Assembly (NCBI GenBank): GCA_964234715.1 | Contig: OZ174284.1 | DNA from: Podarcis melisellensis | Lineage: Eukaryota | Reading direction: 5' to 3' (one strand) | DNA length: 64,000 nucleotides | Shown: positions 1-64,000 of the stretch, piece after piece | Layout of the letters: every line of letters starts with the position of its first letter | Position numbering within the stretch: the first letter of the stretch is position 1 | Notes under the pieces: generated by a model | Seen by the model: the letters and a program-made list of their open reading frames with translations, nothing else | What the model was told of the DNA's origin: nothing | The model's database searches: none | Made by a program: the position numbers and the translations under genes

Positions 1-194
1 GACTACCTACTCATTATTTTACAACAGATTTCCTTATTCACATCTATGTTTAACTGATGCAATAGAAATTTTCAAGTAATAGTTTCCTCCTCTTCTGCCT
101 GTGTGCTGTAATGCACAACCAAAAGCATGACAAGTATCCTGATGTAAATAATACCTTTTATCTTGATACTTGTGATTAAAGAAAGTGGGGACTA

Positions 195-594
195 TAGGCA
201 GTTGAAGGGAATTGGGTATGTTTAGCCTGGAAAAGAGAAGAGAAGACTGAGAAATAATATGATAGCCATCTTCAAATATCTAAAGGGCGGTCACGTGCAA
301 GATGAAGCAAGCTTGTTTTCTGTTGCTCCTAAGGGTAGGATCCAAACCAATGGATTCAAATTTAAATAAAATCCTAACTAAATATTAGGCAGAACTTTCT
401 GATGTTAAGAGCTAGTCTACAGTAGAATGGACTATCTCAGAAGGTGGTAGACTCTCCTTCATTGGATGTTTTTAAACAGAGCTTGGGTGGTCATCTGTCA
501 AGCGATTATTTAGTTGTGATTTCTGCATGGGGGGGGGGTTAGACTAGAAGACCCTTTGGGTCCTTCCAACTCTACAGTTCTATGATTTTATGAT
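195..594 (+). mobile_element. CR1 LINE 3' fragment, degraded
   Basis: Encodes [10 protein letters not shown]-type CR1 ORF2 end; ends CCAACTCTACAGTTCTATGATTTTATGAT; homologous to 50412-51209. Confidence 0.9.
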
Positions 595-2090
595 CATCAT
601 CTGTTAATATTGGCCCTTCATAGCTCAAACAGAAACTTGAAGTGTAAAACCCCCAGATCCAAGAAAACATGTAGATTGATGGATGTTAACGAAAGAGTGA
701 AACAGCATTCCCGGGTTATCATAATGGGTGATATCTAATTATGTCTATCCAATAATGAAATTGGCATCTGCTCATTCAACAGGACTTTCCCTTCCACTCC
801 GTTCCCTATACGTCAACCTATACGTGTTTCAAAAGGTTGAGGGAGCCTCTTGGTAGAAGACAGGAAGGGGAAATCTGCTTGTGCAACATTGGATATTATC
901 CTTAGTCTTATTTTACCAGATATTAGATTCAGTGAATGAAAATGAATCACTCCCTATTAAGGCATCAGTCCCTTTAAATTGTGAGTTCTTTCAAATGCAT
1001 CTGGGAGTATTTAGGGTTAGCATATACGGTTTCAAAAGCAGCACATACTGAGTGTCCTGCTGGCACAGTTCTTTCTTTCTTAGGGGTTTAGACTGATTCC
1101 TTAGGTTAATTTCTTGCTTGAATTAGCAAGACATTAAAAGAGAGAGGTGTGCTGAATAATTAAATTAGATGATATTTTATCATCCTGAAAATGTGAATCC
1201 ATTTATATAAGCATTATGTTTGCAACACTAGTCAATTGTCTTGAGCAATGAAATAGAGGTTCTCAAACAATTGAAAAAAATGAGATTAAGAATGCACAGA
1301 AACTAAATTGCAAGTTTTTAAAATAAAAATATATATACACAAGGTCAACACTGCATGTAAGAGTATGTCATTTGAATTTCAGCTAGGCACAAAAGCATCA
1401 CATTTAGGGATGAGGAGATACCCAGTTCTTGTAGTATCTACATTAAGGTGTGAACAAAATAGCACTTGTAGCTCAAGGAATGCTGCTTTGAAGAAGAGGA
1501 TTTGTATCAAGGGTTTCTAACCTGATATACTTGGTGAAAGATGCTCTACTATGGAGTTGATTCCAATTCAAAAAATGCTTTTGAAAACGAGAGCTTTGGA
1601 CATGAGTTGAGAGGGAGAAGTGAATGAGTAGAGAGAATGACAGGAGGTGCAGAATCTGCATGCTCTCCTATGTTCCACAACATTTAAAGAGGCTGGCAAG
1701 ATTAATCCAGCATTCGTTCTATACATTCTCTGTCCTTTCTTCACTCATGCTTACAACATGTAAAAATGTCCTAGTTACATACATAACAAAAGTAGTCATA
1801 AATAATAAACAAAACATCAAAAATGCACAACCAAATTCTACATAAATCATAAGATCTAAAATACAAAAAAATATATAAATAACAGCAACAACCCCCGCAC
1901 CCCACAACAATAAGCTCTAAACAACACTCCACCCCAGTTCACAGCCTCAGCTTTTGTAGCTGGAGTCAGTCCTTCCCTTCTTCCCAGAACAGGTAGAAAA
2001 AGGCCTGAAAGGCAGGGAAAAGGTCTTCCAGGATGCACAACCACACACTGAAATGAAGTCCACTGATTTTGATAGTCTGCTCTTAGATTT

Positions 2091-2510
2091 TGGGATGTAG
2101 GAGAAATTCAGTTTTGTTCACATTTAAAGGTGAATCTACCTGATCTGCACTTCCTGAAACAATACACAAACCAAAAATAATCATCCTTCTAAATTCACAT
2201 TTCTCTGATGTTTTCAGTGCAGTTATTCAGCTTGTGTGCAAAAATGCATGTGCTAGTAAAAATGTGCATAAAAATGCATATCTCACTGAAAACAGGAGAC
2301 AAAAACGCATTATATTAGGGGAAATGCTTTGAATTGTATATATTGGCAAAATTGCATTAAAGGTGTCTGTTAAGAGAAATTTGCTCTAAAATGCTGAAAT
2401 TTTTTTCACAAGGACTTGATAAACTGATGTGCAAATGTGGAGAACTGAACTCATGTTTGGAAAAATGAAAAACCGAAATGAAAACGGACAGATTTGCCAA
2501 TTTTTAGCCA
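2091..2510. repeat. Old interspersed repeat, copy 1 (inverted relative to 5093-5510)
   Basis: AAATGTGGAGAACTGAACTCATG..GGAAAAATGAAAAACCGA is the approximate reverse complement of CTCAGTTTCTGATTTTCCCAGTCTTAAATTCGGTTCACCACATTT near 5123-5170. Confidence 0.65.
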
Positions 2511-2571
2511 GTGTCTGTAATGCCGCTCAGTATTCCATCACACTCCCATGCTGTCAATCCTTCTTCTACAC

Positions 2572-2824
2572 CAGGGGTCAGCAAACTTTTTTAGCATGGG
2601 GCCGGTCCACTGTCCCTCAGACCTTGTGGGGGGCTGGACTATATTTTTTGGGGAAAGGAAAAGAATAAATTCCTATGCCCCACAAATAACTCAGAGATGC
2701 ATTTCAAATAAAAGCACACATTCTACTCATGTAAAAACATGCTGACTCCTGGACCGTCTGTGGGCCAGATTTAGAAGGTGATTAGGCCAGATCCGGCCCC
2801 TGGGCCTTAGTTTGCCTACCCATG
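2572..2824. mobile_element. Non-autonomous hAT element (MITE)
   Basis: Imperfect TIRs CAGGGGTCAGCAAAC / GTTTGCCTACCCATG; perfect 8-bp TSD TTCTACAC (2564-2571, 2825-2832). Confidence 0.9.
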
Positions 2825-4179
2825 TTCTACACATTCTTCTACGTGTCACATATTCACGTAGAGCAGGTATCTTCAACTTTTTCAGACCCAAGAACCACTT
2901 TTAACCCATTTCTTTTAACACAGATTTGCATGGTGGTAATGCTCCTGCTGTGGCCCTCCTTGGATCAGACTGCAACCCACCAGTTGGAGATCAGTGGCAT
3001 AGAGCATTTAAACTATACATGCCTCATTGAAGATAGTTTGGTTTTTTTCCAGAACAAAAATGAAAGATGTTATAAGTTCCGGTTGATGTCAGTGTTGACT
3101 TCTCAATAGTAAACAGATTCAGAATGACTTGGGCCTGTGTTTTATTCTACAGTTTTGCATGTTGTTTTATTTGTTAGCCATTGTTTCCCATTTTGATCCT
3201 ATGGAAGAAGCGGCCCAGAAACTGTTTGAGTTAAGAATGAAAGAAAATGTAAAGAATCGTCAGAACAGAGGTTCATACGAGCCTCGGTGCGAAGCTAGAG
3301 AAAACTTGGCAATTTGCGAAGGAGTAACGCTTATTTCCACATAGTCTTGTAGCTTTTACTGAACAGTCATTTATAAGGAATAATGAAAAAGAGCCTCTTT
3401 AAAAATACATGAAGGGCAAATGTGTTTTCTTTATCAGCTTCACAAATTTGATGCACATTCTAATTTCTTTCTGTTGTACCTTGCAGGGGTCCATTGATCT
3501 TCTGGCGTGGGAGGACTGTTATGGTGGGAGTCTGTTTCCCTCAGCTAGATGACAGCATTAATTAAGTTGTGCTCTGGGAAAATGAAAATAGTGTAGAAGC
3601 ATATTTGCCTCTCTGCCAATAAACACTTCAGTGCTAAAGTACAGGACGTTTTCCACCAAAATCAATTTGATTTGGCTTTTTTTAAAAATGCCACTCATCT
3701 TTTCTCTGTCAGATATGAAGAGCAAGAGAGTGCACATTTTGTTTTGAGTTTTTCAGATTTGGTCTGTAGTTTTATTGTCCTCATTCATGCAAAAGCTTCA
3801 GTCCTCTAGCAAACTTTGAACCTCAAGGGACTTATTCACATAAATGTGGAAATCAATTGCATGAAAATCAGTTGCATTGACTTCCGAGTAAGTATGATCA
3901 GGATTAGAGTCTTAAAATGACAAATTCTACAAATCTGCTTACCTTCCGTGGTCAGCAGCATTGTGATCAGGCCACAGCCAGGCCTGGGATCTGAGAAAAT
4001 TGCCTGGGTGGATTCTAGTCTGCCCACAGATTGGCATGGGTTCAGCATGAACACTTTCCTTGTTCTCTTATAATGGCAGTGGTGCCCCACCTGAGAGGTG
4101 CCGGAACTCAGTTCTGGTGAGTTTTGGCTGAAAAAAAGAGCCCTGATTATCATCATCATCATTAGCCTAGATCGTTCTT

Positions 4180-4768
4180 CTTCTTTTTGAAATAGTACAG
4201 CAAAAACAGAACATCAACAGAAAGGAAAAATGAAATTGAGAAGGAAAAAACATTGAAAACAAACATATTTGTTGTGTAGTACTCCCCTCACCCACCCACC
4301 CGCAGCTTCCCTCCGCCACAATTCGACTTCTTTAAATCTTTATCTCCACATTTATCCCTGCATTCTCCAAATGTATCATTATTTGTACTTCTTTTATCTC
4401 TTTTCTTTTCCAATCCATACATATACTTTACATTTTTATTCTAAGCATATTAGTATATCTTTCTTAGAACAATACTTTAACATATAATCTTCAAAACATT
4501 TCCATTCCTTTTTTAATTTTTGATTTGACTGATATCTTATAATTCATGTTAGCTTTGCCAGTTCTAAATATTCATTTAATTTGCATATCCACTCCTCTTT
4601 TGAGGGCAAGATTTGAGATTTCCATTTAGAAGCAATCACTACTCTGGCTACTGTAGCTTCATATAGAAAATTCTTTTTTTCACTTGCGGTATATCTTTCA
4701 CTATCAAGCCTAGGAGATATGCCTCTGTTTTTTTAACAACTGGGATTTTCAACATTTTCTTTAATTTC
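4180..4768 (-). mobile_element. 5'-truncated L1-clade LINE
   Basis: 17-bp TSD TAGCCTAGATCGTTCTT (4163-4179, 4769-4785). Minus strand reads FLYEATVARVVIASKWKSQILPSKEEWICKLNEYLELAKLT (ORF2 C-terminus). Confidence 0.88.
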
Positions 4769-5092
4769 TAGCCTAGATCGTTCTTTGCTATGCAAACATC
4801 TCTAAGCAACTTACAACATATTTTAAAACATAAGCACCAGTAAACTACATTATAATATTAACATATTTCAAAAGCACATGCAATTAAAAATAATAAGAGA
4901 AACCCAACAGCCACAAAAAGCTTTGGCCTCACACTAACAACAAAAGCAACATTATCCTAGTCCATCAAAAGCTGTGCGGGGAAGGGTAAATTTTCAGCAC
5001 GTGCTGAAAAGATATCAGCAAAAGCACCAAGCAGGTGTCACTGGGGACAACACTGAGCAGATGAGGAATCACAAATGAAAAGACCTTCTGCA

Positions 5093-5510
5093 AGGGATGG
5101 AAGGATCTGCCAATCTTGGTTCTCTCAGTTTCTGATTTTCCCAGTCTTAAATTCGGTTCACCACATTTTGCAACAATTTTTTTTAAAAAAATCTAATGGA
5201 AATTCATCAACATTTTAGTGTGAATTTCTCCTAATAAACACGGTATATTTTAATATGCATTATTGACAAATGTACACATTTTTGTAAGCAATTTATCCCA
5301 ATGTAATGCATTTTTTGTGTTAACTCTACTAATATATTCATTTTTCAGCATGCTTTCCCTTAAGATACGAATTTTCAAAAATACATTGTTTAGTTGACTA
5401 ACTGCACAGTACAAATTTCAAAGGATAGGTTGTATTTTGGTTCACATATAGTTTTGAAAAGGGCAGGTTTGATATATGTGGCTTCAAATGAGACCTGAAT
5501 CCAGTTCCCT
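5093..5510. repeat. Old interspersed repeat, copy 2 (inverted relative to 2091-2510)
   Basis: Reverse-complement similarity to 2091-2510; its right end abuts the hAT insertion at 5515. Confidence 0.65.
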
Positions 5511-5514
5511 ACTC

Positions 5515-5879
5515 CAGGGGTGTCCAACAGGTCGATCGGGATCTGCTAGTCGATCCCCGGGAGGTTCTGGTCAATCGCGGTTGATCACGTGCTCCCTTTC
5601 TTCTGCGGTGGCAAGAATATCCAGCCCCGGCCGCTCGCCCCCTCCTCCATTTCCGCTTGGTCGCTGGAACCTAAGATGGAGCTTTCGCTGTGAGGCAGAT
5701 AGTTTTCTTAGTGATACTTTTATTAGTGACTTTTCCTCTTTACTAAATTTTGACATGTCCCCCAAAATAGAACGTTTCTCCCTAAAAAAATTGGGATTTT
5801 CCTGCCAAAAAGAGGTAGATCACTGCCAGTTTTTTATTCTGTGAGTAGATCACATTCTCTTGGGAGCTGGACATCCCTG
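5515..5879. mobile_element. Non-autonomous hAT element
   Basis: TIRs CAGGGGTGTCCA / TGGACATCCCTG; degenerate 8-bp TSD CCCTACTC / GCTTACTC; CpG-rich subterminal GATC repeats. Confidence 0.8.
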
Positions 5880-6734
5880 GCTTACTCCATTCACACCCTC
5901 TCCCTTTCTATCATCCCCTGAGCTTCCCTAGGAGAAGAGCTTGATGTGCGCATGATTCAAGATTTGCTTTAGTTGCTTTATCACCTGCCTTTTAAACCCC
6001 TCTGCATATCAGCCTTTTTGAGCTCTTAACTGAAAGATCATTTTAATTTAATCAAGCAAAGCTGACTCTTGTTGCAGCAAGAGGTGCTTGTCTTTTAAGA
6101 GTTTACTTTTCCTTCCCCGTTAAGAGTAATACGGCACAGCCAAACCGGCTTAAAATATAAACAAACATGCCTTTTAGTCTCAACCTGCTGATTAAAGTTT
6201 GCCATTACTGATCAAGTAAAACTTTAGTTAATTACTCTACCAATTAAAGGTTTCGGGATTAGTTTATTAACACCAACATGTATTAATAAATCCTTGCCAA
6301 TAAAAAAAAATTAAGGGAGCAGGGAACAATCTAATAGTGTAGGCCTGAAACATCATTCTTTATTCAAGCCCTGAATGAGAAATAAAGAGAGAGGGAGAAA
6401 ATTCCAAATGATCAGAATGATATTTATTCCAGGCCCAATACATTATGGAAGAAATCCTTCCTCAGGGGCATATTTTTAGCGGTGGTTCTCACTGGATACA
6501 TGGGATACAGTACAGCAGTCACGACAATATTCCACACATTGGGATATAGCTAGAAATGCACCTCTGAAGAAGGATTCATCTCAAAACATGTTGAGCCTGG
6601 ACCCAAGTCATATTCCAAGTACCTGGAATATTTCTCTCTATGTGTCTTACAGTAGTGACTTTTTGGTTGGTTTGCTGCCAAAGCCTTGAATAATTTCATA
6701 CTACAAGCCTCAATGATACACTTGAAATACCTCT

Positions 6735-7085
6735 ACTCGCATGCCCTCTGACATTTCTCCCATGAAAATAGGGATGTCCCATTCCATAATGATAATTTTA
6801 CTATTTATACCCATTTTACTGGGTTGCCCCAGCCACTCTAGGCACCTTCCAGCATATATAAAAACATAATAAAACATTAACCATTTAAAAAAAAAACCTT
6901 CCCTATATAGCATTGCCTTCAGATGGCTGGGGGAGTCAGATAATTACAAAGCCTCCAACATTTATCCAATGAAAATAGGGACATCCTAAGGAAAAGTGGG
7001 ATATTCCAGGATCAAATCAGAAACTGGGATGGCTTCTCTAAATCAGGGACGTCCTTGGAAAAGAGGGACACGTGGAGGGTCTGTA
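6735..7085. mobile_element. Short DNA-transposon-like repeat interrupted by a LINE-tail fragment
   Basis: ATGAAAATAGGGAT/ACA occurs on both sides of a GGGTTGCCCCAGCCACTCT..AAAACATT tail block; repeated GGGAC/GGGAT motifs end GGAGGGTCTGTA. Confidence 0.5.
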
Positions 7086-7331
7086 CTCTTCATATTGACA
7101 GCTGCTCAGATTATTTGGGCCTGAAACAGTAGAAAAGAAGACAAAGAATCATATGTGCTACTGACTTACTTTAATTTGGATACCTACTCTGAAAGATCTA
7201 TTTATTTTATTTATTTATTTGAGACTTTTATATACTAGTTTTTATCATAATAATCTTAAATCAGTTTCCACATAAGAACATCACTAAAACATCATACAAT
7301 GCAATTAAAGCATAGTGGGCAGTTTCATTCC

Positions 7332-7385
<54 letters not shown>
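7332..7385. repeat. (AAT)18 microsatellite
   Basis: Direct read. Confidence 0.98.
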
Positions 7386-7387
<2 letters not shown>

Positions 7388-8180
7388 ATACATACATATC
7401 TGGGATGATCCAGGCAAAAATAAATCAAGTTCCATCTCTCAAAAGGCTTCAGAAAATAAATGGGTCTTTGTGGGACCGTTCATGTTCCAAGGAGATGGGA
7501 TTCTATAGTAGGGTGCCACTACAGAAAAGGTTCTCTTCTGGGTCCTGCACAAGGCTGCTACAAGTGGATGTCATCCTTAGTCTAGGCAACTGTGTATGGT
7601 TTTTTGTTTTTTTAATAGCTCTGAATATTTTGAATAGCTTGGAAGGTGGTATTCACTTAGGGTCACTTTGGAAGGGCTTTACCTCGGAGATTCATGTCTG
7701 ATTCCCAATCCAAGTCTTCTGTGGAAAGTCACTAATGGCTTTCTATCAACACACAAGAAGCTAGATGCTATTTTCCCTCTTTTTATTTGACTGATATCAC
7801 TTGTGTGGAGATGAAACAGACAGAAATGTCAAAGGGTGTCTCTAATTTGTCTCTGCGTGTGAAGTGCCAAAATGGGATAAAGAAGGAGGTGAGAGCACTT
7901 CTGCAATGCTAAGCAGTTCTGTCAAAAACTTTGCTATACATTTTTTTACCTTGTCTAATTTCCAATTTGCATATAAAGTCTTTTTTGTGCATGTCTCTTC
8001 TCAGACCAAATTAGGAAAGCTAGCTGTACAGTTTCTAGTATTTACATGCAGAATAACACAGCATCCGCTATTTGTTTTCCTTTTCTGATTCCCAGCAAAC
8101 TAATGGAACAAACTGTTTCCCAATTTCTTAGTTGTGGAGAACATGCCATATTTCATCTGAACCAGCCTTTTATTCCTTAC

Positions 8181-8488
8181 AGGACGCAGGTGGTGCTGTG
8201 ATCTAAACCACTGAGCCTCCTGGGCTTGCCAATCACAAGGTTAGTGGTTCGAATCCCTGAGATGGGGTGAGCTCCTGTTGCTCTGTCCTAGCTCCTGCCA
8301 ACCTAGCAGTTTGAAAACACACCAGTGCAAGTAGATAAATATGTACCACTGTGGCGGGAAGGTGAATGGCATTTTCGTGTGCTCTGGTTTCCGTTACGGT
8401 GTTCCATTGCACCAGAATCGGTTTTGTCATGCTGGCCACATGACCTGGGAAGCTGTCTGTGGACAAACACCGGCTCCCTCCCGACCAA
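8181..8488 (+). mobile_element. Sauria SINE (3' truncated)
   Basis: GGACGCAGGTGGTGCTGTG..GGTTCGAATCCC (pol III B box)..GCTCCTGCCAACCTAGCAGTTTGAAA..GTGCAAGTAGATAAAT. Confidence 0.9.
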
Positions 8489-8787
8489 CGTGAGGATTGA
8501 CTTGGGTGTCCACTCAGGAATCCACAGATTGCTGGATTCCCTAAATAATGTATGGATTTCGTACGAGGTGGTCTGAGAGCAGGTAGCCAGCCAACGTGTT
8601 AGAAAATAATGAGATAAGAGAAAGAAGACCATCACTGGAAACTGTCTTAAGATCTCAAGAACTCTAACTGCAAGACTTGCTTAACAGAATCTTAGCTGAT
8701 AGGAATCAGTTTTCACTAGGACTAGCTAGATGTGTTTAACCTGCTTTATTTCTGTATGCAAATGTTCCTTTGGGATTGTTGTGTGTG

Positions 8788-9326
8788 CAGTGCCGGATTT
8801 ATGTATAGGCTAAGTAGGCTGAAGCCTTGGGCCTCTAAATCTAGGGGGCCTCGCCAGCCCTCCTGCTGCCTAGCGGGCAGTCTCCCCTCTCCCAAAATTG
8901 CAAACCCAAGACTTCATGTGAGGGCAGGGCAACTCAGGCCTCTAAATCTAGGGGGCCTCGCCAGCCTGACCGCTCCCCAGTGCCATGGTCTCCCCTCTCC
9001 AAAAATTGTAAACCCAAGACTTCATGCAAGGGCAGGGCAATTCAGGCCCAGCAACTATTAGACTTAGGGTTAGCCAGTGGGCCCAATTTGAAGCAATGGG
9101 GTACAACTTGAATTTAAAATAACCATGGTATTTAACAATAATATCTTATGTCCTTTAGAGGAGAAATTGTAAATTGTAGAATTTTAAATACCCGTCATCA
9201 TCCTTGACGTCACTTAATTTTGTTTATAACACTCTTCCATTTTCTCCTAGTTGTGAGGGTGGGGGATGGGGAGGGGCCTCACAAGTGGAGTAGCCTAGGG
9301 CCTCTCTTCATCTAAATCCGGCCCTG
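8788..9326. mobile_element. Non-autonomous hAT-type element with internal ~107-bp tandem duplication
   Basis: TIRs CAGTGCCGGATTTA / TAAATCCGGCCCTG; 8-bp flanks TGTGTGTG on both sides; GGCCTCTAAATCTAGGGGGCCTCGCCAGCC..AAACCCAAGACTTCATG repeated at about 8830 and 8937. Confidence 0.85.
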
Positions 9327-9929
9327 TGTGTGTGCATGTGCCTTTTCAGATGGCAAGATCTTTTACCTAAGAATAATCTTCTCCTAGTAAACTTTTAAAC
9401 TTGGTTCATAAATCCTTGCCTTCTATAATACATGCCACACTTAACAGCCAAACCCTACATTCCCTAGGCAGTCCAAGGTGCTTAGGTTGTTTGGTAGAGG
9501 CAGTCAAGGAAAAATAAAGACTTTGGATTGGTGGCAGCAGGAAAGTTTGTGGGAAGGGAAGGGCAGAGTGGGGTGCTCTGATTGGCCTGATCTCCCTTCC
9601 ACACATGGGCCAGGGACCTCTGGATTGGAGCAATCACCAGGATGGTGGATATGCTAGCTCTTGAACATCCCCTCTCATAAAGTGGAGCTAAACCAGTCCC
9701 CTGGTTCTCCGGAGAGCTGGTAATAATGAAACATGTAAGACAGCAACTTGCTGGAAAACTCAGTATGAGTCTGACTGAACACATGCTGGAATACAGTATG
9801 TTTGAAGCCCTATTCTGTGGCAGTGGAGGCAGCTCTTTGGCCTCCATTGCATCAACAAGGAGCTGTCCAGCAAACCAGTGGTCAGGAGTGGTTTATACTC
9901 TGGCCCACGTGAAAATAATTTAGACCACT

Positions 9930-10345
9930 CGACAGCCCGAGTTGTAAACAATTTGCTCTGATAACCAATTTTTGGACAATGTACTGGAGCGTGTGGTGGC
10001 ATCTCAGCTCCAGAGGTTACTGGAGAAGACTGAGTATCTAGATCCATTTGGGATGCAGACAGATTTAGTCACCTTGGTGGATGATGTACACTGGAAACTG
10101 GATAGGAGAAGTGTGTCCCTGTAGGTTCTGCTGCACCTGTGAGTTGCTTTTGATACTACCAGCCATGATATCCTTCTGGGCAGCCTTGCTGGGATGGAAC
10201 TTGTAGACACAGCTTTACACTGGCTCCGTTCCTTCCTGGAGGAGTGAACCCAGAAGGTGGTGCTGGAGAACTTCTGTTTGATGCCTTTGTCATTGGCCTG
10301 TGGGGTTCCCCAGGGTTCTGTTCTGTCTTCCGTGGTAGTTAACAT
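9930..10345 (+). mobile_element. L2/CR1-group LINE reverse transcriptase fragment, degraded
   Basis: Degenerate RT motifs AFDT..H.ILL, WLRSFL and CGVPQGSVLS with stops. Confidence 0.85.
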
Positions 10346-12433
10346 TGCACAATAGAACTTCCCATTCCATTCCTCTTCCTGTGCACCTCTTGTACCCTCC
10401 CCAAATTTGACTTAGAGGGTTGAGGACAATCCAGACCAGATTGGGGAGAATGTACATGGGGAGAGGGGAGAGGGAGGGGAAGTTCTGTTGTGCAGCTGAA
10501 AATCTTTGCACTAGGAGATCTACTTTGTTGGATACCACCCATAGTTTATAACAGTTGGTTATTACACTAGAGTTTTCTCATTGCGTTCACTTACTGTCAG
10601 CATTGATTCTGCACATATGGCTCATGGTTTCATGAGGTCAACAAATAATGATATTGAGATTTTATGTCAAGGCCTTTCTCCAGATACATTCTTTATTCTA
10701 TTTACACTAGTTCCCAACAAAATTAATGGGTTTTTTGGCAGTTGTACCCTGGTTAAGGGGCTCCAAAGAGGCGCATCTGGTGCCTGTGCTACAAGTCTTT
10801 TTGGGTGCCTGACAAAAATGTTATTCCATATTCACCCAGGCACTTCAAGGTTTTAAAGTTTAATTATTTGAAGTATCTTACATGTTGCCTTACTATTATT
10901 TCTATGGGGATGGAATTGATCCTAACATCCTAAATAGAATGAAGGGTGATATATAAACATTTTAAATACCTAAATATTAGCACAGCTGCATTTCTTCAGT
11001 CACAGAGACTTTCATTTTATTAACTTTGCAGGGGATGCCTTGTCACTGTGAGCCTTACCAGTTCAAATGAGTTATTATGTAATAGCTTTTAGTAAGAAGC
11101 ATTCAGGAAGGCCTAATTCTGTCTGTATGCGGATATGGCAGGTATGGAAGAGGGAGAATGAGAGAAACAGGGGGAAAAATTGTTCCCTTTTCTTTTTCCT
11201 CATTGGCCCATTTCTTTCCTTTTTCCTTTCTAAATCATAGATGCCCATGCTTTGTATAAATAAAGAATCCCATTTCAATCTAAAGACATCACCCCAGACG
11301 TTGCATGAGCTATGTTAAGCACCCGTCAGATGGTCTTGTTCCCTGCTTTTGACAAGTGAGTTCGGAGACTTCAAATAACTTATGAAAGCTTTGAGTGGCA
11401 ATTGCTTTTATTTAGTAGGCTAAGCACCACTACTACTCTCATTAAACTGGACAGGCTTCCCAAAAAATGGATCACTGCTAAATAGGTACATTTCAAAGTT
11501 TCTGAATGTCATGAAATATTGTTTATATGAGGCTTTTGGGTTTCTGGTTTGCACAGAGGAAAGAGTGGGAAGCTCTGTCCTCGTTAATGAAGGATAAGGT
11601 TCTCTTAACTTTCCTTAAAATTGGAAATGTCAACTTGTACTGCATTGTCAGAATAAGAGGCCGGCATGCATACATTTTATGATAATTGTTACGTGGTGCC
11701 AGCCTTGCATATTTCTTTCTAGCACAGGCGTAGGAGCAGGTGAAGAAAATGCTGCCCACCTTCATGTTTGTATCTTATTTCAGTGCTCAAGATGAGGACC
11801 ATTTCATTTACTTTTGACAGGTACACAACTTGGCTTGGAAAGGGAAAAGGTCTTGTAGTGAGAGGGAAAGGTTTGGCTTTTCTGCACTTGTGCTGTCTCT
11901 GGCAAACCACAGTAGCAAAAATGTTGGCAAACCTGGGAAGATCGGTCTTGTGCCAGGCCAAAGCATCCCCCCTTTTTCTTTTTTAAAAACTTCAAGGGGT
12001 GGGCCAAAAAGGGCAAGGAAGGAATTGTCGGTGTGTATTTCTTTGTACAGAAAGTATTGATCTGATGTGTAGAGATCGTTCCTATTCTGCTTAATTCAAG
12101 AAGCTTCTGGAAGTTTCTCTGTGTGAAAGAAACAAGCAGAAGGTTCATGATGTTTGGGCTATTCCTTCAGAGAAGCTGAGTACAGCTGGTTTAAACTGGT
12201 TCTGTTATCTCTTTCTGTCAAAGGTCATGCTGACTATAACAGTGAGGCCAGAAGGAGCCTGGGTTTCACACACTCTGTTTCTATCCCCCCCCCCACTTTC
12301 TGGTGTGGTGTTCTGTATGTAGGGTTAAGCTTTAGTCTTATTATAAGTTATTGTAAGTTTAAGTTAAGTTCTGCTGCAACTGGATTTCTTATGGACAGTG
12401 CCAATCCTGAATGTATTGGATTTGTGACCATTA

Positions 12434-12675
12434 CAGTGGTACCTCAGGTTAAGTACTTAATTCGTTCCAGAGGTCCGTTCTTAACCTGAAACTGTTCTTA
12501 ACCTGAAGCACCACTTTAGCTAATGGGGCCTCCTGCTGCTGCCGCGCCGCCAGAGCACGATTTCTGTTCTCATCCTGAAGCAAAGTTCTTAACCTGAAGC
12601 ACTTTTTCTGGGATAGCGGAGTCTGTAACCTGAAGCGTATGTAACCTGAAGCGTATGTAACCTGAGGTACCACTG
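12434..12675. mobile_element. Tc1/mariner (Tigger/pogo-like) MITE
   Basis: TIR CAGTGGTACCTCAGGTTA / TAACCTGAGGTACCACTG, TA on both flanks, repeated AACCTGAAG; second copy at 52450-52675. Confidence 0.92.
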
Positions 12676-15286
12676 TATTCTCATTTGCCTTCAGTAGCAG
12701 TAAAGCTCTGTTGGATGAAATACAATTGCCCCTGGTCTATTTTGCGGGGGGAATCCTGCAACGTGTTTAAGTTTTTACTCTGCTGACTATTAATTGGAAT
12801 CTACTCTGGATCAATACCGAGTAGACTTTAAATGACAGGAATATCCATCTTTTCATGGGCATGGCAAAATCTATTCATTTTCAGAGATGGAGGGCTTTCC
12901 ATTATGAGCAGTTATGGCCAAAGGGTTCCATTTCCTTTCTTTTAAACATCAACAACAATGCTTTGACACTGCTTCAAAAACAACAGGGCTACAATGAACA
13001 GTTTGGCAATGTAACGATGTCCTGTGGTCCAATGGGAGCAATGCTGCATCATCATGTAGCACCAGGGGCATTGTGGGGGGAGAAAGGTAGATGCCCCCAC
13101 TGACCAGGACTTGGTGCCATTTCCATTGGGTCATTGTGTAGGAGGACATTGCAACCATTTCCAGCTTGATGATTACAGTTTTGCCACTGCTTCTAAGTGG
13201 CAAGGAAATAACTAGAATCCTCCACCATCTCTTCTCACAATGGAAGTCCCCCAGCTGTCCTCAAATGAACAGAATTAATAAAAAATGGTTGCACATAAGG
13301 GAGGGTCATCTTAGTGCTATTTCCTACATAAGGGTGCTTAAAGAGGTCAATTTAAATTGAATACTGCTGCTGCAAATACAGTATTTCCAAGTATTGCTGG
13401 CACTCACCACATGGTGCTAAGGAATCGAATGGTTTGCTTGAATGACTCATACACTGTGATAATAATTGATAATATGGTGTTGATTAGTGTTTTTGTGCAA
13501 CAATACAAACCACAACTTGAGCTGTTGATATTTCAAAAACAATGGCTGCTCTTTGGGATGCATGAATTATCTCTACAAAGAACATAAAGATCCAATCTGG
13601 TCAGCCCACATCTGAAAACACTAAGAAAAGGTCATCTTTGCCAGCAACAACTCCTTGTGCAATAATCTTTCTTGGCACTGGATTTTCATCTTTTGAACTC
13701 TATGCATCTGACTGTCTGGGTCTTATTTTTATATCATATATACCAGGTGGCAGTGAGTACTTGATTTGCACTTTTTATTTATTTCTTAAACTTATTAGTT
13801 GGTTGGATTTATTTATTTATTTTACTAAAACTCACAGCAGCTTACAGAGAAAAATAAACAAACACATACATCAAAACCAGCATAAAACAAAAACAAAACA
13901 GAAAACTATAAAATGCAATCATGTTTTTAAAAGGCAAGATTAAAATATCCCACCCACTCAAGAAGTCCAAGGATAATTAAAAGCCAATGTATAGCCAATT
14001 GTACTTAATTATACTCGATTGAACTTAACTTACTGAGACAACATCAGTTGCCTTGCTTTCATATCAAATCTGAAAAACCTGATTTGCATATACGAAGCGT
14101 TTTCTAAATGGTATATATTATTCCAGGCCAACTTTAGGTAAAATTCATAAAATTTATGCCAAGCTTCTATTATTTCATCCTGTCAAATATTTTTAATTTT
14201 ATCTCTGTACACCTGCTGTAATAGATGAGATGGAGAATCACAGAATGGTTACCAATCATTGGGTAGCGAGATGTCGGAAGATAACCATCAAACCAGTAAG
14301 CTACTGTGGATCAGGGGACAGATCTGCATGAATATACCATTGATCCAAGCACCATAAACATTTATATAAACACCATATGTGCCAGAAGAACTATAAAAAT
14401 GGATATTAGCAATGCAGGTGACTCCATTCATTCATTTCTCCATTCATTTTTGAATGGAGCCATTCGTTTTCTGGAAGCCATTCATTGTTGTGCTCTACTC
14501 TTCTTACAAGGAGTTCAGCCTGGTGCACCAGGTTCAGCCCCCTACTTTATCCCCACAACAACCCTGCGAGGTTGATTAGTTTGAGAGTTGTCAGGGAAAA
14601 AACCTAAGAGGACCCAAGAACCGAAAGAGGAAAAATCCACTGTTTTCAATAGGAATTTCAGACAAAAGGTGAATGGTACACAGTGCCCAGGATTTTGATT
14701 CATTGTTCAAGAAATCCAATGTTACTGCAAATCTGTGCTCTCAAACATTAAAGATTTATCATATTCCTTGGTGCTCAAAATATTAGAAGCTCATGAATCT
14801 TACATCATCTTACATTTTCCACTAACTTTGCCAGCAACAACTCAGTGTATCATTTATAAATAACTTCAAAAGAAATAGTTGAGCTGACCTGATTGTTCTT
14901 GGCCCATAATGAAATTGGTGATGGACTTTTATAAAGATCCCATTATTGAATAGTTACACTTGGCTTGTTTATAAGGGAATGTGGAGCTCTTTGGGAAGAC
15001 TTACAGTGGTTTTTTTACTTTGTCACATCCAGTGAATGTTTTATGACTCATGCTTTTTCCAAGGAAAAAAAAAATCTATATCTAGAGTATCCTCAAGCCA
15101 TAGTGTGCATTATAGCCCTGATAGTTCTTCTTCAGCTCAGATTGCGATTTCAAGCTGGAAAAATACTCATTGCCTGTGCCACTTCTACCATCCTACCAAT
15201 TAATAAATAAATAAAATTAGACTTCTGACTCAAACCTGGAGAAGTCACTGTTATTAATAACTTTATTATGATACATGCTTTGTGGT

Positions 15287-15738
15287 TGTCAGGGAACTGC
15301 CATCAGTCCTGGAGGGAGAGCGCAAAAGCCAGAGGGATTCCAGAGAGCGTCCAGGGATCGGAGGAGCAGCCCATCTTCTGGGGAAGAGAATCAGCGTAGC
15401 ACCAGTGGAGAAGGGGTATAGCTGGGGGAAGTGGCAAGGCGGTCTCATGACTCCTTGCCTGGGACCAGCAGGGAGAGTAGGGGTCCTCCGTTGCCCACAC
15501 CCTCCCTGCGCAGAAGGCTTTCGCGCAGAGAGGGTAGGCGGAGACTAGGCATCAAAGAGCTTCTTTGCTGGAAGAAGTTTAAGAAACGCCGACTCACGGA
15601 TTCTGCCAGCAACTGAGTCAGCCACGGGTGAGTGGCGGTATGGACAGATAAGGTTCACTTTGGCAGCCCAGCCAGGTATTTGCATCCAGCCAGGGATAGG
15701 TACCTGCTTACGCACAAGCAACCCCTTAGAAACCACTA
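15287..15738. mobile_element. Probable LTR-retrotransposon LTR remnant
   Basis: Abrupt GC-rich block starting TGTCAGGGAACTGCC in AT-rich context; right end and TSD not resolved. Confidence 0.4.
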
Positions 15739-16631
15739 CAGTGGTGCCTCGCAAGACAAAATTAATTCGTTCCACAAGTCTTTTCGTCTTGCGAGTTTTT
15801 CGTCTTGCGAAGCATGGTTTCCCATAGGAATGCATTAAAAATCAATTAATGCGTTCCTATGGAAACCGCCTTCAGACCAGGTCTGGGGACAGTCTGTCCC
15901 CCGACCTCCTCTGAAGGCTGGCGGGGGGCAAAGGTCTTTGCTTCCCCCCCGCCTGCCTTCCCGGGAGAGCAGAGAAGCAGCGCTGCCTTCCCGCTCTCCC
16001 GGGAAGGCAGGCAGGGGGGAGCAAAGACCTTTGCCCCCCGCCAGCCTTCAGAAGAGGTCCAGGACCTCTTCCGAAGGCGGGCAGGGGGCAAAAGTCTTTG
16101 CTCCCCCCCGCCTGCCTTCAAAAGCCGTCGGGGAGAGCGGAGAATCGCAGCGCGTTTTTCCGCTCTCCCGGGAAGGCAGGCAGGGGGGAGCAAAGACTTT
16201 CGCCCCCCGCTGGCCTTCAGAAGAGGTCCAGGACCTCTTCCGAAGGCGGGCGGGGGGCAGGACCTCTTCTGATGGCCGGCAGGGGGCGAAAGTCTTTGCT
16301 CCCCCCCGCCTGCCTTCAAAAGCCGTCCGGGATAGCGGGAAGCGCTTCCCTGCTATCCCGGACCGCTTTTAAAATGCTGGCGGTGGGGAGCAAAGCCTTT
16401 CGGCCCCCGCCGGCCTTCCTGGACCTCTTCTGAAGGCCGGAGGGGGGGGGAAGGCTTTGCTCCCCACCGCCAGCATTTAAAAGAGGTCCCCGGAGATTTC
16501 CCTATGGGCTTTCTTCTTGCGAAGCAAGCCCATAGGGAAAATCGTCTAGCGAAGTGACGCAAAAACCGAAAAACCCTTTCGTCTTGCGGGTTTTTCGTCT
16601 TGCGAGGCATTCGTCTTGCGGGGCACCACTG
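15739..16631. mobile_element. Young Tc1/mariner-type non-autonomous element with GC-rich internal repeats
   Basis: TIR CAGTGGTGCCTCGCAAGAC / GTCTTGCGGGGCACCACTG, TA flanks, CGTCTTGCG subterminal repeats, internal direct and inverted AAAGTCTTTGCTCCCCCCGCCTGCCTTC units, CpGs largely intact. Confidence 0.92.
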
Positions 16632-17499
16632 TAAAGTGGTTTAAGGAGAGATGTGCACAAATTTGGAGCAATTTTGCATTACATGCAAACTAAACTCTGA
16701 AAATAGAGCACAACTTTCCATAACTAATATTCAAATATTAATCCGACCAAATGACTTGGGAAGTCCAAGATAACCAAATGTGTTTCTGACACATTGTGTT
16801 CTGTAGCCTGGACAGTGTGGAATATGGAAGGTTGAATTTACAGCAGAATGGTGGGTCAGAATGTTAGGAAATGCTGATATATTCCAGCACTGGTTTCTTT
16901 TGTCTGTCTACTTCATATAGGAGGAAAATGTTTTTCAATCTACAGGATTGCACATGAGACTAAAGCAAATGATATGAGGATGTGTCAGAACTCTTTTCAA
17001 ATGTGAGGGAGAAATAGCTTGGCTTATTGATAATGAAACCCATGAAACTGTAGTGAAGGAAGCAGCTGATCACCTGAGACATTATTTCATATTGAAGCAA
17101 GGAAATACAAAAATAATGGTGCATATCGGTGGGAAAGGAATGGCTTAGAGTGATATTTCTAAGCTTGCAGTAATAAGCGGGCCCTAGTAATTTTTCCTGA
17201 TAGGTAGATCTATTGATTCAGCTATGATTTAGTGCTGCTGTAGGTAAATCAGTAAATTCACTTCACCGTGTAAAATTGTATGCTATTTTCTGTACAACAC
17301 CGACAAAGAGATAAAGCATAAAGAAAAGAGTTACTGCTCAAATGTTTTCATATAGATGAAATAAAATATTTGATCTTCAGAATTCTTTCCTTGCTTTCCT
17401 ATAAAAATATTTAGGGCAGAATTTTTTAATATATCCTGAATTTTATATGAAAACACTATAAAGGTTTTTTAAAATGGTTCCAACATCAGCCACTGAAAT

Positions 17500-18300
17500 C
17501 CATTTTAAAGGACCACAGCTAAAAATGGCAGCTGGAAACAATGCATTTCTTGGTTATCTGCTGAAAGGTGAGCAGTCAAGGAGCCAGATGCATTTCTACC
17601 TTTACCAGAGCTGTTCCAGCATCTTGGCACCACAACTGAAAAGGCTCTGTCTCTCATACCTATCCACCATACGGGGAACTTGGAGCAGAGACTGAGAATT
17701 ACACTAGGAGTCACCATCAATGCTGTTGGGTCAGTGGACACATTTGCCATCCCAATCAATGGAATACAGGAACCTACATCAACCACTACATCTGCACTCA
17801 CAGAGAGAATCTCTTTGCACCTGTCCTCTGTTCAGAAATGAAGGGAAGGTGGATGTCCTATCTTGGTAACAAATGAAATGGTGGTGTGTCTGAGGGACCA
17901 TGCTCAGTGCAGGAAAGGTCAAGCTCGTACAAACAGGAACTGAGCTGGAAGAGTGAACAGTTTCTGGTGCATAATGGATTTTGGAGTGGGATATATATTG
18001 AGATATTCTGGGGTGCCATAGGAGGTCCTTGCAGACATGATGGTTCCCCCAGGCACTGCCTTGGTTAACCCTTGAATTAGACCCTGAGAACTGAGCAGAT
18101 TCCTTTGGGAGGAGGCACTCCTTAAAGGTATTCTGGTTCAAAGCCATTTAGAACCAGCATTTTAAATTAATTCAGGAAGCAAATAGGTAATGATTGCAGA
18201 TTGTCATATTGGTGTTATGCATTCTCATCCACATGCTCCAATTAACATCCTGGCAGCTAGATTCTACACTAATTGCAGTTTCTGAGTTGTCTTCGGAGGC
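17500..18300 (-). mobile_element. L2-like LINE 3' region, degraded
   Basis: Minus strand RAFSVVVPRCWNS matches the L2 ORF2 C-terminal motif RAFS.A.P.LWN.L. Confidence 0.65.
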
Positions 18301-18519
18301 ATGGTTTCAAGTTGGCTTGCTTCAGATAAACAAGAGTTAACATTAACCACAGTTTGCTGGTTTGGATTGGGCAACAAACAATGGTTAAACAAAAATAGAC
18401 ACAAAACTTTCCTTGCAGACATTCAGGAAAAGGGGAAGGACCAGGGATTGCCTAGGCTCATTTTTGTCACACTAAAATATAGTTTAGCATGACTCCTGAA
18501 CATGAACATTGTGTGTTGG

Positions 18520-18655
18520 TCAGAGAATTGTAGAGTTGGAAGGGACCACCAGGATCATCTAGTCCAACTTCACAATGCAGGAATCTTTTGCCCGATGTGA
18601 AGCTCAGACTCATGCCCCTGAGATCAAGAGTCTCATGCTCTACCAACTAAGCTAT
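18520..18655 (-). mobile_element. tRNA(Lys)-derived SINE with CR1-derived tail
   Basis: Minus strand ATAGCTTAGTTGGTAGAGCATGAGACTCTTGATCTCAGGG (tRNA-Lys-like head), then GTTGGACTAGATGATCC..CCTTCCAACTCTACAATTCT (CR1 3' end). Confidence 0.8.
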
Positions 18656-21237
18656 AGTATCTGGGTTTTCCATCATAATATAGTTATTGAAGTAGTGAGC
18701 AATAACTTGTGATGTTCCTCTTCCCATGCTGACTTTCACTCACTGGATGCAAATTAATGTAGACAGCTATTAAATGCCAGGAAACATTTACCATATGTTT
18801 AATATCACAAAATCTGCCACTTATTTTTTAATCTGTTTGCCAAATCCAAAGCAAATATAATAATGCAGCATAGTTAGTAAAAAAGAAATGTAATTAAATG
18901 CAATGCATGATCACAGATCTGTTTTAACTTCTCTGCGTTACCCATTTTGGTTCATAGCCTAATGAGGTCTTGTCTTCACTGTAACAATTCATACATGGGT
19001 GAATTTAATTTTGACTCCAATTATTTATTAGCACGTTAGTGACAGCCCATTGTGTCCCATGTAATTAGCCATGCAACAGTTGCTAGGCCAAGGCTCAATC
19101 CCCTGAGCTCATGCCAGCATAGTGGAGCTTCAACAGAATGTGAAAGAAGCTTGATTATAAAAATAGCATTCTAATCTCTTGACAGTTCATATTCTATTGG
19201 CAGATACCCTCAGATGCTATGCTAATAAAAGCTGCAGTCTTGCATTTGGTGCATAATAAGAAGGTTGACTATGAAATCTGTGGCAGTTTAGCCTTTTATT
19301 TTAAATGATCTTTCTTTGGCAAATGTGAAAGCACTCAGCCTATGGAAACAGCCTCAGAGTGGCTTTATGTGTATGTTACCACATCATACCCCCCCCATAC
19401 ACAATGTTCCCCATTTGGTCTGAGCACACATGATGGGTTTGGATCTGGTCAGTGTATGGATGAAAGACAACCCCTTTGCCACCTTGGGTTCCATGATGGA
19501 ATAAAGGCTATGGATAGTCTCTCCAAATTGCACCAATGTCAACTTCTGATCTGTATCCTCCAACCCTCCCTCCTACTGTTCTTTGCCTCCCATCAGTTGG
19601 TGCATAAGGTGGCCACCTCACTCTGCCTAATGGTAGGGTGGGACCTGGTGAGAAGGTAGAAGCACTTCTGAGAGAAAACAAAATTCTGAAAATGTTCTAG
19701 ACTCCAGGCAGGAACACAACCTTCCAAAAGTTCCATTCTTCATCAAAGGGACATAGCTTAAATTGGTCTTTAGCACATTTAGTGCTATATAAGGTGCAGC
19801 TCTTCTATGGGAACTTTAGAACAAAATACGTGCTTGAGAATATCTGCTTTATCATGTATGGACAACTCCCTTTCTTGACTATTGGATCTCTACCACATTT
19901 AGCCCAGGCCTTCGACATTGTGTCATCACTGTCTGCTGCCTCTGGTTTCTCTCTGTGTGCCTTCTGTTTGCCACCATGGGTGCTACCTTGCCCTATGGGC
20001 TTTGATTGACTGAAAGTGGACACTAAGAGACAAGGGCCTCTTACCTATAAACATTATATTTTCAGTGCCATCAAGATACCTTGTGCTGGGATTAAGAAAT
20101 CCATTCTCATTTTTCTGTTATTAGACCTCTTCTGCACAATCCAAGCAGAATGTGCACTCAGCATCAATGCCTATCACAGACATTCATTTCTTTGTGTGAA
20201 TTATTTAATCAAAGGAAAAAGGAAGATATGTTAGAAGAGGGGGAGGCCTGGGCTCACAACTGGTTGAAATCCATTAGCCCAAATTCCAAAAAGTGCAGAA
20301 TAAACACACGGAAACACATATTCAATGACGCCATGCTTCATTTAGTTATAACCTCTGCATTCAGGTTATATCTGATCTAGAGAACTGGAATTGCCCATTG
20401 GCAAGTGTTTTTTTCTAGATTGGTGCCCTGACTTGTGCCTTTATAGGATGTTTAGGGGCTATTTTTAAAAATTACATGGCCAGAAGAAGTTTGACAGGTA
20501 CAGCTTCTGTTGTCACTGCTGCGCTGTCATTATGGAAGCCATTCTTACCCACTGTCATGCAACTATTTAAGGCAGAGGTCATCTTTGAGTCAGAAGCTGT
20601 CAACCTTAGCCATGAATCTTTTTGTCAAGAGTGGATCTCAGTGCCCTACACAAGCCTTGCATTTGGCATCCCAGAGCATTAATTGCTTTTGAAACTCCAA
20701 GTTCAGGTCAAATTAATGATATTCAAATTAATTCATGTTTTGCAAATTACTCAAGTGTCCTTAACTGTTGATTTATTTATTTATTTATTTTAAAAAAGAA
20801 AGTTCAGTAATTACTAAGATCCCATTCTGTTCACTTGACATGGGTCACAGTGAAAAGAAAAAGTTGCTTGTATACACTGAGTGAAAATGTGTCTAAAACA
20901 TTTGCAACATACAGTATATTTAAAGTACTAGTAGTAGTCATGGCTTTTCCCAAAGTCTCATGGGAGCTGTAGTTTGTTAAGGATGCTGACAGTTGTAAGG
21001 AGACCCCCTATTCCCCTCCCAGAGCTACAGCCCTCCACCCGCCACCCACATGCCCTAGTGGCCCTCAGTCATTCATGTAGAATGAGAAGCAAGATATAAA
21101 AGTGATACTTCTTGTCCCAGAGTTTTAGCCTTACAACTTGCCAAGCATCTCCTGGCCCTGCATGAAAGCTCTCCTCCAAGCAGTCCATTGACCATGTTTG
21201 CTTTCACCCCCAGCAGCTGATAGCCTTGTGACTAAGT

Positions 21238-21375
21238 CAGTGGTTCTCAACCTGTGGGTCCCCAGATGTTGTTGGACTACAACTCCCATCATCCCTGAGT
21301 TCTGGCCTTGCTAGCTAGGGGTGATGGGAGTTGTAGTTCAACAACATCCGGGGACCCACAGGTTGAGAAAGGCTG
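21238..21375. mobile_element. Palindromic hAT MITE (URR1/MER20-like)
   Basis: Near whole-length inverted repeat TCTCAACCTGTGGGTCCCC..ACTACAACTCCCATCA / TGATGGGAGTTGTAGT..GGGGACCCACAGGTTGAGA; TSD GACTAAGT/GACTAAGA. Confidence 0.9.
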
Positions 21376-22798
21376 GACTAAGAGATTTTGCAGTCTCTTC
21401 AGCTTGGCTGGAAGAACTGTTCGTCAAGGGGGAAGTCCCTCCTCCTGAACAGAATCCAGGGGAGAGAATGGCAGTTGGGAATTGTCAGTTGGGGAAAATG
21501 GCGCTCTCTATGTGTGTGATATATATATATAGGTTATTACAAAGGTTGAGTGCCACTCCCACTCTCTGCTGAGATGTAGCAATATCCCAGGAGTTCCAGG
21601 CTCTCAGCCATGGCCTTTCTATGGCCGCTGCCACCAGCCTCCTCCCTTGGGCAGCTCATAGTAGCTGCTGGAGAGCAGGTGAAGAGGAGGAAAGGCTGCC
21701 GCTACTGAGGCACAGCCCCACGTGATGTGCCAGCTCTTGGTCCTCAGATACTCTTAAGACATTTGGGGCAAGCAGAGAGCACGGCTGCCCTGGGCAGGAA
21801 GAAAGGGGGAGTGGAGCGGAGCAGAGGACTGCACAAGGAATACTGATTTTTTAAAATAAAATAAAAAATATGGACACATAATATCTAATATTGCCCCTTT
21901 CTAAAATTTATTTATTGGTGTGTGTTTTTCCTTCCGTAAAACTACCAAGAACACAATAAAATAAAATCATGATTAAGGGCAGCAGCATTTGTCCTTCTTT
22001 TAATAGGAATTGTTGTGTGTTTGTGTGTAAAAATAGGGGGTTGTGGGGGGGGGGTCAGCATAATTCATGCTGTTCCCTGGCTTCTTTCTGCTCCCATCAG
22101 AAACCTCCATTTTCTTGGGAGAGAATTTGGTATTAACAAATGTCTTAAGAGTATCTGAGGACCAAGATAAGCTGCCCTCAAAAGATGTCCACATTTTACC
22201 TACTCTACAGTTAAAATTCTTCTCAAGTTTTATTTGTCATACCTGGTCAAACCAGATAAGAAAACACACACATGAAATTTATGTTTTAAAAAATAATGAC
22301 AAATTGCACAACGTGCTTCCCGGTTTAACGTGATGCGTTTTAATAGGGAAAAACCCTAGAATTTTAGATGACTGTATATACCCTAGTTCATGAATGACTT
22401 TTCAGCAAAGTATATCATAAAATGTTGAAAATGTTGCATTTTCTCCTGCCATGCTTGAAGATTAATAATCCAAATGATAGAAAGACATCTGTGACCCCAT
22501 TATATAAAGCAGATGTGGAAATGGATGACATTTCTTACTTTAATTACTTTATTTATAATGTAGATAGACAAGTGGAATGTTTTCTTTCTCTGTGAGGTGA
22601 ATGTAGACACTATTATCAACTTCAGAAGCACTGAGCCAACAAACACCTCTGTGTGACAGAAGGCTGCTGACAGTCAGTGTAAACAATACTGAGATAGATG
22701 GACCAGTGGTCTGATTCAGTAGAAACTAGCTTCCTCAGGCTCAGTGCATTCACAATGTGATCGTATACAATGTGTTTGGGAGAAAGGTGGGATAAAAA

Positions 22799-23147
22799 AT
22801 GGTAAAGGGACCCCTGACCATTAGGTCCAGTCATGGCCGACTCTGGGGTTGCAGCGCTCATCTCGCTTTATTGGCCGAGGGAGCCAGCATACAGCTTCCG
22901 GGTCATGTGGCCAGCATGACTAAGCCGCTTCTGGTGAACCAGAGCAGCGCACGGAAATGCTGTTTACCTTATCACCGGAGCAGTACCTATTTTCTACTTG
23001 CACTTTGACATGCTTTCGAACTGCTAAGTTGGCAGGAGCTGGGACCAAGCAACGGGAGCTCACCCCGTCACGGGGATTTGAACCGCCAACCTTCTGATCG
23101 GCAAGTCCTAGGCTCAGTGGTTTAGAGCACAGCACCACCCACGTCCC
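22799..23147 (-). mobile_element. Full-length Sauria SINE
   Basis: GGTAAAGGGACCCC tail to CACCCACGTCCC head; TSD GAAAGGTGGGATA(A/C)AAA (22782-22798, 23150-23166). Confidence 0.95.
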
Positions 23148-23282
23148 TTGAAAGGTGGGATACAAATACCTTAAAATCACAATTGCGATCATAATAATAT
23201 AACATACACGGAGACCCACAAAGACGTAAGTGTAGCTTACCTCAAAAGTGGAGAGAGGTAAGAATTATGCACATCCAGCTCC

Positions 23283-23645
23283 CATGCTGATGACACAAAG
23301 CTCTACTTCTCCTTCCTATCTGCAGGCATCACAGTGGAAGTGGTGGACCAATGTCTTGCCTCAGTAATGGACTGGGTGAGAGCCAACAAACTGAAGCTCA
23401 ATCCAAATAAGATGGAGGCACTGTTAAGGGGTGGTTCCCTAGACCAGATGGGTGGGAGGTTGCCTGCTTTTGATGGGGCTACACTCCCTCTGAAGGAGCA
23501 GGTACGTAGCTTTGGGGTGCTCCTGGATCCTTTGCTGTCACTTGAGGCTCAAGTGGCCTAAGTGGTAATGAGTGCCTTCCGTCAGCTTTAGCTGGTGGCC
23601 CACGTGTGTCCCTAGCCTAACTTCTGTTGTCTATGCTGTGGTGTT
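23283..23645 (+). mobile_element. L2-like LINE RT fragment
   Basis: HADDTKLY (degenerate YADD box), WVRANKLKLNPNKME, VRSFGVLLDPLLSLEAQV. Confidence 0.88.
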
Positions 23646-24644
23646 CCAGATCTTGCTGGACTCCCAACTCCTATAATTCCTGAACATTAGAGTCAACCAA
23701 CAAGGGTCCCTTTTCTCATGTGACAAAATGTATTGTAAGGAATAGTTGCTGTCATAAACTGGCTGTCATGAAGCAGGAAGGAGGAAGAGGATCCCAGTGA
23801 GGGATGTAGCCCCGATTGGGACACATTGGGGCAAGCTAGGGTTGGAGAAGGAAAGGTTGGTATATAAAGTACTCATGGGGCAACAGAGAATGGTGAGGGA
23901 GATGGGGGTCAGTGCACAGGAACCAGAGCAGCAAGACCCATCACCAGAGGGGCCCAAATCCCCAAACATGGCAGTCTATGAGACATAAGGAGCAGCATGT
24001 GGTATGATCTAGGAGGCTGAGGCAGGCAAAGGCCCACAGCCCAGCTGGCCAGGTGGGGCTTATTAGCTCTGGGAGGGAGTGTGTGATTCCTCAGCTGGAG
24101 TAGGCTTGGGACAGGTGAGGGTCACATGCCTCATCAAGGCCAGATGCTGCAGTCAGCATGCAAGGTATACAAGGGAAACAGAGCTGAGGTGCTGTGTCTG
24201 CTCAACTCCCCACATTGGTTGGACCACAGCATGGATGTTATCGGGAGCTCCTTGAGACTGTGCTTGTGTGGGACTAACATCCTAGTGCCCTGATTCCTGG
24301 ATTGGCTGCCAAGGCAGGAATTTGGTCTGACTGGACTTTGGACCTGTTGGCCTGCCAGATTATGCGCTAATATCTGCTGTGGGTTCGTGTACACTTGTGG
24401 GACATACCAGGTAACCCGTGGTTCGGGACAGTTGCTGGCAAAAGTAATGGTCTAAAAAGTATGATGGTTGGGACCCAAACAGCAGAAATGACCCAGGAAG
24501 CCAGCTGCAATCCCTGCTACTGTATTGCTCAGGATCAGACTCTATTTCTTAAGAGAAGCCTGAGGAGCATGGAGGGTGGTGCAAAAAACAGGGACAGGCT
24601 GTTATGAATGCAGAAATCCTGCATTTGGCCTTTAGTGGTTCAGG

Positions 24645-24998
24645 TTAAGTAAAGGTAAAGGGACCCCTGACCATTAGGTCTAGTCATGACCAACTCTGGG
24701 GTTGTGGGGCTCATCTCGCTTTATTGGCCAAGGGAGTTGGCATACAGCTTCCAGGTCATGTGGCCAGCAGGTCATTCTGGCGAACAAGAGCAGTGCACGG
24801 AGACGCCGTTTACTTTCCTGCCAGAGCGGTACCTATTTATCTACTTGCATTTTGACGTGCTTTCGAACTGCTAGGTTGGCAGGAGCAGGGACGGAGCAAT
24901 GGGAACTCACCAGTCTAGTCATGGGGATTCGAACTGCTGACCTTCTGATCGGCAAGTCCTAGGCTCTGTGGTTTTATCCACAGTGCCACCCAGGTCCC
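24645..24998 (-). mobile_element. Sauria SINE
   Basis: AAAGGTAAAGGGACCCC tail; TSD TAGTGGTTCAGG (24633-24644, 25000-25011). Confidence 0.95.
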
Positions 24999-27900
24999 CT
25001 AGTGGTTCAGGCTACATATAGTCAAAAAGGAAGTGCTGCACATTAAGAGCAGAATCTTGTTGTCTGGATAGCCCAGGTCCTCCATGCATACTGTCCAGAC
25101 TTGCAACCTGCGGAGGTCACTTCGGTGCTGCTAACACAGCAGTTTGACTTCACCCCTGGAGGTGCACTCCATTGGCTCAGAGACAGATGGATGCCAACAG
25201 CAATCTGTGTTCACTAGGATTTATGGAAATCAGAGTATAAGTGTCCCAACCAGGCAGGATCCAAAAGTTTTAAGGAATAATATACTTCTGTTGAAGTAAT
25301 CAGCAGTTGCCTCTGCTGAGACCTGGTTTAATAAAACTTTCCATCTCAGTAGTACCAGACTTGGCTAAGTATTTGTAATTAGAGTGGATTATTAGAAAAT
25401 AATCACTCTTAATGCTTGTGTGCTCTTTTAAGATCCAATACAAACTTAATCTATCAATAGGGAGTAAATTATATAAGGATATCATTAGCATTTTTATGTA
25501 AGATTAAGGGAAATGGTTTTCTTTCCTTTTTTTGAAAGAGAATTTTAAAGCAGTTGAATAATTGGTGTAACTAAACTCTTGCATCTTTTACATAGTTTTT
25601 TTTTAAAAAAAATATTCAGCTAATATTTACTTTCACATGGGAAAATTGTTACCTATAATGATTCAAATTCTATATTTAGTGTTAAAGTTGTACTTTCCAA
25701 AAAGGAGAAAATAGTCGTTTTAGAACCATGAAGGTAATCATAGGGCAATTAGCTACCTACACAATCATGCAATAACAACATGTTGGCAGGAACAAAGTTT
25801 TCCTATCATGGACTGCCAGTGTCCATGACCTGACCTTCTAAGCTGGCCATCTCAGATGGATCCTTGATTTATTTGCAGATCCAATGTGTGGCTCTTGGAG
25901 GTTCAACTTTGAAACTCTGCACTCTTTTGAAAGTAGCTTGGAAATAGAAGACAGGAAACTCATGCACAGCAAAATGGGTTTTTTTCACTGACAAGATTCC
26001 CTTTGGCATGTGAAAAGCACTAGTTTACTAGTGTTTTGCTGTTTCCAATGTCATTGGCATGTTCTGTACTGCAAAAGTAAAATGAGGCATGCGTTTGGGG
26101 AGAAGAAGGAAATGAAATGCAGCCGAAGGGCGTAGCTGACATCTGCATTGCTCATGCAGTTCGGATCAGGTTGTCTTGGCAGAAAGAAGTTAAAGAGTAA
26201 AGATCAGGTGAACCTAGCCTTCCATCTTAATCTCATCCAACTGATTCAAAATAAGTAGTGTTATCTTTAAGCCTGTCATGAAATTAGGAAATAGTTTGAC
26301 TTACTCTGAGGCAATCCAGATTAAATCAGGCTTGATCTGTCTGCCACATTGCACCATAAGCCTATCCTTTGCCTATCCCACCTGCTTGCTTTGGGTTGAA
26401 TGCAGGAAAGTCATTGAGCACGACGAACACCTTCTGCAATAGAATGTCCTTTCCTTCTCCTCCCCCAGAAGATTGAGGGAACCCCCAGAGAAGAGGGCAA
26501 CTTCCTATGTTCTTTGCAGAGTCTACTGAAAGAAAAAGCCATCTACTGATGACTTAAAGTCAATTTTGCATTAGGAAGTCAATTTTCTTATACTGATGAA
26601 TATGTTTGTTAGCAGCATCTACTTGATGGAATATGAATTCACATTTTAGCAAGCAAGTCAACAAAGGAGGTTAACACTTCTGTTGAGCCTTCCTAACTAC
26701 ATGTCCATATTTCAAAAATTTAGCACCTTATCCTGCATTACCCTTGGTTGATATCTCCTTACACATTCTCATATTTGTACAGCTTATTCAAACATTTCTG
26801 ATATTTGCTAAGACATATCTCCATACCAGATTAAAACAGCCATCTGAATCTTTTTTTTAAATCTTTGGAAATGGGAGAAAATCTACTCTGCTGAACTACT
26901 GAGATATGAAATAATAGCATTCACTACGTATTATTTTCATCAAATTTTAAATTGCACTTCTGAGCCTCTTCTTTCCACTACTTCTCATTTAAATAATCTT
27001 CTCTCTTCAACCAATAATAAACCACCCTTTTCAGAAAAGTGTACCTGCAAAATCTTGAACCCTCAATTGTGTTTTGATTATGGAACCTCATTTTACTAAC
27101 CCATTGTTTTTAAACAAACTTGATTGAATTATTTTAAAACAATGATCAAATATAAAGTGTTGTCTTCCAAGACAAAAAACCCCATGATGTTAAGTCTTGT
27201 AAACAGTTATCCACATGGCCTCAAAACAAGCTTGGAAAGTGTTTTACATTACAAATTAAGCTCACATCAGTACTGTCTCTTTTATAGCAAAACAGAGTTA
27301 GAACATCATCATCTTTCGAGACCAAATGCCAGAAAGACAATTTTGCATTTAAATCATATATGAAGCCACACATATTTTCTCAAATACATTACAATAGTCA
27401 CAGACCCCATAGGCAGATAGTATAAAATACTACAGCGGAAAGTATGCACTCTCTATATTCACACAATTTTCTCAAAACTCTTGTTAATAAATAGTTTGCG
27501 ACTATTTCCCCCTCTTTTGCTTTGAAGAATATCCTTTGTGAAACATGATGCTTGGCTATGTCACAATTTTGCAGCAGTAAAAATCCATCCATTTCCCATA
27601 TGAATGTGTCTGTGGTTTGTTTTGGAGGATCATATATTGGCTTATTAAATCAAAACATGCACGAGGCTTTGCCCTTGGTCCATGCTTGTGTAACTATTTT
27701 TAATGATTATTTTTATTCACCAAAAGTCTTGATTAAGGGTCTCTGAAGGGACTCACAGCAAATTATTCCTATAGAGGCAAATAACAAAGAACTCTCAAAT
27801 GTCGAACAGCAGTGCATAAGGATTTTACACAAATGATCTAATTTACACAAGTGCCATAAATTAACAAAATAGAGCACCACCCTCCTGAAGTTCAGTTTGA

Positions 27901-29363
27901 AAAGCAGCACCTTGATCACTATGTATCCTTCTACGAAACTCATCGTGATTAATAAGTTTCAGCCTTGATAAAGTGAGACAGCAGTGGGTTACCCTTGCAC
28001 CTACCCTTCCCTCCTCCCTCCACAGTTTGCTACAGTAATCCAAGAATTAACCATATTTTCCTGTTTCTTCCAAACCAGGAAGCCAACCTGTTAGCTGAAG
28101 TTGGTTTAAGGCCCTGGATTGTTCCAAACCTGATGACTATCATTTCCAAGTTTGAACAAAATAGGAAACTATGGTTTCCTGAAGATCAGGCCGAGAAGGG
28201 AGGAGAGAATGTCATCACAAGAGTTGTTCATATGATGGCAGATTAAGTTGTGAGATGATCCTCCAAGCACTGTTAATGTGTATGGATTTTTAAAAGCAAC
28301 AGTCTTGTGGCTGTTTAAAGAGAAACAGATTTATGTTTCAGGCTACCCAGAGTGGCTGGAGCAACCCAGTCAGATGGGTGGGGTATAAGTACTAAATTAT
28401 TATTATAATGTATTATGACTAGCAACGACGGTGACCAAATACAGGTGGGTGACACTGTATAGACTAGTTTTTACCCATGCCCACATCTCCTATTCAAACA
28501 AGAACCAAAATGAATGTTCTAGCATTTCATTGGTCTTTCAAGGTGCTTTTTGAAATGTCTCGCACTTGACATCTTACTGATTTCAGGCCAATTATGCAAT
28601 AGATGAATGATTCGTGATGAATCATCAGTGTATTTCAATATTACCTCCTCCCCACCCAGCCCAATTCACTGTTGCTTTTTTAAAAAGTGTAGGAGAAGTG
28701 CTCTTCTGCCAGAACAAAAAATCTGCAATAAGAGTCATTAAGTGTGTAATGTATTCAGCCTCTCACTGTGACTAAGAGGCAATGTGGGAATTGTGAAAGT
28801 GAAGAATAGCAAAGGCAATAGTTCAACTTCATTGATTCACTGGGTGTCAGCTGTTAGAGAAATTAGAAATAGGCATCTCCAAGTGGAAATATATGGGGAG
28901 GAAGAATAATGATCTGTGTATTTTGTTCATTACATGCCTCTCTTTTTTAAACAATAAAAACTCTTCCGAGACTGAATATTGTATTCCAACTTTTACTTTC
29001 TTTATTCTTCTCTATAATTTGTTCAACACATGAATTCTATTTTTTGCACTCATGTTAATATTTCATTTTGCCTTACTTAAGTCCCTGCAAGTCATTATCT
29101 GACTGTTATTAATTACTACTGGCAGAGATCCGATTTAAGGCATTGAAGTTAGGAAAATACTATTGTTATTGATGATTTTTTTTTTAAAAAAGTACAATAC
29201 TTCCCTCAGACCAATCCACAGCAGCTAAAAATGGTGCTTTGTTTTAATATAGAATTGCTAGCTGCCTCTGGTTCTCTGTAGAGCATCTTTCTGAGTGTGG
29301 AAAATGATATCCTCTGCTCAGGCCTCTGCTAGCAGAACATTTGCTCTTATTAGCTGGGCTAAC

Positions 29364-29367
<4 letters not shown>

Positions 29368-29458
<91 letters not shown>

Positions 29459-29565
29459 ATAGCTGCCAACTTTTCCCTTTTCTAGCGAGGAATCCTATTC
29501 GGGAATTTCCCTTAAAAAAAGGGAAACGTTGACAGCTCTCTCACACACACACACACACACACACA
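29368..29565. repeat. Compound (CT)n(CA)n microsatellite split by an ~80-bp MITE
   Basis: (CT)n(CA)n 29368-29457; insert 29458-29537 with inverted ends AGCTGCCAACTTTTCCCTTTT / AAAAGGGAAACGTTGACAGCT; shorter (CT)(CA)n resumes. Confidence 0.9.
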
Positions 29566-31427
29566 ATGGGCAAGGAACAGGGAGAACAAGAAGTTGCCCG
29601 CAGTGGCACTTGCCACACTGCATACTTAAAGTAAACATAATGCACAACCTCCTCTTCCTTCCTTAACCACTTCAAATATTCCTCCCTGAAAATCACCATT
29701 CTGTTTCATTCCAAATTCATTCCTGAAAAAATTGTACTCAGTATGAACCTGTTTTTACACAAAAGTCAACATACAGTATATTGGCTTTTTCATTCTGCTG
29801 TTCAACTAGCTTTAACATTTCTAGGTTTGATTCACTTCAGAATTGGTCTTTTGTCTTATTTTACTTAGGTGGATAAGTCTATGATGAACATCTTATAAGC
29901 ATGGAGATATCTAAAAGGAGTCTGAAGCTTCTTTAAATTCACCGTTTAAGTTTTCAGAACACACTTTAAGAAAAAAAATTTTTTAAAAAAACCTACCATA
30001 GACAAATGACAGGACTTTTTTTTTGCTGAAATACACAGAGAATACTTTATGCTTTCTTCCTTAGGCTGCAACTATTTATTTAATCTGGTCAGTCAATCAT
30101 AACAAGATCTGATTGAAAATGTTTAATTTCTTCTTTGAAAAGATTGCCTCCAAGTGGAAGAGATCATTACTACACTCATCTAAGATTCGTGAATTAAATT
30201 TAAGGACAAACATTATTATTTTTGCATTTGATCATTCATTATACACATGTGCACACACAGAGTGCCAGGTGAGAATCTGGAGAGAAGACCATTCATTTGG
30301 AACAAAGTTATAAGTATTTCTATTATGAAATTAGTCATGGGTCAGCACAATTCAGTATTTGCCAGCTTCCTGCAAGCTTTCATGGAGTTTCACACTGAGG
30401 TGTGGTGAAGTAGTTAGTGTTAGATTAGGACTAGGGGGATCTTGGTTCAGCCATGAAGCTCCTTGAGTGACCTTGGATTTGTCCCTGTCTCTCTTAACCT
30501 AATCTATCTATTTTCAAAATAAAATGGGAATGTGATATGTACTGTACAGATACACATAACCACTTGATTCAGGGAGGGCATCAGATGAAGTAAGTCACAT
30601 ACAGAAGACGAAATGAAGTTCTATGTTGATTGACAAATTAACAGTCAACAAATCCTTGGGTCCATATGATATAAAAGTTCTTGAAAGACGTGAAGTGAAA
30701 TTGCTGACCTCCTAAGAGAATGACACAATCTATCATTAAAACCAGTTTCCTTACTAGAGGTCTGAAAGGGGGGGGGGTGAAAAACCCTCTCTAAATTTGC
30801 TACACCACTCATGGGCAACAAAAAGGAGACATTTCATTTATCTTTCCGAAGGAGAGATTGTTTTAGAACAGTTTGAGGGACACTTACTGCTGGCTGCAAA
30901 CAATGGCATTTTCTCAGGTCTTTCACTTTTTAAAATGTAGTTTTGTGACCTCCTGCAAGTGAGTGGTGGAGATTAATGCAGCCAGCAGGAGCACCACTGC
31001 ACTCCACACAGAACAACAACAACAAAAATTTTAAACGAATAAAAACAGAGAGAGAAGAAAAATGCCACTGTTTGCTGGGAATAATAAGAACCCTCAGGGT
31101 TGACTGAAGAAGGTTTGCCCTCTCAGGTGAAGAATAAAATGGCACTCCCTCCCACATACAAAACTCAACTAGACTTCCAGTTGAATCTTTCTTCAGCGCT
31201 GGTGACATGACACTGCCCTCTGCTCTGTAGAGGCTGGTCAATAAAGACAAATGAGATACTGCCCCACCGACCACAGTTTGTCCTCAGCCAGCCCCCACCT
31301 GCCTGCCTTCTTACTTATTACAAATCCAGGGTGTGGTTCTGGCTGTTGGCCTCCCTGCTTGCCACTCCGCCAGTCCCACTGAACCTGAGACAACAAGCTA
31401 GTTTAGGGTGGCCTAAACTACCTTAAA

Positions 31428-31775
31428 GGGATGCGGGTGGCGCTGTGGGTTAAACCACAGAGCCTAGGACTTGCAATCAGAAGGTTGCTGTTTGAATCCC
31501 TGCGACGGGGTGAGCTCCTGTTGCTTGGTCCCTGCTCTTACCAACTTAGCAGTTCGAAAGCACGTCAAAGTGCAAGTAGATAAATAGATACCGCTCCGGC
31601 AGGAAGGCAAACAGCATTTCTGTGCACTGCTCTGGTTCGCCAGAAGCAGCTTAGTCATGCTGACCGCATGACCCGGAAGCTGTACACTGGCTCCTTCGGC
31701 CAATAAAGCGAGATGAGCGCCGCAACCCCAGAGTTGGCCACATCTGGACCTAATGGTCAGGGGTCCCTTTACCTT
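31428..31775 (+). mobile_element. Full-length Sauria SINE
   Basis: GGGATGCGGGTGGCGCTGTGGGTTAAACCACAGAGCCTAGG head, GGGGTCCCTTTACCTT tail; TSD TAAACTACCTTAAA / TAAACTACTCTAAA. Confidence 0.95.
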
Positions 31776-34308
31776 TAAACTACTCTAAAAGCATCTGCAG
31801 TTTTGCTCTCTGACAGAATGACTAGGAGTGGAATGAGGCATAGGCACAGCTAGGGGACTGGTCCCCCCAGTATCTGCTGCCTGAGGCCATAATCTCATTT
31901 TGCCTAATGGTAGGGCTGGCCCTGAGCACACACCTCCATCCTATAACCCTTCCAACCTCCCCAAAGATTCACCAATAGTTTAAGGGTCCAAAGCTGCCCA
32001 GCAGTTTCAGGAGCAAAAAATTTGGCAAATTATACCCAATGTAAGCATTAAATTATGACACAACCCCCCAGCCCCATATACGATGATGGGCCTGATCTGG
32101 TGGTGGCTAATAAGGAAGAGGAGTTTGGACTTTTGATTGATATTTCACTGAAAATCTCAATAAGGATATTATAAGCCTTTAAAAAAGGCTGGAAATGGGC
32201 AACTAAAGCTAAAGCCTCTGGGCTAAGGAGGAGCCATGATTGAAGCTTATTTAAAAGAGAAATTGTGTTGAGAGGTTTTCTCTCTCTCCCTCTTTCATAA
32301 GAGCTCAGGGTCATTCAATTAAAATGATTGTCAGTCAATTCAGGACAGAGAAAAGACATTGCTTTTTCGCACAATGTATGATTAGCATACAGAATTTGTG
32401 ACCACCATTTGTCGCAATTGCTCCTGGCATAGATGGCTCGGAAAGGGGATTACAGCCAAAAGTGCCATGGAAACTAGAGGGATATTTCAAAATTTACCAA
32501 ACACCTTTCTAATCATTGCTGTATCAAGAGTATTACTAGTCGTTTCAAAACGGTCAAGTTATCCTCCTCTGCCCTCTTTGATAAAATAGGGGGGATCTGA
32601 TATGGAGCAGTGGCAAGGCTATTTTTTATTTTACAAGAGCCTTTGCCCATCTTATTGTTAAGGGTAAGACCTGCCCATTCCACCCAATTATTTAAATTCC
32701 CCTCCTGAAACTATCCTTCCCACTTTTACAGGGGTCCTATGAAAGTAATGGTGCTGGGAACATTCAGCACATCTTACATTTTAATCCTCTGAAAAATGCA
32801 CCGCACAGAACATATCGTTTCAGCTCAACGCCAAGTCAGACTGTCATCCTAAGCACTCCTCTGAATGTCTTTTCCATTGAAATGGTAGACACCTGAACTA
32901 GAGCTTTTGAATGCAATCAATAAGACTGCTTTAGAGTAAGTACCCTGAGGATTGCCATAATCTTTTCTCTATAATGAAAAACAGGAAATAGGAATCGATT
33001 TTCTATTTGTGGAAGCATTACTGAATACAAAAGATATCACTCTTCTACACTGATCTATTCTTTTTTTACAATTTATTGGCCTCACAGGTTCCAGAATTAA
33101 ACTCTCCAACCCAACCATGAAACAAAGATTTAGTGATCAGTCTGACAGGGGACAGAATGAGACAGAACGAGCGCACTGAATTTATGGAGTCAGTCTGGAT
33201 TAATGGAGTTTGTACAGTAAGCTCAAGTTGGAATACATTTGACGTATTTTATTATTAATAGTAGTAGACATCTTGCTTCTTTCGTTTGGAGAGAACAATC
33301 CTGTCATCTCTCATATGGACCCACAGAAGTCAAATCACACAATTGCCACTACAGGCCAGATGGAACCTAGTGATCTAGCAATGGGATGTTTTCCGCCCCT
33401 TTGGCAAAACACCAAGGCTAACAGCCCAGGAGTGAAGGTTACTCACTGGCTATACAGAGGCTCTGTCCCAAGCAAGGGTGCAATGCAGTCAGGGACTTGG
33501 GGGGGAGGGCACAGAGATCATATTGAGAACCTTGACTTCCAAGGTAAGAGGGAGAAACCAGCTGGTACCATGCATTCTGGCCTCCTAGATCCTGTGGTTT
33601 CTGGATGAAGGTTAAACCAAACTGTACAAGTCCACCTGGTTACTTTCTTGACCTTCCTGACCAAGGCCCATTAGGATCCTTGCTGATACCCACCCAACCT
33701 GTGTGTGTGCTGTTCCCCCTATGGGCTTACTGTAGTATAGGGACTAAGACACAGGCACACACCTGTACAGTACTGGATACCACATTTACAAGTTAGAATG
33801 TGGGCTGGATTTGTATGGGAGACATTGGATTGTCTCCCATGTGAACCATCCTTCACATGAAGACCTTCCTCAGATGTTTGACCTACCCATTTAATGTGAA
33901 ATACAGTGAGTGGCAACATGGACCAGGGACTTCTTGGTAGTGGCACTAACATTTTGGAACTTGTCACTGAGAGGTTTAAAAGAGGCAATCTTATACATTG
34001 GGAGTAAGATCTACTGAACACTTCCACAGCATGTGAAGCTTTCTCAAAATCAAACTCAATAGCCCCAATTTAATTAAATTTGGCCACACTTAACTCCCAC
34101 TTCATTTTCAATGAGACTTTTGAATAATTAACTTTCTTTAGGGCCAGTTTATATTCATCAGGATTTAAGCTTAAATGATTTCCTGAATCAATTTTGACTT
34201 TGAGGACACAGAGTTTTAAGAATAGTATCTTTGCCATTTGCACATCTCTGCAAGCATGTGAACCACACCAGATAAAGACGGAACAGAGTTGAGAGAGCAG
34301 AATATACA

Positions 34309-34314
34309 TTTATT
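34309..34314 (-). terminator. CCER1: Candidate CCER1 polyadenylation signal AATAAA
   Basis: AATAAA about 72 nt downstream of the TAA stop. Confidence 0.65.
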
Positions 34315-34385
34315 TAAGAATCTGGAGATCAAGATCTATTCTGAACTATCGAGGAATACAAACGCATAGTCCAGTCATTGTATTT

Positions 34386-35150
34386 TTATGGCTCACAGGA
34401 AATACTCAGGTGAGATTCCAGACCTATATCTTCATATATTTGGTTTTTCTGACTACTCTCATCTTCTCCAACTTCCTCATCTCCCATGAAAATATTTATC
34501 TGTGGGCTCATAGCCGAAATGGTGGCCATGCAACTGGCATTTGGAAATACCATGTCACAATCATTCTCTCCTGTGGATTGCTGTTGTTCTGATTTCTCTT
34601 CTTCTCTTTTGTCTGCAGCAGCTGCTTTTTCCGCCGCTGCCCTTTTCTCCTCCTGGCGCATGTCTTGGTACACCTGATGCATGATAAACTGTGTTGTGTT
34701 CCTAGGGGCACGCATTCCTGGTGCCCTCCATCCACACAGATTCATGGGGCGCAGTCTCCCCTTTACAGCTGCATGCATAAATGCTAACAAACGCTGACTC
34801 TTCCGCTTCCGATTACGGCGGTGACTTCTCCCAATCCTACAGCATCTGGATTTCCACTGGTGACTTGCACACCAATGCTTTGCTTTCTCCTTCTTGGGTG
34901 ATCTTTTCTTCTTCCAATAGCCTCCCCTTTTCTTCCATGGTCTACCATTCCCAGAGAGCATACCGTTCTTCCGTTCGGAAAAGTGACACGCTTTGGGTTT
35001 CTTCACTTTGGTATCATGATGGCTACCATGAGACACTCCTGGATCACTTCTTTCACCATTTTGGTCCCTTCTTCCCATGTTGGGCCATTGTTTGGTATAT
35101 CCTAGTTGCAGAGACAGCTGCTGATAACACCGCCGTCCCTGTCTCCACAT
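34386..35150 (-). CDS. CCER1: Coiled-coil glutamate-rich protein 1 orthologue, intronless, 254 aa from the first ATG after an in-frame TAG
   Basis: Block LRPMNLCGWRAPGMRAPRNTTQFIMHQVYQDMRQEEK matches the CCER1 core as I recall it (human W-x-x-PGMRAPPNTTQFIMNQIYEDMRQQEK). Single exon next to EPYC, as in mammals. The track's 35180 start is a TTG; the first ATG is 35150. Confidence 0.9.
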   Translation of the reverse strand: MWRQGRRCYQQLSLQLGYTKQWPNMGRRDQNGERSDPGVSHGSHHDTKVKKPKACHFSERKNGMLSGNGRPWKKRGGYWKKKRSPKKEKAKHWCASHQWKSRCCRIGRSHRRNRKRKSQRLLAFMHAAVKGRLRPMNLCGWRAPGMRAPRNTTQFIMHQVYQDMRQEEKRAAAEKAAAADKREEEKSEQQQSTGENDCDMVFPNASCMATISAMSPQINIFMGDEEVGEDESSQKNQIYEDIGLESHLSISCEP

Positions 35151-35504
35151 TTCAGGAGATAATTGGGAAGCCTCTTCCAAAAAACTACCTTTCCAACTTT
35201 CGATTTTTCCTCCCTAGGAGTTTCTCCTTCCACAGCAGCCACTGCTTGTGCTGTTCTGTATTGTGTGGTTTGTGACTTCTGCCCTTAACCAGCTGGGCAC
35301 ACACTCCTGATTTTCCAGTACTTTTTTTTCCTGGTCGTTTTCTGTTGCTCCCTCTTTCTTTGTGGCTTTGGTGCCACTGCTCATAGTACAATGAGACCCC
35401 GGTGTGAGATGCTGCTTTGACCCAGATTCAGTGGGCCATAGGTGTCATGCCACTAGGGGTGGTAACTTCCTTTCCTCTTGGGAGCCTTGTATAGATTGAA
35501 TAAA

Positions 35505-35600
35505 GCATCGTCATCACCCTAGGCAACAGGGAACCAATCATAAAGCAATGGGTGGGGCTGTAACTGGACATTCCGCCAGCTTTTAACAGGGTGGGGCTGT
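35505..35600 (-). promoter_or_regulatory. CCER1: Putative CCER1 promoter (half-CRE, RFX half X-box, CCAAT, two GT/GC boxes, MYB site)
   Basis: CGTCA 35509-35513; CCTAGGCAAC 35518-35527; CCAAT 35534-35538; GGGTGGGGC 35550-35558 and 35589-35597; TAACTG 35561-35566. Confidence 0.6.
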
Positions 35601-36699
35601 GATAGGTGTTCTTTTGAGAGCAGCTCTGTAGAATCAAAGACTCTTGTCTTCTTTAGGCTCCAGGGCAACTGACTCCACACAACTGTCATGGTAGCCATGT
35701 TGGCGTGCATCTTTTAGCCAGACATAGCTTAAGGCAAATACTATTTTCAGATACCCCAATCCAGTGTAACAGTAATCAATAAAGACTGACCTATGCCACA
35801 TGACATCTTTAATGACTTCAATGTAAGCTGTTACCAAAGATTAAGTAATGAATCCGTTCTACTTTTCAGAAAAGAAGGCTGAAAAACAAACCCATCTCAT
35901 GATTTTCCTGTCCAAATTACACAGGGATGATGTGAATAAACTGCCCATGACCCCATATTTAATTTTCTATGTCTGCCATATATATATCAGATTTCGGGAC
36001 AATTCCTACAAATGATGCTTGGGTAACAGTCAACATGTTTCTATCTACCCAAACTACTGATGCAGTAACACTTTACATTCTGTTTTGTGCAGAATGTCTG
36101 GGCCCACAAACTGCTAAATATCTTAATGCTCATATGGATTTTATAGCTAGAAACTCTGTTTCTTATAAATGTATGTATTTGGTTATAGTTAAATTTTAAT
36201 TTTGAGTTGATAGAGCACACCCTACAGAATATGCCCTTCTTCCAGTTTATCAAAAGGTTGAAGGCAGAAGAAGCTAACTTTTAAATACCCAAAGGATTAA
36301 CTACACACTGTAATCAAATACATATAACCAAACCCTGCTGTCCTTTTTATTTCCAGGACAGCCATATTGGGGTGTGGGTGACTTGGAGCAGACAAGTAGC
36401 AGGGAGAGGGTTCTCTTAACCCTTTCCTTTCCCAGTGCTACTCAGCTACAAGTAGGTCTGCTCCAGCTGGTTTTTTGTCGTCTTGACTACAAATGAGCTT
36501 TGATCTATGCATGGAGAAAGGCTTCAGGGTGGTTTGTAGCAGAGACCTAGCAGGCAGTATAAGGGCCGCTGGGCCCCTCCTGTTCCTCCCTTCCAGTTGT
36601 TGTTGTTGTGGTTTGTTGTTGTTTTTAAGAAAGCTGGTTTGGATTCAGTTTCAAATGTCTCTGTGTAATGTGTAGTTCGGTCTGGAGCAGAATATCACA

Positions 36700-37633
36700 T
36701 AGTTCCCTTTCTCAGTTATTGTATGGCATTCCAATTTGGTTACAAGCATTTAATAGAGAAGTTGAACAAATTCAAGTGACTTTTCTTCTTAAGATCCATG
36801 GTGACCCTAAATGCATAAGTTACGTAACCCTATGTGTTAAAACCAGTCAACATCTGATGGAAACCAATGCATGGCTCACTACAACCAAGGCATGGCTGAA
36901 AGTCCACTTTAGAACAACATCTAACTCCTTCTTAAGCTCAATGCATAAACACCTGGATCGTATAGAGCAATTCAAGATAAAATCCGTAGTTTGGGCATTG
37001 CTCTTGAGAGCCTAAAGCATGTGACAAAAGTTACATATGAAAAGACAGCACTTGTTACCTCATACTCCTAGATCCTGTTCTCTGGAGGCCTTAGGTATTA
37101 CAACACCCTACAGAACCTGTGCCAAATATCTAAAGGATCTACTACTCCCTTCCCATCGAAGAGCCTTTATGCTCGCGAGATTAAATGCCTTCCCCTCTGT
37201 AGTGACCAAAGGTAGATTCTCACATGCCCCATATCAAGCCCATTTGTGTGCCTGCAACCAAGAAGTACCTGATTCACTGGACCACATTCTCTTAGATTGC
37301 TCTCTACACAGTAGACCTTGCCAACTGATGCTGAACAAAATGTTGGACCTCCGGCCTGTAACTCTGAGAAGTCGTCAAATGAGGTTTCTCATGACAGATC
37401 AGGACAAAGATATTCCTGCTTTAGTAGCTTCCTTTTTAGCTACAATTTTACCTGAAAAGGTTCCCAATGAACCATCCTTTCAGGGAACAGACAGGGCGAA
37501 GCAGAATATCTAAGTGCACACGATCACAGTGTGACCTTATGACCCTCAACAGATTCACCCTTGTCCTTTTAATTATCCCAGTGACCTGAAATGTTTTAGA
37601 TTGTGATGCCAATAAGGTCTTTGATTTGATTTG
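36700..37633 (+). mobile_element. 5'-truncated non-LTR retrotransposon, probably RTE-X clade
   Basis: Broken ORF QLLYGIPIW..RRAFMLARLNAFPS..GRF..LCAC..DSLDHILLDC (C-terminal Cys/His knuckle); ends ATGCCAATAAGGTCTTTGATTTGATTTGA tandem tail. Confidence 0.75.
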
Positions 37634-37979
37634 AAAAATAACTTAATGGGATCCAAAATGGCCACAATATGATCAGAAACACTTCTGTTGACCCCAGGTT
37701 CTTTCCCCCTGCTCCTCAGCCCCTTGTACACTACCCCATGGCTTTCTAATGTGTTTCCCAATCCTCAGGATTAGCTTCCAGGGGGAAAGGAGGGGCTGCA
37801 GTGAGATGGGGTGTGTGTGTTGAAAAGCCCCATCATAAGCAGAATGTTGCCATGGAGCTCAGGATCCAAGTTTTTGTGTTTATGCAGGTAACCACACCTA
37901 TCAATAGTCTATGGATTTGTATGCAATAAAGTAACTAGGGTTTAATCTAGGGCTCAGCTGATGGGACTAAACCTGCTCC

Positions 37980-38215
37980 TTCATTCATGGTGGAGAGAGT
38001 TATCAATGGATACGTCCCATGATGGTTATGTTCTGCCGCCACAGTCAGAGGCAGAAATGCTTCTGAATACCAATTATTCGAAATAACAGTATGGGAGAGT
38101 GCAGCAATGCTCTAATTCTGCATGCACGTTTTCCACAGGCATTAGGTCAGCCACCGTGAGATCAAGATGCTGGACTAGATGGGCCATTGGTCTGACCCAG
38201 AAGGCTTTTCATTAA
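37980..38215 (+). mobile_element. Old CR1-type 3' end
   Basis: GATGCTGGACTAGATGGGCCATTGGTCTGACCCAG terminal motif. Confidence 0.6.
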
Positions 38216-40568
38216 CATCTGCAGGCAGCCCTGTTTAGGGAAATTTTTAATGGTTGGCATTTTATTGAGCTCTTAATACTTTGTTGGGAGCCGTTAAGAG
38301 TGGCTGGGGCAACCTAGTCAGATGGGAAGCATATAAATATTATTATTAGTTATTAATTTCCCTATGTCATCAAGGCCAGGTGGCAAATTTCAGCCCATTT
38401 GAATGCTGCAGCCTTTTGCTTTCTCAGATAAAAGGCTGCTATTCACTCCTATGAGAAAAAAGCAAAACACTGCATTCTATTGGAAAGAAACCAAAGTACC
38501 ATTCTAAACTATGCTGAAAGTTCAGCTTCAGAAACTTGGCCATTAAATAAAACAAAGGCTCTGCTTCTAATATGTTCCTTCATTGATTCTTATCAGCGTG
38601 ACTGAGAGGAATGGCCATTTGAAAAGATAATGAATTATCTCCTTTCATTCTCTATCAGTACAGGAGCTGTCACATATTCAGACTCAGGCTTAATTTCCAC
38701 CTTGCCTAGCTTTATTCTCCAGACACTTTAGGGAAGCTAAAAAGCATGAGAGTTCTGTAATCCTGATACGTAGAAACTTCAGCCAGAATTACTAGATAAC
38801 TTATCAAGTCCGTTGTTAAAGAGCACCCAACTTTAAATACACACACAAAATACAAATATGAGGATTTGACAAGCTTTATTTATAATATCTCAACACATGA
38901 TGGCAGTAGTACTCTTTAAAATGGTGATACCAATGCAAGTAAATTATCAACATTCTAAGAACCTGATATTATTTGCAAAGGTTTTTTTAAAAAACAAACA
39001 AGCCAGAGGTTGGCTAAATTTCTGAGTATTTGCTGTCTTAGTTGCTAGTAAAAAAAGATCAACAGTTGTTGACAGAAACCACATGGATAGGAAAAGGAGA
39101 GGTCTAAAGATAGATGCATGTGTCTCCTATCATTTCTACTGCACATATGCGTGCAAGTATGGCTTTGACTTTAATCTGCACCCAGTATTAAGAAGAACAA
39201 CTCTTACAACTGAGGCAATAAACCTTTTGGGCTGAAGGCTGCATTGATTCATGGTCAACCCCCCCCCCCCAGCGACTGCATGCCAAAGTGCAGGTCGCCA
39301 AAATGTAAACGAATGTGTTGATTTTTTCTTTTCTAAAGAAAACTCCGAGGGTTTCCATGCTTTTTATAGTTGGGTGACTATGGGATCAATCAGTTAATAT
39401 GTATTAATATAGACATTAAAGTATTGTTTTAAAATGTACCAGGACTGGCTGAGAATTGAAACGGAATCCAAAGAAGCCATAAGTACATGGCAAATTGTGG
39501 GAGGCAGGTCTTAGTAGACTACAACTCTTGGGAACCAGTTGTAGATCATGGGCCATGGATTAGACATCCCTGTCTCACAACAAATAGATCGCAACACTTG
39601 TGATATCTCAATTGAATATTAACAAATATTTGCCCTTGAAACGAAGCCCCTATTTTGACCATTTTTAAGGGAGTAATGAAAGGGCTGCAGAGAATAAATG
39701 CTGGTCCTATGAGCAAATAACTATATAGACTCACCCTCTAGTCTCAATGGTCTTGGCAACCAGGCCAATGCCTTTGCTCCTGCATAAAATTTTGTTGCAC
39801 TGTGATGTAGCAATGAAAGTAGAGCAGCAGAATGGGAAGCACTGGCTGGCTAGGCATTGGAGTGAACATCTGAGTACACATTGGAATACATGTAAGAATG
39901 CCCCTTTAAGCAAAAATCGCATTGCTCTCAAATGAATGTTATTTATTTATTCAACAGAAGATTTATTGCTTATAGCTATAGACCATTGCATATAATACAA
40001 ATAAAAAAAGGAAATGCCTAAAGTACAGACAGTCAAAGTGCGAGTCTGCAATAAATCACACCATTCAGAGTTGGAGTTAACACTTTATTAGCAAAAACAC
40101 AACCTTCACAGACTTGGCTGAGTGTCAGGCCTAATGAGCACAGCAGCTCATCCCTGGTAGTTTTATGCCATGAATCAGTTGCCAAGAAAAAGTCCCAACC
40201 TCCCTGCAGCCTTCTAAGTCTCTCCTCTCCAGAGCTTTCCCCAAGCAATCAGGGACTAAGCCTATGTGCAGCCTTTCGCTGTTCCGTCCATTTCAGCCCA
40301 ATTCTGGTTCTGGGAAGCAGGGAGGGAGGGGAGCTTGTGGCAGCATGAGATGGAGCAAACTGCCACACTCAGAGCTTTGGGAAGGTCAGTTGCTTCAGTA
40401 AGTCCAAGCCATCTATCTGCTCTGACCCTGACTAATTGCTACATTCCTTCTGTCTGCCATGTAATCTCCGTCTATTGGAGCCGGTCACAGCCAGGACAGG
40501 ACAATTCTAATTTAAGCAGGAGAACTGACCACTGTAGGCACTGCTCTGTTTTAGGGACAGTATCTTCT

Positions 40569-41378
40569 TCTTTTTTAAAAGTATTTTAATTAAAGATTTT
40601 CTTGGTTTACAAAAGTATGTGCAATGTCTCTCTCTCTCTCCCCCCCCGTAACATTTTTTTACAGATCAGTTTTATTTGTTGAGACATTAGGAAGAAAAGG
40701 GGGGAAGAGGTGGGGGGTGGGTGGCGATGTTTCTATTTTACTTAATGTATGTGGGGTTTTGTGTCAGCATCGCTTGTGCAGGTTCTCTGCTGTTCACTTG
40801 TGTTCCTTTGGTGGTGAGAGAGGTTGGGGTTGGCCTAGGGTGTGGTTGTTTGTTTGTGATTGGCTGTGGTGGTCTTTGTTTTCATGTGTGAGTGGGGTGG
40901 GTAGGTGTTCTGGATCAGGTTAGCCATATTGATTTGTATGCTGTTGGTGGATTTTTGTCATTGTCGTGCTGGGCTGTGTATGTGATAAAGGGGAGCCATA
41001 CAAGGGTAAAGGTGTCTTCTTCTATTTGTCTCCGTGTCAGTTTCAGTTTATTGTTTAATTTTTCTAGTAAGGCTGTTTCCCATACTATTTGGTACCATTT
41101 GTCCATGCTTACTCCTGACAGGTCCTTCCAGTGTCTGGTTATGTTTCTGGCGCTGAAAGTAGGTGGGTTATGAGTTCTTTGTGATGTAAATGGGCAGGAA
41201 CCTCACCAAAATGCTGGAGAGGGTGCACCTCCACAGGCACATACCTCCACAGGTGGTGCGAGTGCCCCAAAATCCAACTATTCTGGACAACAGCCATACG
41301 AGAAATATGTAAAATAACTAAGCAAGTATTAGAAACCACCCCAGAACTGGCCCTACTAAACATCTTCCAAGACAATAA
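40569..41378 (-). mobile_element. L1-clade LINE with 5' inversion
   Basis: 14-bp TSD GGACAGTATCTTCT (40555-40568, 41379-41392). Minus-strand ORF2 end and 3' UTR to about 41195; plus-strand CWRGC..H.WCECP knuckle 41195-41378. Confidence 0.92.
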
Positions 41379-41857
41379 GGACAGTATCTTCTAAACTGTC
41401 ATAGACACTTGAAGTAAGTATTAGGTAGTGTGATGCTAGAGAGGAAAGCATATATGTAGAAGGTAAATACTGACCAAATGTTGGGGACAGAGTTTCTTAG
41501 GAAGGAATGCTTCATATTTGAATGTTTTCTCCCCTTTGGTGTATTAAAATATATGAACAGAAACATTCTGTAAAGTTTCTACAATACACTTGGTATTGCT
41601 CTGCACTTATTTCCATGGTGTCAGGAACTATTGAAATATATCATTTCACAGAAGTCTTCTACTGTTGTTTGAGTTGGTTGGTGAGCTTAGTAGAGAAGAG
41701 AGGAATTTTATTTCTTCACTATTATCTAGCACAAAATTACTGCGAAGACAATACACAAACCTGGTGTACATTTTTTTACTTATAAGTCCTTATAAGGACG
41801 GTTTCCATGTTTCCTCTCTAGTACAAAGCAGTGTTCAACATTTTACAAGAGAGTATA

Positions 41858-41863
41858 TTTATT
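41858..41863 (-). terminator. EPYC: Candidate EPYC polyadenylation signal AATAAA
   Basis: AATAAA about 550 nt after the stop in an AT-rich, repeat-free 3' region; ATTAAA variants also occur near 42091 and 42240. Confidence 0.5.
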
Positions 41864-42415
41864 TTTAATATTAATGTTTTAGTAAAATAACCTGATCTGG
41901 CACCTAGCTGCCCTCTATAGCAAGTAGGACGCTAGCCTATATGGAGCTTTGGTTTCATCCAGACAGGACTTTTGTTACATTTTTATGAAAAAAATTATGG
42001 AAAAGCTTTACATATAGAATATGATTAAAAACAAGGTAGCATGGGTCATTTTCTATTTATATACAATTCTTATAGCTTTACTATTACAATTTTAATGTGG
42101 ATAAAATTATGAACCAAGTATCATTAATATTCAGTTTCTCTAATACTTATTCATTCCCTTCTCCTTTCATCATAGTTATCATGTCAGCTATTCTGCACTG
42201 ATTACAATGCACTGGTTACGATATGGAAGCATAGTATACTTTAATAGAGAATGAATTAGTATTCAGCACTGTGCGTTACTGACTGCAACTGTTTACTTAT
42301 TATTTTACACCAATACAACCATATTATACTGTCACAAGCTTTTAAAGCAGTTTGCTTTAGAAAGCATACTTGCAAAAGAAATTATGTTACATGACATTTT
42401 CGTTATGGCCTAAGC

Positions 42416-42586
42416 CTAAAAGAGGCTCCCAACAGGCAGACGGGGTAGACACATGTAAGCATGAGGGGTTTTGCTCAGATTAATGGGATTGCCATCTAGC
42501 CTGATGTCTTCGAGAGATTTGCGGATGTAAGAATAATCCTTCATTTTGCAGAAAGTATCTTCATGCATCTCTTGTATATTGTTGTT
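42416..42586 (-). CDS. EPYC: EPYC last coding exon
   Basis: TTTTAG|[59 protein letters not shown]; 171 nt. Confidence 0.97.
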   Translation of the reverse strand, partial: NNNIQEMHEDTFCKMKDYSYIRKSLEDIRLDGNPINLSKTPHAYMCLPRLPVGSLF

Positions 42587-45500
42587 CTAAAAAGAAAACA
42601 AAAGATTTATTAAAGCCAGTATTTAAATTCCAATTTAAATGTCAGTTTGTCAACAATAACCTAATAATTAGTAGTAGCGTGCACTGGATTTGGATAGATC
42701 CTGGGGCCAAGCAGGGTGCCTCAGAGGAATTTGGGGGTTTTTAGAGGTGAAGTGGGATATCAAAGAGGCACAAGTCAAAGCCCTAGGACTTTGTGATGAA
42801 GGTCAGATGAGAAACTGATGTTTTTATATATATATTTTTAAGATATGCTGTAAGCTGCCCAGAGTGACTGGGGAAACCCAGCCACATGGGCAAGGTACAA
42901 ATAATAAAATTATTATTTATTATTATTTTGTGACACCTTAGATATCTAGACATCAAATGCTGCAGACAAATATCTGCTGCAACCAGATATTGGTTTTATC
43001 CAATGCTCCATGTATGTGGTTCCACTGGTAAAATAGGACCTCCATTTTCTCTCCACCTCTTGCATATACCGGAATCTGCTCTGGGGGGGGGGTGTCCTCC
43101 CCGCCTCCAAGCTGATTTTGTTGGAAGGTCGGAGGGTGACAGGATGGGGAAAGGAAGCTATACTGCACACACTGATGTCTGTTGCGTCAGGAAAGCTGAA
43201 GCGCTGGATGTGGCCCAGTGTGTCTAACCTTACCCACTATGTTGGGAGGATGGGAAGAGGGAGAACATTAGTATTAGAGAGACCACAGAGGAGGAACTCT
43301 GTTGTGACTGACAGGTCTAGCTTGCTATCAGAGGACATGATTTTACCATTGTCCACAATCCCCGTGCTATGGGGGGTGGAGGGAAGCAGCTTTGCAAGAC
43401 CATATGTAAGCTGTGCCTGTGAGTACCTTTTGTCTTGAGCGAACTGTGTTGAGTGATTAGCATCATGGACTGATGAAGCTTGCTGAAAAACCTGGATAAT
43501 ATCCGGAGAACAGGTCTCATCTATTTGGCTTCAATTGATCATTTGGCTTTGCGTTTCCAGCTAACCACTTGAAGAACGCCTTCTGGCAACCGCTCCTACA
43601 TTTATTGCATTGTGCTTCCAGTGAACGACTATTTGTTCCAGCTGTGTTATGACATATTTATTGCATACATAACCAGTACAGCCAGTACAGGCTTGGTTAT
43701 GCACACTGCACTTTAGTTTGCCCATTGTCTAGTTGGTTTATGAGGGTATAAAATTGTTCTTTATATTCATAAGCCAGTTCTGGTGTTGTTGGTTTGTTGT
43801 TCAATTATTGTTATAACACCTGATACTTTTTGTGTATACATATGTAATTTATGTCTCCAAATTTAAGAAAAGCTCAAGGATGCGGAGGGGGAGAGAGAGC
43901 ACCTTTGTAACCAATGGGTCCAACTTCTAACAAAAGGAAATAATATTTAGTTCTTCCTAGCACGAAAGCCCCTGAGCCTATTTGTATGAAATTTGGCACA
44001 CTTCTTATCCAGTCAACACTATATCCAAAAGAATTTATTGATTGTTTTAGCCCACCTGCAGATGAAGAGACTGGAGGCTTTCAGGGAGTGGAAGTGGGAT
44101 ATGATCCAAGTTGTTATCAGTGATGTAAAGATGGTGCAAGTCAAACATATCCTGAAGAAAACAAACTATTATTATTATTTTTAAAAGAAGTGATTTCTTT
44201 GTTCTCGTTCTGAGCCATACATGAGTACAGACACTTAAATTCAGCCAATCATTTTAAACATCTGTACCAAGATTGATTCTTTTTAGAGATTCAATGAATG
44301 TCAAAGCTCCAGTTGTGTGGAACAATCGGCTTAGTGGTTTTATTTGCTTGTTTTCAAGTTTGCAAAGCCTGGCTACTTCAGGCCATAAGACTGAGCTTGA
44401 CCTCACTGCAGTTCTCTCTTTATTACTGCACAATTTCCCCATTGTTCTCTGAGCACGGAAGACAGAATCATACCATGCAGCCATACAACTGCCACCTTAC
44501 TCTGACAGTGACTTCATGCAAGGTGTTTTTTCCATTTGAGTATTAAAATTGAGCACAAAAATATGGCTTCTGTATCAGTTTGAGGGATTTTTGTATCAAA
44601 TTGAGGGATTTTTTTTTCAAATTAGTCAGCAGTTAAATACAGAACTCACTTTAAATGCTTCTTGTCTGATTCCTTTGCGACCAAGCCTGTTGTTACTAAT
44701 ATCAATGAATATCAAGGTTGGTGGTAATTCTGGAAGCTGCCTTATCTTGTTATCTCGAAGTATCAGTTCCTGAAGTTGTGGTAGTTTCCTGAAGGCATCT
44801 TCATCAATTTCAGATATAAAATTTGAAGTCAAGTCAATCCTTTTTAAGTTGCCTAGTCAGGGACACCAAAGCAGGGGAAATAATTACTGCCTTTCTGCCT
44901 GCTTTTAAAGACCAACACCAGGGGTGGGGGTGGGAAGGACAGACAATCACTATTCTTTGGATGCAAATAGTTCCAAATTATAGTTCACAATATGATGTTA
45001 TGTCCAGAAGATGTATGCTACTATGCACTTATCTTTCAGTATGAGAAAGTACTTTGCATAGCATGCAATAAAATAAAGTGTATTAAACAATAGTAAAGTC
45101 ATCCATACTTAGGTTAGCAAAGTCATCCCTGTTGACCCTTTTGATTCTGTTATAGCGAGAGTAGAAATGTGTGGTTTCCTTCGGCAAGGGAGGAAGATCT
45201 TCGAGTTCACGATCATCACAGTAGACAGAAGTACTTAGGCACATACACAGAAGACAAGTTGGGAGGCCTAAAACATGAAAGAAGAAACCATTCACTTAGC
45301 TATACACTTGTAAAAATTCACACAGAGCCATACCATCCTACAGAGCCACACGGTCTAACCATCTTGCTGAACCAGTTTATGGTTTTGTTTGAGATTTTGA
45401 AAAGCATTTGGCTCCTTTTATTCTAGTTGTTCTAGGCTTAGGCTCATGTGTAGGTATCTGAGTTCTCATGAATAACTTTCCTCTTAGTGTAGCAGAATAA

Positions 45501-48500
45501 TCACCAGTCATGCACTTTTGATAAAAGTTCCACATTTACACAATTTGTGGAGTAATGCATAGTGATATTTTTCAGATATTGGGAAACATTATATTGAATA
45601 TTTCATGCACTTTGTGTTACGCCATTCACAACTAGGTGCGCATGCAAAGATGTGTACAATATCAATGCTCCATTTTTTTGCCCTTAATATTTATTTTAAA
45701 AGTTACAAACCACACTTTTGTAAATTTACAATTAAATGAAACACACAAGAAGTTATTAAGTGGATTTATTATTGGAGGCAATGTGGCTGTTCAAAACCAA
45801 CAGCTTTCAAAGACTCAGTGTAGTCAAATTAAGTGGATTCCCTTGTATATTAGTCTGGATATGAAAATTGCTGCTTGAATAATCCTAGTGATTCACTACA
45901 TCTGTAATGTTTTATAGGAAATACTCTTATGAATAATGGAGCATTTTGTCCCTACTAGATTTCTCAAGTCATAGTCAGGAAGATATCTTCATTTTATATT
46001 CTACCTCCAGGATCTGTGTCTTCCCTTTAAAACTTAATAAACCTGCATACATTTAGTTTGGTATCCAGCATGCTTTTTTGATATTTGAGGAAATTGGTCC
46101 CCCCCAATGAGACCTCAATTTCCTTAGAATTGTTTTTAATTAGCATCTTTCATGCAGAACAATGACATCAGGAAAGGCTTCAACCAACCCTTGAGGAAAA
46201 ACTGCTTGAAAGCTGTAGATTATTAAATAAAACATCAAACTACTGCTGAATGAACATAAGAAAATGATCTAAAGCATTTAAACCAATTTATGAAAGGGCT
46301 TCATTAACAGGTGTGTGGATGTAATTGGGAAGAGCTCTGCATTTCCCTATTGCCTTCTGAAAAAGGAGGTGGGATTGAGAAACATCACAAATATTTATAG
46401 AAAATAGAACATAATGGTGCAAAATGACGCCATTTTATATGTCTAATGCTGTTAATGTGGGTGTTTAGAATAGACTGGGAAGCAATATTTAACATTACTG
46501 GTTAATGTTACTGGATTCTTTTTAGTGGGATTTGGAGTGTTTTCCAGAAGTAAGGAATTCAGGGCCTCCCACCTCCCATGTTGCTCAAGACCTAAAGCCC
46601 CATTTACTCCACTGCCCTTGCTTCTGCTCGTCTCTTTTCTCTTGCTGTTCCTGAGCAGTTACTGGTCGCCCCTGAACCTGTGGTCAAGGAGGTTATGTAG
46701 GCGGGGACCAATAAGGTCATGTGAGTGGGACTAAGGAGGTTACATGGAAAGGACCAAATTGTTCTGGGGCTGAAACCAGACTAGAATCTGTTTCTTACAG
46801 GTCTAAAAGGTAAAGGGACCCCTGACTGTTAGGTCCAGTCGTGGCCAACTCTGGGGTTGCAGCACTCATCTCGCTTTATTGGCCAAGGAAGCCGGCATAC
46901 AGCTTCCGGGTCATGTGGCCAGCATGACTAAGCTGCTTCTGGCGAACTAGAGCAGCACATGGAAACACCGTTTACCTTCCCGCCGGAGCGGTATCTATTT
47001 ATCTACTTGCACTTGTATGTGCTTTCGAACTGATAGATTGGCAGGAGCAGGGACAGAGCAACGGAGCTCACCCCGTCCCTGCAGCTATTTAGCCACCACA
47101 CTCTCAACCACATTGCCCAGGGAGGAAGTACTAGTATAATTATACTAATTAACCTAAAATTTAGTGACATTACTTTAATTAACATACAACCAAGCTTTAA
47201 GGCTTGTTTGACTTATAGGAGGGATCAATGTTGTGTTCTGGGGAGGAGGCTTTAGTTATTTCCTTTTCTTTAGCAACTGACATCTCACTGCTTGGCTCAA
47301 CTCAGCTCAGCTTCTACCATAACAGGCAGAATAACACAAAATCAGCAATTTGCTTTTCAAAACTGGAAGAAAACAGATTAGATTGCCCAATTTATCTGTC
47401 ACTCTTGAACTCACACTCACTAGACAATTTAAGAAGTCTAGATGGTAAGGAGACAAGTCTGCATACTGCAAACCTGTATAGAAAACTGCATTACATATTC
47501 CCTGATGAAAAGGCTCCTTAGCTTGTGTGGAATTATAGGCCCATATCTAGACAAAGCAGAAAGCCAAAATCATGTCCCTCAACTCTCTCTTACAAACCTT
47601 CATGTGTATGGGGACCAAGAACTCCTGGTCCATGAGGTGAAGAGCCATCAATAAGCTTAGGTGTGGATGCTTCTTCTTCGGGTTCTTCTGGCAGTGGAGA
47701 AGGTAAATAAATCTCTCGAGTTACAGATGGTACTACTGTTCCAATCTCTACCTAGGAGACACACACATATTAAAGCAGTAATGTGGTATCGGTATGCAAT
47801 GTCGATTTTTATTATAATTTGCTGTATATTCAAGTTACCTGGACTTATATTAAAGGCCTGGGAGTTTCTGGTGAGGTTGGAGCAAGAATGTGTCAGTAAG
47901 AAAGCATTACGCACTAAATGCAGGCAGAATGTCTGATGGGAAGACTTTTTCTGCTAGCTCAGAGGAAATGTGAAATATCCATATTGTTATGTAGTGAAGT
48001 TCCCCCTGGGCCAGCAGGGGGATACTGTAGATAGTTTTCACTCAGGTCTGTAGATAGTTTTCACTCAGGTCCACGTCAGTTATTTTAGGCGGGAAACTCT
48101 GGGTTGTTGTTGCTACAGTGTTGACAGACAGACGGCTGCCTATAAAAGCAGGCCGGCTGAGCTGTTTGCTGTTCAGTTTGCTGTTCCAGCTTACAAAATA
48201 AAGAGCTGCTTATGGAGACATCGCTGTGTCGTCTGCCATGTCTACTCACTATTCTACACATATCACATACAAATTAGTACTTTTTACAGCAGGATCTATC
48301 ATTCACCATCTTGCTGCTGTAACCAACCACTCTAGGTTCACATACTTAAAAACCAATGTATCTTTGCAATCCAAATTGGCAGATAACCTGCAATTTTCAT
48401 GAAACTTGACACCTTAAGATATTGGGCAGAGGCCACCCTACAAGATTAAATGTGTGGTTTCTGACAAAAGCATCCCAGTTTGTATACCTACATTTTTGGG

Positions 48501-51500
48501 AGACTTAGAATAGCTCTTTGGTTTACATAGTAAGTATCCAACACAGATTGGAAATAGTAGTTTCAGAATCCTATTTTACCAGTAGATGGCACATACTCCC
48601 TGGAACACAACAATATCAGCCTATTTTCTGTTCCATAAGTCTACAAATTTATAAAATCGTACATTAACCCACTCTTCTTTAAAATTCACTTTAATTTTTC
48701 TTTTCAGTGAAGCTTTCTTTCTCATACATGCTAGATTGTTTTCTCTGGAGAAAGTTGGCAACAGATTCTATAAATTAGTAACATATTGCAAAAATAAAAT
48801 AAAATCCAAATGGTTGTTGTTGGTGGGCTGTTTTTTTTAATGGAATTGTAAAACTTTCTGTATTCTCAATATACTGAAATAAATTGAGTGAAGGACTGAG
48901 TTAATAAATCATTTGCTGGGTTGTTGTTTTTTAATCCCCCCCAACTGTCTGAATGAACATTTTCCATGTCTGTTTATGGGGGCAACCATTGTTCAGTATT
49001 TCAGCAAAGAACCAAAACAGTGCTTGCAAAGCTGCAAATACAAAGAACTTGGTTAAGAACCTAGACCGCATCTCATGTATGCGACAACGGCCGCGAGAGT
49101 TTTAATAGCACAAGGATGGAAGACTGAAGAAACCCAACTAAAAAATCATGGCAAGAAAAATTGATGGACTATGCAGAACTGGCAAAACTGACATACAAGC
49201 TATGGGACAAGGATAACTGCGACTTTAAAGATGAATGGGAACTCTTTACAAAGTATTTGAAGACGCAACAAACCTACTGGACTCCTTGGCTGGTTTTGAG
49301 TAAACATTCACAAACCTTTTATTGATAATTATTACCTAAATAGTTTGAGGATCTATACAACCGTGTAACATGCAGAAAACAGCATTTTTAGAGAAATCAA
49401 AGACTGGAAATGAGGGAAGAAGTCGGGGGGTGGGGGTGGGTGGGTTCTGTGGGGGGAGGGAGGGGAGGGAGGGGAAAAGGGGTAAAATAAGGATGCTATG
49501 TTTCTGGATAATATGTTTTGTTTTAATTTTGAATAAAAAAGTATTTTTTTAAAAAAAGAACCTAGACCGCCTCTCCCCATATGAACCAACCCTGACCCTG
49601 TAATCATCATCTGAGGTCCTTCTTCGTGTGCTTCCTCCATAAGAGGGCCTGAAGATGGCACCACAAAAACAGATCTTTTCTGTGGTGGCTCGACATTAGT
49701 GGAATGCTCTGCCCAGTGAAGCTTGCCTGGCCCCTTTATTACATAACTTCAGGTGTTGGGAGAAAACATTTCTCTGTTACCAGGCCTTTGGCTGATCAAC
49801 ATTACATCGCCCTTCAAATGTGTTTGTGGGAGGCTGCTTATTGGTTTGTTTGTTTTTGTTTTGTTATGTATTCTGTGTTCTAATATTATATTTTTATGTT
49901 GTGAACTGCCATGTGGTCTTTGGATGAATTGCTAAAAAATATTTTAGGGATCTGCGTAAGTTCTGTGTGCATGCTGAGTAAGGTGAATTGGGGTTGTTCC
50001 AGTCATGATTCCATGTTCCTGACCAGATCACATTATTAACGTGGAAGATCAGGGACCTACTAAGCTTCCAAGTTTTTCCTGAGGTCTATTTCTTTCAAGA
50101 AGTTAAACACATAAACTTTCCTCCTCTCCTCTCCTTTCTAAGAATCAAAACTAAGCTGACAGAGCTTGAGAGGTGAGGAGGGGCTGTCTGTGTGTTTGTG
50201 AATCTCATGTTTTGACTGATAGAAAATAATTCACTGTGATTAAAAATCAAACCTAAGGTCACTCAAGTTGCAGTGATTAGGGAAGGGATGTTGAGATAAA
50301 AGAGAGAACACACACACCATGCAACAGAAGCTACAATTCCACATTGCAAGTACCCAATAGCATCCACATAAAATGGTACACCTTCAAGGAACCTTGAATT
50401 AACAAACAAGATGAATTAACAAACAAGATGAATTTTAACAGGGAGAAATGTAAAGTATTGCACTTGGGCAAAAAAAAAATGAGAGGCACAAATACAAGAT
50501 GGGTGACACCTGGCTTGAGAGCAGTACATGTGAAAAGGATCTAGGAGTCTTGGTTGACCACAAACTTGACATGATTCAACAGTGTGACGCGGCAGCTAAA
50601 AAAGCCAATGCAATTCTGGGCTGCATCAATAGGAGTATAGCATCTAAATCAAGGGAAGTAACAGTGCCACTGTATTCTGCTCTGGTCAGACCTCACCTGG
50701 AGTACTGTGTCCAGTTCTGGGCACCACAGTTCAAGAAGGACACTGACAAACTGGAACATGTCCAGAGGAGGGCAACCAAAATGGTCAAAGGCCTGGAAAA
50801 CGATGCCTTATGAGGAACGCCTAAGGGAGCTGGGCATGTTTAGCCTGGAGAAGAGGAGGTTAAGGGGTGATATGATAGCCATGTTCAAATATATAAAAGG
50901 ATGTCACATAGAGGAGGGAGAAAGGTTGTTTTCTGCTGCTCCAGAGAAGCGGACACGGAGCAATGGATCCAAACTACAAGAAAGAATATTCCACCTAAAC
51001 ATTAGGAAGAACTTCCTGACAGTAAGAGCTGTTTGACAGTGGAATTTGCTGCCAAGGAGTGTGGTGGAGTCTCCTTCTTTGGAGGTCTTTAAGCAGAGGC
51101 TTGACAACCATATGTCAGGAGTGCTCTGATGGTGTTTCCTGCTTGGCAGGGGGTTGGACTCGATGGCCCTTGTGGTCTCTTCCAACTCTATGATTCTATG
51201 ATTCTATGAATGTTCTAGGCACCAGTGAAGCATTCCACCTTACTTCACTTTACTCCTCACATGCACCTCCCTCACAGGGTTTTGATTAGTTTTGCAATCC
51301 TGAAACAGGGAGCAAAGAGGCCAAAGTCACCCCACCTCCCCCTTCAATAGATAACCTGGAATTCCTCTTTTTTGCAGAGAACAGGAACCGCCACCATCAA
51401 TGCCTTCTTTTGTGACTATGAAGCTAAGAAAGTGTTTTTGGGATATCAGTATCTTGATGAGATGAGATATGTTCTTGTCCCTCTAGGCAGGGTGACAAGG

Positions 51501-54500
51501 ATAAAGACTGTTATCATATGCGTGTCTCTAAAACACATTGTTCCCATCTGTCATTTTGAAAAGGAGACAGCTTAGACAAGAATGGACTTTGGGACAAATC
51601 AAAAGAAGACTAAAAGAACACAGGAAATCAAGGCAGATGTTTTCTTCATGGAGGAAGTCTAGAGGGAGGAACACATTCCAGACGTCTTGACCCAGCAGGA
51701 GCATTATGCAAAAGTGCTAACATATGCCATGTAAAAATATGGCAGCTTATCCACTTGAAGCAGCAGACATGATGAGCAATTTACTTTTGATCAAGGCCAT
51801 ATCAGAGAATATCATCTTTTCTAAAATGATTCTTTAATAGTAATTGCAGCATGTTTAGAAAATACAATAGAGACTGACGAGCTTAAGGAAGTGTTTTTAC
51901 ATTTAGGAAGCTATATCTCTTACAGTGTAACAGTATGCATGTTAATGCTGTGCTTTTATTATGTTGGAAGCTGCCCATGGTGACTGGGGCAACCTGGTCA
52001 TTCATTCATTCATTCATTCATTCATTCATTTATTATGATAAATCTCACTGTTTTCAGCTTCCCAGGTAGGTACACACAGAACTGAAGCTTCAATTTGTGG
52101 TTACTAATTTTATCACTATGGCTATTTAAAGATCTACATTTAGATAAAAGCTTTTGTAGCTCTTATGATCTTTTCTCTTTATGAAATATCACTTTATGGC
52201 AGCAACAACTCGGGGGACTTGGCTTGGTCTGGAAGAGAGATGAATGACAAGGATTCCACTAGTATTCTGAAAAAATGTTAACATTAGAAAGTAATGCTGG
52301 TATAAGGGATGCCAACTTAAATGTGTGCACGCGCACCAACACACTTTCATTTCTCACCTTATTCTGCTTTCTTTCTGCCTGTTCCTCTCACTTTCCACAA
52401 TGGCTCTTTGTTCCACATGCTTTCCCTCTCACAATACCACATGCATATACAGTAGTACCTCGGGTTACATACGCTTCAGGTTACATACTCCACTAGCCCA
52501 GAAATAGTGCTTCAGGTTAAGAACTTTGCTTCAGGATGAGAGCAGAAATCGTGCTCCGGTGGCACGGCAGCAGCAGGAGGACCCATTAGCTAAAGTGGTG
52601 CTTCAGGTTAAGAACAGTTTCAGGTTAAGTACGGACCTACGGAACGAATTAAGTACTTAATCCGAGGTACCACTGTATTTCTTTTCATAACTAAAGAAAT
52701 CAAAATTTGCTAGGTGTACAGCCATGTGCATTGGTGTAATGGTGCAAATTCACACCAAAATCTGAAAGCAAAGAAGTAAAGTCCTGATCTGAAAGGCAGG
52801 AGGCAATACAATCTCTCAACAGACAGATTCAGCTGAAGAAACCAGAAAATGGAACATAAGGGATAATGACTCATGGATGTAGTTTCATGAATCCTTCATA
52901 TATTCACCCTCTGTGTGGCTGTGCCTTGGGCAAGAACTTGCATTTACTCCATCTAGAATGAACTGGGATGCTCACATTTCTGACATGACTCTTCCAAAGT
53001 TAAACTCTGCAGAAGGCATTCCAAAAAACGAGAATCAAAGATGTGTTTCCTGACTGCTAAATCTTAAGCTTCACAAGACTGTCAATAAAGTGATAGTTCT
53101 GGCTTTGTCTTTTGGGCATAAATCCAATGACAGGTGATTTAAAGCACTGATCAATATGCTACTATGCCATTTCACACAATGAGAACATGTGACCTGGAGG
53201 TTACAAGGGAAATCTGCTTCTCGTTAGTTTTATCCTAAGCCATGCACCATTCTGTCTTTTACATATTTGACAGCTCAAACAAGAGCTTAACAAGACAAAG
53301 ATGTTCCTAGGTTCAATAATGCAGAAAATAGTTTTTTATCTTCCAAATGTTTGTTTTTGGCAACACTTGAAAAATCAGAAATGTGAGATTGTGATGGGGC
53401 AGAGGAATAGTCGGTGTGATGTATTACTTTCCCCCTCTTTGTTTATTTCCTCTGCTGTTCTAAGAAAGCATTTTCTCCCTCCAAATAAATATACAGTGGA
53501 AATTATATGTCATATATGAAGGGAGTAAAAAGTAAAAAGAGGTTTGCTTCACAGAAGCAATTTTCATATATCAGTAGTATATAATTTAATAAAATTAATA
53601 ATACAGTCTCCCATTAAAAGGTCTCATGAACAGCATGACATCAAGACACTTAGTTCATGTGCACATGAACAGAAACAGTAGGAACAAGCAATGTATCTGA
53701 ACTGTATCTTTGAAGAAATAAGATATCCCCATAAAGACTTTTCTACTGAAATCAATGGGACTTAAACGCTTCCTTGTAAGTTTGACCTCGTTATGATCTT
53801 ACAGATTCTCAATTAAAACGGAAGTAACTGAAATGCCTTTAGGGATCTTTTAAAACTTTTGATTGGGTGCCGTTTATGCTTGTCAAGAAGGCAACATTGC
53901 TACTCTTACCTAGAATGTCTAAGTGGCACCCTGCCTCTTATTTCCCCATTCATGTATATGGCCGTGTCTCTCTTCCGTCTCTGTTGGTATTTAAATATAG
54001 CTTCTCAGCCTAACCTAGGAAGTGACCTACGTATCTGTACAAGGAGCTGGCTCCTCCTACCACAATCATGTTTATTTGTCCTCCTTTCTCAGTCACTCCA
54101 TTCTAGTCCTTCTTTCCATCCAGTTGTCATGTTTTTCTCTCACTGAACCCAATTCAATGTAATTGGGCTATTATGGAACTCTTTGGGGAGTCTCTGCCCC
54201 TTTAGGATATTTTCCTCTAAAAATTTCTCATACCTTCAGTTTACCCTGAGTCTAGCAATACCTCTCTTTTGTCCACAAGTAGTGTGGTTTTGGCTACATA
54301 AGCATGAGTATGGGGATTCTCAGATATGCATTAGTACATGTTTCTTCAAAGTCAAATTGCATACTGTGAACGGTATAACAGGGGGAAATAAAGTATTAAA
54401 TACATTCTAAAAACCTTTTAATGTCCATCTTATGCACTTTCCATTCAGTTTTCCTAAGCTAAGCATATATTCTACACTTTCTTCCAAAGCAGTCTGCTAC

Positions 54501-57500
54501 TGTGTTTTCTGTGGTAAACAGGAATGAAATTTTAAAATGGTTTCCTGAGTGGTTTCTATTAAGTGCCCATTGGCTTACCCTGGCAAAATCCCCAAGCCAC
54601 CTAAAGTCCTGAAACCCTCAGAAAATTCTGTGTTAATGTAATACCTGTGGAAAATGAAAATTATTCAGGGAAAACACACACCCTTGTTTACATGACCTAC
54701 ACTATACAGTATATGTGAACTTAACTGCATATTGGCCTCCATAGCTGATGGATATGAATGCTAATTTTTCTCCCTTCGGCAATCATTATTTAACCATTAC
54801 CTTTAGCAACAGAAGCCCAAGTAATTATTTGGATCTGCAAAGTAAACTAGTTCCCAATGATTTTGTATCAAAACCAGCTGATCAAAAGATCTTCACTTAG
54901 TCCCAACCCAAGTGGCTCACGATGACATTATTTTCTCTTTCAACTCAAACTCTGTTTGTAAAACAGGTGAGGCAATCACCTATAATCTTCGAGCTCAGAA
55001 AACTGCTGCTAGAAGTACTGTAAACAAAGCTCCTTTGCTACATCTGAGTAAGACCTGACCTAACCCCCCCCCCAAAGAATTTAAGGTCTTTGATCCTTCT
55101 CCTCTTACCCTGCTCTTATCTCCTCTCAACCCCAACAGAGGGAGAAGGTGTAAGAGCCTATTTTTGAACAAGACAGAAGTAGCAGCAGGAGGAGCATAAT
55201 CCTCCCATGAGGATCCACTGATTTCTGCACACCTATCTTCCTGAAAATGAGCTGCATCCTAATCTCCTTCCTCTGATAAAAACCTTCAGCAATCGTTCAA
55301 CCATGGAAAGTAAATGAACTTTTGCACTGTTGACAGATGTGTACAAATACATGATATTACCAATTTGGCATTTTCTAATGCATTATTTAAAAACCAACCC
55401 ACAATTCTAAGCATCCTTTTTGACGTGATTGTCCACATAGTGTAACATGACGTGGGAAGCTATAGTCAATTGCTTCCCAGCCTGTATACATGCATGTAGG
55501 ATCACCATGTAGTATTTTTGTCAAGGCTGATAGGAGTTGTGCATGCTGATTCTCTTTCATTTCCCCCCTGCTACAATCAATCTCTTATACCATCACAGCT
55601 GAAAACATTTTTCTCTCATTATGTCAGCTTTTTAGCTTTACCCCCTTCTGCTATTATTTAGTCTTGAAATTTTTCAAGGAAGAGAAAATCATCATGTTTA
55701 AGTATGCCTTTTAATCAGAATGATTACACAGGAATTTTCATTCTTTTTAAATAATTTAAACATGTACCATCTAAGAGACTTTGACATCCCCCCTCCCCCG
55801 CGCTGGTCCATTGCCCTAGTTCAAATTTAATTTCAAGGATTCTAAAGGAGGGGTAGTCATTCCCTTACTTTGCTGCTTAGCAATTTTCTCTTGGATGCTT
55901 CTCTTGATATCCTTGCTTTTTAATTTTATCACATTATGCTAAGGATTACTTCTATGAAAGTAATGGAAAATGCTACCTGAGCCTATGTTAAATGTCCTAT
56001 TTTACTGGCACTTAAACTTTAGTAGGGAAGACTGACTTCATCCAATCACATGTGCTGGACCCTTGCATATCTTGCCATATTATATCAAATGTCTACCTGG
56101 ATCTAGTAGGCTATGAATTCCTCATTGCAAGAAGAAACAGTTCCAGCCACTTTAAAAGAGGTGATAATTAGATTGTCTTGAAAAACAAACTAGCCTAGAC
56201 CTATTAACAAGTCCAAGATGGTCACAAATATCCCCTTCCTAAGTAAGGTATTTGACTGGGTGATCTAGTTTTAGATTCTCATGGATAACACTGATTTTCT
56301 ATTTTAGTTGGGTTTTCTCTAATTGAGTTGGGTTTCAGGCCTAGTTTTGGAATGGAAAATGTCTTTGTTGCCCTGTGGGATGACTTTTGCCAAGAAGGGC
56401 GCAAGGAATAGTAAAAAGGAAAAGGTGAAGCCTTTTAAATTTTATTTTATCACACCTTTATAATAGGCATATTTGTTTGGCACTTTTAAATAACTGCACC
56501 AAGTTCTTCGCCCTGGCTGGTTTTATGGTGGTTTGCATTTATGCTGCTCTGTTTATGCTGGCTTTTAGATAGTTTCTCTACTGCTGGTTTTATTGTTTTA
56601 AACTTTGGATTGTATAAAAAAAATGCATTATACATCTTATACATAAGATGCTGCAAACAACTTAGTTATATGGGCAGTATAGAAATGTGATAAATAAATA
56701 CTATCATAAGAGTTCAGGTACATGAGTTGAGTAGAGTACATGTGTCACAATAATACATGTGTCAGTAAGTGCAATTTGCATCTTATTAAATGTGGACTGC
56801 AAATAGAAACACCCCTTTCCCCACCTGTGTGAAGGAGGATGTCTTACACTGCTCTGTTATGTCTTATATGACTTGTCTTGTTTTCAGACTTACACTCCTG
56901 CCTAGAACTACAATTCCCTCTTCTGCTATTCTAGGGTTGGTTCAAGCATTTGAAAGGGAATTCCTATACATCTCCATTTTCAGTCAGGTAGCTCAGCTTA
57001 CTTATTCAGCTCTGGAGTGCAATTATGGTAGTCCTCATGATTCAAGGTTTGAATCAGAGCTAATAAAAATGTTTCCACTTTAAGATTTTTATAGACATGG
57101 GAATCTTTCAACAGCCACAGGCAAACATGGACACGTTTCTCAAAAGAGACTGATACGCTAACCCCAAAGAAAAATATAAATACTATATTTCAGAAGCTTG
57201 AGGAACATTTTGAGGCTCAGCTCAAAAATGAAAATAAGTACAGATTACTCCTCAAATTGCACTCCCTTTCTAGTCTCTTTCTCCTGCTGGACCTAACCAT
57301 CCCTTCCTTGTTCTTATGTTTATTTTCTTTTAACATTTCCTTTTTCCTGTTGTCTCTGTTTGGCAGCAGACACATAAATTATCTACTTGAATGGCATCTT
57401 TCTTTTCCTCAGTTCTCTCCTGAACAATAAGCCCCCTTAGGATGAAATATTTTAAAAGGAGCCAAGTTCCTAGAACTTGGAAGCTAAAGAAGAAACGAAA

Positions 57501-59237
57501 GCCAATATACCACCTCATCTGCAGATTGGTAAACTTCCAGAACTTTCCACTCTAGTATTCTTCTTAACTATGGCAATAGGACAATTAAAGTGAACCCAGA
57601 CTTCTGTTTAGATCTTCCACCTTCCTACCTGGAAGGATCACAGTGATACAAGAGATAGCAATGTACAAAGGGAGATGTCAGGAGCCAAATTCATCATCCT
57701 ACAGTTCAAAATCTGCACAACTTCCACTTTCCTTAGCACCTGGAGGATGGCAACAACATATCCTATCTAAGAAGATACATAACTCAGAGCATTTACATAA
57801 AATTCCAGACATGCATTCTTAAAAGTTTTATACCATTTGTATGAATTTGTAAAAAGAATTCCAGTGTGGGAAGAAGACCTCCCACTGACACCATGGCAAA
57901 AATCCTAGACTTCTATCTTGGCTATAAATCACAAAAAGAAATACACTTTCCTCACAATCTGAAGAAAACACTGGTTTTACTTTCCTATATTTCCTTGTGT
58001 AATATAGCCAGACTTTCGTTCCCTAAGATGCCCAACATAATATAATGTTTATTGTCCTAAACTGTCAGAAATTGTTTCTCTTTAGCATTCTTCTATCAGT
58101 CAGATTCCAGTTGCTTAACTTCACACACAGAGACTATTCTGAAAGCAAATGTAAAACAAAATTCTCACATGAATATCAAAACTTTTTCAACTACCTCTAA
58201 AAATTTGTCTATTTTTTCCTCCCAGACCTGGTCACTATTGACATTTCAGACAGAATCATAAGCCAATAGGAACAAGGTCAACCAAGCCAGTTGCTATGGC
58301 AATGGCCCAGTGCTGTCTATATAAGTGATTAAGGCATCTCAGTTCAGCGTTGCCGGGATCTTGGGCCTATGTGTCAGAGTCAGTCTTTGAGTCTGTCTGT
58401 GAGTTGGAGTCTGTGTTATGCCTTGAAACTGGAGCAACAGAAATACTTTGAACTTGTATATACCTATCTGTAGCTGCAAAGCCTACAAGCTGTATGTATA
58501 TATGAACATCTGGAACTGTATTACTGAAGCTTTATCTTCTGCAGCAGTAAACTGTTTTGGACCTTAAGGCACCTCTGCATGGGGACTAAAACTGGGGAAA
58601 ACTTCCACTACATGGGTATCTCACCTCAGATTCCCAATATTAATGTAATATCAGCTCCTGGCTATACCCCAAGTGATCCACAAGAACATGAGATGGGCTC
58701 AAGCACCAGCTGTTCTAGTGTGTTATCAAAAGACATGATGGTATATCAACAGATTAGGTGATGTCAGGAGACCATGGTACAAACAGGTGAGATAATGGAT
58801 GTTTGCTTTATTCTATTTTAGCATGCCATCACTCAGTGATTCCCTAATGAGATCCACCAATATGTACCTATTTCCTGCAGAAACACACAAATTGCTGACT
58901 GTGATCTGAATTGTAAACTGAGTCCATTAAACAGAAAATACAAGTACCTGTCAATGTAACTCATTTCTTCTCCCCAACCCACCTAATATAAAAATGTGTT
59001 TGTTATCACTATTAACAATTGTACAATATAATACATAAGAGCAAAATAAACCCCACAATTTAGAATTACCTGTGCCTGATCAACAGACAGATTTTCATCA
59101 TAGTCATATAGGCTATCCAGATCTTCCAAACCAACATCATATGTTTCAGAGTCGTAAGTTACAGGACTCCTTGTAGGACCAGCCAAAACAGCATCAAAGA
59201 GAAAAAAATGCATGAAAATATTTGCAATGGCCTTCAT
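42416..59237 (-). CDS. EPYC: Epiphycan (PG-Lb/DSPG3), spliced CDS join(59237-59070,47751-47598,45267-45109,44852-44650,44151-44056,42586-42416), 316 aa
   Basis: Six exons of 168+154+159+203+96+171=951 nt splice in frame with GT-AG ends. Signal peptide, acidic Tyr-rich N-terminus, class III SLRP cluster [13 protein letters not shown] (CX2CXCX6C), LRRs, C-terminal [31 protein letters not shown]. Confidence 0.98.
42929..43654. mobile_element. Solo LTR in the last EPYC intron
   Basis: TGTGAC...ATGACA termini; 5-bp TSD TATTT (42924-42928, 43655-43659); GC-richer than flanks. Confidence 0.7.
44056..44151 (-). CDS. EPYC: EPYC exon 6 (LRR)
   Basis: TTCTTCAG|[32 protein letters not shown]|GTGGGC; 96 nt. 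Confidence 0.97.
44650..44852 (-). CDS. EPYC: EPYC exon 5 (LRRs)
   Basis: ACTAG|(S)[67 protein letters not shown]|GTGAGT; 203 nt. Confidence 0.97.
45109..45267 (-). CDS. EPYC: EPYC exon 4 (N-terminal Cys cluster, first LRR)
   Basis: TTTTAG|(G)[52 protein letters not shown]|GTATGG; 159 nt. Confidence 0.97.
46805..47080 (-). mobile_element. Sauria SINE (tRNA head lost) in EPYC intron 3
   Basis: AAAAGGTAAAGGGACCCC..GGAGCTCACCCCGTC body. Confidence 0.92.
47598..47751 (-). CDS. EPYC: EPYC exon 3 (Pro/Glu-rich linker)
   Basis: CCTAG|[52 protein letters not shown]|GTTTGT; 154 nt, phase 0/1. Not in the ORF track, read manually. Confidence 0.95.
47985..48258 (+). mobile_element. 274-bp solo LTR, antisense to EPYC
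   Basis: TG..CA termini; perfect 5-bp TSD CATAT (47980-47984, 48259-48263); TATAAAA 48141-48147; AATAAA 48197-48202; 23-bp tandem duplication 48025-48070. Confidence 0.9.
49070..49555 (+). mobile_element. 5'-truncated L1-clade LINE
   Basis: 15-bp TSD AAGAACCTAGACCGC (49055-49069, 49556-49570); [31 protein letters not shown]; G-rich 3' UTR, AATAAA and A tail. Confidence 0.92.
49571..49930 (+). mobile_element. L2-like LINE 3' end
   Basis: TTTTCTGTGGTGGCTC..GTGGAATGCTCTGCCC (FSVVA..WNALP) followed by a T-rich tail. Confidence 0.7.
50412..51209 (+). mobile_element. Relatively young 5'-truncated CR1 LINE, antisense in EPYC intron 2
   Basis: [51 protein letters not shown]; (ATTCTATG)n tail; few disablements. 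Confidence 0.97.
51998..52030. repeat. (TTCA)n microsatellite
   Basis: Direct read, about 8 units. Confidence 0.95.
52450..52675. mobile_element. Tc1/mariner MITE, same family as 12434-12675, opposite orientation
   Basis: TA-CAGTAGTACCTCGG ... CCGAGGTACCACTG-TA; CTTCAGGTTA repeats. Confidence 0.92.
59070..59237 (-). CDS. EPYC: EPYC first coding exon (exon 2; the exon itself starts at 59248)
   Basis: Acceptor CCTTTAG|GAGACTGAAGA-ATG; [56 protein letters not shown]; donor CAG|GTAATT, phase 0. Confidence 0.96.
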
Positions 59238-59968
59238 TCTTCAGTCTCCTAAAGGAAGAGAGCATATACGCGATTATTAAAAATATAAATGCAAATATCA
59301 TATGAAATATAATACATAGGTTATTGAATACTATTAACTAGAAATGTGATGAGCTAAGGGGTTTTACAAATATTTTGATGTATGTATACACAGTAATCGG
59401 TCACTGGAGCCATGATGGTAATCAGGAGAGTGTAACACTTCAGAGAGAAACATTTTCAAATGATACTTATTCTATTTAGACATTCTACTTCAGCATATAT
59501 ATAATTGGAATTGTTTGTCAAGTAAACAATATACATACTTGTACAACTGGATGTATAAGGGCAACATTCCCAATTATACACTACTCTAAAAGTGATAAAC
59601 TTTGGCTCCATGGTTAAGAAGTCCTGATGGGATTCATATTGCCTCCTTTGCGATCAGTGGACATCACAGGTGCATAGCTGTGCTCCATCGCTATGTTGGT
59701 TGAGACTCTTAATGGGGTGATTGTACAGAGCAGGTTGAATACATTAGGAAGAGTGATCACCTGGATCCAGAAATCAGAGGATACTCTAGGCCTGCTCTCC
59801 CCACTTCCCACTCAGCTTCTTTCAATACTTTGGATTGTATTTTAGTGTTGTGATCTCCTGTAAGGGACTGCTACCCTATAGCATCAGGTACTCCCCTGAC
59901 AGCTAGGAGTCCAGCACATATACCTAAATAGATACAGTTTGGTGATGGGATAAAGCCAGACCCCCATA

Positions 59969-60055
59969 TGGCTCAAATGGGACTAATCTGTTCATAAGCA
60001 TGGGCTCAGGCCACTATTGGCTCAAATGGGACTAATCTGTTCATAAGCGTGGGCT
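59969..60055. repeat. Direct repeat, 38-bp core with 49-bp period, in EPYC intron 1
   Basis: TGGCTCAAATGGGACTAATCTGTTCATAAGC(A/G)TGGGCT at 59969 and 60018. Confidence 0.9.
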
Positions 60056-61940
60056 AGAAGTACGCTGCCTAAACTCTATGCTGCACAATAACTCATCTAG
60101 TATATCCTTCCTGGTTCTGCAATGAGTGACTCTAGGTTCATGCACATGTTGTTCCAATGGGCTGAACGCAGGTTCTGGTGGCAATGGGAATGCAGCCCAT
60201 GAAACTGGATTTTGAACTCACAGAGCCTCTGCACTCTTAGCATGCTAGATTGGGGTAGGTTATAACTATATTGTTTACAATTGTTTTATTGAAATCTAAA
60301 GTAGATCTGGAACATTGGTTTGAATTTTGTTTAAAATTCTGGCCACCGCCCACCTAGTTAGTCACCCTTAAGCCAAACTGGAATCAATGTGCTTTGTTAG
60401 TTGCAACTAACTTGTGCCAAGCACAAATAGCTTTAGTTGGATAGGAGCCATGTGGTCTGAACATTATCAGTCTTCTCTTATCATTTTAAAGCAATGCACA
60501 TCAAATTTTAAATAACCCCCCAATCCAATTTCCAATCTTCATTGTATCATTCACATACACTGAGGGATTTATATGGGAAAAGTGTGAATACACAGACACA
60601 TGCACACACTGTATTTAAACTGAGAAAGCGGCACATGACTTTTTACACATTTAGAAGCTGTGCTTAAGGCACACAGTGTATGATATTAGAAATTCATGAG
60701 ACAATTTGTCTTTTGAGGTTCCCTAGACTGAAACAAACTGATATTAAGCCTCTTGAAAGAAGGCCTTTGTGAAGCAGGTTTACACATGGAGGCATGAAAT
60801 TCCAATGGGAATGGTGAATAGCACAAGGCACTCATTTTTCTCTTATACACTTTCCAGTTTTTTTAGCTACCTAGAAGACATAACCTACAGCCGGCAGACT
60901 CTCTTTGCCTATAGCCAAGGGTTAACTGTATTGCACTTTTCAGAACTGATTTATTTACACTGTTACAGGTTTGTCTAAAGAGTTGCTTTACAGATATGCT
61001 ATTATGCTGATAACTTAGGAACCTCTAATACGTCAGTGAACTTATTTGCAATATACAAATAGTATAAGGACAGTCTAACTTGGTTATTTTTTCTGTTTAT
61101 TTATAATTCCAAACAGTGTGATGATTTGCTCATATTGTAACTTGTACTGTTTTTACTACTGCTCATATTGTCTAGAATGTCTAATTTGCAAAGTACCGGT
61201 AGTTGATATTTTGTTGTTGATATTCTCACAAGGAGCTCTGAAGTAAGTCCCTGATTATCTAAATGTGCAAATGTATTGCTGAAACTGAGAGACTGTGTCT
61301 TGAACACATGACTGGAGAGAGATCTGAACCCATGTCTTCCAGATCCAAAACCATCACACTACCCACTGAACATACTGTTTTGTTCTACTGGAAGAATAAG
61401 AGTTTGGACCTGGCAAAAGAGGATATTATATCATATTACTATTTTATTGTTTTATTATATAAATTAGATTACATTTACAAATAAAAAATTATAATCTAGT
61501 ATTTTGGAGCATATTTGGCTGTTGAAGACCACAGCTAAAGAAATAAAACCACACCAATCTTTCTCATATACTATATATATGTCTCTGTATATGTGTTGTA
61601 TATACACACATACACACCTGTAAATCTGCTTGGTCCACTAAAAACTGCTTGTGAAATCTGTGTGCTTCTGTACGCCTTTTAGAGTATAAGCAAAATATTG
61701 GAACATACTGTAATTACACTGGCATCTACAAGAGCTGTCAAATATTTTGATGCCAATAATGTATTACTCTCTCACAGGAAGGTACTAAGAAATAGCCATA
61801 TAAAAATAGCATAAGGTACATTTTTATAATTTGAATTATTCTCAAAATATTAAAATGCATTGCTTAAAAATAACTTCTGCTTTTTTATATATATAAAAAT
61901 CCAGTTTGCTAATCAATAAAGAAACAAACAGAAAACTTAC

Positions 61941-61990
61941 CTTTGCCTCTTGCTTTCTCAAATGGCACAGAATTACTCTGAATGCAGAGC
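61941..61990 (-). other. EPYC: Putative non-coding EPYC exon 1 (5' boundary uncertain)
   Basis: Consensus donor AAAG|GTAAGT at 61941/61940 just downstream of promoter-like motifs. Exon 2 begins with an acceptor, so an upstream exon is required. Confidence 0.6.
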
Positions 61991-62050
61991 CTGTGGTATT
62001 TGACCCTAACCAATGGCAGCGGGGTGCCTGGTTTGTGGGAGGGTGGTACA
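61990..62050 (-). promoter_or_regulatory. EPYC: Putative EPYC proximal promoter
   Basis: RUNX-type TGTGGT 61992-61997, nuclear-receptor half-site GGGTCA (minus) 62001-62006, CCAAT 62010-62014, G-rich boxes to about 62046. Confidence 0.45.
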
Positions 62051-64000
62051 GGAAGCTCTAATCCTGAGAAAATTCTTGGTGCTTAAACACCTTCATATCA
62101 CAATTTCTGAAAGAAGTCTAAGTGCAAAAGCTAATGATGTAACTGGGTGCAATTTGTTTTTGCAGAAAGAGGATTTAAAACCCATTACTACACCAGCTAA
62201 TACATCATTCAGCATTTCCAAGAATAAACAAAGTTCTGAACACTTGAGCCTGTGTTTTTTAAGCCTAGTAGTAAAAAAAGGAACAACTAAACACATTGCG
62301 TACCTTTTGTTATATAGTTTCTGTTAGCGTTAATACAATTATTTATTATTTTATTATGCCAAATGAACATTTAGTGTGCAAAGTGTGTTTCAGGAAATAT
62401 TTACATCCATCCTCTTAACAAGAAACTTGAGAAATACGATAATATTTTCACTAGACATTTGAGCAACTGAAGCTAAGAGGAAATGACATGCTCAAGACCA
62501 TCCAAAGAGCTCAGGGCTCAGTTGTTTGACCCAATTATCCCCAAATTAAAACATTGCAATAACTTCAGTCTAACCACCAAGAAGGATTTTCCTCTTCGCT
62601 AATTATGATGATAAATGAAACCCAGTGCAGTGCATTCCACACAATGTGTATTTTAATCCCAAAAATCACAACTGGAAATCATTTGGTAGGGTTTCACACG
62701 TTAGCTCCTATTGTCTCTTTGCAAGATGCTTTTCACAGTGAAACATATGCCTGCCACACTCAGAAATTGCTCTGGATTGACCAACACTGGTGCATGAGAA
62801 GATGCCAAGCGGTGTTCGTTTTGCAGCTCTTGGTAGCCAGCTGACATTCCCCAGAGTATTCAACAGAAATTTACACATACCTTTCTTCTTTAATCTTTAA
62901 TCCAGCTAGTGTAGAATGCAGCTGCTAAACTGGTAAGGGTGGCAGCTTATGGAGCCATCTGACATCAGGCTTGAAAGCACACAGTGACTGTCAGTGTGGG
63001 CCCAATTCAAGGTGTTAGTACAGTACTAACATATAAGACCCTACATGGCTTGGACCCAGTACCTAAAGGTGTCTTTCCCACTATCATCCATCTTGGATTC
63101 TAGAATCAATAGGTGAGGGCTTGTTGGTACTGTTACCACATGGAGCTGCCTGTTTAACAATGATCTGTGACAGGGCCTTGTCAGGGGTAGTCCCCCATTT
63201 GCAGACTGCCTTTCTGAGCGAGGAGTATCCCTCATTTCTGATTTTCCGGGGGGGGGGTATTTTAAAAATTCCAATGGACCCTGCCATTTGATGGCTGAAA
63301 GACACTATTCCTGGCAACCCTGAGACTGCTGATGGGAGTATATTTTTAACTTTTTTAAACAGAATGTTCATAAACTATTTTTATTTTTATTTTGCAATGT
63401 TTTCTTGGTGCTGGGTGTGCTGCTCTGGGCTCCTTCAGGAGGATGAGCAGAATATAAAATAAATAACAGTGACAACTGTTGCCAGCTTTGTCAGCTTCTG
63501 TAGTGCACGTGGAACACAGCACCTGCAAGTCTAGTCATCTTTTGGCATCTTTTCCTACACCTCAGTCAGCAAAGTGCCTTAGTGAAGGCATGGAGAGGAA
63601 TTGAAAATGTTTGTCCACAAAGTTTCTTCCTCAGTGATCCTGGGGGCACAGACTTCCTTCCGAGTAACAGTGACTTTGGTGACATGTTGGTGAAAGGGGC
63701 CCACACCATAATGCTGGCAGTCCTTCTGGGTGTAGTAACTTCTGCAACTGGGCTTTTCCACAGCCAGTTCTCCTCAGCAGGAACTGAGGCACTTTTGCAA
63801 AAATGGCCATTGCTCTCTCAAGGCACAGCCTTCTCAATAGCACATCCACCCACACCCTGGGTATGAGATAGGTCTCCTACTTCTCCACTAATAGACTAAA
63901 TAACTAACAAGCTCTCTCAGTTGCCCTGTGATGTTTAGATAAAGGGGGATATAGAAAATAAACAAATGGGCCCCCCTTCTTCCCCCACCCTCTTCAACTT

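What the first reader, a model, noticed from the sequence alone, without database searches (positions are those of the whole stretch)
34590..34945. CCER1 has a HEXIM-like module: possible germline regulator of P-TEFb/7SK
Seen: a Lys/Arg-rich region (WKKRGGYWKKKRSPKKEKAK...SHRRNRKRKSQR), then APRNTTQFIM (34709-34680), then a predicted charged helix and acidic tail, in an intronless ORF. Established: HEXIM1 has a basic 7SK-binding region containing KHRR, then APYNTTQFLM (the PYNT motif needed for CDK9/cyclin T inhibition), then acidic and coiled-coil regions, and is itself intronless. The 10-residue motif is 8/10 identical, HRR lies 38 residues upstream (about 48 in HEXIM1, from memory), and this is the best-conserved part of CCER1. 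Inference: CCER1, known as a spermatid protein tied to the histone-to-protamine transition, may be a divergent HEXIM paralogue or mimic. Loss of the PYNT Tyr (Arg here, Pro in human as I recall) could make it a decoy rather than an inhibitor. I know of no description of this link but cannot check the literature.
Basis: partly seen in the sequence, partly recalled or inferred. Interest (0 to 1): 0.85.

Follow-up and report, generated by a model that had tools for sequence, protein, structure and literature searches.

The report
Lizard CCER1 carries a HEXIM-type box
This intronless lizard gene is the orthologue of the male-fertility protein CCER1, and its only deeply conserved segment contains the short box that HEXIM proteins use to dock on the transcription kinase CDK9, which points to an apparently undescribed evolutionary link that could explain how CCER1 boosts transcription in spermatids.

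Summary
The minus-strand ORF 34386-35150 (254 aa from the ATG) is the Podarcis lilfordi CCER1 orthologue. It matches Pfam CCER1 at E 9e-20, groups with tetrapod CCER1 in a tree, and lies next to an epiphycan-like gene, as human CCER1 does. APRNTTQFIM sits exactly at 34709-34680, inside a 38-residue core conserved from amphibians to mammals.

The match to HEXIM1 A201 plus 202-PYNTTQFLM-210 is not chance: about 2.5e-5 such matches are expected per proteome. For the lizard protein itself, similarity beyond the box is weak. Pfam HEXIM scores 21.6 bits against a cutoff of 29, and about half of that comes from a charged helix.

The case for common descent comes from deeper relatives found with the core profile: wu:fb55g09-like paralogues and small teleost proteins. 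Of these, 29 of 32 also match Pfam HEXIM. Two reach the curated cutoff, with alignments covering HEXIM profile positions 10-113. That span includes a second, collinear F-x-x-RDF-x-E motif, which adds 3-8 bits in 8 of 8 truncation tests.

The HEXIM tyrosine is absent in all 241 family members with the box, and there is no cyclin-T-binding coiled coil. I put homology at about 0.7. P-TEFb docking (about 0.4) is inference only. No paper links CCER1 with HEXIM.

The parts
34386..35150 (-). Uninterrupted coding sequence (254 codons plus stop) of the Podarcis lilfordi CCER1 orthologue
   Evidence: ORF. Reported 100% identity over 96% of the ORF to P0001 (one residue differs). Pfam CCER1 PF15482 at E 8.7e-20. 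Groups with tetrapod CCER1 in the tree. An LRR/epiphycan-like neighbour lies nearby, as at human 12q21.33.
34791..34937 (-). Lys/Arg-rich basic region (residues 72-120: WKKRGGYWKKKRSPKKEKAKHW...SHRRNRKRKSQR). It is a candidate RNA-binding/NLS region, placed like the HEXIM basic region.
   Evidence: Read directly from the sequence. HRR lies 38 residues before the box. It is only compositionally similar to the HEXIM1 ARM (KKKHRRR-PS-KKKRHWK, PMC10083321) and is not alignable across CCER1 orthologues.
34755..34811 (-). Predicted short helix (residues 114-132) between the basic region and the box. It occupies the same position as the HEXIM1 linker helix.
   Evidence: AlphaFold2 DSSP helix 114-132, pLDDT about 60-78. 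The HEXIM1 linker helix 171-194 lies between the basic region and PYNT (PMC12901311). The correspondence is inferred.
34644..34757 (-). Conserved 38-residue CCER1 core (residues 132-169: RLRPMNLCGWRAPGMRAPRNTTQFIMHQVYQDMRQEEK)
   Evidence: Alignment A2 has 89% mean column identity from caecilian and newt to mammals. Invariant columns are listed. An exhaustive profile search found 49 relatives at E<=1e-3 among 1.84e9 proteins.
34680..34709 (-). HEXIM-type box APRNTTQFIM (residues 148-157), with Arg where HEXIM has the PYNT tyrosine
   Evidence: Coordinates. HEXIM1 A201 plus 202-PYNTTQFLM-210 from PMC12901311. The Pfam HEXIM alignment starts here, at profile position 38.
34575..34697 (-). Long, charged, confidently predicted helix (residues 152-192) that starts inside the box
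   Evidence: AlphaFold2 helix 152-192, pLDDT 88-97 over residues 151-180. This stretch supplies roughly half of the lizard protein's Pfam HEXIM score.
34389..34574 (-). Disordered acidic/Ser-rich C-terminal tail ending in the sauropsid-specific ...ESHLSISCEP. The second family motif (F-x-x-RDF) is not detectable here.
   Evidence: pLDDT below 50. A motif-2 HMM gave no match better than shuffles in sauropsid and amphibian CCER1.
34309..34314 (-). AATAAA, a candidate polyadenylation signal about 70 nt after the stop codon
   Evidence: Read from the sequence.

Best explanation
Shown: the ORF is the lizard orthologue of CCER1, a largely disordered protein whose mouse counterpart is a nuclear spermatid protein. 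Its one deeply conserved element is a 38-residue core containing AP-x-NTTQF-[IL]-M, the box that in HEXIM1 (A201, 202-PYNTTQFLM-210) binds and masks the CDK9 substrate site. Inferred, about 0.7: the box is inherited, not convergent. On this reading CCER1, its wu:fb55g09-like paralogue (also present in this lizard) and a set of small teleost proteins form a vertebrate offshoot of the HEXIM family. They keep the order basic region, linker helix, box, acidic region, and (outside sauropsid and amphibian CCER1) a C-terminal F-x-x-RDF-x-E motif placed where HEXIM has its SETYER region. They have lost the HEXIM tyrosine and the cyclin-T-binding coiled coil. Inferred, about 0.4: the basic region binds RNA and the box still docks on CDK9 of P-TEFb. 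Without the tyrosine and the cyclin T-binding domain that act together in HEXIM inhibition, CCER1 would act as a non-inhibitory tether or a competitor of HEXIM. It would keep or concentrate active P-TEFb in CCER1 condensates. This direction fits the published mouse knockout, in which Tnp1/2 and Prm1/2 transcripts fall.
For: Identity and orthology. The box is not a chance match: (2.5e-5 expected per proteome). Pfam HEXIM matches the window protein at E 2.7e-4, ORF residues 158-209 against profile 38-90, and matches 24/37 CCER1 orthologues at E<1. The CCER1 core profile, searched against all 1.84e9 representatives, finds only box-bearing vertebrate proteins (49 at E<=1e-3). Of 32 such deeper relatives, 31 match Pfam CCER1 and 29 match Pfam HEXIM. 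P0116 (30.3 bits) and P0150 (32.0 bits) exceed Pfam's cutoff of 29, with alignments to profile positions 10-113; elephant shark P0081 scores 26.6 bits over 37-119. Removing the C-terminal F-x-x-RDF motif lowers the HEXIM score in 8 of 8 proteins by 3.2-7.8 bits, so a second collinear motif contributes. hhalign of tetrapod CCER1 against these relatives gives 99.4% probability over 42 columns. Primate CCER1 keeps motif 2 at the extreme C-terminus (...SLFMAQDFN, 11-13 bits versus a shuffle maximum of 5.6). Literature: PYNT binds and masks CDK9; SETYER (human) / SDVYER (fly) are required together with PYNT (PMC3384314), and the shark relative has ...RNFEDLYNR... and the coelacanth ...QDFETYRG... 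at the matching place; Ccer1 knockout lowers Tnp/Prm transcripts and CCER1 sits in euchromatin (PMC10713660); a review lists CCER1 among testicular RNA-binding proteins (PMC12766463).
Against: For the window protein the HEXIM match is below Pfam's cutoff. With the protein cut just after the box there is no HEXIM hit, and the newt protein cut the same way scores only 10.3 bits. The gain to 23.5 bits comes from a charged helix and may be compositional. C-terminal pieces alone never match Pfam HEXIM. Motif-2 queries did not retrieve any HEXIM1 chain from the PDB. No protein containing PYNT is among the 49 hits of the core-profile search at E<=1e-3 library-wide or among the 243 proteins stored from all the searches, so the link needs intermediates, and every link runs through the same roughly 25 residues. 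The HEXIM tyrosine is absent in 241/241 members. No coiled-coil cyclin-T-binding domain is present, and motif 2 is undetectable in the lizard protein. The language-model atlas search found no HEXIM neighbour. No experiment connects CCER1 with CDK9, cyclin T or 7SK. I could not obtain canonical HEXIM sequences, so no direct profile-profile test was run.
Confidence: 0.4

Rival explanations
1. The module is homologous, but the box now serves self-association rather than P-TEFb. In HEXIM1 the PYNT box is the hub of an intermolecular basic-region/PYNT/acidic-region network that makes the central region prone to self-association. CCER1, with a basic region, the box and a very acidic tail, may use the same network to drive its documented phase separation, with RNA binding modulating it and no CDK9 contact.
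For: PMC12901311 reports that PYNT contacts both the basic and acidic regions between monomers, that the construct has a low solubility limit, and that RNA releases the network. CCER1 forms nuclear condensates (PMC10713660). The Tyr needed for CDK9 inhibition is unconstrained in the CCER1 family. The box is predicted to start a long helix in CCER1, unlike the disordered box in HEXIM1.
Against: A purely electrostatic or self-association role does not easily explain strict conservation of the same P, N, T, Q, F/Y, L/I, M residues in both families over more than 400 million years. The CCER1 paper assigns condensation to disordered regions in general, not to this box. This reading gives no direct explanation for the selective fall of Tnp/Prm transcripts.
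Confidence: 0.3
2. Convergent short linear motif or mimicry. CCER1-family proteins are unrelated to HEXIM and independently evolved a look-alike box that fits the same pocket (CDK9 or another shared partner).
For: All detectable similarity is concentrated in short motifs within disordered, compositionally biased proteins. No canonical HEXIM is among the 49 hits of the core-profile search at E<=1e-3 library-wide. C-terminal pieces alone do not match HEXIM.
Against: Nine specified positions arising independently is unlikely. Convergence also does not predict the same order of basic region, helix, box, acidic region and a second RDF-type motif at similar spacing, nor slowly evolving shark and coelacanth members with EDLYNR / ETYR where HEXIM has SETYER.
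Confidence: 0.15
3. Coincidental resemblance with no shared ancestry or partner. The CCER1 core would have an unrelated role, for example a DNA/chromatin or histone-modifier contact.
For: No experimental link exists. The lizard protein's Pfam HEXIM match is sub-threshold and partly compositional.
Against: Chance expectation is about 2.5e-5 per proteome. HEXIM is the only non-CCER1 Pfam family hit consistently across the family. Two relatives pass the curated HEXIM cutoff.
Confidence: 0.05

Closest known systems
HEXIM1/HEXIM2 (Pfam PF15313), the 7SK-dependent inhibitors of P-TEFb
   Same: The box A-P-x-N-T-T-Q-F-[LI]-M is shared. A basic region lies upstream (HRR 38 residues before the box here, KHRR about 48 in HEXIM1). 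A helix sits between the basic region and the box, and an acidic region follows. In many CCER1-family members a later F-x-x-RDF-x-E motif aligns to HEXIM profile positions of about 100-113. The coding sequence is uninterrupted.
   Different: The Tyr of PYNT is Arg here and is never Tyr in 241 family members. There is no C-terminal coiled-coil cyclin-T-binding/dimerisation domain. The CCER1-specific extension LLRPxNLxGWRAPGMR lies before the box and xQxYxDM after it. The box is predicted to start a helix. The Pfam score is below cutoff for this protein. By mouse data, expression is germline-specific rather than ubiquitous. The knockout phenotype suggests a positive, not negative, effect on transcription.
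Mammalian CCER1 (C12orf12), a phase-separating spermatid nuclear protein needed for the histone-to-protamine transition (PMC10713660)
   Same: It is the orthologue: Pfam CCER1, the same 38-residue core (71-92% identical to the lizard core across the 23-sequence core alignment), the same neighbourhood next to the small leucine-rich proteoglycan cluster, a basic region before the core and an acidic region after it.
   Different: The lizard protein is 254 aa versus about 400. It lacks the Cys/Trp/Pro-rich N-terminal part and the long poly-Glu tract. Its C-terminus (ESHLSISCEP) lacks the ...LFMxQDFNC end that mammals share with the fish paralogues.
wu:fb55g09-like proteins (sharks, coelacanth, teleosts, birds, reptiles; often also annotated CCER1)
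   Same: They share the core LRPVNxxGxRAPGMRAP[RK]NT[NT]QFLM and a basic N-terminal half. They match Pfam CCER1 at 35-57 bits.
   Different: They form a separate clade. They carry NTNQFLMxEKYQ, a Ser/Asp-rich stretch and the C-terminal QYFPSEDDV...FMERDFxEFC motif. This lizard has its own copy on another chromosome (P0166), so the window gene and this one are paralogues.
Small teleost box proteins of 130-190 aa (e.g. P0116 from Aulostomus, P0150 from Pampus), some labelled HEXIM in precomputed Pfam annotation
   Same: They have G-x-M-A-P-x-NTTQYLMxxVYEDM, which shares the CCER1-specific VYEDM after the box. The CCER1 core profile hits them at E 1e-5 to 7e-4 library-wide.
   Different: They lack the LLRPVN extension. 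They end in CLAFQQRDFEExFGxxW and match Pfam HEXIM over profile positions 10-113. They are the sequences that bridge the two Pfam families.

Membership tests
CCER1 (Pfam PF15482) | Match to the family profile above the curated cutoff | tested here: met
   71.9 bits against a cutoff of 27, E 8.7e-20.
CCER1 (Pfam PF15482) | Orthology to mammalian CCER1: position in the tree and conserved neighbourhood next to the EPYC/KERA/LUM/DCN cluster | tested here: met
   P0001 falls in the tetrapod CCER1 clade, apart from the fb55g09-like clade that holds the lizard's other copy P0166 (short alignment, support 88/62). An LRR gene lies about 7.7 kb upstream, with class III SLRP exon fragments at window 42416-45295. 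Human CCER1 lies in the same deletion interval as EPYC, KERA, LUM and DCN (PMC3997350).
CCER1 (Pfam PF15482) | Germline (spermatid) expression | not testable with these tools
Expression is known only for mouse and human (PMC10713660).
HEXIM (Pfam PF15313) | Match to the family profile above the curated cutoff (29 bits) | tested here: not met
   The window protein scores 21.6 bits, E 2.7e-4. None of 37 tetrapod CCER1 proteins scores better (best E 2.3e-4). The cutoff is met only by distant family members P0116 (30.3 bits) and P0150 (32.0 bits).
HEXIM (Pfam PF15313) | Inhibitory PYNT motif with Tyr203 and Thr205 (202-PYNTTQFLM-210) | tested here: not met
   P, N, T, T, Q, F and M are present, with Ile for Leu, but Tyr is Arg here and is R/K/E/H/P/Q/G/A/M in 241/241 family members. 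The PNND double mutant abolishes HEXIM inhibition (PMC6245832).
HEXIM (Pfam PF15313) | Bipartite arginine-rich motif KKKHRRR-PS-KKKRHWK that binds 7SK | tested here: inconclusive
   A basic region with KKKRSPKKEKAKHW and SHRRNRKRK lies upstream, but it is not conserved in sequence among CCER1 orthologues and is not covered by the Pfam alignment. RNA binding was not tested.
HEXIM (Pfam PF15313) | Acidic region after the box | tested here: met
   A charged helix and acidic tail align to HEXIM profile positions 48-90. The similarity may be compositional.
HEXIM (Pfam PF15313) | SETYER-type motif at the start of the cyclin-T-binding domain | tested here: not met
   It is not detectable in the lizard or other sauropsid/amphibian CCER1. 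A related F-x-x-RDF-x-E motif is present in paralogues and adds 3-8 bits to their HEXIM score, and it is present at the C-terminus of primate CCER1.
HEXIM (Pfam PF15313) | C-terminal coiled-coil that dimerises and binds cyclin T | tested here: not met
   No HEXIM profile match lies beyond position 90. The AlphaFold2 model has a single helix 152-192 followed by disorder. No PDB HEXIM1 chain was retrieved.
HEXIM (Pfam PF15313) | RNA-dependent binding and inhibition of CDK9/cyclin T | not testable with these tools
No published data exist.

The most novel reading that the evidence does not exclude
CCER1 and its paralogues are a vertebrate, HEXIM-derived family of tyrosine-less 'anti-HEXIM' proteins. 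They bind RNA through the basic region and dock on CDK9 through the retained box, but do not inhibit it. They thereby hold active P-TEFb in condensates (or displace HEXIM/7SK) to drive the last transcriptional burst of transition-protein and protamine genes before the spermatid genome shuts down.
Probability: 0.25. Interest if true: 0.9.

Novelty: new variant of a known kind. Interest (0 to 1): 0.72.

Why it matters
CCER1 loss causes male infertility in mice, and truncating variants are found in azoospermic men. How a disordered condensate protein raises Tnp/Prm transcription is unknown. A HEXIM-type CDK9-docking box as its only deeply conserved element gives a concrete, cheap-to-test mechanism: P-TEFb control in spermatids. 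For the P-TEFb field, it would add a whole vertebrate family (CCER1, wu:fb55g09-like proteins, small teleost proteins) that keeps the HEXIM box but has freed the inhibitory tyrosine and dropped the cyclin-T-binding domain. These would be natural separation-of-function variants of HEXIM. No paper in the 8.4-million-paper library mentions CCER1 together with HEXIM.

Tried and rejected
**Getting canonical HEXIM sequences**
- Two searches with the lizard protein (whole and core) returned only CCER1.
- The third and last homology search, with the deep-family profile, listed only the best 120 of 297 hits, all from the CCER1 family.
- The exhaustive representative search lists only E<=1e-3.
- No protein containing PYNT was obtained. 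A direct hhalign of CCER1 against HEXIM alignments therefore could not be run.

**PDB sequence searches**
- Searches with the lizard core, shark P0081, the family profile A4 and two motif-2 pieces gave no HEXIM1 chain, only chance hits (SATB2, Csm3, a bacterial kinase).

**Other searches**
- C-terminal pieces without the box scanned against Pfam gave no HEXIM hit, so motif 2 is not significant on its own.
- ESM Atlas look-alikes for the lizard core and for P0081 gave no usable feature hit. The structural rows are single-helix noise and I rejected them.
- Rfam on the whole window gave no hits, so there is no 7SK or other RNA gene here.
- The search of earlier findings by place and by words gave nothing.
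- Literature searches for a second-motif string, 'HEXIM-like', HEXIM3 and fb55g09 found nothing relevant.

**Rejected features**
- The antisense ORF 34781-35275 (+) and the ORFs at 15846-16319 and 37037-37513 have no Pfam match. I take them as non-coding.

- A few short database proteins with the hominoid-type APPNTTQF box (P0089, P0092) may derive from human-like contigs. I did not fetch, compare or search their contigs.
Full report
**What is at the site**

The minus strand carries an uninterrupted ORF at 34386..35180. From the ATG at 35150 it encodes 254 residues. This equals the protein annotated as 'hypothetical' in Podarcis lilfordi (P0001) except for one residue: Met in the window versus Thr64, at 34959-34961. 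Pfam assigns it to CCER1 (PF15482, 71.9 bits, E 8.7e-20).

The basic stretch WKKRGGYWKKKRSPKKEKAK...SHRRNRKRKSQR covers residues 72-120. APRNTTQFIM is encoded at exactly 34709-34680. HRR lies 38 residues before the box. An AATAAA sits about 70 nt after the stop codon.

AlphaFold2, given a 37-sequence alignment, predicts three things:
- a short helix at residues 114-132;
- a long, very confident helix at 152-192 (pLDDT 88-97 over 151-180) that starts inside the box;
- a disordered acidic tail.

**Orthology**

- In a tree of the core region, the window protein groups with squamate, turtle, amphibian and mammalian CCER1. A second clade (wu:fb55g09-like) contains another P. lilfordi protein, P0166, encoded on a different chromosome.
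- The GenBank record shows an LRR gene about 7.7 kb upstream.
- The window holds exon-like fragments of a class III small leucine-rich proteoglycan at 42416-45295 on the same strand. They show the Cys pattern C-x2-C-x-C-x6-C and an ...RLDGNPI... C-terminus.
- In humans, CCER1 lies in the 12q21.33 interval with EPYC, KERA, LUM and DCN (PMC3997350).

The gene is therefore the CCER1 orthologue.

**Conservation**

In 37 CCER1 proteins, 13 of the 16 invariant columns fall in residues 133-164. The 38-residue core LLRPxNLxGWRAPGMRAPRNTTQFIMxQxYxDMRQQEK is 89% identical per column from caecilian and newt to mammals.

**The HEXIM side, from the literature**

- HEXIM1 has the conserved residues 202-PYNTTQFLM-210, preceded by A201. 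The box binds and inactivates Cdk9 and is the hub of an inter-monomer network linking the basic region, PYNT and the acidic region. A linker helix (171-194) lies between the basic region and PYNT (PMC12901311).
- The ARM is KKKHRRR-PS-KKKRHWK (residues 150-165). The acidic region spans 210-250, followed by a coiled coil (PMC10083321).
- The PNND mutant abolishes inhibition, and the cyclin-T-binding domain acts synergistically with the box (PMC6245832).

AP.NTTQF[IL]M is expected about 2.5e-5 times per proteome by chance.

**Does similarity extend beyond the 10-mer? The lizard protein alone**

Only weakly.
- Pfam HEXIM (PF15313) matches at 21.6 bits, E 2.7e-4, below the cutoff of 29. The match covers ORF residues 158-209 against profile positions 38-90.
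- 24 of 37 CCER1 orthologues match HEXIM at E<1, making it the only consistent second family.
- With the protein cut just after the box there is no reported HEXIM hit, and the newt protein cut the same way scores 10.3 bits. A 61-residue piece containing the box plus the charged helix scores 23.5 bits.
- About half of the lizard's score thus comes from a charged helix aligned to the HEXIM acidic region, which may be compositional.

**The wider family changes the picture**

A profile of the 38-residue core was run against all 1.84e9 cluster representatives. It found 49 proteins at E<=1e-3, and all but one carry the box (P0093 has a degenerate RDTTQF version). Besides tetrapod CCER1 they fall into four groups:
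- **wu:fb55g09-like proteins** of sharks, coelacanth and teleosts, and, geckos, birds and this lizard. They have LRPVNxxGxRAPGMRAP[RK]NTNQFLMxEKYQ and a C-terminal QYFPSEDDV...FMERDFxEFC.
- **Small teleost proteins** of 130-190 aa. They have GAMAPxNTTQYLMxxVYEDM and end in CLAFQQRDFEExFGxxW.
- **Fast-evolving sauropsid CCER1-like proteins.**
- **A metagenomic protein** with five tandem boxes.

Names came. hhalign of tetrapod CCER1 against the first two groups gives 99.4% probability over 42 columns.

Of 32 such relatives, 31 match Pfam CCER1 and 29 match Pfam HEXIM. The HEXIM scores and profile spans are:

| Protein | HEXIM bits | HEXIM profile span |
|---|---|---|
| P0150 | 32.0 | 18-113 |
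| P0116 | 30.3 | 10-110 |
| P0139 | 28.0 | 12-112 |
| P0105 | 27.4 | 29-113 |
| P0101 | 27.3 | 23-114 |
| P0081 (elephant shark) | 26.6 | 37-119 |

P0150 and P0116 are above the cutoff. These alignments start upstream of the box and end at the C-terminal F-x-x-RDF-x-E motif.

Cutting off that motif lowers the HEXIM score in all eight proteins tested:

| Protein | Full-length bits | Truncated bits |
|---|---|---|
| P0116 | 30.3 | 27.1 |
| P0101 | 27.3 | 19.5 |
| P0105 | 27.4 | 21.2 |
| P0106 | 26.1 | 20.4 |
| P0111 | 24.1 | 17.0 |
| P0081 | 26.6 | 21.8 |
| P0104 | 22.8 | 15.6 |
| P0150 | 32.0 | 25.8 |

A second, collinear motif therefore contributes. From memory, supported only indirectly by the profile coordinates and by the literature's SETYER, this is where HEXIM1 has ...FLQRDFSETYERY..., the first helix of the cyclin-T-binding domain. 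The slowest-evolving relatives look most like it: elephant shark FLKRNFEDLYNRLE and coelacanth VQDFETYRGL.

A motif-2 HMM built from the paralogues finds the extreme C-terminus of primate CCER1 (PEHIIPKVPQESLFMAQDFN, 13.2 bits). The shuffle maximum is 5.6 over 844 shuffles. The same position in other mammals scores weakly. Motif 2 is not detectable in the lizard or in other sauropsid and amphibian CCER1, which end in ...ESHLSISCEP.

**Limits of this evidence**

- C-terminal pieces alone never match Pfam HEXIM.
- Motif-2 queries did not retrieve a HEXIM1 chain from the PDB.
- No PYNT-containing protein is among the 49 hits of the core-profile search at E<=1e-3 library-wide or among the 243 proteins stored from all the searches.
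- The atlas searches were blank.
- Every link runs through the same roughly 25 residues of disordered, charged proteins.

**What differs from HEXIM**

- The tyrosine of PYNT is Arg here. In the 241 family members with the box it is R 123, K 54, E 30, H 13, P 11, Q 7 and others 3, and never Tyr.
- There is no coiled-coil cyclin-T-binding domain.
- The family has its own conserved extension before the box (LLRPVNLxGWRAPGMR) and after it (xQxYxDM).

By Pfam's cutoff and by these defining features, the lizard protein is not a HEXIM. It is best described as a member of a HEXIM-derived family.

**Mechanism**

Shown: CCER1 identity, the box and its conservation, and the family-level double match.

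Inferred, about 0.7: common descent with HEXIM. The likely route is a duplication in early vertebrates, since all members found are gnathostome while HEXIM is metazoan-wide (for fly).

Inferred, about 0.4: the box still docks on CDK9. The argument is that the same eight positions are held fixed in both families and only the inhibitory Tyr is freed. That is what one expects if the pocket is the same but inhibition is not required.

Without the Tyr and the cyclin-T-binding domain, CCER1 would tether or compete rather than inhibit. This direction agrees with the mouse knockout, where Tnp1/2 and Prm1/2 are the most down-regulated transcripts and CCER1 sits in euchromatin (PMC10713660). A review lists CCER1 among testicular RNA-binding proteins (PMC12766463), which fits an RNA-binding basic region.

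The main rival (about 0.3) keeps the homology but assigns the box to the self-association network described for HEXIM1, which would feed CCER1's phase separation. Convergence (about 0.15) and coincidence (about 0.05) are less likely.

**Novelty**

- No paper in the library holds both CCER1 and HEXIM.
- NTTQF occurs only in a HEXIM1 paper.
- The CCER1 paper does not mention CDK9, P-TEFb, 7SK or Pol II.
- Searches for HEXIM-like, HEXIM3 and fb55g09 found nothing relevant.
- Precomputed Pfam labels already put PF15482 and PF15313 on the same teleost proteins, so the hint exists in databases but apparently not in print.

**Tools and rules**

No stretch of N was filled. No contig that I took for human was fetched or compared.

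Noticed in passing
window 42416-42568, 44626-44832, 45083-45295 (minus strand): Exon-like ORF fragments of a class III small leucine-rich proteoglycan. They show the Cys cluster C-x2-C-x-C-x6-C, LRR repeats and a C-terminal ...RLDGNPINL...CLPRLP. This is probably epiphycan (EPYC), matching the 316-aa LRR gene called next to CCER1 in GCA_947686815.1.
   Followed up: partly
P0166 (Podarcis lilfordi, 251 aa, contig of 123 Mb; not in this window): This lizard has a second CCER1-family gene of the wu:fb55g09 type (NTNQFLM box, C-terminal IFMERDFHEFC). It is also present in gecko and birds. Databases label both paralogues 'CCER1', which hides the duplication.
   Followed up: partly
P0116, P0150, P0139, P0101, P0105 and about 30 others (teleost, 130-190 aa): An unnamed family of small teleost proteins with the box NTTQYLMxxVYEDM and a C-terminal CLAFQQRDFEExFGxxW. 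They match both Pfam CCER1 and Pfam HEXIM and bridge the two families.
   Followed up: partly
L001:3001-4230 (ENA ERZ26859061, contig of 168 kb), protein P0094 and cluster members P0119-P0122: A 409-aa protein with five tandem repeats of ...GRPGAPPNTTTFIMDQHSHP..., scoring 102 bits against Pfam HEXIM. It is a multi-box HEXIM-like protein of unknown organism.
   Followed up: partly
window 34959-34961: There is a single amino-acid difference from the GenBank protein: ATG (Met) here versus Thr64 in P0001. The window therefore comes from another haplotype or assembly of the species.
   Followed up: no
window 50499-51036 (plus strand): Two overlapping ORFs whose products (…[14 protein letters not shown]…, …[16 protein letters not shown]…) look like the C-terminal part of a CR1/LINE-type reverse transcriptase. 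I take it as a decayed retrotransposon fragment, judged by eye only.
   Followed up: no
window 15903-16259 and 8830-9048: GC-rich tandem repeats (169-bp unit x2.2 and 108-bp unit x2.0). The first explains the 157-aa ORF at 15846-16319, which has no Pfam match.
   Followed up: no
P0079, P0067, P0068 (primate CCER1), extreme C-terminus: Primate CCER1 ends in ...PQESLFMAQDFNC, a recognisable copy of the fish and sauropsid paralogues' FMERDFxEFC motif. Squamate, turtle and amphibian CCER1 have lost it.
   Followed up: yes
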